The position numbers and the translations under genes were made by a program. From Eledone cirrhosa (lineage: Eukaryota): a stretch of DNA of 64,000 bases. The notes under the pieces are model-generated. The model searched no databases and had not been told where the DNA came from. It saw only the letters and a program-made list of their open reading frames with translations. The stretch is from assembly GCA_964016885.1 (NCBI GenBank), contig OZ024747.1, positions 15,438,001 through 15,502,000 on the forward strand, read 5' to 3'. Positions 1 to 64,000 of this stretch are shown here, piece after piece (within the stretch, counting starts at the first letter, position 1; the number at the start of each line of letters is the position of its first letter).

Positions 1-175
1 ACATACACACATATACATATACATCTAAAGAGAGAAAGGGAGATGTAGAGAGAGAGAGAGAGAGCCAGATAGGTCGTTATACAGAGAGAGAGGTACAAGA
101 TAATCAGATAGAAAGACAGAGAGAGAGAGAGAATGCCGACGAACGCTGGTTCACACACACGCAAACACATATATA

Positions 176-184
176 TATAAAGAC

Positions 185-279
<95 letters not shown>

Positions 280-345
280 TGAGTGAGAGAGAGAGAGGGA
301 AAAGAGAGAGAGAGAGAGAGGGTATGAGCAAAAAGGGAGAGGGGT
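176..345. repeat. (GA)n microsatellite
   Basis: Direct reading; it explains the SLSL ORFs at 104-390. Confidence 0.95.
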
Positions 346-683
346 TGAGAAAGAAAGAAAGTTTATGCAAAGAATCGCCGCTTTCAACATTAACGGGATC
401 TTCTTAAAATAATAAATTCAATCTGTTATCGCAGAATTACAGGAATACGATATTTTGGTTCTTGAAGACGTTCCCTGGCAATGAACGGAAAAATAGCGAG
501 GATAATACGTCGTTATGTGGACCGGAAAGAACAATTTCATGCAAAGACAAGACCAAGTTTATGGTATAAATGGAGTTGTTAGACTAATATTCTATTTAAA
601 ATAACCGAATGAATTCCAGCCCCGGAGTTTAAGAATGATGTAAATAAAATTGTAAACGAAAATGACAGAGGTTATTAAAATAG

Positions 684-797
684 TTGTTTCTACTTTTGGC
701 ACAAAGCCAGCAATTAACCAGTACATTACTGGTACTATATTTTATCGACCCCGTAAGGATGAAAGGCAAAGTTAAGCTCGACGGGATTTTAACTTTG
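684..797 (-). mobile_element. tRNA-derived SINE family A, 3' fragment
   Basis: Shares the core ttttatcgaccccgtaaggatgaaaggcaaagtt with more than 15 other copies in the window. Confidence 0.85.
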
Positions 798-971
798 CCT
801 TAAAATAGTAAAACTAAATAGTGAAGATTTAGGGCAGTACATACGTATGCGCCGACGGACATACACATAGATATACATACGCACACACAAATACATACAC
901 ACACACAAACAGACACACACATACATACACACACACACTCACACACACTCACACACACGTGTGTGTGTGTG

Positions 972-1404
972 TAAACATTATCCATTTCTACAGTATTTTC
1001 ACCAAACTTAAGACATAGGTTACTTATGTACTCCGGATGGTCATGGGCACTTTCATTTTTCCAGATATTGATTATAGGGCCGCCCAGCAGATAACCCCCT
1101 GTAACCACTTCCTTGGAGTCGACTGAAGCACTGCAGTGCAATGCAACAAAACGTCATAACCTCTGGTGTTCACAACCGATTTTCTCAAAACTTGACACAT
1201 GGGCTACATTTGTTCTACAGATGAATGTGAACTCTCAGAATTGGCACATATTGAGTAGGGGACTCCTGGGGGAAGGAACCTCCTTTTAGAAAAACCCGAG
1301 GATTTTTTAAAAGTATAGTTTTCGAAACAGCATTGAAGTATAGGCATTAATGGTATACATAACTGCTATTTAATACCCGAGCTAAGCCGGGTACCTCTGA
1401 TAGT
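972..1404 (+). mobile_element. Non-autonomous Helitron-like element (putative)
   Basis: 3' hairpin tacccg-agctaagc-cgggta followed by ctctgatag|t, a CTAG-like end. Internal ccgattttctcaaaactt motif resembles Helitron-N/HINE elements. Confidence 0.45.
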
Positions 1405-1531
1405 ATATATATATAGTAATAATAATAAATGTGAAAACTAAAATCCAAAGAGGGCTCGATAAGGATAAATATATATGAAATATATAAGTACCCTAGAGCA
1501 AATATTTTATATATATATATAAAATGTTTGC

Positions 1532-1563
<32 letters not shown>

Positions 1564-1581
1564 TATATATATATAGGAAAA

Positions 1582-1614
<33 letters not shown>

Positions 1615-1690
1615 CTGTTATTTTAATATATATATATATAAAATATTTCCTATATATATATATATATAGGAAAAGTATGTATATATATAA

Positions 1691-1762
1691 CAATTATAAG
1701 AATATTTGTTTCGACACACTATTTCATATCAAAAACCTCGCAAAACTAATTCATCGCCGTTA
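1691..1762. repeat. TA-inserted repeat family B, fragment (other copies 16783-16940, 17140-17240, 19380-19415, 38586-38716)
   Basis: Shared terminus aaaactaattcatcgccgtta abutting (TA)n. Confidence 0.8.
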
Positions 1763-1779
1763 TATATATATATATATAT

Positions 1780-1944
<165 letters not shown>

Positions 1945-3754
1945 CGTGCGTGTTTCAAATACTCTTTCATTGATTTTGAATTACAGTCTTGATTGTTGCT
2001 ATTAATCATATAATACTTGTACTGGTTGCTTTTTAGCACCAGTTCCTCTATGACTGAGCCGGATGGTGAAAATATATCCATCAATATAAAGCCCATACTG
2101 CTTGTCTTGACTACACTATGCAATGCGTTTCACTATATCAAAATCGCTGAATGCAATTTGCAATAGATTTATGCAAGTTGCTCTTTGTAGTAAATCGAAC
2201 GTTCACGAATATAGTTCTACATTGGTTAGATCTAATATTGTGTCTAACGTAGACACATTTTTACATATTTTGAGATGGCATTGAATACAGAACTCAGAAT
2301 ACTATATGGCTACATCAAAAACAATTATGCACGCAGCGAATTTATCTATCTAATCTATTCTGGCTGAGTTTACACTTGCAAATAAGAAGAACCAGGACCG
2401 CCTCTAGGAGCATTGGATTTGGATTTGGTGAATACAATCAGGGTTCGCTGCTTCTACTGAAGGTAAATAGTTCTCTTCTAACTCGAGCTGAAGCGCCTTT
2501 CCATTGTCAATTTGTATTGATCATCTGCAAAGCCGAATTATTCTCAAAACCACTACACCAGTCTTTCGATGCGTGCAGCTGGAACTACTGCCACCCATTG
2601 ATTTGGCAGGATTTTTTTTATTTATTTAGATGGCCGTTCACTCTTATGAGTTCTTCCATCCCTTTGTCAGGTTTTGTTTTTTGTCCTGCAGGGTGTACAA
2701 AATCCCCCTCCTCACCAAGTAAACTTGGAGGGGTTGCCGGTTTCGTTGTCGACGACCGACCATGCGACAGGTTGTACTGGGTTACATGCTGCCAGTAGCA
2801 CTCAAGAATTTAGCAAATCATTAAAACATCGGATTGATTCTGTTCCGGCTCTCTCCGCATTGAGATCAAATTCTACGTATTTGTTTATCTTTTATATCGT
2901 ATGGCTCAATAAATGAAATACTCGAACCGGAGGGAGACTTTACACAACTGCGTTCTGAATACATCTGCGATATCGCATAGGTAAAGTGACATTTGTATTT
3001 GCATTAGTCCTATAAAGTATCGGTGCCATGGAGAGAGAACTATAATCAGGACTAGTCTTTTAATAATACAGAACTAGGTTTTTTGTTTTTTTTGTTTTTT
3101 GTTATTTTTTTTTATTTTCATTTTAATTTGAATAACCGAAATCAAATCAAATATTTCTGAAGGCCATTAATTGAAATTTATTAAAATTTGTAACAGAAAT
3201 ATATAAACAGAATTGTCACAAATTTTATGATTTAACAGTTAGTTATTCAATTGTGTTGGTGTTTGTTGATTTGTTCCTCAGTTTCCTTGATTCTCTCATT
3301 AATATGTTATTTTTAAGACAAAACCCTGAATAATAAACCTACTGCGAGCACACAAGTGATAAAAGAGCATTGTTTCTGTCCTAAATACTAGTTCCTTTGT
3401 ATTCTCTTCTAATTTTTGTTGCATTTTTGTTTTCTTATTTTCCGTTGTTTTGTTTCTGAAGTTTCTATGTGAAATAATTTACGGTAGCTAATAAATATTC
3501 ACGTTAATCATGACACCTCACAGGTCACTGAGTATATATTTGAAAAAAATAATGATAATAGGGAATTGTTATGTTAATGCGCAGCAATAGATGCGCTGAT
3601 AAAACTGTGCAAAAATTTGGGTACGACATATGCAGAGGAACAAGTTCTAAAAAATAGAATATTCTTCTCAAATCAAACCTTTCGTTTGAAGTTTCTGCTT
3701 CTATTTTTACCACATTTACATATTCTCTTGATCTTAATAATACAGATGTTAGAC

Positions 3755-3803
<49 letters not shown>

Positions 3804-3854
3804 TATATATATATATATATATATACACGCACATAGTAATAACAATAACGATAA

Positions 3855-4067
3855 AGGTTTCTTATTTAGGCACAAGGCCAACAATTCTTTGTGAAAGGGG
3901 AAAATCGATTGAAGCGGCCCCAGTGCATTACTGGTACTTTATTTTATCGAGCCCGTAAGGATGGAAGGCAAAGCTAACCTCGGTGGGATTTGAACTGAGA
4001 ACGTAAATTTCTGTACATATATGCCGCAAAGTATAATGCCCGGCGCTCTACTGATACTGCCAATTCA
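3855..4067 (-). mobile_element. tRNA-derived SINE family A
   Basis: Family core present; B-box-like gttcaaatccc and A-box-like tggcagtatcagtagag on the minus strand. Confidence 0.85.
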
Positions 4068-4068
4068 C

Positions 4069-4155
4069 ACGTCTGATGAGCTACTGATTCCAGAGCCATG
4101 TCCGACCGCTAATGATTGTACATTGAACTGATAGATCGTGAAACGCGCGTCACGT
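4069..4155 (+). ncRNA. Type I hammerhead ribozyme
   Basis: acgt-CTGATGA(4073)-long stem II-GAAA-CGCGCG-TC-acgt. Palindromic stem III, GUC site, AATAAA at 4159. Confidence 0.8.
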
Positions 4156-4450
4156 ATGAATAAAAATAATGAAGTGATACTGATACATCGTTTCTACTCT
4201 TTATTATTAATATTGTGGTTGTTGTACTTGTGGTTGTTGTTTTTGTTGTTGTTAACATCCTGCTACTAAAGAATACCGAATATAGTGAAATACCAAACGC
4301 AGAATCCAACGTCCTTAGCAGGACACAAATATTAGCATTGAGTGACGCAGAGATAACTGAAGCAGTGTGTGCATGAAGTATTTCTGTAGAAAGGGTAAAG
4401 GAAGGGAGAGTGCTCTAAGTACCCTACAGAGCTATTTAATATTAAATTTT

Positions 4451-4519
4451 CCTTTCTGATGAACGACTTCATACTTCTCTATTGAGCTCGACTATCTTCG
4501 TGAAAGCTTTGGTAAATGG
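4451..4519 (+). ncRNA. Degenerate type I hammerhead ribozyme
   Basis: ccttt-CTGATGA-acga...tcgt-GAAA-gctttgg-TA-aatgg. Stem II closes; stems I and III each have one mismatch. Confidence 0.55.
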
Positions 4520-4550
4520 AATAATTGTATTTTATTGTTTATTACATTAT

Positions 4551-4700
<150 letters not shown>

Positions 4701-4790
4701 TACATATTTGCTGTAGGGCTCCTCTATATTTGATATATATTTATCCTTATCAAGCCCTCTTTGGATTTTAGTCTTAAAATTTATTATTGT

Positions 4791-4822
<32 letters not shown>

Positions 4823-4825
<3 letters not shown>

Positions 4826-5045
4826 CTCCTCACCATCAGGATGTAACTGGTGGTTGATCTTCCCTCTCTGAAGCCGTTCTCTTTGTCCCCGAGCTTCTTC
4901 TCCATCTCGGGCTGGATCCTGTTAAAAATCATCCTGTTGAGGGTCTTTGCCACAAATGACCTCACTGAGATCCCTCTGTATTTGTTGGTGTTAGAGAGAT
5001 CTCCCTTCTGTGGCACCGGGACGATGTTACTGACCCCCACCCCCT
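4823..5045 (-). pseudogene. RTE-clade LINE reverse transcriptase fragment (inverted part)
   Basis: IVPVPQKGDLSNTNKYRGIS...GFREGRST, typical non-LTR RT N-terminal motifs. Confidence 0.85.
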
Positions 5046-5082
5046 GATTCGGGGCAACTCCTTTCTCCAGTGCATGCATCGA

Positions 5083-5250
5083 CACACTGGAAGTAGAAGA
5101 CCGAAGTTAACATATGTTGATGCCATAAGGACAGACGTTTGTCTGTTGCAGAGGCAGGACATGGCAGCAATAACGAGGGACAGAGACCGCTGGAGAGAAC
5201 TCGTCCATTGATCTCGGGAATTTTACCCACACTAGATAGATATAGATATA
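5083..5250 (+). mobile_element. RTE LINE 3' end with (AGAT)n-like tail
   Basis: Homologous to 44790-44950 (...RDRDRWxELVH...EFYP), followed by tagataga. Confidence 0.85.
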
Positions 5251-5290
5251 TAGATATATGTATATATATATTCATATATATATCTATATA

Positions 5291-5326
<36 letters not shown>

Positions 5327-5409
5327 TATATATATATATATATATAAACATTCATATATACATATATATATATATATTCATAAATATATATGTATTGATA
5401 AATATATTC

Positions 5410-5474
<65 letters not shown>

Positions 5475-5616
5475 GTAATATATATGTATAAATAAACACA
5501 GTAAATCTCGTGTCAAAAATTACGAGGGTATAGGATACCACTAATGTTTTAAAAATGTAATCTTAACCATACAGTATGATATATTAATTTTATACTGACC
5601 GTATTAAAAATATTTC

Positions 5617-5706
5617 ATCTCTCGACAGATTTTAGACTCAATCTGTTTCGCCCTGAAAAGATTGTGTTTGTAACAGATAATCTGTAGGCTATCATCAGCG
5701 AGAGAT
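5617..5706 (-). ncRNA. Type I hammerhead ribozyme in a TA-flanked element (~5495-5905)
   Basis: Reverse complement reads atctctcg-CTGATGA-tagcct...agggc-GAAA-cagatt(gagtctaa)aatctg-TC-gagagat. Stem III is 6 bp; stem I register is off by one base. Confidence 0.7.
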
Positions 5707-5946
5707 AGATCAAATGAAACAAAACACCTCTAAAGCAATTTGAGGACCAAAGATACGGTCGCTCGTGGTCTGCACGCTATACGTGGTATGGGTAGCTATG
5801 CTAGAAGTAATAGCCTTATCCCACTCAGTTTATAAGCTCACCCAATCAAGGAGCCGAAATACAAATAAAATATAGAGTTATTAACTCATATAGGTACCCT
5901 GCAATTATATATATATATATATACATATATATATACATATATATAT

Positions 5947-6157
5947 AACGAAGGAAATGTGGTAAGGAACCAGGTGGACCATAACGCACCAAAGTACTCA
6001 ATACTTAGGGTAGTAGAGTGGGTAATAGGAACGAGTAGTACCCCGATGGCTGAGCTCAAGCCGTTTCGACAGCTAATTCTGGACTAAAAATGTCCAGAAT
6101 TAGTCCAGAATTAGCCGTCGAAACGGCTTGAGTTCAGCCGTCGGGGTCCTACTCGTT

Positions 6158-6160
<3 letters not shown>
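5947..6160. mobile_element. Family C fold-back element in (TA)n
   Basis: About 6027-6086 is inverted at 6100-6161; both ends lie in TA. Confidence 0.8.
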
Positions 6161-6219
<59 letters not shown>

Positions 6220-6407
6220 GAAGTTAATATCCCCAAAGGTACTAAGTACCCCTGGAAATATATAGGGTGTCTATGATACAATGGTTGTTCTATGGTATTA
6301 ATTTGACATACCAGAACTATAATATTGAGATAAGCAGAGCAAGCAAGATTCAAACAATGTTTTAAAATAAATTAAAAAATATTATTTAAATATTTACCTA
6401 TTCCAAT

Positions 6408-6490
6408 TGCGTTTACCGACGGTTTCACTTCACAAAAGATTGAAGATCCCTAGGGACTTCCAATGGAAAAGTTTAGATCATCAGAGAGCA
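6408..6490 (-). ncRNA. Type I hammerhead ribozyme (left arm)
   Basis: tcatcag at 6478-6484 and taccgacggtttc at 6414-6426. Confidence 0.7.
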
Positions 6491-6751
6491 TTTTCCTTTC
6501 CTAGGACAAAAAGTCCCAGGAAGGGCAAAATATATTGCCATCTGCCAGCTAGCACAGGATCGAATGGGGCCGAAAATTTGACCTATGCATTAACCAGCTA
6601 ATAGTAGAAGAGGAAGTAAACATAGACGCATTGTCTACCACGCCACTAAAAATAGCAGCTAAATAGTTTTCGGCTCATTCGATCCTGTGCTAGCTGGCTG
6701 AATGCAATATATTTTGCCATTCCTAGGACTTCTTGTCCTAGGAAAGGAAAA

Positions 6752-6834
6752 TGCTCTCTGATGATCTAAATCTTTCCATTGGAAGTCCCTAGGGATCTCC
6801 ATTCTTTTGTGAAGTGAAACCGTCGGTAAAAGCA
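6752..6834 (+). ncRNA. Type I hammerhead ribozyme (right arm)
   Basis: tgctct-CTGATGA(6758)...GAAA-CCGTCGG-TA-aaagca. Confidence 0.75.
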
Positions 6835-7199
6835 ATTGGAATAGGTAAATATTTAAATTATATTTTTTTATTTATTTAAAAAAATTGTTTGAATCTTGCT
6901 TGCTCCGCTTATCTCTCGCGCGCTCTCCCTCTCTCTCTCTCTCTCGCCCTCTCTCTCTCTCTCTATGTATATATATATATATATGAATATATAAACCGCT
7001 GTAAATTCTGCAGCAGAATCAACCTCTTCTATAAATTTAGATTAAATAACACTGAGCCGCAGTAAGCTAAAATAATTTAATATAATGCATCAAACATCCA
7101 ATACGGAATCATCGTTACTTATGTGATGGATGTAAAAACTATATATTACTTTTCTTGAATGTGAAAATGGTGGTGGATACGAAATCCATAACTTTCTTT

Positions 7200-7800
7200 T
7201 GCTTCTCCTTTTTATTTTAATTTTCTGCACACATACTTTTTTATTATATACAAAAATACCTTACCACTACAACCACCATAATACTCTTACTTACCCGCTT
7301 AAAGTGCTTGTATTACATGTAACACCCTGCCATACAATAATCATATATAAATGAGACACACTTGCATGCTCCACGTGTAACTAACGCATACACTAACTAC
7401 TACCTCTGACTAACAAGCTATCCTCTTGCATTATCTGTGTTAACTGCTGAATGTATTTTAATTGTGTTTTAATTTTGTTTTCATTTTAATTTTGATTTTG
7501 ATTTTGGATTTGAATCGCTATACTGAAATAATATAGTATAATATATGTCACTCCACTCTACATCAATATATATATATGTATCTGTATGTCTGTTGTGTTG
7601 GAAAGGGGGTCAATTATGTGTACAAACATTGAAAAATGCTCCGAAGACTCCAAGCCTAGGTTTGGATGAAACAATTGTAAGTGAATAAATGCTTTGAACA
7701 TAGCTTTGATTCTTGTGAATTCTATATAACTGCTCTGTAGAACAACTGATGTTACTACATTGAGCTACTTATCTTACTGTTAATAAGCTGGTAATAAATT
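7200..7800 (+). mobile_element. Solo Penelope-like pLTR / 3' region related to the 3' end of element 2
   Basis: Co-linear similarity to 36360-36760: ttttga repeats, taattatgtg...aaacattga..aatgctccga, tgctctgta.aacaactg, tacattgagcta. Confidence 0.75.
7637..7683 (+). ncRNA. Hammerhead ribozyme variant (CCGAAGA core)
   Basis: tgct-CCGAAGA-c-tccaagcctaggtttgga-t-GAAA-CAATTG-TA-agtg-AATAAA. Confidence 0.7.
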
Positions 7801-7880
7801 ACTAACGTTCACTGTTTAGAGTTTAAAATATACATAATTATAAAAAGTTTTAGTATATACATAACCATAAATAGTATCCC

Positions 7881-7952
<72 letters not shown>

Positions 7953-8005
7953 AAATAATAAAAAATAAACCAAAGAAGCCTTCAATACATGAAAAGTCTT
8001 TTTTA

Positions 8006-8043
8006 GCCAACAATGCTTCGTCCTATTGAGGACTCATCAGGGC
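8006..8043 (-). ncRNA. Hammerhead in the inverted pLTR (GAAA mutated to GAAG)
   Basis: Reverse complement reads gcc-CTGATGA-gtcct caat aggac-GAAG-cattg-TT-ggc. Confidence 0.75.
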
Positions 8044-8155
8044 AAGTAAAGCTACAAGAAGCACTATCGGCCAATACAGGCCAAAAACTCAGAATAATAT
8101 GGAGTATACATCTATTAAAGCCCAGGAAAGATATCAAGGAAAAGTAGGCTAAGAT

Positions 8156-9312
8156 ATAATTTTGAGAACGATTTACTTTCCCTTGTCAAAAATATAAAGT
8201 ATAGGCCGTATAATAGATATGGGAACTATAATAAGTTCAACAGGTTCCAGTCTAAACTTAAGAATATCGTTAAGGATTTTAAAGGGAATAAGTCTATTCT
8301 TGTCCCGGCTGACAAGACTAAGAATCTTTACTCTCTGGATTACAATGCTTACCGTAATTTTATCTATAAGGAGCTGCATAAAAATTACAAAAAGACAACG
8401 CAAGATAATTTGGATCATATCAATAATGAGGGTCTCAAGATAGTTTCGGACCTGGGCCTTGATAAGTATACCCAGCCATATTACCCTAGGGAACCGAGAT
8501 TCACTCTTAAGGATCATAAGGTAGACTTCATTAGTAATCCTTCTCTTAGACTCATTAGTCCTTCTAAGTCTGATATAGCTATTATTAGTAAGAAAATCCT
8601 TGACCTGATTATACCAGCCGTTAGAGAAAAGGTCCATTTTAATCTATGGGGGAACACTAAGGATGTTATAGATTGGTTCTCTGGTATTAATAAACTTGAG
8701 TCTAGTAGGTTTATCCAGTTGGATATTGATGCCTATTACACGTCGATTTCACCTATCCTCCTTAATAAAGCCTTAATTATGGCCATGCGAGTGTCTAGCC
8801 TTACACGACCGCAGATTGATGTTATACTAGCAGCCCGTAGGACTATCATCAAATTCGAGGATACACTTTGGACGCGCAAAAACACACCCAACAATTTCGA
8901 CGTTACAATGGGTTCGAGTGATTCGGCCCAGGTTACTGATGTTGTTGGGCTGTTCCTCCTAAATGAACTGTATGTTACCTTTCCGTACCTTAAAGGCGGA
9001 CTTTATCGTGACGATGCATTGTTTCTGATAAACTCTAGCACCAACAACGTTGAGCATAATAGGAAGAAACTTTATAATTTTTTTTTAAATGTTAACCTTT
9101 CGATCACGATTGATAGAAATGATAGAGCGGTCAACTTTTTATATGTGACTTTGGACTTGGTCACTAATAGTTACAAACCCTTCCATAAGCCAAATGAGAT
9201 ACTCTCTTATGTTAATTCCAATTCTAACCACCCCAAATCTATGATTAGCTCTATAATTAACCGTGTATCTAATAGAATTTCCACACTCTCTGAAGGATAT
9301 AGGAATATTTAA
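8156..9312 (+). pseudogene. PLE reverse transcriptase (no start codon; +1 frameshift near 9290)
   Basis: The frame is open upstream of the 8410 ORF (FENDLLSLVKNIKY...VPADKTKNLY...DHINNE). Motifs LRLISPSKSD, FIQLDIDAYYTSI, FDVTMGSSDSAQV, GLYRDDAL, YVNSNSNHP. Confidence 0.92.
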
Positions 9313-10612
9313 TTCACATGCAGAGTACTATAATAATTCCCTAGCTAACTCTGGTTACTCTGGTAAAATACGTTATAATGAGAACAACCTTAGAAAGTCT
9401 CCGTTTACCCATAATAATAATAACTTAATTTCCCATAATATGGCCATGAATGGGAGTAGAAAGCATAAGAATCGTAGAAATCCCATAGGTGTATCCGAAC
9501 CCATCCATAGGTTAAGCTACCGTAATCGTAATAGTGAGTCTAATGGTACACTTTTCGGGATTGGTTCTGGGGAACAAGTTAGGCACTCTGATATCTCACC
9601 CAGTGGTAATGTTTTTACTGATTCTAATAGTGTTGTTTCAACTGATCCTGGAAATAACCCTAATCCTATTGATATGATTCCAGATAACACTAGATATACT
9701 AAAGGTAGAAACAGAAGGAGACTCAATAGGGTTTTGGTCGCTTCTAATAATGTTGTTTCAACTAGTCCTCGTAGTAACCCTGATCCTATTAGTGGGATAC
9801 TGGATAACGGTAGAGTTCGTAAGGATAGAAATAGGAGGAGACTCAATACTTATTTTAACCCGCCTTATGATCATGAAGTGTTAACTAACATCCCTAGGTC
9901 TTTCTTTTCTATCTTAGAGAAAAATTTCCCTCCTACTAATAAATACCATGGTATTTTTAATAAAAATGTAATTAAACTATCATTCTCTACCACCCCTAAT
10001 ATTAGTTCTCATTTAGCTAGCACTAATAATAGGAAAATTAGGGACAGCTACTCCTCTATGCGTTCTACTAGTCTTGATGGATCCATTAATGCCTTACCAC
10101 CTTATAATAACCCTAGAAGTGATGCATCACTTTTTCAGCCGGTAAATAGCACCAGGAAGTGTAACTGTAGAGTAAGAATTAACTGCCCTTTAAATGGTCA
10201 CTGCCTCTCTAGGAACATTGTTTATGCTTGTGAAGTTAAGACTGATTCTTCTAATAGCACATATATAGGCTCCACATCTAATACTTTTAAAACTAGGTTT
10301 AATTCTCATATCTCTAATTTTAAGCATGTTAAGTTTAAGAACTCTACTTCTTTAGCACACCATATCTGGGATCTTAAAGGGGCAGGCATGCCATATAGCC
10401 TTAATTGGCGTATAGTAGCACGCTCTAATAACCTATCAACACACACTAAATTCTGTAATCTCTGTATCCTAGAGACCCACTCTATAATTTTTTCAAGGGA
10501 AGTTTTGCTTAATAGAAAGTCTGAGATATTTTCTCCCTGCCCCCATGCCATTTCTAATTCTTTCTTCTATTATAGACCTAAAAGTTCTGGTAGTTTAAAT
10601 TGTATCCATTAG
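9293..10612 (+). pseudogene. PLE thumb/linker plus GIY-YIG endonuclease (continues the RT after the frameshift)
   Basis: YFNPPY, IKLSFSTTPN, CNCRVRINCPL (CxCx5C), IVY...YIGSTSNTFKTRFNSH, CNLCILE, LNRKSEIFSPCPH. Confidence 0.92.
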
Positions 10613-12178
10613 CTGCTATATTTCCTTATCTTTTTTGTTTAGGATCATTTTGATTAACATCATCTTTATTAATTTTACTACTTTTCGATTTTAGTTTCCA
10701 TAGTCTTTTGGCTACCATACCCTATCTATCGTCTTAAGCATTATTATAGTTTCACTACTAACACCTTATGGGTTTATATCTTATTAAATACTTTGGTTGG
10801 AGTCTCATTCAACTAATGTACCTCCTCCTCTACACACTTAATATCCGTCCCTTCTATTATACTATATATAAATTTCACCTTTATGCTCCTTTTATGATAT
10901 TATATAATATATTGATTTTACTTTTATGCTCCTTCCTATCCTCCATAAACTCTCTTCTTTCTGTTCCCATTGGTCTACCATAGTTCTATTTAGAGTCCTT
11001 TTATTTGATAACGTTATTCGACTGAACGGAGCATATTTTACTCTATTCTTGATAATTTTATTGAAATATCTCAAACTTATACGTTTTTGATGACTTAAAT
11101 TATAGCCAATTTTGATGTGACTAAATATGTATTTTAAATACTTTTAATATTAATTAATTTAAAAACGTTTTCTAGTCAATTCGCCGCTTACATTTCTATC
11201 TCTTCTTTTACTTAACCGCTTGTGACACCTAAGTAAATATACTTGTTTTTGTTTTTCGATCTTCGGTTTATTTTATTTTTTTTTTACTACCACATGCTGT
11301 TCATTAATATATGTCTGTGTATCTCAACCACGTAAATATTTATTAAGCATTTCCTTAGACTCTGTTCGATATTTGATATTAATATTGTTATATCATATCA
11401 TTTTTATGTAATCGTTATTTTATGTAAATGTTATTTGAAGTACTGTTCTGTTATATTTTCTAATATTTTGTGATATTTTGGTAATACTTATGCCAACGTA
11501 AAACGACTTGACCTCCGTGTATTTGTCACAATGATATAGATATTTTTTTCAACACAATTTTTTCAACACTATTTAGTTCTATATGATTTTTTTCTTACCC
11601 TGTATAACCTTGAATTATATATATGATGTAATTTTGTATATCTTTTAATGCCAATATATTATAATATTGTTATTATAATGTTATTATAATGTTTTTATAT
11701 TGTTTATGCACACTGATAGGGAATTATATATTATGTTTTAATTTTTTTTTTATCTTTATTCTTATTTTTATCTTTATTATATTATACTGTAAACAATATA
11801 TATGTATATTTAAATACTTAATAAGTGTTAGTTTGTGTTTGTACTAATATATATATGTATAGATATATATATATACATATATTAAGCTTTTTATTATCAC
11901 CATCTATTATATTATATTATATTCTATATCGTACTGTAATTCTCGCATTATATTACCATTGCTGTTTCAAGTTTTTGCATTATATAATATTTACAATGTG
12001 GGTTCAACATGTTAATCACTTCCTTGCTATTTGGTCTATATCTATGTTTGTAACTGCTTACTCTTAATCTTAGCCTACTTTTCTTTGATAGCTTTCCTGG
12101 GCTTTAATAGATGTATACTCCATATTCTTCTGAGTTTTTGGCTTGTATTGGCCGATAGTGCTTCTTGTAGCTTTACTT

Positions 12179-12216
12179 GTCCTGATGAGTCCTTAATAGG
12201 ACGAAACATTGTTGGC
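12179..12216 (+). ncRNA. Minimal type I hammerhead in the 3' pLTR of element 1
   Basis: gtc-CTGATGA-gtcct taat aggac-GAAA-cattg-TT-ggc, then AATAAA at 12218. Confidence 0.85.
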
Positions 12217-12398
12217 TAATAAAGACTTTTCAAGTATTGAAGGCTTCTTTGGTTTATTTTTTATAATTCTTCGACCTCTGTTTAATTACATTGAGCTATA
12301 TCTTATACTGTCATTTCTATAATATGAAGAGGGTGTTTAACTCCAACACACTCTAGTATTTTAATTCTTATTTTAATTCTTATTTATATATATATATA

Positions 12399-12452
<54 letters not shown>

Positions 12453-12456
<4 letters not shown>

Positions 12457-13691
12457 TATAGACATAGAATATTCGAAAATATTCTGTATGTTTATAATAA
12501 ACATTTTGAAGACCTAATCGCTATAGAATAGAATACGTCACGTATTACAATTAGATTCTCGATAAAAGCAAGGGAAGTAATCTACGCGTTTCATTCTCGT
12601 TAGAAATCATCAGGACTACATATCCAGTGCTTTTATCGAGAATGACACAGCTAGAGACTTATAGAATACTTAGCTGTGTACAGGAACTGGTTTGAAAGAG
12701 CGGTTGCCGGTCCGGCAGAAATTAGAAATTGGAATAAATGCTCTGAAATAGCGATATATATGTGAATATAGACATAGAATATTCGAAAATATTCTGTATG
12801 TTTATAATAAACATTTTGAAGACCTAATCGCTATAGAATAGAATACGTCACGTATTACAATTAGATTCTCGATAAAAGCAAGGGAAGTAATCTACGCGTT
12901 TCATTCTCGTTAGAAATCATCAGGACTACATATCCAGTGCTTTTATCGAGAATGACACAGCTAGAGACTTATAGAATACTTAGCTGTGTACAGGAACTGG
13001 TTTGAAAGAGCGGTTGCCGGTCCGGCAGAAATTAGAAATTGGAATAAATGCTCTGAAATAGCGATATATATGTGAATATAGACATAGAATATTCGAAAAT
13101 ATTCTGTATGTTTATAATGAACATTTTGAAGACCTAATCGCTATAGAATAGAATACGTCACGTATTACAATTAGATTCTCGATAAAAGCAAGGGAAGTAA
13201 TCTACGCGTTTCATTCTCGTTAGAAATCATCAGGACTACATATCCAGTGCTTTTATCGAGAATGACACAGCTAGAGACTTATAGAATACTTAGCTGTGTA
13301 CAGGAACTGGTTTGAAAGAGCGGTTGCCGGTCCGGCAGAAATTAGAAATTGGAATAAATGCTCTGAAATAGCGATATATATGTGAATATAGACATAGAAT
13401 ATTCGAAAATATTCTGTATGTTTATAATAAACATTTTGAAGACCTAATCGCTATAGAATAGAATACGTCACGTATTACAATTAGATTCTCGATAAAAGCA
13501 AGGGAAGTAATCTACGCGTTTCATTCTCGTTAGAAATCATCAGGACTACATATCCAGTGCTTTTATCGAGAATGACACAGCTAGAGACTTATAGAATACT
13601 TAGCTGTGTACAGGAACTGGTTTGAAAGAGCGGTTGCCGGTCCGGCAGAAATTAGAAATTGGAATAAATGCTCTGAAATAGCGATATATAT
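12453..13691 (-). repeat. 310-bp hammerhead tandem array, 4 copies (ribozyme sense on the minus strand)
   Basis: Exact period of 310. Hammerheads at 12577-12619, 12887-12929, 13197-13239 and 13507-13549. Confidence 0.95.
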
Positions 13692-15751
13692 GTAGTCCTG
13701 ATGATTTCTAACGAGAATGAAACGCGTAGATTACTTCCCTTGCTTTTATCGAGAATCTAATTGTAATACGTGACGTATTCTATTCTATAGCGATTAGGTC
13801 TTCAAAATGTTTATTATAAACATACAGAATATTTTCGAATATTCTATGTCTATATTCACATATATATCGCTATTTCAGAGCATTTATTCCAATTTCTAAT
13901 TTCTGCCGGACCGGCAACCGCTCTTTCAAACCAGTTCCTGTACACAGCTAAGTATTCTATAAGTCTCTAGCTGTGTCATTCTCGATAAAAGCACTGGATA
14001 TGTAGTCCTGATGATTTCTAACGAGAATGAAACGCGTAGATTACTTCCCTTGCTTTTGTCGAGAATCTAATTGTAATACGTGACGTATTCTATTCTATAG
14101 CGATTAGGTCTTCAAAATGTTTATTATAAACATACAGAATATTTTCGAATATTCTATGTCTATATTCACATATATATCGCTATTTCAGAGCATTTATTCC
14201 AATTTCTAATTTCTGCCGGACCGGCAACCGCTCTTTCAAACCAGTTCCTGTACACAGCTAAGTATTCTATAAGTCTCTAGCTGTGTCATTCTCGATAAAA
14301 GCACTGGATATGTAGTCCTGATGATTTCTAACGAGAATGAAACGCGTAGATTACTTCCCTTGCTTTTATCGAGAATCTAATTGTAATACGTGACGTATTC
14401 TATTCTATAGCGATTAGGTCTTCAAAATGTTTATTATAAACATACAGAATATTTTCGAATATTCTATGTCTATATTCACATATATATCGCTATTTCAGAG
14501 CATTTATTCCAATTTCTAATTTCTGCCGGACCGGCAACCGCTCTTTCAAACCAGTTCCTGTACACAGCTAAGTATTCTATAAGTCTCTAGCTGTGTCATT
14601 CTCGATAAAAGCACTGGATATGTAGTCCTGATGATTTCTAACGAGAATGAAACGCGTAGATTACTTCCCTTGCTTTTATCGAGAATCTAATTGTAATACG
14701 TGACGTATTCTATTCTATAGCGATTAGGTCTTCAAAATGTTTATTATAAACATACAGAATATTTTCGAATATTCTATGTCTATATTCACATATATATCGC
14801 TATTTCAGAGCATTTATTCCAATTTCTAATTTCTGCCGGACCGGCAACCGCTCTTTCAAACCAGTTCCTGTACACAGCTAAGTATTCTATAAGTCTCTAG
14901 CTGTGTCATTCTCGATAAAAGCACTGGATATGTAGTCCTGATGATTTCTAACGAGAATGAAACGCGTAGATTACTTCCCTTGCTTTTATCGAGAATCTAA
15001 TTGTAATACGTGACGTATTCTATTCTATAGCGATTAGGTCTTCAAAATGTTTATTATAAACATACAGAATATTTTCGAATATTCTATGTCTATATTCACA
15101 TATATATCGCTATTTCAGAGCATTTATTCCAATTTCTAATTTCTGCCGGACCGGCAACCGCTCTTTCAAACCAGTTCCTGTACACAGCTAAGTATTCTAT
15201 AAGTCTCTAGCTGTGTCATTCTCGATAAAAGCACTGGATATGTAGTCCTGATGATTTCTAACGAGAATGAAACGCGTAGATTACTTCCCTTGCTTTTATC
15301 GAGAATCTAATTGTAATACGTGACGTATTCTATTCTATAGCGATTAGGTCTTCAAAATGTTTATTATAAACATACAGAATATTTTCGAATATTCTATGTC
15401 TATATTCACATATATATCGCTATTTCAGAGCATTTATTCCAATTTCTAATTTCTGCCGGACCGGCAACCGCTCTTTCAAACCAGTTCCTGTACACAGCTA
15501 AGTATTCTATAAGTCTCTAGCTGTGTCATTCTCGATAAAAGCACTGGATATGTAGTCCTGATGATTTCTAACGAGAATGAAACGCGTAGATTACTTCCCT
15601 TGCTTTTATCGAGAATCTAATTGTAATACGTGACGTATTCTATTCTATAGCGATTAGGTCTTCAAAATGTTTATTATAAACATACAGAATATTTTCGAAT
15701 ATTCTATGTCTATATTCACATATATATCGCTATTTCAGAGCATTTATTCCA

Positions 15752-15752
<1 letters not shown>
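13691..15752 (+). repeat. 310-bp hammerhead tandem array, ~6.65 copies (ribozyme sense on the plus strand)
   Basis: tgtagtcctgatga recurs at 13691, 14001, 14311, 14621, 14931, 15241 and 15551; reverse complement of the left block. Confidence 0.95.
13692..13734 (+). ncRNA. Minimal type I hammerhead of the 310-bp monomer (first of 7 plus-strand copies)
   Basis: gtagtc-CTGATGA-t-ttct aacg agaa-t-GAAA-CGCG-TA-gattac. Palindromic ACGCGT stem III; predicted cut after A13728. Confidence 0.9.
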
Positions 15753-17962
<2,210 letters not shown>

Positions 17963-18971
17963 AGATAAGCGGAGCAAGCAAGATTCCAACAATTTTTTTA
18001 AAAAATTTAAAAATATAATTTAAATATTTACCTATTCCAATTGCTTTTACAGACGGTTTCACTTCACAAAAGATTATATATATATGAAGTAATTGGTGAG
18101 TCAACTTTCAACATATAATTGTTCAACGACTTGAATAAGGGAGCCAGAGAAGGCTTAAAGTGGCTTGGTGTCGAAATTACTTTCCTGTAAATGGTCGCAT
18201 TTTACAAATTTTCAAAAGGGAACAATTTTCTGAATAGTACGTGAAAATCTGCATTGTAGTTGAAATAGCCAGAATGTCACTTTCTCTTAGTTAATGCGAT
18301 CTAATAGGCATTTAAAAGTGTCACCAACTGTAACACACACTCTCATGCAGACAAATATACCCCTACACACATAGACACAGACACACAGACACAGACACAG
18401 ACACACACACACACACACACACACATATATGTATATATATATATTCACATACAAACATACATACATACATGCATACATTACATATATACATACATACATA
18501 CATACATACATACATACATAGGCGTATATGTTTATATAGTGAATTAAAAATGCATTCAACTATGAAGACTATCTTTTGTACTGTTTAGTAAGCTAGACAA
18601 ATGATATAAGACTTAGCCGGCGTTGTTGCTGTCATCTTGCTTTTGTCACAAGTGGTAATTTATTAACTAAATATATAGACACGCGAACATAGAGCACAGA
18701 CTGAAAAGTTTGAGGTTATGGAATACCATAATCAATATAAACAATAGTGTGAAAGTTGCAAAGAAGATAAATAGTGCTAACGAACGATAGCAAATATTGA
18801 TTCTTCACAGTCATATACAATTCTATTAGGTGTTATACCTCCTTTTGCTATTACAATCCCATCTGTTGTTTTTTTTCTTGTATTCTCCCCCCCCTATCTC
18901 TCTCTCTTTCTCTCGCTTTATATATATATATACAGTATATATACATATATATATACATATATATATTTATA

Positions 18972-19092
<121 letters not shown>

Positions 19093-19109
19093 TCGTATAT
19101 ATATATATG

Positions 19110-19281
<172 letters not shown>

Positions 19282-19299
19282 CATATATATATGTATATG

Positions 19300-19345
<46 letters not shown>

Positions 19346-19408
19346 CATATATATATATATATATATATATTTCGTTTCTGAATTGGCAACATGACCCTCC
19401 CAAAGTAT

Positions 19409-19451
<43 letters not shown>

Positions 19452-20024
19452 TATATACATGCATATATATATATATACATATACACATACACACACACAT
19501 GTATATGTATTTATATATATAATATATATATATAGATATTTAGATATAGATATGAATATACTTATGTGTATGTATGTATACATGTATCTATTCATAGATG
19601 CCACTATGACTATATGTAGCTGAATAAATGTGTTGCAATTTTTGTAAAAAAAAAAAAAGTAGAATACATAAAAACTATTTTCACACAGCTAAAGTCTTTA
19701 TGGTTTAAAACCAATATAAAATATCATTTCATCTACTATTTATTTTATTTTTTCATTCTGTCTTTGTCGTTCTCAATTAGACCGAAACAAAGTTGAAAAA
19801 TAAAAGATTACAGATAGTATTTCTCTCTTTGTGTCCTCATACAATAAACTTTCAATACATATGTGAAGTGTGACAGCTGTAAAGACAATTAAACACCACT
19901 CCCTACCACATTTACTTGATTGAGCTCGACTTCGAAACCTAAGCACCTCTAAAGCTGTTTAATACAATATTTTTATTTTTTAAAGAAAGAATAAAAAAAA
20001 AAATTACACACACACATATATATA

Positions 20025-20082
<58 letters not shown>

Positions 20083-20111
20083 TAATATATGTAATATATA
20101 TATAATATATG

Positions 20112-20161
<50 letters not shown>

Positions 20162-20916
20162 TATAAATATGTATGTATATATATATATATGTAAATATAT
20201 ATGTAAATATATATATATATATAAAGTAAATTTCTTTTCAAATATTCGTTTACAACATTTTTCCTTTGCAAACTGGCAAGATATAATTTTTTTTCTTTTC
20301 AAAATATTAATAAATGAAATCTACTCTTATAAGTTTTGTTGCTCCTAAAGCGGGTATTGAATGTGGTGGTGGTATAGTTAGTGATGTTGCCTGTATATAT
20401 AGTGAGGGTGCTGGTAATTTCTTTTTTTTTTTTTTTTATTAGACAAGCATGTGTTGTGCAAGTGCGCAGGTTTATGTATGGAGTTTTCAACAAAGAATAT
20501 TAGAGAGAAGTAACGAACAAAATATAAAGGGTGGTAGATGAAGGACATAGAAAAAATGAAGAGAAGTTAGAAATTAAGAAAGGAAGTGGAAAAAAATATA
20601 GAAAAATTTGCTGAAAAAATATCAAGGAGTGAGGGAGGAATAGAAGAATGTACGGGAGAAAAAATACGACAGCAAAAACGTCTCTTTTTCTCTGTTTTGT
20701 TCCTTTATGAATGCATGCCGGCATTTGTGAAGTACGACGTTCGATTCTCCGTCGTGGCTGTAGACCACTTCCTTCTATTTATAGGAGTACTCAATCTGAT
20801 TTTCTTAGTGATTAGTTATAGAAATCTACTGTCGTTACAGGTTTTTTCTACGTTTTAGATATCTATATTTTCTAGTCAATCTACTCTACTCATCGTTTCA
20901 ATAGTCTAATATATAT

Positions 20917-20988
<72 letters not shown>

Positions 20989-21034
20989 GATATTAAATAA
21001 ATGGAAACTATATTTATAAAACCATATTTATTTC

Positions 21035-21089
21035 ATTATACATATTTCAGGGATACCAAATTAAAATATGGTATGCCTTCATCAGACAA
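21035..21089 (-). ncRNA. Degenerate type I hammerhead in a TA-inserted repeat (20985-~21160; terminal fragment also at 46944-46996)
   Basis: Reverse complement reads ttgt-CTGATGA-aggcatacca...tggtatccct-GAAA-tatg-TA. Stem II pairs 9 of 10; stem I is decayed. Confidence 0.65.
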
Positions 21090-21340
21090 AATACAATATA
21101 TAAACAGTTTTATAAATAATGTTGACGTACCCTATTAGTTGCAACCATTATTTTTGGAAGCTGTCTGGATAGTGAGATGTTTATAATTATTTTATTAGTT
21201 ATAGTGTTAAGCACAGTTAGAAAAAAGTCAGAGAGAAAGAAAAAACGGAGAGAGAGAAGGTGAGAGAAAAAGAAGGAGAGAGAGAAAAGGAAGGAATGTA
21301 TGCCGAAAAGAATATATATATATATATACTATACATTATG

Positions 21341-21524
21341 AGGATTGGCAGTACCAGTAGAGGGTCGGACGCCATGCTTTGACGCATAGAGTTACGGTCC
21401 TTGCCATTCTGAGTTCAAATCCCGCCGAGGTTAACTTTGCCTTTCATCCTTTCGGGGTCGATAAAATAAAGTACCAGTAATACACTGGGTTAATTGCTGG
21501 CCTTGTGCCAAAAGTAGAAACAAT
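21341..21524 (+). mobile_element. tRNA-derived SINE family A, near full length
   Basis: A box tggcagtaccagtagag, B box gagttcaaatccc, family core. Confidence 0.9.
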
Positions 21525-21788
21525 TATGTCCTTAGAACCATTTGATAAGATATATATACTCGACTTCCTCTCCCAATTAGCATAATCAACCACACAAAAA
21601 AACAATTAAACCAGGCTATAAGATTAAAAGGCACTCGTGAAAAAATAATAGATAAATAAACGATACCCATATATTCGCAATCAACAGCCATAGAATATTT
21701 ACCCATCATTTCAATAGCACGTGGAAATCGATTAAATATATCGTCAACCATACACAATTAGGTATAAAAATAAAGTTACAAGAAAAAA

Positions 21789-21837
<49 letters not shown>

Positions 21838-21928
21838 GTTTCTACTTTAGGCACAAGGCCAGCAATAACCAAGTGCATTACTGTTACTTTATTTTTATCG
21901 ACCCCGTAAGGATGAAAGGCAAAGCCAA

Positions 21929-21965
<37 letters not shown>

Positions 21966-23116
21966 ATGAGTGTTAAACACAGATATATACATATACGTGT
22001 TCAAATCAGAAGGGACCTAAAATTCTTCCCTTGGGCTATTTTAATTGTAAGGGTCTGGGTTTCTAACTCAATATATACTTTTGTTATATATATAGCAGTT
22101 ATGGTCTTTAATGCGAGATGGACGTTCTTCAACATTATCAGAAAACGCTTCACAAAAGAAAGTATTTTGGTAGCGTTTTCTGGTAATGTTGAATCACAGC
22201 CTTGGAGAACGATCTCGCGCAGGACGTCCATCTCGTTTTAAAGACAACTGCGTGAGCTGGTGAAAGCCGGAAGTGGTTGGGCACCGAAACCAACCAACCT
22301 CATTCACTTTCATGCAACAAATAAGTGTTTAATCTGGACCAATGAGTGCCCCAGAATCTAAATGAACATATTCGTGAATGGCGCTCGGCTGTTGCGATTT
22401 CTTTCAGGGATAACGAAGCGGTTAATATCTTTATGTATATTATTAGATGACACACATTTATTGGGAGTAAATGATTACTGTTAATTAGTTTCATGTTAAT
22501 TTTTAAATTGTTAGTATTCTATACCAGGCATTTTGTAAAATCTACATCTTTTTGTTTTAATTGTCCATATAGAAACTTCAAAGTGAACTGGTTTATTCTT
22601 TTTATTTTGTGGTAGTGTTAACTAGGTTACTTCAATATTTACTGAAGAGAAATTTGTGACAGCTTTCATTTCATGTCCCTGTGCACTCTAATGAGGTTTT
22701 TATGATTGTAATCGTAAAATTTTATGATTGTAATCGTAACCGTACACAAGGTAATGGCTGACCTTTTTGCTCTGCTAGAGATGTTGCTTCAATCTTACAA
22801 TCGTGTCTCGTCTGATGTTAATAATGGTTTAAGATCACGGTTGTCGAACTTGCGTCAGAAACACAATCTCGTTACATACCCAATAATGTTAAATTTCTCT
22901 GAAACATTGAGTAGTTTGGGAGATCATATCCATGTTGTTAAGCTCTTCTATTAACCAATTGTAGGTGTCAGGTTTGACACAGCGAAGGTGCTGTGAGCGA
23001 CATGTTTATTGTAATCAGAGATCTTATTTTCTTAACACTCTTGAGGTATTCATTTCTTTTGTCACATTATTAATGAGTCTGTCATAATTTACATTCTCAT
23101 AATGCGAATATAGTGA

Positions 23117-23300
23117 AGGATTGGCAGTATCGGTAGAGGTTCGGACGCCATGCTTTGCAGCAAAGAGTTACGGCCCTTTATGATCTGAGTTCAAATCTCG
23201 TCGAGTTTAACTTTGCCTTTCATCCTTACGGGGTCGATAAAATAAAGTACCAAAAATACACTGGGATAATTACTGGTCTTGTACCAACAGTAAAAACAAT
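23117..23300 (+). mobile_element. SINE family A
   Basis: Homologous to 21341-21524. Confidence 0.9.
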
Positions 23301-23754
23301 TATTACAAGGTCGTTCATCTCTATATGTTTTCGAGAGGATACATGTTTTCCTCATAGTTACAGCTAAAGGCACTTTTAAACTCATATAATTTCAATCCAA
23401 TGTCTGTAAATGGTTCACTTGTTTGAGATCAGTGTACGAAAGTCTTTCCTGTTGTTTTCAAACGAATGATATGGTTCTAGCATAATTTATATCTGAATTA
23501 AATCATGTAATTTCTCTACTTAATATATTATGTACCTATTTAACTGGTTTTTCCTTCCGTTCCTCCTCGGAAAACAATTCTGACTGACGATTCTGTCAGT
23601 ACAGAGATGAAACTCCCACCGATTAGCTATATTAAAGAATATATATAGATGTGTGTGTGTGTGATGATGAGTGTGTGTATGTGTGCGCGCGTCTGTGTTT
23701 GTGTATATGTCTATATATGTGCGTATATATATAGACATATATATATGTGTGTAT

Positions 23755-23822
<68 letters not shown>

Positions 23823-23922
23823 AAATGTGTGTGTGTGTGTAAGCACGTGTAAATTATATGCAATATTTCCCTATTACATTATTTTCTGCAGTCAATATAG
23901 AGTGTAAGCTTCTAATTCTAAT

Positions 23923-24002
<80 letters not shown>

Positions 24003-24048
24003 GTATATACATACATACATACATACATACATATGTAAAATATATATG

Positions 24049-24090
<42 letters not shown>

Positions 24091-25597
24091 GTGGCGATTA
24101 TATATATACATATATTCATATACAAACCCATATATACTTATATATATTTCGTAGTCACATTTATATATTTTCTGTTTTTGTTCTTATTAATACGTTTTGT
24201 ATATATACATAAATGCATGAATGATTAAAACTATATATTTTCAATTTTATATGAGTCGATATATTTTACTGGATTTTAACTGTCTTTATTGTTTCAATTA
24301 AACCATTAACAGCAGGTAATGTATAATCTCTCTGTAAACATAAAAATATCCTTTTAAAAAGTTTCCCTTGCTTTATTTAAGTTCACAACTCAACACATTT
24401 CCATAAAGTATTGACGTGAATGTAAACCTAATTTTTTTTTTTACATTTTACTTTTTTGTCATTCTTTACAGTTTTGCCTTTACTTCTATTCTACGCATGT
24501 ATAAATGAAAATTTAAAATTCCAATAAATGAAACACTTATTATTAGTAAATAAACTCTTCTTATTTTCACTTATATATTCAGAGATCTTAAAGTGAAAAG
24601 TGTTATTCTTTTATTTTGTTTCGAATAAAATTTGCAAAATTCAGGAAAATTTGTCGAATGATATTTAAACATTATTTGCAAATAATGGATAGTTTGCAAC
24701 CTCTTAGAATTTAATATCGTATTAAATTGTATCCACTAAAAGTTTGAATAGCTATTTTCTTTTAAACCATTACTTCGTCTTTAAAGGTTCCTTCAAAATT
24801 AGAAATGTTTTGGAATTACTTGAGAAATCCTTGGCTCTGTCGCTACATTACTGGACTTCAATCTGAATGATTGAAAGTTCATTTCCTTTTGAGGGCACAG
24901 AAGAATCTAGCTTCAAAGAATATCTACCTCAAAATTGGAAGAGTTATTATTGTTGACTCTATAAATGAGCGTATCTATGTCGAGGATTAATTATCTGTGT
25001 ATAATGAACCAATCCAGTTAATCCTTCCCTTTCTGTAATGTCTGTTTTGAGATAAATTTGTTACAACGCATCATTAATATTACATACGCAAATGCTTTTA
25101 CAAAGAGTAGTGATGTGAAAGATAAGCCCGGATTTTCAGAAATTCTCCATAGAACCCAGCTTGAAAGTTCTACGGAAGAGTCTAAGAGATAAGTAGATTT
25201 CAAAGATGTCGAAATGTTGACTATTTCGGGCCTGTCTGAAATCCTGGTCTTGCTGATGCCTGTCAGATATCTAGCTAGATCTGAGATCATTGAGCAAGCG
25301 ACCTTGCGTCCAGGACGACCCCTATTCGAAATATCCCCTTGTCTGGAAAGATTTACGTGAAAAGAAAGGAAACGGGAGATTACTTATCATCAATAAAATG
25401 TATGTATTTGTTGCTGGCTATTTATAGCTGTTCCTAGATGTATGTTCTTAATAGTAACATATTTTAGGATTGTACATTCATGAAATTTGAATAAATAATG
25501 CTCTGCAAAATTTAAATTTTAGACTGTATAAAGCTATCTTAGCTGAATTATGGTGTAATATGATTGAAATGAATTTTATTTTCTTCCACTCCACGCC

Positions 25598-25786
25598 ACC
25601 GATGTTATCCAAGGGAAAGGCAATGGCCGATACAGCTTGACACCATTGACGTCGCAACTCATTTCCACAGCTGAGGAAACTGGAGCAACGTGAAATAAAC
25701 TGTTTTGCTCAAGAACACAACGCACCGCCCCGTTGCGGGATTTGAACTCACAACCTTACAGTTGTGAACTCAACGCTCTAGCCACG
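25598..25786 (-). mobile_element. tRNA-derived SINE family D (also 44287-44450 plus, 60575-60695 minus)
   Basis: B box gagttcaaatccc followed by the core gtgttcttgagcaa...tttatttcacgttgctcc. Confidence 0.8.
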
Positions 25787-26678
25787 TCTCTATACATTGT
25801 ATGCATGTCTGCGCGAACACATATTTTTTTTACTAGCGAGATGATTCGCTGAAAACATAGAAGAACAGGTATTGAAATATATAGAATGACTGCCATATGG
25901 GGGTGACGAGCTATGGTGAGAGTTGTGTACTTTCTATTCAGGTGATATTGGCATATGTGCGAGGTCTTTACTACGCCTAAACCACCATATATGTGCATTA
26001 GCGACACAATTTTAATATTTATTCTCCGATCCGATAACATGTCCCATCAAATTTTCTAATGCTATTGAAATTCACTCTTAGCGTTACGCCCACCGTGAGT
26101 CTAGCAAACAGCCAAATAGTTTGTACCCGTTTTTACCTATTCATAATACTTTTGTAGGGCTTGAGTGTATAAAGAATGTAATATAATGTATAGCGGTTAC
26201 ATGAATACTATTCTTTGTCAGAACAAAGTTCAGAGTGTGAACTATCAATGCTAATCACTCGTGTTTGTTTGGACGGCCACTTTCCTTTCTTTGTGTCTTT
26301 AACATTCGCTTAACCTCAGTGTAACTATATTTATATATTTTATATTATCACTCACTTATAAACCCAATACTTTCTATGAGTGTTTGTTATTGTGCACAGT
26401 GACGATATTGCTACAGTAAATCATTTAGTACGTTGCACATATATACTGCCCGATTTGATGCCTTTTCTTTGTTCCTCAAATTTTTTGGTTTCTCCTGTTT
26501 TCTTTTATATTAATCTTATGAATAAAAACAGGAAACCTATAACCACGTCCTGTTAGAAAGTCAATAAAATGAATGTGGGAATACACACATAAGCGAAAAT
26601 GTTAGCAATAACAACTACAGTAACCTAACTATGGTAACGTAACTGTGTAAGATGCTAAAATACATATCTATCTATCTA

Positions 26679-26715
<37 letters not shown>

Positions 26716-26838
26716 TAAAATAACACATTAAAGTTTAAGCAAAGAATCGCTGCTTTCACCCTTAACGTGATCTTCTGATATATATTTATCCTTATCGAGC
26801 CCTCTTTGGATTTTTGTCTTCAAATTTATTATTATTAC

Positions 26839-26874
<36 letters not shown>

Positions 26875-27704
26875 TAGTAGTTTTATATGGGAATATATAA
26901 ATATCAATTTTGATTAGTCCATTAGAGAAGAAAGGGTTGTACTCATTTTCATTTTAGGTTGGTATTCAAGATTAATGGACAGAAGTTGATGTCGTCAGGA
27001 TTACATGTTACAACGAGTAATAATTAATTCTAATGAGTAGCCAAAGTATTAAATGTTCAATGCTAGATATGGATGAGGTTATTTTTGGAAATGTAGAACA
27101 ATTTAGTTTCCAAAAACTCAATTTTATCCAGACATTATATTCGCAGATCTGGTAAGCCTTGCTCATCGCCTGTACATTTGCAGTTTAACTGTGTGTGACC
27201 CAGTTGGAGTTGATTTGGTTTATGGGATTTAGTTGCCTGATGAATTTTATTAACATGCTTGTCTAATACATTGCTCAAAACTGTTTGAACACCAACGCCT
27301 TAACTGGATTGAAATGTAATATGGATTAGGAGATGTGGTCCATAGTGATGTTCATGGGTGGGTGGATATGCAAATTCGCGTGTGTATCGAGGAGGTAGTC
27401 GTGATACATGCAGGGGTCGGACATACATAAGTTTGCAGAAAAAATTACAGTTTGGTAAAGGCTTGGTTTGAAGGGAAAAATATAAAGAATATTATGAATC
27501 ACTTTCATCTGTGTGGGCGGCAATACCAATTGAGTGCGAATATTTTCAAACGATTTGATTTCAGAACCTGTAGTACCAATGAACGGAATATGAGAACAAA
27601 GAGTGGTTCAGAATATTGCTAACAGCTGTAAATTCTTATAAAGGAGGGAAATCATATAGATGACCATGATGCAGGATAATAGATGATCGAGAAATAATGA
27701 TATC

Positions 27705-27878
27705 TAGTATAGGCACAAGACCAGTAATTTGGGGGGAGGGGAAAGTCGATTAAATCGACCCCGTAAGGATGAAAGGTAAAGTTAACCTCGCCGGGATTTG
27801 AACTCAGATTATAAAGGGCCGTAACTCTATGCTGAAAAGCATAGCGTTCGACTCTCTACCGATACTGACAATCCACCG
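27705..27878 (-). mobile_element. SINE family A
   Basis: Family core and B box. Confidence 0.85.
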
Positions 27879-28549
27879 TCCTTGGATCGAGAAAATAACG
27901 TTGGCCATTGGAGTTGGAACAGCGGTAGAGGCAACAGATGAAGTTTGGAGAATGGTATGTTTGACAGACACTGGTACTGAGTAGATTGCCGTTGCTGATA
28001 TCTATGTAAGAAAGTGGTGCCGCGAAGAAGCTTGGAATCTACATATACAAAATTAATTTTCTTCTCACTTTTCTTTATGTTTAGTAAGAGTAGGAAATAG
28101 GATACGAAGACTTTCATAAACATCATAAGCCATTAGGTTGTTTAACATGGTTGAAGTGAATTGTGACCAAATGGAAAAGGCAATGACACAGAGGTAATAA
28201 CTTCACGTAAGCTCACATCTACTTTAACGTAATCGCAATGATTATCTAGAAAACAACATATGATTTTGACAAGGAAATATATGTTATAATTTAGTAGATG
28301 GTAAATTATAAATGTAGTCGTCATGACTCTTATGTTTTTCTAGACAATAACAGATAATTTTCATAAGGAAAATAAATCATAATTTAGTAGGTTATGAATT
28401 GTAAATGTATTCACCATGCCTCCTATATGGAAATAATCAACATCATTAAGACGAAAGGGCTATTATTATTTTTCAAATATTCATTTCATTTAAAGAGTCA
28501 AAAAGTACTATTTACTGGCAATGATTCATTATAATTACAATCTGCCTCG

Positions 28550-28752
28550 GGGGATTGGCGGAAAGGGTGGGGGATTGGATGTATTGGTAGAAGGTCGGAC
28601 GCCATGCTTTGCAGCATAGAGTTACGCCCCTTTATAATCTGAGTTCAAATCTCGCCGAGGTTCACTTTGCCTTTCATCCTTACGAGGTCAATAAAATAAA
28701 GTACCACTAATGTACTGGGATAATTGCTGGCCTTGTTCCAAAATTAGAAACA
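28550..28752 (+). mobile_element. SINE family A with a 19-bp target-site duplication
   Basis: ataattacaatctgcctcg at 28531-28549 and 28753-28771. Confidence 0.9.
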
Positions 28753-29032
28753 ATAATTACAATCTGCCTCGATATATTCGAGGTACACGTTTTATTTGAC
28801 TCAACACGAAATAAAATAAAAAGTATTTAAGATAAGGGTGTGAGAAAGTTAAACTAATATGAAGCAATTAATCCAGAGATCAACCTGTTATGTCACTGCA
28901 CTACAATTACATTCATATTAAATACTCAGAAGACATTGCAACTGAAATTGTCAACCACCTTTACACAACGATAGATAGTAATTATATATATATATGTGTA
29001 TATGTGTGTGTGTACATCTCACTTTCTCACTT

Positions 29033-29114
<82 letters not shown>

Positions 29115-29238
29115 TAAATTCATATACATATAAAAGTGTTTATACATCACATACATACACTCACACACATGCACCAACACACACATATTTTATAAGCATT
29201 TATGTGTATATTTCTCTATGTGTGTGTATGTATATTTT

Positions 29239-29294
<56 letters not shown>

Positions 29295-29705
29295 GGGGGG
29301 GGTGTATTCTATTTTACGAATCAATTGGCAAAAATATTTACACGCTACAAATGCATTAAGTAATTTTCATCCTGACGTTCTCAAAGTATTTAATTAAATG
29401 TACGTAAAGAAAAACGTAATTATTGAAAAATCTATCGTACAACACAATTTAATAGTTAAATTTCCTTTTAAGAGCTGGCTATAAAATATTAAATATCTTT
29501 GCGATTTACGGTTTTTTATTCTCTTTAATTCCGTTCTAAAGTATATTTTGCGTTGATACATTAAACTGACATCTTCTTGTAAGTCGATTGTTCACCGACA
29601 AGCGTGTTCTTGCTTTATTTAAGAGAGAGAAATCTGGACGAACAGTTTACTACCATTATACATTCAGTGTATGTATGTTTGTATACGTGTATGTATGTAT
29701 GTATT

Positions 29706-29768
<63 letters not shown>

Positions 29769-30241
29769 GTATAAATGATTTCATATATAATATATATATA
29801 TGTGTGTATGTATGTAGCAATGTTTATGAATATATACATATATACGTACGTATGTATGTATACAATTATGTATGTAAGTATTTATGTACGTATGTATGTA
29901 TTTACGTATGTATGTATGTATGTATGTATGTATAAACGAATTCATATATGAATATATATATATATGTGTGTGTGTATGCATGTAGCAATGTTTATCTATA
30001 TATACGTACATACGTACGTATGTATGTATTTAGCTATGTATGTATCTATATATTTATGTATGAATGTATTTGATTAATGTATGTATGCATGGATTTAAAT
30101 AGAATATACACATTTGTATTAGCGTGATATATGTAATTAGCAATAGTTTCAACGCAAAGTATTGTAAAATCAAGATATATACTTGTGTAGTTAAAGAAAC
30201 CTGCTTTTGTTTAGACTCTAAATATCTGTATATACATTACG

Positions 30242-30529
30242 CAGTGATTCTCAACGTGGTCCACATAGCATTTCTAGTGGTCCACAGAGAATTCGAAGAC
30301 ATAAAAATTTGTAGCCATTTCACAAAAAATTTAACTCATATAATATTTTGTTTTATTACACACATGTCCATTATATTTGAAAATTTCGAGTTCACAGCTC
30401 TGATACTATGGGCATGTGGTTAGAATGTCTCTAGCAGTTCTATTACAAAAGATTTAAAAGCTTAGGTGGTCCACAGGAAAAAATTACTTATTTCGTTGGT
30501 CCACAGCGAAAAAAAGGTTGAGACCCCTG
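30242..30529. mobile_element. hAT-type MITE
   Basis: Imperfect TIRs cagtgattctcaac / gttgagacccctg; four subterminal tggtccaca motifs; no clean TSD. Confidence 0.65.
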
Positions 30530-30766
30530 GTTTAGAGTTACTCAGAAGTTTTAAAGCATTGTAGATATTATGCAACATTCAGTACTTTGTACCTGGATGA
30601 CTGTATGTGTGTCTCTGTGTTTGTGTGTGAGTGGGTATGTGTATGTGGATATACTAATTAGGACATTTGTATAACTTACTGGGTTCCTCCAAAGCAGTGT
30701 TCCAAATCTGTATAACATATGTGAATAATAGTTATATATATATACACCCACGTACGCACGACCACC

Positions 30767-30799
<33 letters not shown>

Positions 30800-30823
30800 C
30801 ATAAGAACAGAAGCAAAGCATCG

Positions 30824-30854
<31 letters not shown>

Positions 30855-30902
30855 TTATATATTTATATATATCATAAGAACAGACGCAAAGAATAGCACA
30901 CA

Positions 30903-30955
<53 letters not shown>

Positions 30956-30995
30956 TTATATATATCATAAGAACAGAAGCAAAGAATGGCACACA

Positions 30996-31076
<81 letters not shown>

Positions 31077-31684
31077 AGAGAGAGAGAGATAGAAAGAGAG
31101 AGAGAGAGAGAGAAGGAGAGAGAGAGAGAGAGAAGCAGGTGTTATATGTTATATGGAAGATCATAAATAGAAACATTCAAAAGTTAACAGATTGAGCACT
31201 CAATACATATGAACAGATTACAGGATATACTTTATATATTGTAATGTATTTTAAAGAGGAGCATTGAGATTACTTTAACAAAATATTCTAATATGTTTCC
31301 ATCATAATTCCGGCTGTTTATATTAAAATAATTTTCATTATGACCTAAAATTCAAGATAAAATACTAGAGAAACAGCCAAAATAATAATTAAGCTGTAAA
31401 AGAGAAATATGTGTATATTCCAATATGTGTAATAATATTTTCCGATAAAAAAAAGTTAAAAAAAGACAGCATAATAGGAATTCATTACCATACGAAGACA
31501 TGAAACACCGTTCATGATCTTGTGTCTTACACGCTGAACATACACAAAGTGTCTCACATCATTTTATGTATGCATAAATAATAATATACTTACATCAACA
31601 TAGATTTGCATATACACATACGCAGACACCTACACAGGCACACAGGACATATGATGCCGAATGACATTCACACACATACCCATG

Positions 31685-31706
31685 TGTATGTGTAGCTATA
31701 TATATA

Positions 31707-31776
<70 letters not shown>

Positions 31777-31804
31777 TTTACACACACACATATATATATA
31801 TATG

Positions 31805-31842
<38 letters not shown>

Positions 31843-32092
31843 CACACATATATATATTTATATATATACATATATATATACACATATATATATATACACA
31901 CATATATATATGTATATATATACATATATATATATATACACATATATATATATACACACATATATATATGTATGTATATATATACATATATATATATATA
32001 CACATATATATATATACACACATATATATATGTATATATATACATATATATATATATATACACATATATATATATACACACATATATATATG

Positions 32093-32148
<56 letters not shown>

Positions 32149-32206
32149 CACAGATATATATATATGTATATATATACACATATATATATATATATATATA
32201 TATGTG

Positions 32207-32250
<44 letters not shown>

Positions 32251-32255
32251 CATAC

Positions 32256-32335
<80 letters not shown>

Positions 32336-32345
32336 TTATGTATGC
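31685..32345. repeat. Compound (TA)n/(CA)n microsatellite
   Basis: Direct reading. Confidence 0.95.
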
Positions 32346-32829
32346 ATGTACGTACGTATATATGACGGTGCGTATGTATGTAGTATATTTGTATGAACGC
32401 ATGTATATGCATTCATCTTTTGTTTTGTTTTGTTATTTTGCATTTTTAGCTTGGCTGCTCCTGTATTTGCTCATAAAATATGCATGTATTTATAATTTAA
32501 ATATTATCTACAGTCACTGACCGGACTGAAGTATAGCTATGTCATATTTTCTGCTCAATATCTACCCAGGAGATATTAGCACTACGCACGCACTATATAT
32601 ATAGAGAGAAAAATCAGTTAGCCCCGTACACATATATTCATACGCCAATGCACACGCACACATATCCCCGCACATTCACACATACATTCACAGACACACA
32701 TATATACACACACACAAGCACATATACACAAATATATGCGTATTTTTATGTCTTACCATTCTCTCTTTATATAAATATATATATAAATAAATTATACAAT
32801 TATCAAAGTTGTGTTCAAATCATTTAATA

Positions 32830-32874
32830 GCTGACAATCGTTTCTTCCAAACTCTCGTTTGGTGTCATCGGAGC
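32830..32874 (-). ncRNA. Hammerhead (CCGATGA core) in the inverted pLTR
   Basis: Reverse complement of 36604-36648. Confidence 0.8.
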
Positions 32875-33320
32875 ATTATCAATGTTTGCACATATAATTA
32901 CCCTCCTATCCAACTGAACAATAATATAGATACATATAAATTGATGTTGTGAGCAAAAGTTTCGTGTTTACAGGGTGGAATGGATTTTACGAGAATTGTA
33001 CCATAATTGTACAAAATTCAAGTTCAAATTCAAATCAAAATTAAAATCAAAATCAAAAGCACGGAGTGGAATACATGCAACAGTTAAAAGAAGGGAATAG
33101 TCCAAATATTAAAGAGGCATTGAGGAAGCAGTTTTGAGAAAGAAAGAGTGCGATAACAAATCATATGCAGGCGTGTGGATAGTGTGACTGCGTAAGTGAT
33201 ATACATGAGAAGGAGACAAGCAAAGCTATTATGCATATATAGATGAATAAATACTGCAGTTGAAGCACATATGTTAATGTATTAGACTCTATGGTGGGTG
33301 TTGAATGTTGATGGTGTTCG

Positions 33321-35310
33321 AACTACCAAAAAACTACTACTAAAAACCTAGAAGATATAAATATTGAAAGCCGTAATATAGTGAGTAAATTAGGACTTCA
33401 GAGACATACACAGCCATAAACCCCTAATCCCCGAATATTCTCTCCTGAAGGACCATAAAGAAGACTTCATTAGTAACCCTTCAATTAGACTGATTTGCCC
33501 TTCCAAGTCTGACATTGGTATTTTCAGCCAGAAAATATTAGATAAAATCATCCCACAATTTAAGCACAAAATATACCTTAACCAATGGGGAAATACGGGT
33601 GAGGTTATTAAATGGTTCAAGGGTATTAAAGAGTGTAAAAATAAAAAAAATTATACAATTTGATATCAATTCTTACTACACCTCTATTTCCCCTATCCTA
33701 TTAAATAAGGCTCTTATGGCCATGAACAATAGTGACCTAACTAGGTCCCAAATTGACTTGCGGCCCGAAAAACCATAATCACATTTGAAGAACAATTATG
33801 GACCCGCAAGGATACGCATAACAACTTCGACATAACCATGGGATCTAGTGACTCAGCGCAGGTCACCGATTTGGTGGGCCTATACCTACTTAACGAAATC
33901 CATAAGAACCTACCCTATCTCAACAGTGGTTTATACCGCGATGATGCGCTTCTTCTCATAGACTATAAAACATTTAATATAGAAAAAACTAAGAAACAGT
34001 TTCACAAATTTTTCAAAAACTACAATTTAAGTATCACCTAGGATAAAAACACTAAAAACGTCAACTTCCTTGACGCTAGACTCTAGAGTATACACACCCT
34101 AACATAAACCTAACGAAAAACTAATTTATGTGAACACCAACTCTAACCACCCTAAATCCATATTAAACTCCATTACCAAAGGAATATCTAATAGAATCTC
34201 TAATCTATCATATAATGAAACTATATTTAACAATAATTAACAATACTATAATGAGGCCTTAGCTAAATCAGGACATAAGAATGAGATTGAATTCCTACCT
34301 ATAAAATCACATAGTTACAACATTATTTCTCATAATATGGCCATGAGGAAAAATAGTAAAAATACCAGCCACTATAACTCTAAGACGAAGATTAATACCA
34401 AACTTAACTCGCACAAAAGTAAACACCACAATAATAATTTAAACAGGGATATGAATACCTCAAAGAATAATAATATAAACAAAAATAGAAGGAGAACTAA
34501 TACATTCTTCAATCCCCCTTTCAATCCAAACGTCTCTACCAACTTGCCTAAGGCTTTCTTCTCAATCTTAGAAAAAGACTTCCCGACCGGCCACAAGTAC
34601 CATAGCCTTATCAATAAAAATACAATTAAATGATTGTACTCCACCACACCTAACATAGCATACAATATAGCTAGTAGCAATAAAAGAAAGATTAATAACT
34701 ATTTCCAACTAATTAAAACACAACAGGAGGTAAACTTAGTACCTGTAAACAAAAGTAGTAATAATAGTAATAATGGTAATAGCACTAATGAAATCAATAA
34801 CAATACGAATGATAGGCTTCCTTACCCTAGTGCTACCCCTACAACCAGAATTCTTCACAACATAGGAACCGGCAAGCTAACACCCAGAATAAATGTAACT
34901 GTAGAACTAATAGAACTTGCCCCTTAGGTAATAATTGCTTAACCAAAGACATCATCTACTCATGCACCGTCAACGCAAACAACTCTTGTAAAATATATAT
35001 AGGTTCTACTTCGAACAACTTCAAGACGATATACAACTCGCACCTCCACTCTTTCAAGAAACACAATCTAGCCAGCTCCACTTCTTTATCTAGCTATATA
35101 CACTCTCTGAAAACTAGGAATAGACCATTTACACTCCAATGGGAAGTAGTAGGTAGGGCCTCATCGAATAAATTGTGTAATGTCTGCTTGCTGGAGACCC
35201 ATACTATAATCCTTTCGAAACTAGACCTCCTAAATAGAAAGTCAGAGAAATTTTCCTCGTGCCAACTCCGGTACCGAGACTCGTTCCTTAACTTTAAACC
35301 TAGCTGTTAG
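33321..35310 (+). pseudogene. PLE RT-GIY-YIG polyprotein with multiple stops and frameshifts
   Basis: NYQKTTTKNLEDINIE, MGSSDSAQVTDLVG, GLYRDDAL, FFNPPF, YSTTPN, KCNCRTNRTCPLGNNC, IIY...YIGSTSNNFK; co-linear with element 1. Confidence 0.9.
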
Positions 35311-36603
35311 TATACAACAATGTCAGATTTGAATTCCCCACCACCATTGACACTACACATCTAGGACTTAGCAGCACCCACAACCACAAAACCCTCGACC
35401 AACTCTTTCCGCTACACAACTCCTATTCACCTATAACCTTATGTCTGCAATAACAGTTAGAATTAGACATAGAGATTCCACCTTGTGATATAACTACAAT
35501 AGATCAATTATATCTTACACAGTAATGTATATTTGGCACTTGGTATGTAGAGACATTTAATGTAATGTGTGATGATAAACTATGTATGAATTTGTAATTG
35601 CATAATTAAATGCTTAAATTACAGAACATAATAGTAATAAAGTATATATACACATATAATTAAATATAGAATGTAATAGCATTCTATATTAGGGATTATA
35701 TTATTGCACATATGGCATATCTACTATGATATATTAACAGCTGTATAATCCTTCATAACATATACCTTGTCCAGTAATGAATAGATAAAAATCTAAAGAA
35801 AACTTTAATGTATGATAGTAGAATACACTGTATTTAAAAAATCAGGCATAAATATACAGGGTTATGTAACAGAGATCCAATGGTATCACATTATATTGTG
35901 TATTAGAACAAAGAATTTTAATAACTGAATTGAACTTAATTAGCTAGTTACTTCCCCTTACGCATTAGCTCCCCTTATTCAATTCTGGAAATTAACGATT
36001 GCAAATTTAACGGTTGATCAAATATAGTCTATGAATATGAATTCATTAAGACTAATTTACAATCCATTACTCTAACTAACTTAAAACACTCAATATAAAC
36101 ATTAACTGAAATTTAATTCAACATATGTCATGGAAAAGTATGCAAAAACTGTATGTTTCTCAACACACATTAACATATTTGCTTCAACTGCAGTATTTAT
36201 TCATCTATATATACATAATAGATTTGCTTGTCTCCTTCTCATGTATATGTCTTACGCAGTCACACTATCCACACGCCTGCATATGATTTGTTATCGCACT
36301 CTTTCTTTCTCAAAACTGCTTCCTCAATGCCTCTTTAATATTTAACTATTTCCTTGTTTTAACTGTTGCATGTATTCCACTCCGTGCTTTTGATTTTGAT
36401 TTTGATTTTAATTTTAATCTTGATTTGAATTTGAACTTGAATTTTGTACAATTATTGTACAATTCATCGTAAAATATATGTCACATCCATTCCCCACTGT
36501 AAACACGAAACTGTTGCTCACAACATCAATTTATATGTATCTATATTATTGTTCAGTTGTTCAGTTGGATAGGAGGGTAATTATATGTGCAAACATTGAT
36601 AAT

Positions 36604-36648
36604 GCTCCGATGACACCAAACGAGAGTTTGGAAGAAACGATTGTCAGC
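36604..36648 (+). ncRNA. Hammerhead (CCGATGA core) in the 3' pLTR of element 2
   Basis: gct-CCGATGA-ca-ccaaac gaga gtttgg-aa-GAAA-cgattg-TC-agc, then ATTAAA. Confidence 0.8.
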
Positions 36649-36884
36649 TATTAAATGATTTGAACACAACTTTGATAATTGTATAATTTATTTATTTAAC
36701 TGCTCTGTAAAACAACTGGTGTTCATACATTGAGCTATTTCTCTTACTGGTAATAAGGTAATTAAGAAATTACTGACCATCCTGTTTATAGTTGTTTATA
36801 CTATATACATAACAATAAATATTATTATTATTATTATAAATATATACATATATATTTATATATATATACATATTATAATAATAA

Positions 36885-37292
36885 TGGTTTCTTATATAGG
36901 CACAAGGCCAGCAATTATGGGGGAGGAGAAAGTCGATTAAATCGACCCCAGTGCGTGACTGGTACTTTATGTTATCGACCCCGTAAGGATGAAAGGCAAA
37001 GTTAACCTCGGCGGGATTTGAACTCAGTCCGTAAAGGGACGTAACTCTTTGCTGCAAAGCAGGCGTCCGGCCCTCTACCGATACTGCTGATCCACCACCC
37101 TAATAATAATAATAATAATAATTGTTTCTACTTTTAGCACATTACCTGCAATTATGCCAGCGCATTACTGGTACTTTATTTTATCGACCACATAATGATC
37201 AAAGGCGGGATTTGAATTCAGAATTGCAAGGACCATAACTCTATCCGTCAAAGGATGGTGTCTCACACTCTACCGAAACTGCCAGTCCACCG
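36885..37292 (-). mobile_element. Two tandem SINE family A copies
   Basis: Family core occurs twice, separated by (TAA)n. Confidence 0.85.
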
Positions 37293-37451
37293 TGAGTGAA
37301 GAATAACCTGGATCGGTATGCCACGGCACATCGTTGATTTAAATATATATATATACTACATGGCCCGTCCGGCTGGCGCCAGGCTAGGTATACCTGCCCC
37401 CTCCACTCCACTGCAAATATACTACGCACCCTCCCGTGTCACATTGTCCTT

Positions 37452-37487
<36 letters not shown>

Positions 37488-37610
37488 AACTAACACTATA
37501 ATTGTATCTCTCTCTGTCTAACGGCATATGTCTCTGTTTTCCGCTCCCTCTGTTTTTATGTCTCTCATGTAGATGTCTGTGTGTAGTTTTTTCTAATCTT
37601 GCTCTAAATC

Positions 37611-37662
<52 letters not shown>

Positions 37663-38073
37663 TCTCTTTCTCTTTCTATCTCTCTCTCTATCTTTCTCTC
37701 TCTATGTGTATATATTGAAGGGAGATACGGAAACTAATACAGTGTGGTCACTCTCGACAGAGAGAGTAAATCAGTTAAATTATAGAGAGGGGGAATGATC
37801 TTACATACATACATATAACGTATAGATATGTGTGTGTGTGTGTATGTGTGTATGTGCATGTGCGTCTATGTGTGTTTTGTTTTTATGTTATCCGGCAATT
37901 GGCGAAATCAGGTGTGTGTGTGTGTGTGTCTGTGTTACTTATGCGAGCGACGACAGAATAAGGGTGTGGGATACATACATTATTATATTTGTCTGTATTT
38001 TCGTTCTGCAACCATTAGAGACAGAGAGTAAAGCAGTTAAATTATAGAGAGGGTGAAAGAAGGAGAGAGAGAG

Positions 38074-38133
<60 letters not shown>

Positions 38134-38552
38134 GACGCTCTCAGTTTTATAATATTAGAGAGTGAAGAGCGACAGAGAGAGTAAAGCAGTTAAATTATAG
38201 AGAGGGGAAATTATCTATTATAGAGAGAGAGAAGAGCGATGGAGAGAGTAAAGCTAAGAAACTATAGGGAGGTGTGTAGGATACATACATAATACATACA
38301 CACGACACACAGCGTTATAATATTATATATATATATAATATTATAAAGTTGAGTGTCGTGTGTATGTATTATAAAGCATATAATACATACACACGACACT
38401 CAGCTTTATAATATTATATATATATATATATATATAATATTATAAAGCTGAGTGTCGTGTGTATGTGTCCTATATACATATATATATATAGGAGTAAGTA
38501 AGACCCCGACGGCTGAGCTCAAGCCGTTTCGACGGCTAATTCTGTACTGAAT

Positions 38553-38586
<34 letters not shown>

Positions 38587-38714
38587 ACCAAACAGTGAGT
38601 GTGTTCTGTTATTAATTCTGGCAATATTACACAAATATGACCCTCCCAAGTATAACAATATTTGTTTCGACACACGATTTCATATCAAAAATCTCGCAAA
38701 CTAATTCATCGCCG

Positions 38715-38776
<62 letters not shown>

Positions 38777-39035
38777 TACCAAAACGCAAAGTATTTAAGA
38801 ACATGTGTTTTCGAGATACTCAGAGTTTCAAGATAGGAGCCTAATTGAAAAGCAAAGGACGAATCTTACGCGGCAAAGTTTGCAGTTTCCTTCTGGTATT
38901 AAAGCACCCGTTAGGATCTAATGATTTCTTATAGTGCTGCAGCGGATTTCCTTGTATCGTTGATATCACCAGTCATCAGTTCGTGATCCTTTCTATATCG
39001 AGTCATGACTTGCTCTACTCTGAATCAATAGTGCC

Positions 39036-39063
<28 letters not shown>

Positions 39064-39072
<9 letters not shown>

Positions 39073-39414
39073 AATGAATAATAACAGGTAGACATCATAA
39101 AAAGGTAATTTATTCCGTGTGCTTACAAGTGTTTCCACAGTGGTACTGCAGCCTAGTTATGCTACGTGCAAATTCACAAGTACTTGCAGAACTCAACTAT
39201 CCAATGTTGTGACCACTGTTTCCTCAGAGCATTCCTCAGAGCAGAATGCTCTGAGGAAACAGTGGTCACAGCATTGGATATTTGAGTTCTGCAAGTACTT
39301 GTGAATTTGCACGTAGCATAACTAGGCTGCAGTACCACTGTGGAAACACTTGTAAGCACACGGAATAAATTACCTTTTTATGATGTCTACCTGTTATTAT
39401 TCATTCTTTATATA
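39064..39414. mobile_element. Near-perfect 171-bp fold-back with a hammerhead in each arm
   Basis: 39064-39234 is inverted at 39244-39414; 9-bp spacer. Confidence 0.92.
39247..39358 (+). ncRNA. Type I hammerhead with extended stem II (mirror copy 39120-39231 on minus)
   Basis: tgct-CTGAGGA-a-acagtggt...accactgt-g-GAAA-cacttg-TA-agca; AATAAA at 39364. Confidence 0.85.
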
Positions 39415-39550
39415 CACTCCGGAATACTGAAGGATCAGGAACTAAGTTTCTTCAACAATTCTTCCATAACTCGTAGAGTAACCTCTTAGCGTACGTCAAC
39501 CATATCCAGCGTAGTAATTAACCATTACTACATCTTGGATAATCCTACAC

Positions 39551-39608
<58 letters not shown>

Positions 39609-39793
39609 AAATCTTCATACTTATCATTATTTCTATATGTATATTATTTTATCGACCCCGTAAGGATGAAAGGCAAAGTCAAATCCCGCCGAGGTTGACT
39701 TTGCCTTTCATCCTTACGGGGTCAATAAAATAAAGTACCAGTAATGCAGTGGGTAATTGCTGGCCTTGTGCCTAAAGTAGAAACAATTATTTC

Positions 39794-39840
<47 letters not shown>

Positions 39841-39865
39841 TGGATTTAAATCTTCATATTTATCC

Positions 39866-39914
<49 letters not shown>

Positions 39915-41507
39915 AAAAGAGTCATGACCCCGGTGGCTGAGCTCCGGCCGTTTCGACAGCTAGATTCGACAGATATATATATATATATATATATATATTG
40001 TGTCTATTTGTGTGCTTACATCTGTATCTATATATGGTTATATATACATGTATGTGTATAGGTAAGTTTATAGAAATATTTTGGCATTCAGTTTCATATT
40101 TAAATTTCTTTTTCTTTACTTCTGCTCTTTTGTCAACTAATCAATATGTATAAATTATATTGCTCATCTTATTTTCAAATTTCTATTTGCAAAACCTAAA
40201 TCTGTTTCCTAATTGTTTCCCTCATCATAAGTAATATTATTTTTTTTACTAGATTCCCTTTTTTTTTTATTTTATGTTTGAAATATTTCTTCGTGTAATA
40301 TCTTTTTTTTTGCCTTCTTTTTTATCATCATCTGTTTTTAAATATTCAATTACTTTTTAATATTAATTCATGGAACGTTGCTTGTCTGAATGGGTCAGTG
40401 GTTCGATTCGCAATCATTAGGTCCTTGGTTTTATCGCATTGAATGTTATTTTGAGCAGCTGTCTTTACTTTAATCGCAGTTAAACTCAAGACATTTGATT
40501 GAAACTTGTAGAGGGAAATTGTGTAATAGCGTCTGATGGATTGTAACTGACAATCATATGTGCAATCCTTTCACATTTTGTTTCAGCCTGGGCATTTAAA
40601 GAAATATTGTTATAGTTTGTGAAGAAGATGTCCAGTCAACAGTCTGAAAAAAAAACATTTCCCTCTACAAAAAGGGTAAAAACATGGTGGCCCAAGGGGA
40701 ACCGAAATGCAACGCATATTCTTATTAATATATCTGCCCAAAAATATCGTAAGCGGCAAAGATGCAAACAAGACGGCTAAACAAGAAGCACCAGCTTACA
40801 CATACTTCAAGTAAATTTCAAGACGTCAATAGTGGAACATTTCAAATGGTATGGCTCAAAGTAAAACTTCCAGAAGTTGACAACGTTGATGTTGATCAAT
40901 ATTTAAGAAGCATTTTAAACGATTGATCAGCGAAAGATAAAATGTAAAATGGACGTCGGTGGGATTTGAAATCACAAGTTAAGACGTCTTCCCTAGCTAC
41001 TAAACGGCATTTAATCTGCCCATCTACTGTTTCTACTATTTACTGTCCTTTAGATAATAATAACAGTAATAATAATCATAACAGAAGTAGTTGAAGATAT
41101 AGCAGCAGGAACAGCAGCAGCTGATATCATTGTTATCAATTCAATGCCGATAGAGTGAAGATCATTAAAAGCTATTGTTAAACTGACAGGGTTGATAAGC
41201 ATATGGCAGAAAAGAAGTGACACGTCTTCGTAGCTAGCGGAACAATGGAGTAGAATTGTTTCTATTGTCACTCATTATTAGGTAATTTCTATAGGAAATA
41301 TATATCATTCTAATTTCATGACAGCACACTAATAAATAGTCAGACCATTTCCTTTTTGAAGAATTCAATCAAAGATTTACCAAAACAAAATTAAAAAAAG
41401 GAATGAGAATATACTAAATATATTGTTCTATATAAAACTGTATCATTTGAACATTTAAATTGCACGAGAAGCATGTATATTGTGTATATTCAGTGTAACC
41501 TATATAA

Positions 41508-41719
41508 CAGGCATGTGAAAGAGCGGGCCGCATGCGGCCCTTTACAAGCACATCTGCGGCCTTCACTAAGGTTTTTTCCGGCGCGAGCATGTTTTACCTT
41601 CGTAATACAAAATTATAAAAATTAGTTGTAATGTGCGCAATTATTTGTCGTGTGTGACCCTCAGAAAATACATATGTGACACATGTGGCCCTCGGGTGAC
41701 CATCAGTTTGATATGCGTG
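41508..41719. mobile_element. hAT-type MITE with an 8-bp TSD
   Basis: TIRs caggcatgtgaaa / tttgatatgcgtg; ctatataa duplicated at 41500-41507 and 41720-41727. Confidence 0.85.
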
Positions 41720-42629
41720 CTATATAATTCTGGGTGTACAGAGGTACGAACAAAAAATCATAATATATACTATACACATATTGTAAGTAACGAATTCAGT
41801 GTCCCTGTGACAATGCTCAGTTGGGCTAAAAATCTGAAATTTGGTATTTCCTATATTATTACTGTCACAGCATTATCTTAATTCAAGTTTAAGTTTGCTG
41901 TTTTCAAATTGCAACGGTAACTCATCTAAAATTTAGAGAGATTTTAGTAATCAACTATTTATATAATGTGTCCATTACTAAGATTCTGGCTTGGGGACTC
42001 GTTCTTACTATAAGTATTTTTCCAAACCAATGCAAAATGGTCTTCCTTAAGCAGGCTGATGTATTACCTAATTTATTTCTGACATAGTTATACAGTCACA
42101 CATTAAAAAGCAGAGAACAGATGATCATAGCAATCCTTGTTTTGGTTGTAACTTGAGATCAGGATGGATGACACACTTTGCCTCTTCGGATTTGAAATGA
42201 GAATTTAAAATCTCGCAATTAAACGCAAGAAACTACTTGTATAATACATGATATATTTTTCTAGATTACAAATTAGTTCAGAAGCCTTTATATATATATA
42301 TATATATATATATAAATACACACACAAGTATATATATATATATACACACACACGTATATATATACAAACACACATGTATATATATATATATATATATATA
42401 TATGCATACATATAGTTCAAGAAATGTGAAAATGCAAATACAGATGCAAAAATACAATGTCTGGTTACTATAAACAGTTAGGAGGAGATAGAAGGGGATT
42501 TGACCTGTCGGCCATAATACCTTCTTCGGGAAATGGAGACTTCAAAATGAGAATGAAATGGTTGAAACATCGAAATTAGGAAAAAGAAAATTAGCGATAT
42601 ATATATGTATGTATATGTATATATATATA

Positions 42630-42670
<41 letters not shown>

Positions 42671-42672
<2 letters not shown>

Positions 42673-42850
42673 CGGAAGAAATGTGGTAAGGTATCAGGTG
42701 GACCATAACGCAGCAAAGTACTCAATACTTAGGGTAGTAGAGTGGGTAATAGGAACGAGTAGGACCTCGACGGCTGAGCTCAAGCCGTTTCGACGGCTAA
42801 TTCTGGACGAACTTAGTCCAGAATTAGCCGTCGGGGTGCTACTCGTTTCT
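42671..42850. mobile_element. Family C fold-back element in (TA)n
   Basis: Nearly the same sequence as 5947-6160, with a deletion in the right arm. Confidence 0.85.
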
Positions 42851-42959
42851 ATATATATATATATATATATACATATATATATGCATGTATGTATGTACGT
42901 ACATATATATGCATGTATATTTATATACAGGTATATATATATATATACATGTATATTTG

Positions 42960-43045
<86 letters not shown>

Positions 43046-44194
43046 AATCGATAAATCGAAATAAAAGATGTGGATATCTATACAAATACTTTAATAGAGC
43101 CGGGCACATTTCAATAACAAAAGATAACACTATTAAAACTGCGAAATATTTTCTCAACTAATAGTCAACGCTATTAACCACAATGAATGCAACTTCTATT
43201 AAAGTGAAGAATTAGTTTATAATCATTCAAAATATTATTCACTTGAATGTCCTAAAGGGCGTGGGTCTTTTTTTTCTATACTTCATGAACACTACCATTC
43301 AAAAGGACCCTCATCAATCGCCATCAAAATAACAGGTGCGTTGATTTTTACAACGAAGTGTTTAAAGCCAGCATGAAGTAGGAGGATAGAAGATTACAAA
43401 AGGTGATTGAAAATGAGATTTTACAGAAGAAAAAAAAAAAAAAAGAAAGACAACCCGAACAAAATAATAAAGAGTAAAAAAGAAGCAAAACAATAAATGT
43501 ACGAAATAAAGATTCTTATTCAGAATATAAATACAAAGAAAAAGTTTCAAAGTGACAATTGGGCTTTTTTCTTCTTTTATATTAAGAAGTGATTTTTGTC
43601 AAGTTCAAAAGTCAAAGTTCAAACTATACGTTTGCTGGACAAATGTGGGAGGGATTCTATTTTTCAGCGATGACAAATCATTGACACAGATTTATTGAAG
43701 AGAGAAGAAAGGAAATAAAATAAGAGAAGAAAGAAGAATGAAAACTAAATACATTTCATTTATTTCCCCAATACTCGTGAAAAAAAATATACATAAAGAT
43801 AAGTTGCTGTCGTGATGATGGAAAGAAGTGGGAATGAAAGTATAATAATATCTGCTTTTCAACATCATTTAGAAATTATGATATGCATTCGTTTACTTGT
43901 AAAAATGGGAAGAAAGAGTGAGAGAATGAATTAAGTACAAACTTGTTAAATTTGGCCTAGCGACTTCCTATACGCCTGACACAGATCAAATTCTTAACAT
44001 TTCTTTGCTAGCAAGCAAACAATTTAGAAAACATTATTCAGACGACCACGTCGTTAACAAGAATAAAAGGTTTCTACTTATTTGTGATACATTTTTATCT
44101 AACCCATATAGTTTCATATATTTATATATTATCAACTGACAAATTCGTTGCAGGCATCACACACTTAAAAATATGCATATGTACTATAGTAATT

Positions 44195-44227
<33 letters not shown>

Positions 44228-44531
44228 CTCACACAAACAAACATGTGTGTGTCCCTCTGTGTGTATGTATTCATATATGTAAATGCACATGGGTTAGTAG
44301 TGTGAGAGCTGGATTCACAATAGTGAGGTCACGAGTTCGATTCCCGAACCGGACGATGTTTTGTGTCCTTTAGCAACGCACTTTTTTCACGTTACTCCAG
44401 TTCACTTAGCTGTAGTAATGGGTTTCGATGCAAGTGATGTCAAGTTATATTGGACGACATCAGAAATACACCTTGTCTCGTCTTGAATCAATTTCATTAC
44501 ACTTTATATGACTCCTACAGGATTAGAACTG

Positions 44532-44573
<42 letters not shown>

Positions 44574-44576
44574 CTC

Positions 44577-45299
44577 ACTCAGATGGTGGATGGGTGCTAC
44601 ACGAGAATGCTGAGGATGGCTCTGAACATTAATCAGTATACACTGAGGATGAAAAACTCAGAGCTGTATGGGAGCATCCCAAAAGTCAGCTCAAAAGTGA
44701 CACAGAGGAGACTGAGGTTGGCTGGACATGCTCACCGACATCCAGAGTTGACATTGCACTCAGTTCTCCTTTGGGAGCCCCTACATGGACACACTAGAAG
44801 AGGAAGACCAAGGTTAACATATGTTGATGCCCTAAGGACAGACACTGGTCTGTTGGAGATGCAGGATATTGCGGCGATAATGAGGGACAGAGACCGCTGG
44901 GGAGAACTCGTCCATGGATCTCGGGAATTTTACCCGCCTTAGATAGATAGAGAGATATATATCTAGGGCGAGTAAAATTCCCGAAATCCATGGACGAGTT
45001 CTCTCCAGTGGTCTCTGTCCCTCATTATCGCTGCCATGTCCTGCGTCTCCAACAGACCAGTGTCTGTCCTTAGGGCATCAACATACGTTAACCTTGGTCT
45101 TTCTTTTCCAGTGTGTCCATGTAGGGCTCAGATGGTGGATGGATGGTAGACGAGAATGCTGAGGATGGCTCTGAACATTAATCAGTATACACTGAGGATG
45201 AAAAACTCAGAGCTGTATGAGAGCCTCCCAAAGGTTAGCTGAAAAGCGACACAGAGGAGATTGAGGTTAGCTGGACATGCTCACCGACATCCAGAGTTG

Positions 45300-45302
<3 letters not shown>
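44577..45302. mobile_element. Rearranged RTE LINE 3' fragments (plus 44577-44950, minus ~44964-45129, plus 45127-45302)
   Basis: RLRLAGHAHRHPEL...LLWEPLHGHTRRGRPRLTYVDAL, an RTE C-terminus, with an AGAT tail. Confidence 0.88.
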
Positions 45303-45365
<63 letters not shown>

Positions 45366-45607
45366 GTGTGTATTTATATATAGTTCAATAATAATAATAA
45401 TAATAATAGGACGAACCTAACGCTTGTTGGAAAAGAGAGACATTTCATCGGGAAAGCCAAACGGTCGGAGAAAGAAGGAGCTATTTTATGTTGGGTGACA
45501 GGGGCAGCCATTTATTCCAAGGTGGAGAGCCATCATTGATGCTCTTATGCGTGTGCATATTGATTGCGTTAGAAAGAGAGAATGTGAGTGATGGAGAGAG
45601 AGAGAGA

Positions 45608-45661
<54 letters not shown>

Positions 45662-46863
45662 GAGAGAGAAAGTGAGAGAAAGAGAGGGAGAGAATGAGAG
45701 AGGAAACGAATTGAACCAGATTCTTGTTTTTTGCCAATCTCTATATTCTTGTTTACTATTTGTATTATGAATTGATGGCTTTGTTTGATAATTCACATGT
45801 CTTGTATTTTGTGGGTTTCTTTCGTTATATTATGCTATTTCATTTTTATATATGTTATTTTAGATTTTCTTTAGAATCTCTTGTTTAAAATAACCCGCAT
45901 TAATCATTTCATGAAAGCCTCACAAATTCCATATAATGAAATTTACAACCTGCATTCAATTTCATCATTCATTAACGTTTTGGTCTAAATATTTTGCGAT
46001 AATTTTTTCTGCTCTCTGTAACCTCAGTTAACATCTAACCGTGGTCATCTTTGTCCTTCATCCTTTCTAGGAATTTAATATTATCTATCCGTCGAACAGT
46101 TGTCTTTAATAGAAAATATGTCATCAAAATGCAACTGGTACATTCTGTATGGTGGTTAATGATAGGAATTGCACCCGACTGTAAAAACGATGCCTAAAAG
46201 CGTTGAGAGGACGCTTCAGTTTTTCAATAGTATGACAGCCTCAAACTACAACACGTTTGATTCTCAACTGCCGCATGAATGATTCATATACGTCGAGAAT
46301 ATTCTGTGGTCTGAGGGTTTTAAATTAACAGAATTGTTAGAGCATCGCATAGAATTCCATTGCGTTAACTTTTGGCTCATTACGTTCTGATTTCAAATCT
46401 CAGCGAGGTCAACTTTGCCTTTCATCCTTCTCGAGTTGATAAATTAGAGTTTCAGTTAAATACTGGTGTTGAATTAAACAACTTTTCGCCTTCTTCAAAA
46501 TGTGTTGGTCATGGCACGAACATCCCGTTTCAATGTGCTTTTAAAACATGTATGCAGACCTGTCAACGCTCCCCGTCCGACGGGGAGATATCCCTGTTTT
46601 GGTGGGGTGGGCGAGAGATATCCTCTCTTGTGAAAATGAGTATAGCTTTCATTGCGTAAAAATCTTCCCATTTTGCCTCATTTCTCCCCATTCTAGGGCA
46701 CTTTCTCCATGGTTCGCCCCGTTTGAGTCTTTAGAGGTTAGCCCGACTATGTTTGTGCACTTTTGCTTGCTCAACAGAAGTAGTTTGACGTTTCCTATAG
46801 ACGTTATATACACGTTATACTCATATACACGTTATACTCTGCTACCCATTTGATATATATATA

Positions 46864-46944
<81 letters not shown>

Positions 46945-46999
46945 CGATATTAAATAAATGGAAACTATATTTATAAAACCATATTTATTTCATTACTTT

Positions 47000-47079
<80 letters not shown>

Positions 47080-47574
47080 GAGGTGGAATATGTATATATA
47101 CGGTCAATAATTATTTCACTAGCGCGAACAATGCTCAAATGCTCAGTGGAAAGGCCAGATCGTCGTGGATATTTCTTCCGGAAATCTATCGCATAAATTT
47201 GTTGTTTATGCATATACATGGGCATTGTAATGTCAGATAAATATTCTTTCTTGAAATCGTGATTTTAGTGTTGCTTTATAAACAATTAGTTGCTGAAAGT
47301 GTTGCTTTAAAGTCGATAGCAATCCATCGAATATATATCAATCCTTCAAACTTACTAAGCTTTACTCCTCGGAGTGTTACATCAGAGTATTGCGTAGACA
47401 GTATATATTGCGTAGACAAGATATCTGTAACAAGAAACAGATAGAAGCAAGTGCCTTTCTTGAAAGCAGAGAACAGATGATAATACTACGTATCGTTCTA
47501 GAAGTAAAATACGAACTGGATCAACCCAACGACATAACCTCCTAAACTTTGACAATGCAGCCGTAAATAACGGA

Positions 47575-47952
47575 TTCTGATTTAGGCACAAGGCCAACAA
47601 TTTTAGGGGAGAGGGAAGTCGATTAAAATGACCCATTTGCGTTACTGGTACTTTATTTTATAAACTACATGAGGACGAAAGGCAAAGCTAAGCTCGGCGG
47701 ATTGGCAGTAGCGGTAGAGCGTCGGACAAGATACTTTGACCACTGATACTACTTATCTACAGATTTTGTGCTACGATAAATAATAGTTTCGACTTTTGGC
47801 GCAATGCCAGCAATTATCCAGTGTATTACTGGTACTTTATTTTATCGACCCCGTAAGGATGAAAGTTAACCTCGGCGAGATTTGAACTCAGACCATAAAG
47901 GGCCGTAACTCTTTGCTGCATAGCATGGCGTCAGACCCTCTACCGATACTGA
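47575..47952. mobile_element. Cluster of SINE family A fragments
   Basis: Family core and head pieces in both orientations. Confidence 0.8.
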
Positions 47953-48315
47953 TGCATTTACATTAGTAGGAGACCATTACAGATAATAGTCATTTAAATA
48001 GACAAGTCTATTAAAATAAATATTCTTTGCAAAGTCGAAAAGTAAACCATGCACGTAAAAGAAGTTATAGAAATTAATTTACGATAATGTTATTTGAAAT
48101 ATATTCCTCTCGAAATAGTATATTAATACATTGAAAGGACATCAAATAATGCAATTCTACTTCCATGTGTAGACTATATGATGATTAAGTAAATCTCCTT
48201 AGAATTGTAGATTATAGGGAGATGAATGAGTAGTTATAAATACGATCAGGAAAAACAGTTTGTTGAGGGGAAAAAAACTATGATAGAAAAGTATATGTAC
48301 ATATATAGAGAGAAG

Positions 48316-48348
<33 letters not shown>

Positions 48349-48349
48349 G

Positions 48350-48384
<35 letters not shown>

Positions 48385-49245
48385 TGGCAGAAGCAATTGT
48401 GTAGCCTTGATTGTAATGGGTCAAAAAAGACGTGTATTTATCTAGAGTGGAGGAGATTAGTCGTATAGGTTTGAAAAATAAATGGGGCGAAACAAGTAAA
48501 ATACATTTAGATAAAGTTATAAACTGGGATGCGTGGGTACAGGCAGATGGGTAGGATAAACTATAGAGTCTTTATGGAGATATGATAAATTGAACAGTTT
48601 GAAAGAGAAAATGAAATAAATTGTTAAATAAAGTTGGAAGAGAAAAATAAAGTCTTAATGAAAGAGAACATGAAAAATATCGCATACTTGTCAAAATGAG
48701 AATGTGGGAAAAGGGGGAAAAGAAAACAGTAGGAAAGTGGTCGTGTCTGAAAGGAAATGCGGTTACAAAAGGAAGGGATCTCGGTGACAATAGCGGCTGG
48801 TGAGAGAAATTTTGCATATAAAGAAGGATGATGATTTATAACAAGAAAATTGGATAGTAGTTTACTGAGAGAGGGAGAGTGAGTGAGAGAGAGAGAGAGA
48901 AAAAGGGGGAGTGAGAAAGGATAGAGATAGATAGAGAGAACAGTAAGAATATAGAAAAGATGTCAAAGAAGGATGTGTTTGAAGAAAAATTAAAAGAAAA
49001 AAAGTAACTACGATGAAGTGAATGAAAGATAAAGACATAGAAATTAGAAAGACGTTTTAAACATGCGTGCACATATCCCTCATAACATAAAAGAACTGGG
49101 GGTGATCCATAAGAAAAAAGATAGAAGACTTAAAAGGAAAAAAAAGCATGACAAAAGAAACATATACATTAAAATGCAAGATGCCTTGGGGAAAAAAATA
49201 TAAAAATGACTGCCCCAAGTGAAATAGCGAATGGGGAAAATAACC

Positions 49246-49309
<64 letters not shown>

Positions 49310-49336
49310 CAGTGTGTGTGTGTATATATATGTATG

Positions 49337-49395
<59 letters not shown>

Positions 49396-50449
49396 GGGAG
49401 GGGGGAGACGGCCCCATTTCAAACAAGAAAGAAAGTACACTGAAGGTGGGCACGACACAGAGTAAGTGAGGTTAAAGGGCCCGACAAGCACGCCCTCTCC
49501 CAGTGTGTGTGTATACGTTGTCAATGGAATATTTTTCTTTTTCCCTTGTTTAGTTAATTTTTTTTTCGAGAGTTATTCATCTATAAAAGAACCCGTTGAA
49601 AAGCTGGTACGCAATGCTTTTCAACGACAGTCAAAGCTCCCGCTTTGTCGAATGGCAGGGACTGATTTTCAATTTTCTTGAGAACAATTGCAAAGACGGA
49701 CTGAATAGCGGCGTGTTGATTTCATTACCTTGGACAACAATATCAATTCAGCATACGTCGATTTCACATGAATAGCTTGTATTTGTCTCCGCTCCTCCAT
49801 TATATCAGGAACAAAAGCCTACCATTCTGAACGCCGTTCTCACCCATTCAAGCAACCACTTCATATGTATTGTCGTCTATGAATTGAGGTTTCCTCCGTC
49901 ATGCGCCGGCATTATATTGACATTATAGTTCCCTTGTTGTACTAAATGATAGCATGGTTATGTTGAACCAGATGAAGAATTAGCGACATTTGAGGTCTTT
50001 CAAAACTCATTTTAACATTGCTTCTTACTACTAAGAAGCAAAACGAAAGAGATAAAGAAAAATAGAAAAGAGAAACTAAAATAACAAAAGAAAAGGTAAA
50101 GATTTTTTTCTTAAAAACACACTCGCACAGATACAGGAAATAAAGGAAAAGTGAAAAACGAATAGGATAATACTTCAGTACTACGTGACAGTAGAATAAA
50201 TGTTTGTTGTAGCAGACATAAGCTATAGCATTAGTAATAGCAGTATGGATACGTAGTACATGAATTAATGTAATGTAGGAGAAGCATCAATAACTGTAGT
50301 ATTAGTAGGAGCAATAGCAATTTATCACAGTGTTAATAGCACTATTGATAAACGTGTAGTTGTATATATTGTTTATTGTGATAGCTTTATTGATAAATGT
50401 AATTATGAGAACAAACATCTAGTTGTCTGTAATAATAATTATTTTTATA

Positions 50450-51045
50450 TTTGGCAATTTGAAGGGAAGGACGTTGTCGAGTAAATCTAAACATTTCGTT
50501 GCTAGTACATTATTTTGTCGACCCCGCAAAAGCAACCTCGATGGGATTTGAATTCCAAACCTAAAGAGACATAACTCTATGCCATAAAACATGTTGTCCA
50601 ATGTTCTATCGATGCTGCCAATCCACCGCCCTGATTTAGGTACAAAGCCAACAATTTTGGGGGAAGTGGAAAGTCGATTAAATCGACCCCAGTGCATTAC
50701 TTGTAATTTACTTTATCGATCCGGTAAGAATGAAAGCAAAGCTAATCTCGGCGTGATTTGAACTGAGAGCGTAAAGGGCCATAATTCTATGTCACTAAGC
50801 ATGTTGTCGGACGCTTTACCGATTCTGCCAATCCACTGCCCTTCAGCTATAATAATAGTAATAACAGTTTCTGATTTAGGAAAAAGGCTAGCAATATGGG
50901 GGGAGATGAAGGTTGATTTTATCGACCCAAGTGCGTTACTGATACTATATTTTATCGACTCCTTATTGATGAAATGCAAAGCTAACCTCGGTATGTGACG
51001 TAACTATAAGCCGAAAAAGCATGTTATCCGACGCTATACCGATGC
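50450..51045 (-). mobile_element. Three tandem diverged SINE family A copies
   Basis: Repeated core and B-box segments. Confidence 0.75.
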
Positions 51046-51927
51046 TGGCCTCATGATTAATTGTTTCGACATTTTCCACAATGCGGACAATTTGAATGGG
51101 AGGGAAATGTCAATTCAGTCGGCCAAATTACTTGAATCTTACATGGAACATAGGTTGTGGCTCCTTAAAAGTAGACCTGGATTGTTTGTGTGAATGGTAC
51201 ATTATTTATCGATCCTGGAAGAATAAAATACACGGTCGACGTCTTCGTGATTTAAAATCAGAAAGTAAATAGCTTGACAACATACGCAAAGTAGCTTCTC
51301 CGACTCTCTACTGATTCTGTAAATCCATAACACTTTAAATTATTAGTAATTTATTTCTTATTTAGATACAAGGTCAGAATTTATAGCGGGAGAGGAAAAT
51401 TGATTAAATAACCCCCAATGCTTCATGGTATTTTTTTTCTTCTCGAAATGGCAAATATGATATATTTGGAATAGTTTGGCTGAAGGTCATCATCTTACTA
51501 CAACACTTTCCTTCTATCTAATCGATTCAGCATATTGCTGGTATTGACTTTTTCGATCTCAGAGGAATTGAATTGCCAAATTAGCGTATGAAATCTGGAC
51601 GTAATTAGAACATAGCTAGATAGAGCAAAATTTGTAATCCGACATTCTTTTATTTTGTCCACTCCAACACTACTTTACTCTGTAGTTCAAGCATTGGCAA
51701 AAGGTCACATTTTGGCGGGGTGGTAAAATCGATTTAACTTAAAAGGTAAAGCACCGCAACGTAACCGAAATACACTTTCACAATGTCCATAAATGCATAC
51801 AATCTAGACAAATGACAATATCTACCTATGTAATACATAGGTCCTTTTTGGTATTGGTCGTTCGAAGGCAACGTTGTCGTCGATTAAATTTGAACTCAAA
51901 AGTGTTCAATGATAGTGTTACTGTTGT

Positions 51928-52130
51928 TACTCGGTGTTTCATCATTAATAGTCCCCATTGAATAATTCTCCTTGTGACGCTAAACTCCGCCAGTTTTTAA
52001 GAATGAGTTCAGTTAAACCATGAATAGTGGTGACACCTTATGTGTTGTCCAAGGGAGCTAATACTCGGTGTTTCATCATTAATAGTCCCCATTGAATAAT
52101 TCTCATTGTGACGCTAAACTCCGCCAGTTT
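51928..52130. repeat. 69-bp direct repeat, period 134
   Basis: 51928-51996 and 52062-52130, one mismatch. Confidence 0.9.
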
Positions 52131-52139
52131 CATTAACAT

Positions 52140-52330
52140 ACGATATCTCGCTCCACAAAGTTCGATCACCAGCAGCAGAGTTCAAAGAGCAAAGATCAAG
52201 TCCTGTCCATAAGTTGACATTGTCAAGTCATCGTTTTGGCTGCCGGCCTCTCTTACCAGCCAACTTTCCTTCCAGGCATAACCTACTCACACCACGAGTT
52301 GATCTTTTTATATGGCCGTATTGAATAATT
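52140..52330 (-). pseudogene. RTE LINE C-terminal remnant (second family)
   Basis: Minus-strand translation VSRLCLEGKLAGKRGRQPKR*LDNVNLWTG. Confidence 0.65.
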
Positions 52331-52767
52331 ATTGTCATTATAATTCACTGAGCGGTATGTATTAGACCATTGTCAAGTCTTTATAATATTTTTGTTTTGC
52401 TTGAATCCTAGTTCCCTTAATTATTAGTTTTGTGAGAATTCCAGTTTGATCATTGTTGTTATATACACAAGCTACTCGCCTGTGAGCAAGAAATAAACAT
52501 GAAATAGGTATGTTTAAAAGCGGAGAAGCATCCTCCTAACAATATGTATTGGGTAGATGACAAAAACTAATATTTCCTTGTAAATGAAACGTGTTAATTT
52601 CAAACTTAATTACGAGGGTACACGTTACAGGTTCATATGTTAACAAAAACAAATAACAATAATCATAAGAATAACAATTACAATAACAATAACAATAACA
52701 CATTCATTTTATTTACTCGAAGGGACAATATATTAAATACAAAATGTTTATCTGTTGTATTAGAGGA

Positions 52768-52905
<138 letters not shown>

Positions 52906-53077
52906 AAAAGAGTCAGGATCCCGACTCTAGTTCTGATATAGCTGTGGAAACGGTCGGAGCTCACAGCCGTCAGTGTCCTGACTCACTCTTTTCTTATTAC
53001 CCACTCTACCACACTATGTATCGAGTACTCTGGTGCGTTATGGTCTACCTGGTTCCTTACTACACTTTCTTTGTTAT

Positions 53078-53123
<46 letters not shown>

Positions 53124-54387
53124 GTGTGTGTGTGTGTGTGTATGTATGTATACGAGGTTCGACTGAAAAGTCCATAGGGTGATCAAGATACTCTCATGGT
53201 TTATTTTTCAACATATATCCCTCATGAGTCACATACTTGTTCTATCGGTGTTGTGATGCTTGGACCCCATTCGTGTATAAGTCTTCATCAACTGCAGATA
53301 TTGTGTCATCATCGCAGTGATACTGGTTCAGCAACCAAGTGTTTTTTTCATGAGGGGTTGAGCATCTTATTTCACCAGAAAACAAATCGTGTAAACATAT
53401 ATTAATGAAACGTTTTCACACAGGGTTAATGCGATGGGAGTTCCATTTTCTGAAAGTTCATGCAAAGTAAACTAAGAATACACTTTATTTAGGAAGGGAA
53501 CGTGGTGTATTGAAATCTTTTTGCAGGTCTGTTACAGACGTCCGATTATTGCATATAATAATTGTTTCTACTTTGGGCACAAGGCCAGCAATTACCCAGC
53601 ATTACTGGTACATTATTTTATCGACCCCGTAAGGATGAAAGGCAAAGTTAACCTCGGCGGGATTAACTTTGCCTTTCATCCTTACGGGGTCGATAAAATA
53701 AAGTACCAGTAATCTACTGGGTAATTGCTGGCCTTGTGCATATAATAATAACATTAGTAATTGTTTTTCGCATCGGCCAAGGCCAGCAGTTTAAGGGATG
53801 AAGAAAGTAGATTGTGTCGACTTTATTATATAGCTGGTACTTTATTTTATCGACCCTGGAGGATTGAATGGCTCAGTTGAATTGGTGGAATTTGAAACCA
53901 GAACATAAAGGCCAATGCCAAATTCGTGCAATGAATTTCATTCAATGCACTAACGATTCAGCCAATTCATCGCCTTAATGATAAGAATAATGGTTTCTGA
54001 TTTAAAAACAAGGCCAACACGTTTGGGAGAAGGTGATAGAGTTGGCTAAAGTCTTAAACCTTGTGTTTAGCAGAGTTATTCACCTGAAATTATCTTAAGT
54101 GTCGTTCTTGTTTTTCCTCATCAGCGTTACTTCACCGCGGCTCACAATACTAGCTGCCAGTTGCAGTAGACCGATTCGGGGAGATCGGTGATCACGTTTG
54201 TCAAGTCTACGTAAAACTCGTTGGATAGTCCATCCAAACAGGGTGCAGCTGACGAGGACATCCCGAATTTCCGGTGATGTTATTTGCTTTTTTGCAGCAC
54301 TCAGCATCGGCTCTCTAAAGTTGCAGCAAGTGATGTGTGATATGGGAGGATAAAACGGTTTTTAAATGAAACTTCCTCATCTTATAC

Positions 54388-54541
<154 letters not shown>

Positions 54542-54655
54542 ATATTGAAAAGGTAACACACTAGATAGAGATACAGTGCGCTATCAATAAAACAGGGACA
54601 AAGGGAACGGTGAGAGTCTATGGCTCCGTTAATGAATCGTGATATATATATATAT

Positions 54656-56480
54656 ATGAAAATAATAGGCTGCCCGTTGCAAATGGTGGGGCATGTGAAA
54701 AAGTAGGTCCTTCATCAGTGACCCTCCAACCGTCCCAGGCATTTCATCGCTTTAAGGGCCATATGCCTCAGGTTGGTGCGAACAACGGCTAAAAAAAGTC
54801 GTTGGGACACGTAAACAAAGGGGACGCCAGGGTAACAAACAAAAAAGTTTAAGCAACGGAAAGTGAGAAGAAATAGACAAGTCCCAGATCTCTATGAATA
54901 TAAACTCGGTGAAATCGTGAACAAGAGACAAAAGACCATCAAACCTGGTTGAAATGTGAGCAAGGAAAGAATTTCGCCCAAGTTTGACGGGGGGGGGGGG
55001 AAGAGAGAGATAAAAGAGAGAAGAGGAAGAAGAAGAAGAAGAAGAAGATAAAGGGGACTGGTCTACGAATTCGGTAAACGTAAGTTTTGTGAAGTCGCAG
55101 ACGAAAGAGAGAAAAAAATTTCCATACCAGCTTGGTCAAGACCGCGCGAGAAAAGAATTACACACAGGTCAAACTTGAAGGAGGAGGAGGAGAGGTAGTG
55201 ACAGAGAATGAGTGAGTGAAAGTTGAGGAGGAGGCTAACAGAGAAAGAGACTGCTAGAAAGGGTAAAAACGAACAGACGAGTGGCAGCAGAATAAAAATT
55301 ATGTGTAAATATGAAAATAATAGGCTGCCCGTTGCAAATGGTGGGGCATGTGAAAAAGTAGGTCCTTCATCAGTGACCCTCCAACCGTCCCAGGCATTTC
55401 ATCGCTTTAAGGGCCATATGCCTCAGGTTGGTGCGAACAACGGCTAAAAAAAGTCGTTGGGACACGTAAACAAAGGGGACGCCAGGGTAACAAACAAAAA
55501 AGTTTAAGCAACGGAAAGTGAGAAGAAATAGACAAGTCCCAGATTTCTATGAATATAAACTCGGTGAAATCGTGAACAAGAGACAAAAGACCATCAAACC
55601 TGGTTGAAATGTGAGCAAGGAAAGAATTTCGCCCAAGTTTGACGGGGGGGGGGGGGGAAAGAGAGAGAGAAAAGAGAGAAGAGGAAGAAGAAGAAGAAGA
55701 TAAAGGGGTCTGGTCTACGAATTCGGTAAACGTAAGTTTTGTGAAGTCGCAGACGAAAGAGAGAGAGAAAAAAATTTCCATACCAGCTTGGTCAAGACCG
55801 CGCGAGAAAAGAATTACACACAGGTCAAACTTGAAGGAGGAGGAGGAGAGGTAGTGACAGAGAATGAGTGAGTGAAAGTTGAGGAGGAGGCTAACAGAGA
55901 AAGAAACTGCTAGAAAGGGTAAAAACGAACAGACGAGTGGCAGCAGAATAAAAATTATGTGTAAATATGAAAATAATAGGCTGCCCGTTGCAAATGGTGG
56001 GGCATGTGAAAAAGTAGGTCCTTCATCAGTGACCCTCCAACCGTCCCAGGCATTTCATCGCTTTAAGGGCCATATGCCTCAGGTTGGTGCGAACAACGGC
56101 TAAAAAAAGTCGTTGGGACACGTAAACAAAGGGGACGCCAGGGTAACAAACAAAAAAGTTTAAGCAACGGAAAGTGAGAAGAAATAGACAAGTCCCAGAT
56201 CTCTATGAATATAAACTCGGTGAAATCGTGAACAAGAGACAAAAGACCATCAAACCTGGTTGAAATGTGAGCAAGGAAAGAATTTCGCCCAAGTTTGACG
56301 GGGGGGGGGGGAGAGAGAAGAGGAAGAAGAAGAAGAAGAAGATAAAGGGGTCTGGTCTACGAATTCGGTAAACGTAAGTTTTGTGAAGTCGCAGACGAAA
56401 GAGAGAGAGAAAAAAATTTCCATTCCAGCTTGGTCAAGACCGCGCGAGAAAAGAATTACACACAGGTCAAACTTGAAGGA
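54656..56480. repeat. ~656-bp tandem repeat, ~2.8 near-identical copies, TA at both ends
   Basis: Unit starts at 54656, 55311 and 55967; differences are mostly in the G and GA runs. Confidence 0.95.
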
Positions 56481-59182
56481 TATATACTCTCACTTCCTTC
56501 AGTTATTTCATTGCAGTCATGCTGAGCCCCGCTTGTATGGTTATACACGATTATATCGATTCCAGTAATTATTTTCGTTTTCAATCTGGTATATATATTT
56601 ACACATACGCGCACTTCCATACATACCCCTAACATACGTACACATATATATATGTATGTAAACAGATATGTACAGTTCCGTGTCTTATTATATGTCCAAG
56701 TATGGTTATATGTATGGATATCAATAATTTCAAACATAGACAATTTAAACTGTTAAATAGAAATGCGAATCTTGTTCATTTATTTCCAGGTTACTTTTAC
56801 AGTGTAATAGGGTAAAGGTCTCGTTTAGATGAGAATCGAAACTGCACCACTCACCTTTTACTTTTGTTTTTTTTTTCATTTCGTAACTTTGCACTCTCGT
56901 ACTTATCACATATTCTAAATAATACAAGATTAGTATTTATATGTTTACGAATCTAACCTTAGTGATAACGAAGTGTTGTGAAAGCAGCCCAGCAGAATAA
57001 ATTGATCCCGTAAATATCTGCTTAAAATGATAACATTGTGCTTACTCGAAACCATAAGAGTAGTAATTGTTTTGTTCTTGCCTGTAATTATTTTATGAGA
57101 TAGAGACTGAATTTCTGACGGATTTGACAGCTATGATTACAGATTATGAAACAGCATTAGTACATTAAACATATCTCACGCGGATTTAGATAAATAAGTT
57201 AACAATTATATAGCATACAGTAATCTGTAATTTCATTAGAGACAATCTACAATTAATTAAATAACATTATACTACATATTTATCGCGTTCTTCTGCTGTT
57301 TACTTTCTCTCACCACCTTGCACTTTTACATTTATTCACTGAGTGTTTTCTATTGTTCTGTCTCGTAAACGCTTTTAGGTTTGTCCTGTAACAATAACTG
57401 CATTGCTTTCTCCCCGCTATCTTCACTCATTGCTCCCCATTTTCTCTCTGTTTTTATCTTACTCCCAGAATAAGAGATTGAGGCTATGTTTGTCGTAGCA
57501 GATGGGTCATATAAAAATTAAGAAACGAGCACAAAAATAAAACATAAAATAGAAACAAAGCAAGAAAATAAAGGAAAAGGCACAAAAGAAATTAGAAGCG
57601 TAACTGCAATTGATTGTTTCACTCGAACGAAGACTTAGTAAGCTGAAGACATATACCATTGTGAATACTTCGAATGACATGGACAAAAAAAAAAATCAAT
57701 CGAGCATAAACAGATAGCGACAACGTTTTTATGACTAGATGAATTAACATAAATAAACATATAAAGATTTAACAAAGGAATGAAAAGACCGGCTAAATCA
57801 ATAAGAATGGTCAATGACATTCATCGTTCGTCACTTAACAAAGGATTAAAATAGAGGAGAATGACCATAAAATAAATACATAAATAAATAAATAAACGAG
57901 ATGCGGGAAAACTCTTTACATTCATATGATATTGGTTTTCATCTGATGCTAATCTTGATCTAAAGACATGTGTTATCTATTGTGCACACTTGCGTCACCA
58001 TAAACGTGATAAATGTCTAGTCGTCTATGAAATCTATACGTGCTTATTTGAAATGCCAAAAATAGCAGCTATATCTTCGTCCTATCACAATCAATACTAT
58101 AAGATTGTAAAAACACATTAAGTGGTTTACCGAAATGAACACATTTCAAGTATTTTGATCATAGGTCATCATTCAGTATTAAACAATAGCTAAACAAAAA
58201 AAGAAAGGACTAAATAGGAATGATGAGGCGCGCATTAGTTAATGTAACTCCTAGATACATCATGCCTAATGGTTTAGTGGCGATATTACCACGACTGTTA
58301 ATAGATCTGCTTAAACAGAACAGGCCTGTGGTTAAAAAAAACAATAACATCAACGAGGAGGGAAACATTATGTTAGCAGAAAAAGAGGAGATTGTCACGG
58401 CTGGTTTGTCTTTGATAATAGGTCTGCTCAAATAGGGCAAAGCTAGATCTAAACAATAAAAATATCAACAACAATAACAACAACTTCATGACTATAATAT
58501 GTTCAGGGGTGGGTGGTCAATCATCACAAAACAACAAAGCAATGTGTTTGACAAAAATATTCTATAGCTTTGTTCAGAATTTTTGCTTCATCTTCCTCCT
58601 AGTTGGAGCTTTTCTTTTTCTTTTCTTCATTGAAACCAATACGGTGTCACGTTTATCTCAGCCTGTTTTACATACACCTCATAGTGCCCTCTCTCCTCTT
58701 TAATACACCCATTTATTTTTCTTTGTAACCCCATTTTCTATAATCACATTCATGCGACAATATATTATAATACCCTTATTACAATTTAATGTGTTTTTTT
58801 CTTCTCAATTTTTTTTCTTCCTTTGTCGATTTACTATGATACTTTCCTTTCCTGCTTGTTAAGTCCAGATATAGCAGATTTATGATAAAAAAAACTTTCC
58901 AGTCTAGGCCAACACATCTTATATTCAGATATAGGATATTTAGGACAACATTCTCCAACGTCTTATTTCTATTTGAATACAATAGGTTTAAACTTCAGAG
59001 TCAGGTTCCTGCTATTTCTAGCAGATTGGATAACATAAAAAGTGTCTGACTTGGTCCATTATCTATGCGACTGACGAAGGAATTACGACATAAACAATTG
59101 TTTATTCAATAATTAAGCATAATATACAAACAAATTAAAATACATAAATAAATAATAAAGAAATCATCATTATTATTATTTA

Positions 59183-59630
59183 GGGCGGCGAGGGTGGTGG
59201 ATTGGCAGTATCGATAGAGGATCGGACGGCATGATTTGCAGCATAGAGTTACACCCCTTTATGATCTGAATTCAAATCTCACCGAGGTTAACTTTGATTT
59301 CATCCTTACGGGTTCGATAAAATAAAGTACCAGTCACGCACTGGGGTCGATTTAATCGACCTTCCCCTCCCCAAAAATTACTGGCCTTGTGGCTATTGTA
59401 AAAACCATTATTTAGAAGGACGGTGGATTGGTAGTATCGGTAGAGCGTCGGAAAACATTATTTGCAGAGTTACGGCCCTTTATGTTCTGATTTCAAATCC
59501 CACCGAGATTAGTTTTGCCGTTCATCCTTACGGGGTTGATAAAATAAAAGCACTAGTAATGCACTGGGGTCAATTCAATTGACTTTCCCCTCTTCCAAAT
59601 TGCTGGCCTTGTGCCTAAAGTAGAAATTAT
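59183..59630 (+). mobile_element. Two tandem SINE family A copies
   Basis: A box, B box and family core each occur twice. Confidence 0.88.
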
Positions 59631-60749
59631 TATTGTTACTATTGATGCTAAACTTTTCGAAAAGTGACTTTGAATTATTACCTTATTCTCAAAGAATTAT
59701 GAATGTGCTCATAGAGTTTTTAGACGAAAAACAAGGCCTGTCTTTAAACAATTACTTTTCCTATTTCTCTAAATATGTACATCTAAGTAAAATAGACGCA
59801 ACGCATCTGTAAAGAAGCATTTATTAAATAAAGATGTCTACACAGAAATCAAATAGTGAGAAAAGAAAGCTAACAACATCGAACAAACAGACACACACTT
59901 GGAAAATGACTATGTGGCAGAAGTCAGTGAAAATATTGATTTCAACTTTTGCAAACAACAAAAGCTGTACTCACCCTAATGTCGCTGAGCGTAAAACTAA
60001 GTCATTTTGGGAGAAGTTGTGAAACTGTTGCTCCTTCACTTACCAAAGTTAGGACATGAAGAAAAACTTGGAAGTGGCCTGCCACAATTGATTGTATATT
60101 CCAGTTGGAGGACTTCTACGAAAACGAAGAGAAGTAGCCAACCCCATCATAAGCATAATGAAAATACATTCCCACGCCTGAAAATATAGAGATACTCTAG
60201 AAGCCGCGAAGACGTCGTTTCTGTACAACTGCAACAACCACTCTCTCGTTATGCAATCAGAGTCCACAAAATCACTTCAGCCAAATGTACACAAGCACAT
60301 ACATTGTTCCATTCCCATTGACGGTTCACCGTAAAAAGACTATTCTAAAAATTTAACATAAAAATATTTATTGCATACACACATACATGCGGAGCCCAAT
60401 TTGTCGACCTCCTTACGGTGAGCCCTAGAAACTGATCAATGAACGACAACAACCTCAGATAGTAACAGTTTCATATGCAAGAAGTATATATATATATAAA
60501 GGATATATCGACTTTCGTCAAATCGGACCGTTGTTCTTTCCAGTTGCAAATACTATCTATCGGTCGCAACTCCAGGTAGAAGGAGCAACGTGAAATAAAG
60601 GGTCTTGCTCAAGGACCTTTACGCATTGCCCGGTCCAGGAATCGAACTCACAACCTCAAGATTGTGAATCCAATTCTCTAACCACTCAGCCACACACACA
60701 CACTCACACACGCACACGCATACGCACACGCACACACACACGCACACGC

Positions 60750-60823
<74 letters not shown>

Positions 60824-61830
60824 AGAAAGAGAGACGGAGAGGAGAGAAATAAATGATCTCTTCACATTTTCTGTCTACTAAATATTCCGAGATATTATTA
60901 TATTTATGTGATATTGGTTAATCCATAATTATGCCTTATGCCAGAAAACACATACCGACCGGAATACTTGATGAGATGAAACTCGAAACCACCTAGTTGA
61001 AAATCGAACTCATTCAACATAGAATATAGGAAACACACCACCATACGAAATTACACAATTTTCTTTTTTCTGTAATGCGTATCATAGATACACGCTTTAA
61101 ATGTTTAATTTAGAAGTAAGATCACTCTCATAATGACTAGGAAGGCTCGTCAGTGGTGAATTTTAAATACGTGAATGAACCTGAACCTCCTCTAGAATTA
61201 GTTGGTATTGAGTTTGGTTTGAAGTATTTAGTCATTGAACTGTACAACAATATTCGTCATACTCCACTCACATTGCAGCAATCCTTCTGACGAATATTAT
61301 TTTCTTATAAACTAATGTACGGATTAAGCAGTAGGGGTTGATCACATCTGATAAGTAATGGCCATATATTTTACTGTAGTGTCAATAAGCAAACAAATAA
61401 AAAAACAATAGAATGAAAAGTTTGAATGAAAAATAATATTCTGTTTGTTAGTTCTTCACTTTTTGTTTCATTTAAGAAATAAAGAAGAGTGACAGCTGTA
61501 TACTTTTACTTTTTATTATATTGTGTATCGATCAGCTTTTAGAATTGAATGCTGACATAGCTGAACAGCTGGAAATAGAGACAATGAAGTAAAAAGAAAA
61601 CTATAGACTTCTATGAATTGTATTGTAACGCTAAACACACAAATAAATTCGTAGTTATTATTACTGTGTGTATAAAATCATGAAAAGACAAGATTGCAGA
61701 GTCGAATCAATAGAGAAACACCCAATTGCACTTATAGATACAAGCTTACACAAGGTTATCTTGTGTCTTGGGAATATGTCGCAAATATAAACACCATCAA
61801 TGCTCAGACATACACATGCATAAACCCACG

Positions 61831-61922
<92 letters not shown>

Positions 61923-61980
61923 ATTTTGATATATATATGTATATATATATATATATAAACTTTAATCTGTTATTTTAATA

Positions 61981-62025
<45 letters not shown>

Positions 62026-62029
<4 letters not shown>

Positions 62030-62527
62030 AAGGTTTAGCAAATAGATAAAGAGTTTTAAAATGAATTTTTAAAAGTTCGCTGTACTTATCATATATACCC
62101 TTACCGCGCGCTTTCAAATCCCAAAATAAATGGATAATACAGGCGGACCACCATTGAGAAGGGGATTCTCGTCAGAAGTTTCTTCTCGCGCGGAGAATAT
62201 AAAATTCCCGAGTTCAAATCACAAACTGGCGCCATACAAAACTGTTCCCAGATGATAGTGAATGAGGAAGGGACCAATTCTGGCTAGTGCCGTGTGTAAA
62301 GACAAAAGGCAAGGGCGGACAGGTCAATATCGTGCCACTAGAAATAGCAGCAGTTCAAACGACCAAATCGTTATCTCTACCTTAGGAGTGATTAACAATA
62401 ATAAAGTATGTGTTCCTACGTGTTCCTACATATAGGGATACAAGTATTATCCAACCGTATGCCAATGTGGTTCTATGGCAGGTTAATAAATTAACGAGCC
62501 AGAACATATAAAAACAAGGTTTAGCAA
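62026..62527 (-). mobile_element. 486-bp hammerhead monomer with 16-bp terminal redundancy, in (TA)n
   Basis: aaacaaggtttagcaa at 62026-62041 and 62512-62527. Confidence 0.7.
62099..62178 (-). ncRNA. Type I hammerhead ribozyme
   Basis: Reverse complement reads ctt-CTGACGA-gaatccc...gggattt-GAAA-gcgcgcgg-TA-agg. Stem III is one substitution from the palindrome CCGCGCGG. Confidence 0.75.
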
Positions 62528-63520
<993 letters not shown>

Positions 63521-63654
63521 TAGATGTGTATAATGGTAGCTATGGTGCTTCCATAGGCGGTATGACAAAATTAGCACTAGATATTCAGCAGAGTAGAATG
63601 TAGATAGTATAAAGAAAACGAAAAATCAGTGATGCATCTGGACTTAATTTATTG

Positions 63655-63745
63655 CGTGTTACAAATGTTTCGCCGGCAGGTAGCTGGAGACATAGTCCTT
63701 GTATGGATCTGGATCATTCTACTTCTCCGGGTTTTTTCAGACACG
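63655..63745 (-). ncRNA. Type I hammerhead with a core substitution (CTGAAAA)
   Basis: Reverse complement reads cgtgt-CTGAAAA-aacccgg...ccggc-GAAA-catttg-TA-acacg-c-AATAAA; perfect 5-bp stem I. Confidence 0.7.
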
Positions 63746-64000
63746 GGTGTTTCGTCTGGAGCAAATTTTATCACAGGGGTGTTATCATAAAAAAACACCC
63801 TCAAAAAACCCCTACTTCCACACTTGTCATGCCATTGGCTGTTTTTACTCAACGTCATCACAAGTTCTGGTCAGTATCTGCTGCCACACGTTTGATCAGC
63901 CACTTTCCGTCCGACACATTTTGATGGAGTCATGCTGGGTTCAGTATTTCACACGTCTGTTCACACTTCAGAATAAGCAGCCACACATACTAAAATACAC

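What the first reader, a model, noticed from the sequence alone, without database searches (positions are those of the whole stretch)
12453..15752. Palindromic concatemer of a 310-nt viroid-like hammerhead RNA (retrozyme) directly beside a Naiad Penelope element
Seen: ~10.65 copies of a non-coding 310-bp unit, with only two substitutions noticed (13119, 14058). Each copy has a minimal type I hammerhead with a palindromic stem III (ACGCGU). Stem I is extended by a perfect 16-bp helix (ATTCTCGATAAAAGCA/TGCTTTTATCGAGAAT), and there are further hairpins (acacagcta/tagctgtgt, tgccgg-a-ccggca). Known: metazoan non-LTR retrozymes are short tandem repeats with such hammerheads; they cleave as dimers, yield circular RNAs and are proposed to use PLE machinery. 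Inference: this is a recent genomic copy made by rolling-circle reverse transcription of a 310-nt circRNA by the Naiad RT/GIY-YIG at a (TA)n target. It would be a new family with an unusual two-armed layout.
Basis: partly seen in the sequence, partly recalled or inferred. Interest (0 to 1): 0.95.

Follow-up and report, generated by a model that had tools for sequence, protein, structure and literature searches.

The report
Two-armed retrozyme with Penelope insertion signature
This is one of roughly 1,600 young genomic insertions of a 310-base self-cleaving RNA repeat, each written as two mirror-image tandem arms whose ends carry the hallmark of Penelope-type retrotransposons, which gives genomic support to the untested idea that these enzymes copy small RNA circles round and round into DNA.

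Summary
In detail: 4.0 inverted plus 6.7 direct copies of a 310-bp non-coding unit, each with a type I hammerhead motif predicted to fold as a dimer. The layout is not an oddity but the family rule. The genome holds 16,673 unit copies in about 1,500-1,700 insertions at (TA)n. Of 74 insertions examined, 64 are two-armed. All 60 with two normal ends in view end at two fixed unit positions about 35 nt apart, one of each, never the same twice: the Penelope-like element (PLE) inverted-copy-plus-tail signature. Arrays fall into 28 haplotypes, nearly always uniform over both arms. Fixed variants never break the ribozyme (0 of 11); singletons usually do (8 of 9). An unrelated 466-nt family behaves alike. 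Best reading: a PLE enzyme nicks both target strands, primes at two sites of one RNA circle, rolls round it, and the two cDNAs join by microhomology. Cleavage, circular RNA and the helper enzyme are untested. Retrozymes are known; I found no report of this architecture.

The parts
12453..13693 (-). Left arm: 4.0 copies of the 310-bp unit, ribozyme strand reading leftwards; outer end is the 'short' end (unit position 169; unit position 1 = window 14310)
13688..15753 (+). Right arm: 6.7 copies of the unit; outer end is the 'tail' end (unit position 204)
13688..13693 (.). Head-to-head junction of the two arms, 6-nt microhomology ATATGT
14310..14619 (+). Reference unit (predicted 310-nt circle), non-coding, 34.5% GC
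14312..14354 (+). Type I hammerhead motif of the reference unit: stem I, CUGAUGA core 14318-14324, stem II with U.U base, GAAA, palindromic ACGCGU, cleavage predicted after A14348 (A13728 in the first copy of this arm)
   Evidence: activity untested
14288..14376 (+). 16-bp helix (14288-14303 with 14361-14376) extending stem I; the pair 59/297 occurs as A-U, G.U and G-C in different arrays
15719..15753 (+). 35-nt 'tail' (unit 170-204), present at this outer end and absent at the other
12391..12452 (.). (TA)n target tract, left side
15754..16783 (.). (TA)n-rich target tract, right side
8156..12390 (+). Neighbouring Hydra-clade PLE, 5'-truncated, RT and GIY-YIG parts in two frames (8119-9312, 9257-10612), canonical hammerhead at 12182, tail-type 3' end; context, probably a bystander
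7953..8155 (-). Inverted pLTR arm of that PLE, hammerhead at 8040, short-type end: same two-armed layout, tail about 100 nt

Best explanation
A young non-autonomous retrozyme family copied into the genome by a Penelope-like (probably Hydra-clade) RT/GIY-YIG enzyme, by double-primed rolling-circle reverse transcription. Steps: (1) an array is transcribed and adjacent hammerheads pair through ACGCGU and cut out 310-nt monomers (inferred from fold and from selection on the motif); (2) a monomer is ligated to a circle (inferred; shown for other animal retrozymes in PMC7229834); (3) the enzyme nicks both strands of a (TA)n tract (target shown; nicking of both strands shown in vitro for another PLE, PMC11167929); (4) the two 3'-OH ends prime at two fixed U/A-rich sites of the same RNA, unit 169-178 and 202-211, one each (end pattern shown; same molecule inferred); (5) each RT goes round the circle a random number of times, displacing cDNA (arm lengths shown, mean 4-5 units, up to 27; rolling inferred); (6) the two cDNA 3' ends anneal through 0-6 nt and serve as each other's second-strand template, giving the head-to-head palindrome; if one arm fails, the cDNA joins the microsatellite directly (junctions shown; route inferred). 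The window's array is one such event, landed in the TA tract left by an older PLE copy.
For: Dispersal: 16,673 exact matches to a 24-mer of the unit; 779 tail ends and 648 short ends on the forward strand alone. Ends: in the first 80 Mb of contig C1, 29 of 29 outward-facing end pairs are tail+short, none the same type (Fisher p 1.3e-8). The 21 unpaired ends there were all inspected: 11 are further tail+short pairs missed by the exact patterns, 9 single-armed (one at a gap), 1 an assembly duplicate. In loci picked by internal identity, 19 of 19 with two normal ends in view, plus the window, are also tail+short. The autonomous Hydra PLE shows the same complementarity in 5 of 5 two-armed copies with both ends, and a 466-nt hammerhead family in 18 of 20, none with two ends of one type. 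Single-unit bottleneck: 63 insertions with 3 or more copies give 28 haplotypes, fixed across both arms in all but L031, L089 and one copy of L098; a 311-nt variant forms whole arrays (2,090 copies). Copies differ only by 94 singletons in 204 kb; in 49 kb that both arms cover in register, 47 differences are private and 2 shared. 105 of 120 arms exceed one unit; lengths fit an exponential (KS p 0.27); 676 passes over the cleavage site show no indel and 3 substitutions; only 1 of 130 inner ends lies within 4 nt of that site. Selection: 0 of 11 array-fixed changes in the ribozyme break core or pairing, 8 of 9 singletons do (my classification by hand; p 7e-5). Either arm can be the longer (25 against 21). 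Three 466-family insertions share non-fixed variants between arms in register from the outer end, which places both primers in the same unit of one RNA.
Against: No RNA evidence of any kind, and no cleavage assay; in 10.64898/2026.07.22.740005 only 1 of 9 predicted frog retrozyme dimers cleaved in vitro. The motif has a U.U at the base of stem II and misses Rfam's thresholds. For PAc, ribozyme cleavage was not needed in vitro and uncut RNA was the main substrate. No helper was identified: the unit has no similarity to the pLTR of either Hydra subfamily fetched, and tail lengths differ (35, 74, about 100 nt). Singletons are overdispersed (p 8e-6), so some arose after insertion or in assembly, which weakens the 'not shared between arms' test. 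L031 and L089 switch haplotype in blocks; L068 repeats two variants 7 units apart; long 466-nt arrays (L122, L123, L136) are mosaic, and L120, L131, L143 need multi-unit templates. If only one source array is transcribed at a time, two RNA molecules would also give matching arms.
Confidence: 0.66

Rival explanations
1. Same PLE double priming, but on long, uncut linear read-through transcripts of existing arrays, as proposed for PAc itself; no circle is needed.
For: Uncut RNA is the dominant substrate for PAc in vitro. Multi-unit templates are needed for L120, L131, L143 of the 466-nt family, and block switches occur in L031 and L089. No RNA circle has been seen.
Against: It cannot by itself turn a single-copy mutation into a uniform array, yet 28 nested haplotypes are each uniform; arrays would shorten with every generation, yet arms reach 27 units; it predicts no selection on the ribozyme, yet 0 of 11 fixed changes break it; inner ends do not gather at the cleavage site (1 of 130).
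Confidence: 0.16
2. A monomer or circle is the template, but the second arm is made by fold-back or self-priming of the first product (self-priming on an antisense template was proposed for PLE inverted ends in PMC3846280), not by a second target-primed start.
For: Junctions have short overlaps and some fold-back-like inserts (overlaps 0-6 nt in 49 of 65); both arms share a haplotype; in L031 the inner copy of both arms has the same other haplotype; the singleton test is weakened by overdispersion.
Against: It does not explain why the second end is always the other fixed site (60 of 60); either end type can carry the longer arm (25 against 21); 466-family variants shared between arms are in register from the outer ends; in L031 the arm that starts later is the longer one.
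Confidence: 0.1
3. Short PLE-type insertions of a pLTR-like unit later grew into tandem arrays at the DNA level by unequal exchange (the satellite route discussed in 10.64898/2026.07.22.740005).
For: Mosaic long arrays in the 466-nt family and the 7-unit doublet in L068 show that some DNA-level turnover occurs.
Against: Within arrays, 94 variants are singletons and only 10 occur in several copies, a star-like pattern; both inverted arms carry the same alleles; ends and junctions are intact; divergence is under 0.05%.
Confidence: 0.06
4. Sequencing or assembly artefact (fold-back chimeric reads, collapsed repeats).
For: Some arrays lie on small unplaced contigs or at gaps, and one is duplicated across a gap (L075). 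The window's own junction was not checked in raw reads.
Against: Over a thousand loci with different flanks on each side, unique junctions, fixed complementary ends and locus-specific haplotypes; the unit is assembled as a perfect 340-nt cyclic contig in two public runs of different studies.
Confidence: 0.02

Closest known systems
Animal non-LTR retrozymes (Cervera and de la Pena 2020, PMC7229834; Li, Clavereau and Pollet 2026, 10.64898/2026.07.22.740005)
   Same: Non-coding, low-GC tandem unit of 170-400 nt with a type I hammerhead in every copy; weak stem III with a palindrome and a U.U at the base of stem II, each described for axolotl motifs that cut better as dimers; co-occurrence with PLEs; circle-templated tandem cDNA and a PLE helper were proposed there as hypotheses.
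   Different: Neither text, in the parts read, describes inverted two-armed arrays, fixed ends, a tail or a microsatellite target ('inverted' 0 hits in the first, only in a reference title in the second). The 2026 preprint links frog retrozymes to pLTRs by sequence; here no pLTR similarity was found and the link comes from the integration signature. Circle and cleavage are shown there, not here.
Insertion architecture of endonuclease-bearing Penelope-like elements: inverted 5'-truncated copy and 30-40-bp tail (PMC3846280, PMC8557442); two internal RT start sites of Anolis PAc (PMC11167929)
   Same: Head-to-head inverted arms, two fixed 3' ends about 35 nt apart, AT-rich target, microhomology at 5' joints, either strand able to use either site.
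   Different: The cargo is a non-coding concatemer of up to 27 units per arm, not an ORF with a pLTR. The tail was described as 'often' or 'optionally' at one end; here the two ends are strictly complementary in 60 of 60 insertions, a constraint I did not see stated in the passages read.
Hydra-clade PLEs (Craig et al. 2021, PMC8557442 section 11)
   Same: The neighbouring element and its intact 915-aa relatives: C-terminal GIY-YIG, DKT, CxCx5C, CxxC and CxH, canonical hammerhead, (TA)n insertion.
   Different: RWR in place of RWK; about 4.8 kb between pLTR hammerheads (published families mostly under 3 kb); tail about 100 nt. This names the neighbour, not the array.
Twin priming of L1 elements (recalled, no call)
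   Same: Two target-strand primers on one RNA, cDNAs joined by microhomology, giving an inversion.
   Different: In L1 the second primer lands at a variable upstream site and the two cDNAs cover different parts of a linear RNA; here both sites are fixed and both arms copy the same unit many times.

Membership tests
Non-LTR retrozyme | Short tandem unit (about 150-450 bp) with a type I hammerhead motif in every unit | tested here: met
   310-bp unit, 11 cores in the window; double-hammerhead fold; below Rfam thresholds
Non-LTR retrozyme | Non-coding, GC under 50%, no LTR structure | tested here: met
   GC 34.5%, longest frame from Met 30 aa; arrays end directly in (TA)n
Non-LTR retrozyme | Dispersed multicopy family | tested here: met
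   16,673 unit copies; ends counted
Non-LTR retrozyme | Self-cleavage of the transcript | not testable with these tools
   Indirect only: array-fixed changes spare the ribozyme, singletons do not
Non-LTR retrozyme | Expression as linear and circular monomeric RNA | not testable with these tools
   Only contig-level runs of unrecorded kind were available; circle inferred from array homogeneity
Non-LTR retrozyme | Sequence relationship to a PLE pLTR (2026 preprint) | tested here: inconclusive
   No similarity to pLTRs of the Hydra copies fetched; a separate short repeat family shares 26 of 28 nt of the ribozyme core and stem II but no ORF was linked to it; most PLE families of this genome were not sampled
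PLE-type insertion | Inverted 5'-truncated copy joined head to head | tested here: met
   64 of 74 insertions two-armed
PLE-type insertion | 30-40-bp tail at one end | tested here: met
   Ends at unit 169-178 and 202-211, one each, 60 of 60
PLE-type insertion | AT-rich or (TA)n target | tested here: met
   129 of 134 ends
PLE-type insertion | Target-site duplication | tested here: inconclusive
   Cannot be told inside (TA)n
Naiad (neighbour) | GIY-YIG N-terminal to the RT | tested here: not met
   RT motif at aa 364-378, GIY-YIG at aa 788-800 in three intact relatives; window copy in the same order
Naiad (neighbour) | No canonical hammerhead; DKA motif | tested here: not met
   Canonical hammerhead at 12182; DKT
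Hydra clade (neighbour) | C-terminal GIY-YIG, DKT, CxCx5C linker, CxxC and CxH, no GxKF/Y, canonical hammerhead, (TA)n target | tested here: met
   against the definition read; RWR stands for RWK
Hydra clade (neighbour) | Phylogenetic placement of the RT | not tested
   No reference Hydra proteins were on hand; assignment rests on motifs
Viroid or viroid-like replicon | RNA-to-RNA replication, ribozymes on both polarities in hammerhead viroids (recalled) | tested here: not met
   Motif on one polarity only; replication not testable

The most novel reading that the evidence does not exclude
These arrays are a natural in vivo record of two reverse transcriptases of one PLE complex running round a single ribozyme-made RNA circle from two obligate, different start sites. 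That would show at once that animal retrozyme circles are real transposition templates, that they spread under selection for self-cleavage as circle-DNA-circle replicons, and that the long-unexplained inverted-copy-plus-tail structure of all Penelope-like elements comes from paired priming on one RNA; several unrelated circles (310, 311 and 466 nt) would be competing for the same enzyme in this genome now.
Probability: 0.5. Interest if true: 0.87.

Novelty: new variant of a known kind. Interest (0 to 1): 0.74.

Why it matters
How animal retrozymes get into genomes, and why Penelope-like elements leave inverted copies with a tail, are both open questions in the papers read. Here about 1,600 nearly identical insertions record start sites, processivity, errors and junctions, and intact candidate enzymes (915-aa ORFs, 96-99% identical to each other) lie in the same genome. 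That gives a defined RNA, two predicted start sites, a target and an enzyme for a direct in vitro test. A target-primed enzyme that writes kilobases of concatemer from a small circle would also be of interest as an RNA-templated DNA-writing tool. The family occupies about 5 Mb.

Tried and rejected
Rfam scan of the whole window: nothing at gathering score. Pfam found no family for the RT fragment and only weak GIY-YIG hits. Search for RNA runs: no RNA holder listed; this says nothing about expression. Four of the six listed runs were laid as contigs on 6970-12900: they hold the unit, but depth could not be used for expression, and the array's own junction lay outside the stretch. Search for the helper: no similarity between the unit and pLTRs of 12 Hydra loci; a second Hydra-like family from window 34831-35307 gave mostly broken copies and was not followed; 12 loci of a repeat with a similar ribozyme core were fetched, 11 were printed and none linked to an ORF, and the script stopped before its alignment steps. 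Adjacency to the PLE as a causal link was rejected (1 of 72 other loci, about 2.8 kb away; flanks fetched were only 0.5-5 kb). My first idea that A59 was private to the window was wrong: the query carried the 14058 variant and biased L031-L054 to G59; L055-L102 were chosen by end patterns instead. Rows handled before counting: one duplicate of L075 across an assembly gap was dropped; L055 (complex junction) was counted twice by the script, so 75/65 are 74/64; variants within 30 nt of a junction or 45 nt of an outer end were ignored. Literature searches without a report of two-armed retrozyme arrays. PMC5785218 (PLE hammerheads cleave as dimers) was not held; only its title was seen. Supplements of PMC7229834 and PMC8557442 were not opened and those of the bioRxiv preprint are closed; they, or subscription papers, could show inverted arrays. 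Look-ups of earlier scan findings by sequence and by genome found nothing.
Full report
Observation. The array is as described. Period 310 at 12444-13693 and 13688-15753; the left arm is the reverse complement of the right, the only internal differences are at 13119 and 14058, and the arms overlap by ATATGT. Both outer ends run into (TA)n. I number the unit from window 14310. The ribozyme core is at 9-15 and 30-33, stem II (17-20 with 25-28) has a U.U at its base, stem III is the palindrome ACGCGU (33-38), and cleavage is predicted between 39 and 40 (A13728 in the first right-arm copy). The circular unit folds better than shuffles (z -4.3) and a stretch with two ribozymes adopts the double-hammerhead fold unprompted (z -6.6). 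Rfam gives no match at gathering score and only a chance-level HH9 score. The unit is non-coding. Axolotl retrozyme motifs with a palindromic stem III or a U.U at stem II cut weakly alone and well as dimers (PMC7229834).

The family. The unit matches the own genome (3.0 Gb) at many places with 99-100% identity. An exact 24-mer occurs 16,673 times. Exact end patterns give 779 tail ends and 648 short ends on the forward strand, where counts are not redundant. With 9.8 units per two-armed insertion this means roughly 1,500-1,700 insertions (my estimate). I fetched 72 stretches: L031-L054 from the best hits, and L055-L102 covering the ends listed for the first 80 Mb of contig C1. With the window they hold 74 insertions (75 by the script, which split L055): 64 two-armed and 10 single-armed.

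The ends. Every two-armed insertion has the ribozyme strand pointing outwards on both sides, so both outer ends are RNA 3' ends and the 5' ends meet in the middle. The outer ends fall at unit 169-178 or 202-211. In 60 of 60 insertions with two such ends in view there is one of each; the other four have an end cut by a gap, contig end or fetch edge, and one of them (L053) has an atypical end at 135. The blind pairing of listed ends gave 29 of 29 mixed pairs (p 1.3e-8). Left-right order is free (35 against 25). 129 of 134 ends adjoin (AT)5. The short site contains AUAUAUAU and can pair with the target; the tail site offers about 2 nt and lies in a mostly unpaired U-rich stretch. Inner ends are scattered over the unit, with 0-6 nt overlap in 49 of 65 junctions as counted by the script. 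Nine single-armed insertions join their 5' end straight to a microsatellite; the tenth meets a gap. An inverted 5'-truncated copy and a 30-40-bp tail at one end are the published marks of PLE insertion (PMC8557442; PMC3846280), and in vitro the PAc protein cuts and extends both target strands and starts at two internal RNA sites that bound the tail (PMC11167929).

The template. Among 63 insertions with three or more copies there are 28 haplotypes, nested stepwise, each fixed over both arms; exceptions are L031 and L089 (block switches) and one copy in L098. A 311-nt variant makes whole arrays and has 2,090 copies. Beyond that, copies differ by 94 singletons in 204 kb against 10 variants seen in several copies. 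Where both arms cover the same units in register, 47 differences are private and 2 shared, both from L089. Arms average 4.4 and 5.4 units, reach 27, fit an exponential and are at most weakly correlated (rho 0.22, p 0.09). In 676 passes over the cleavage site there is no indel, and inner ends do not gather there (1 of 130). Turning one mutated unit into a uniform two-armed array needs a single unit copied many times; exact joints favour a covalent circle over jumps between linear monomers. All 11 array-fixed changes within the ribozyme keep it intact (position 7 of the core, the cleavage residue, loop II, wobble pairs, repair of the U.U, one bulge), whereas 8 of 9 singletons there break core or pairing (hand classification, p 7e-5). 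So templates that founded arrays probably needed a working ribozyme. Against a clean reading: singletons are overdispersed (p 8e-6), so not all are RT errors; L068 repeats two variants 7 units apart.

A second family. Beside L050 lies a 466-nt unit with a different hammerhead (palindrome ACUAGU) and no similarity to the 310-nt unit. Of 32 pieces counted in 30 stretches, 18 two-armed insertions have ends at about 267 and 341, one each; L136 has both types with an internal break; L115 uses a third site; the rest are single arms. This family is noisier: three long arrays are mosaic, and three of the 18 share non-fixed variants between arms in register from the outer ends. These cases show that multi-unit RNAs are sometimes the template, and that both primers then start in the same unit.

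The neighbour. The element at 7953-12390 has RT before GIY-YIG and a canonical hammerhead. Intact relatives carry DKT, CxCx5C, CxxC and CxH and lack GxKF/Y, matching the Hydra clade and excluding Naiad, whose nuclease is N-terminal and which lacks canonical hammerheads. It has the same two-armed layout with a tail of about 100 nt, complementary in 5 of 5 copies with both ends. The window's copy is truncated and split over two frames, and this family is found in only 1 of 72 other retrozyme stretches. The adjacency is best explained by a shared (TA)n target. A subfamily with intact 915-aa frames, 96-99% identical, is a plausible helper, but no shared sequence ties it to the unit.

Mechanism and confidence. 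I put 0.9 on mobilisation by a PLE-type enzyme, and 0.66 on the full model: excision by dimeric hammerheads, circularisation, paired target priming at two sites of one circle, rolling-circle synthesis of both arms, joining by microhomology. Shown: architecture, ends, targets, haplotype structure, selection pattern. Inferred: cleavage, circle, same-molecule priming, identity of the enzyme. Rivals are linear multimer templates (0.16), fold-back for the second arm (0.10), DNA-level expansion (0.06), artefact (0.02).

Known and new. It is a non-LTR retrozyme by every feature testable here. PMC7229834 proposes circles as templates for tandem cDNA and PLEs as likely helpers; the 2026 preprint supports a PLE origin by co-occurrence and pLTR similarity and states that the mobilisation mechanism remains open. 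Nine searches of the held library found no account of inverted, tailed retrozyme arrays. Seen of each paper: 10.64898/2026.07.22.740005, parts 1-3 of 5 and a term search; PMC7229834, abstract, parts 2-3 of 6, discussion and a term search; PMC11167929, parts 1-2 of 4; PMC8557442, passages and section 11; PMC3846280 and PMC11722881, passages; no supplements. L1 twin priming is recalled. I rate it a new variant of a known kind, with interest 0.74, because it turns two open questions into a concrete experiment but lacks RNA and biochemical evidence.

Noticed in passing
L050:1-2835 and L115-L144: Second retrozyme family, 466-nt unit, hammerhead with palindrome ACUAGU, two-armed with a 74-nt tail; 309 first-look candidates in the genome; an array of it lies about 480 bp from a 310-nt array in L050.
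   Followed up: yes
window 16784-17240: Short two-armed element inside the TA tract, with a hammerhead-like core on the minus strand at 17096; relatives in L034, L043, L061, L064 show two different 3' ends. Probably the end of another PLE family.
   Followed up: partly
window 6215-6915 and 17960-18080: Another two-armed element (arms 6327-6576 and 6667-6915, 93% alike) with about 110 extra bases on one arm; a related arm at 17960.
   Followed up: no
window 33600-35310: Decayed second Hydra-like PLE (RT fragments, CxCx5C linker, GIY-YIG); many broken relatives in the genome.
   Followed up: partly
L107:712-847 (minus); L145-L156: Young repeat (99% alike, 1,075 first-look candidates) whose hammerhead core and stem II match the 310-nt unit in 26 of 28 nt; mostly tiny palindromic or single-armed insertions with two ends about 83 nt apart; no ORF found upstream in the 11 loci printed.
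   Followed up: partly
L052, L059, L066, L094, L104, L113: A further hammerhead family (stem II AGCU/AGCU, palindrome ACUAGU) in the flanks, possibly a third, older retrozyme related to the 466-nt unit.
   Followed up: no
L031, L089: Haplotype switches in blocks: in L031 the innermost full copy of both arms has another haplotype; in L089 only the two inner copies of one arm match the other arm. Unexplained; template switching between RNAs is one reading.
   Followed up: partly
L120: Alternating variant (every second copy in one arm, nearly so in the other), as a dimeric circle would give.
   Followed up: partly
window 44487-44942: Frame resembling the C-terminal part of an RTE-type LINE protein (resemblance recalled, not tested).
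   Followed up: no
window 12481-12824: Four of six listed public runs, under four coded organism labels, were laid; two hold the unit as one 340-nt contig with no difference from the window. Whether these are the same species was not established.
   Followed up: partly

Follow-up and report, generated by a model that had tools for sequence, protein, structure and literature searches.

The repeat array examined here most probably (we put the probability at about 0.75) goes back to one retrotransposition event in which a non-coding retrozyme was inserted by the reverse transcriptase (RT)/GIY-YIG enzyme of a Penelope-like element (PLE), acting in trans through programmed twin priming. It lies in a 64,000-nt stretch of Eledone cirrhosa DNA (the window; positions 15438001-15502000 of a contig that is part of a 3.0-Gb assembly). 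The strict pairing of two kinds of outer end, A and B, and a template shared between the two arms point to programmed twin priming. The feature is real and family-wide: a known element, the retrozyme, has been inserted with a known footprint, the PLE inversion and tail.

The array has two arms of a 310-nt unit, for which we set phase 1 at window position 13688. The left arm (A; 12453..13693, minus strand) spans 1,241 nt or 4.00 retrozyme monomers, runs from phase 171 to 171, and carries four hammerheads with cores starting at 13543, 13233, 12923, and 12613 on the same strand; its tandem period is 310 nt with 99% matches, and its single substitution is at 13119. The right arm (B; 13688..15753, plus strand) spans 2,066 nt or 6.66 monomers from phase 1 to phase 206, carries seven plus-strand hammerheads (cores from 13698, one per 310 nt), and has a single substitution, at 14058. 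The arms overlap in a 6-nt microhomology, ATATGT (13688..13693), that joins their RNA-sense 5′ ends (phases 171/1); overlaps of at least 6 nt arise in 0.36% of random joints of the window monomer. There is one polarity switch, and RNA-sense 3′ ends lie at both outer ends, at site A on the left (12453, minus strand, phase 171) and at site B on the right (15753, plus strand, phase 206). The 35 nt between the two sites (phases 172-206; 15719..15753, plus strand) form a “tail” that is present at one outer end only. A (TA)n target tract adjoins the array on the left (12381..12453), and a (TA)n-rich tract adjoins it on the right (15752..17960), broken by an unrelated inverted-repeat element at ∼16785-17240.

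The first-pass annotation of this DNA had described the inversion, which is present in the assembly as described and turned out to be the usual layout of the retrozyme family. Its single switch through a 6-nt ATATGT overlap was borne out, with the arms sharing exactly 13688-13693, but the overlap does not end one base before stem I as proposed: it reaches two bases into the stem I strand GTAGTC (13692-13697). The outer ends had been placed at 12453 and 15752, and both are indeed RNA 3′ ends abutting (TA)n; only the right coordinate needed amending, to 15753, a position ambiguous with the TA tract. The ends fall at different phases, as had been noted, and those phases are fixed, 35 nt apart, across the genome. 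What had been missed is that every array pairs two fixed sites, with an end of one kind on one side and an end of the other kind on the other, and that this constitutes the PLE “tail,” which points to the enzyme class.

TA tracts in this region gather nested insertions, with three two-armed elements between window positions 7950 and 17240. The third of these inverted-repeat elements, at ∼16785-17240 within the right tract, has a left arm reaching ∼55 nt past the mirror of its right end, in the manner of a tail. Many TTCA interruptions resembling the site-A junction also occur in the right tract (15800-17960), and they reflect either compound-microsatellite slippage or abortive starts.

The array unit is a 310-nt type I hammerhead retrozyme without a long terminal repeat (LTR); a conserved 20-mer of the monomer has 19,436 exact matches genome-wide, and the hammerhead pattern has 4,033 exact copies. 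By motif reading, with stems I and II also appearing in folds, the first type I hammerhead of the B arm occupies 13692..13734 (plus strand). Its stem I GTAGTC (13692-13697) pairs with GATTAC (13729-13734), its core consists of CTGATGA and GAAA, stem II is TTCT/AGAA under a U-U mismatch, and stem III is short and palindromic (ACGCGT); the cut is predicted from the sequence between 13728 and 13729, at phase 41/42. The same motif reading recovered core and stems in all 11 monomer copies of the array; an Rfam scan of the window returned no model at its gathering score, hammerhead included. With a G+C content of ∼0.35 and no open reading frame (ORF) of at least 80 aa inside the array, the monomer yields an RNA folding at -69.7 kcal/mol (z, -4.18; 0 of 100 shuffles equally good). 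The unit has the sequence-level properties of metazoan non-LTR retrozymes, namely, a hammerhead per unit, a length within 150-450 bp, G+C below 50%, no coding capacity, no LTR, and a strongly self-paired RNA. Because the array lacks an RT/GIY-YIG ORF, it is a passenger and not an autonomous PLE.

Family-level variation falls mostly within the hammerhead (phases 7-44), at phases 7, 8, 15, 18, 25, 26, and 43, and one-base insertions occur among the arrays at phase 44, adjoining the predicted cut site. Another abundant short element with a hammerhead-like core and ends in TA tracts was seen at window position 21085 (minus strand) and at L199:6700-6800. In addition, 20 public sequencing runs (18 organism codes, 17 studies), with no RNA run listed among them, contain 65-100% of the monomer's words. 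Assembly of X1 and of X2 produced a single contig of 340 nt in each case (310 plus 30), which closes into a loop in the graph, and two Hi-C runs with the organism code of X1 (X23 and X24) yielded no reads; none of these four runs covers the window junction. Relatives, contamination, or a mobile circle may each lie behind these matches.

We sampled arrays from the genome, examining ∼90 of an estimated ∼2,000; the latter figure follows from a mean array length of ∼10 monomers, and all polarity counts below rest on these samples. Two lists were drawn up without regard to ends or polarity: the first 100 listed hammerhead-pattern matches, which gave 10 arrays on C1, and the first 100 listed 20-mer matches, which gave 13, for 19 arrays together. 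A wider sample was built from TA-abutting ends of both kinds (667 and 722 on the reverse strand, the forward counts being inflated by overlapping matches) and included all sites listed on C1 as far as 115 Mb, whether or not they were paired, and those of type A as far as 142 Mb. It requires one canonical end and leaves the other end and the polarity free, so that arrays with two A or two B ends would be caught. With the window array, it comprises 88 arrays. One duplicate (L056.1, of L056.0) was left out of the junction statistics (74 arrays), and L096 was also left out of the length statistics (73 arrays); a 23-nt extra piece in L110 was ignored, and a local duplication at the junction of L041 was collapsed. 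A search for one rarer haplotype gave no match.

Two-armed arrays with RNA 3′ ends facing outward account for 75 of 88 (85%), the remaining 13 are single-armed, and none is convergent; in the end-blind sample, 18 of 19 arrays run minus then plus, 1 is single-armed, and none runs plus then minus. The earlier argument that unequal crossing-over cannot explain the inversion thus holds, and the tabulation of further arrays that the first-pass annotation proposed gave fixed end phases as well. Site A lies at phase 162-180, with modes at 171 and 180 that differ solely by how the monomer's ATATATAT merges with the TA tract, and site B lies at phase 196-213 with a mode at 206, ∼35 nt away. Among the 74 two-armed arrays with both ends readable (one end of the 75th is beyond the fetched stretch), 42 are AB, 32 are BA, and none is AA or BB. 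All 18 divergent arrays of the end-blind sample, its two extra arrays among them, are A/B, an outcome with a probability of 2^-18 if the ends were independent at even odds.

These arrays also carry a PLE-type footprint: an inverted, 5′-truncated copy with 3′ ends outward, a tail of 30-40 bp at one end, and a (TA)n target. Of the 75 two-armed arrays, 70 have (TA)n no more than 25 nt away on either side, and flanks are TA-rich in 9 of 9 two-armed arrays of the hammerhead-pattern end-blind set; where both flanks are (TA)n (70/75), a target-site duplication is unreadable. Divergent polarity in 75 of 88 arrays with no convergent case, together with (TA)n on both sides in those 70, supports the initial suggestion that cDNA synthesis was primed from each end of a cut TA tract. 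The 13 single-armed arrays count against twin priming. Two of them, L062 (287 nt) and L115 (272 nt), run from site A to site B and so fall slightly short of a full turn, as though the second primer had halted copying on a circle; this applies to only 2 of the 13.

A sister retrozyme family has a 311-nt unit that is identical to the window monomer at 218 of 331 aligned columns (66%), with 4,544 matches of one 20-mer. It shares the A and B sites and the 35-nt tail of the main family, and of 10 loci, 7 are A/B, none is AA or BB, and 3 were not callable. This family is older, with differing hammerhead stems II and III (L033:4372-4720, L206-L215, and L199:6840-6975).

To compare the arms as templates, we compared the outermost 4,000 nt of each. 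Of the 60 arrays whose two arms both include a full monomer, 56 have the same majority haplotype in both, against a 14% rate of identity between arrays. The four discordant arrays comprise two with single changes in one-copy arms (L059 and L099) and two mosaics (L093 and L066). In L093, the haplotype switch is equidistant from the outer ends in both arms, despite arm lengths of 925 and 5,473 nt, and L082 and L101 each have one singleton mirrored at equal distance from the outer ends. Rare variants thus mirror one another when positions are measured from the outer ends, not when they are measured from the junction, the pattern expected if two cDNAs had begun next to each other on a single RNA. 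In L066, the arms differ in haplotype across the four outer monomers of the B arm, and this array contradicts the one-template pattern. Of the sporadic variants in doubly covered stretches, 58 are not mirrored and 2 are (four arrays, examined singly, stand outside this count); the unmirrored ones are expected for RT errors or later mutation, yet they lend no support to one template.

The inner ends of the arms are truncated at scattered phases and joined by overlaps of 1-8 nt or by short inserts. Among 74 junctions, 58 are blunt or overlapping, with a mean overlap of 2.45 nt versus 0.76 nt for random joints, in agreement with the earlier claim that the cDNAs were joined via microhomology. Overlaps of at least 2 nt number 36 (10.6 expected), and those of at least 6 nt number 4 (0.2 expected). 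Inserts of 1-23 nt, and one of 272 nt, occupy the other 16; the longest, in L051, is a G+C-rich foreign stretch captured between the arms. The 74 junctions show 73 different phase pairs, the arm 5′ ends are mildly nonuniform in phase (Kuiper P = 0.008), and the difference in phase between the two sides of a junction is uniformly distributed (Kuiper P = 0.87).

The first-pass annotation had drawn attention to the site just 5′ of the ribozyme. No special role of this site is supported across the family: 10 of 148 arm 5′ ends fall in phases 301-10, where 9.55 are expected, or 8.7 under a microhomology-matched null. The self-cleavage site itself was considered and rejected as a preferred position for arm 5′ ends (2 of 148 versus 5.25 expected). 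As neither site is enriched, the place of the window junction next to the ribozyme is best read as chance. Two other candidate regularities were discarded, namely, the exact 4.00-monomer left arm (6 of 65 versus 3.1 expected) and an apparent cluster in the first ten arrays that faded in the larger set (window scans, P = 0.23-0.54). The hammerhead body (phases 19-53) looks depleted of arm 5′ ends (3 versus 16 expected), a post hoc observation with a scan P value of 0.003 for 35-nt windows and of 0.14 and 0.26 for 25- and 45-nt windows.

In the mechanism we propose, a PLE enzyme, probably a dimer, would bind one RNA at the tail and cut both strands of a (TA)n tract. Each target 3′-OH would then prime at one site, A or B, with B lying 35 nt further 3′; at site A, the AUAUAUAU of the template itself (phases 173-180) would assist priming. 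The same upstream RNA would serve as template for both cDNAs, with the leading cDNA displaced by the one that trails it. End-joining would follow, through annealing of the 3′ ends of the two cDNAs and fill-in.

Other routes to an inverted array were weighed against the same observations. One, proposed for PLE inverted repeats (passages of PMC3846280), is self-priming fold-back, in which a single cDNA folds back and is copied into a hairpin that an endonuclease resolves, leaving the tail. Such a process would also yield one-haplotype arms anchored at the outer ends, and it finds some echo in L114, which joins at the monomer's own 16-nt inverted repeat, in L087, which joins at equal phases, and in the many small Hydra-2 copies (see below) that are near-perfect palindromes. 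A fold-back copy, however, cannot exceed its template in length or add 35 nt, yet the untailed A arm is not shorter in 34 of 73 arrays. The uniform phase difference across the junction also speaks against it, and first-strand errors should all be mirrored, whereas 58 of the 60 sporadic variants lack a mirror counterpart. Fold-back of a single cDNA, whether real or artifactual, is unlikely, mainly because the tailed B arm is the longer one in only 39 of 73 arrays.

The two arms might instead stem from two independent insertions or separate RNA molecules at one TA tract, or from later recombinational inversion. TA tracts do gather nested insertions, as the three two-armed elements between window positions 7950 and 17240 attest, the arms of L066 are discordant, and two RNAs of the same haplotype could come from a single expressed source locus. 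This account, however, predicts about half AA or BB arrays and some convergent pairs, and we observed 0 of 74 and 0 of 88, respectively; moreover, no TA tract was found at the junctions, and singletons are mirrored between the arms in L082 and L101. We regard it as very unlikely.

L1-type twin priming by a LINE enzyme is more doubtful still. An inversion with a microhomology joint is the textbook L1 outcome, and LINE-type RT fragments are present in this genome. Against this, the arrays lack a poly(A) or any other sequence for priming at the 3′ terminus, the two starts are fixed, the arms are copies of one and the same upstream stretch of RNA and not of adjacent parts of it, inversion is the majority outcome, and the tail length matches that of PLEs. 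The least credible alternative is an artifact of fold-back chimeric reads or tandem-repeat misassembly: although the junctions are known from the assembly alone and some long arms have scattered indels, 74 junctions with 73 phase pairs are always divergent and always A/B, the flanking DNA shows no mirroring, the variants are mirrored relative to the outer ends and not the junction, and either arm may be longer. Junctions and footprints alike are known from the assembly.

Programmed twin priming in trans calls for a partner, and autonomous PLEs are present in this genome. A Hydra-type PLE (Hydra-1) lies beside the array at 7951..12390 (plus strand), with RT and GIY-YIG regions, frameshifted near 9260-9310; we take it as context and a candidate partner at most. 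Its layout is two-armed like that of the array, with an inverted repeat (7951-8155 versus 12067-12271, 94.6%), its own hammerheads, one short and one long end, and DKT and CxCx5C motifs, which passages of PMC8557442 give as marks of Hydra elements; its Pfam match to GIY-YIG is weak (E = 0.001, below the cutoff). A first search gave 24,587 candidate places in the genome, and in 14 regions plus the window, all 7 copies with both ends seen have one short and one long end, ∼100 nt apart. Its tail of ∼100 nt (window 7951-12390 and L148-L161) exceeds the published 30-40 bp, and at several Hydra-1 ends the final 9-12 nt recur as short repeats, resembling telomerase-style repeated starts. As a partner, the neighboring Hydra-1 was rejected, given no significant sequence match to the retrozyme and a tail of ∼100 nt instead of 35 nt.

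A second Hydra-type family, Hydra-2, includes many copies at 98% identity and an open 758-aa frame. Its hammerhead core matches that of the retrozyme at 25-26 of 28 nt, and its copies end 60 or 128 nt after the core, giving a 68-nt tail. Comparison of the retrozyme with both families revealed no shared start region and no 35-nt tail, only the hammerhead core in common with Hydra-2. Both autonomous families nevertheless have two end sites each. Among the first 100 listed Hydra-2 matches are eight minus/plus pairs whose cores lie only 4-17 nt apart (on C1, e.g., L168/L169), so that the joint of these tiny palindromic copies is immediately 5′ of the core; many small copies are near-perfect palindromes. 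A junction next to the ribozyme, as described in the first-pass annotation, may hold for Hydra-2, though not for the retrozyme.

Regarding the template, we lean slightly toward a monomeric circle that is usually copied round and round, rather than always a linear multimer. Eleven variants were each found in one sampled array only, where all copies in the two arms nevertheless carry them (a private-variant listing gave 13, two of which also occur in single arms of other arrays). They fit a one-monomer bottleneck, as a circle would impose; they could also come from unsampled parent arrays, ∼90 of roughly 2,000 having been examined. An extra polarity switch occurs in only 1 of 75 arrays, where it is a local duplication, indicating that parent junctions are not inherited, and the absence of a 5′-end pileup at the cleavage site (2 of 148, 5.25 expected), where RT does not stop, counts for a circle. 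Arrays L082, L093, and L101, on the other hand, need multimeric templates. Long arms were rejected as proof of rolling-circle copying: L105 (45 monomers) underwent higher-order duplication after insertion, so arm length says little about the template. The scattered indels in some long arms may be assembly errors.

More tentatively, and at a little under even odds, programmed twin priming may be the normal PLE insertion route, with a dimer using two fixed sites on one RNA and making one cDNA per target strand. The RNA would usually be a ribozyme-made monomeric circle, and each array would directly document in the genome that a circular RNA of an animal had undergone double rolling-circle reverse transcription. 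If so, the inverted repeat and the one-sided tail of PLEs would be explained together.

L1 offers a mechanistic parallel outside PLEs. There, first priming occurs at the poly(A), second priming is opportunistic and upstream, adjacent RNA stretches are copied, and inversions are a minority. In the twin priming that Ostertag and Kazazian reportedly put forward for L1 in 2001, both target ends prime cDNA, and the cDNAs join by microhomology to give an inversion. Retrozyme starts, unlike those of L1, are fixed 35 nt apart, the same upstream RNA is present in both arms, and inversion is usual.

Retrozymes, PLE inversions, and PLE tails have all been published; what we did not find in print is their linkage, as seen in this family. 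Animal retrozymes were defined by Cervera and de la Peña (2020; PMC7229834), who proposed PLE mobilization and tandem cDNA from circular RNA, and Li, Clavereau, and Pollet (2026; bioRxiv 10.64898/2026.07.22.740005) proposed PLEs as mobilizers from co-distribution and pLTR similarity, leaving the mechanism open. The present family resembles the metazoan non-LTR retrozymes in these texts in its short tandem unit, one type I hammerhead per unit, low G+C, lack of an ORF, self-paired RNA, and co-occurrence with PLEs. It differs from the head-to-tail arrays they describe in that 85% of arrays are two-armed with fixed, paired ends. The available text of PMC7229834 contains no occurrence of “inverted” or “orientation,” and that of 10.64898/2026.07.22.740005 contains none of “orientation,” “microhomolog,” or “palindrom.” Among the open-access main texts that our searches covered, we found no description of two-armed retrozyme arrays or of the one-of-each end rule; closed journals, supplementary files, and the older literature on Penelope may contain one. 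The retrozyme mobilizer has so far been argued from co-occurrence and pLTR similarity, and the arrays here carry the mechanical footprint of a PLE. They also bear on annotation, as tandem-repeat pipelines count each two-armed insertion as two unrelated arrays.

MRC1 and other Chlamys PLEs are described, in passages of PMC8557442 and PMC9940879, as non-autonomous passengers with multicopy insertions arranged head-to-tail and a 3′ end resembling that of the autonomous partner. Like MRC1, the retrozyme is probably a non-autonomous PLE passenger with multicopy units; unlike MRC1, it has a hammerhead, none being reported in those passages for the Chlamys clade, and comparison with Hydra-1 and Hydra-2 found no partner-like 3′ end.

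Endonuclease-positive (EN+) PLEs are described in sections of PMC8557442 and PMC3846280 as having an inverted 5′ copy, a 30-40-bp tail often at one end, and (TA)n targets. The retrozyme arrays share their head-to-head inversion, one-ended tail, microsatellite target, 5′ truncation, and microhomology joints, and they differ in lacking an RT/EN gene and in having arms that are multimers of a small unit. The same sections call the tail optional or often one-ended and ascribe it to endonuclease resolution and the inversion to self-priming; they do not state a strict one-of-each end rule with same-template evidence, and PMC8557442 calls the making of inverted repeats and tails undefined. A young family of ∼2,000 insertions with marked haplotypes, in which the rule is strict (one A, one B, same template), separates twin priming from self-priming.

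In the relevant part of Frangieh et al. (2024; PMC11167929), PAc (Poseidon from Anolis), predicted to be a dimer, cuts and extends both target strands in vitro at an AT-rich target, with reverse transcription starting at two adjacent internal sites that bound the tail. It showed no start-site difference between strands and no need for ribozyme cleavage, observations that count against the twin priming proposed here. The PAc RNA is also linear and coding, unlike that of the retrozyme, and its two starts are not linked to one inverted insertion in that account. The retrozyme family supplies a defined RNA, start sites, and target for reconstitution, and it has in common with PAc the extension of both target strands, the AT-rich target, and two adjacent start sites that bound the tail.
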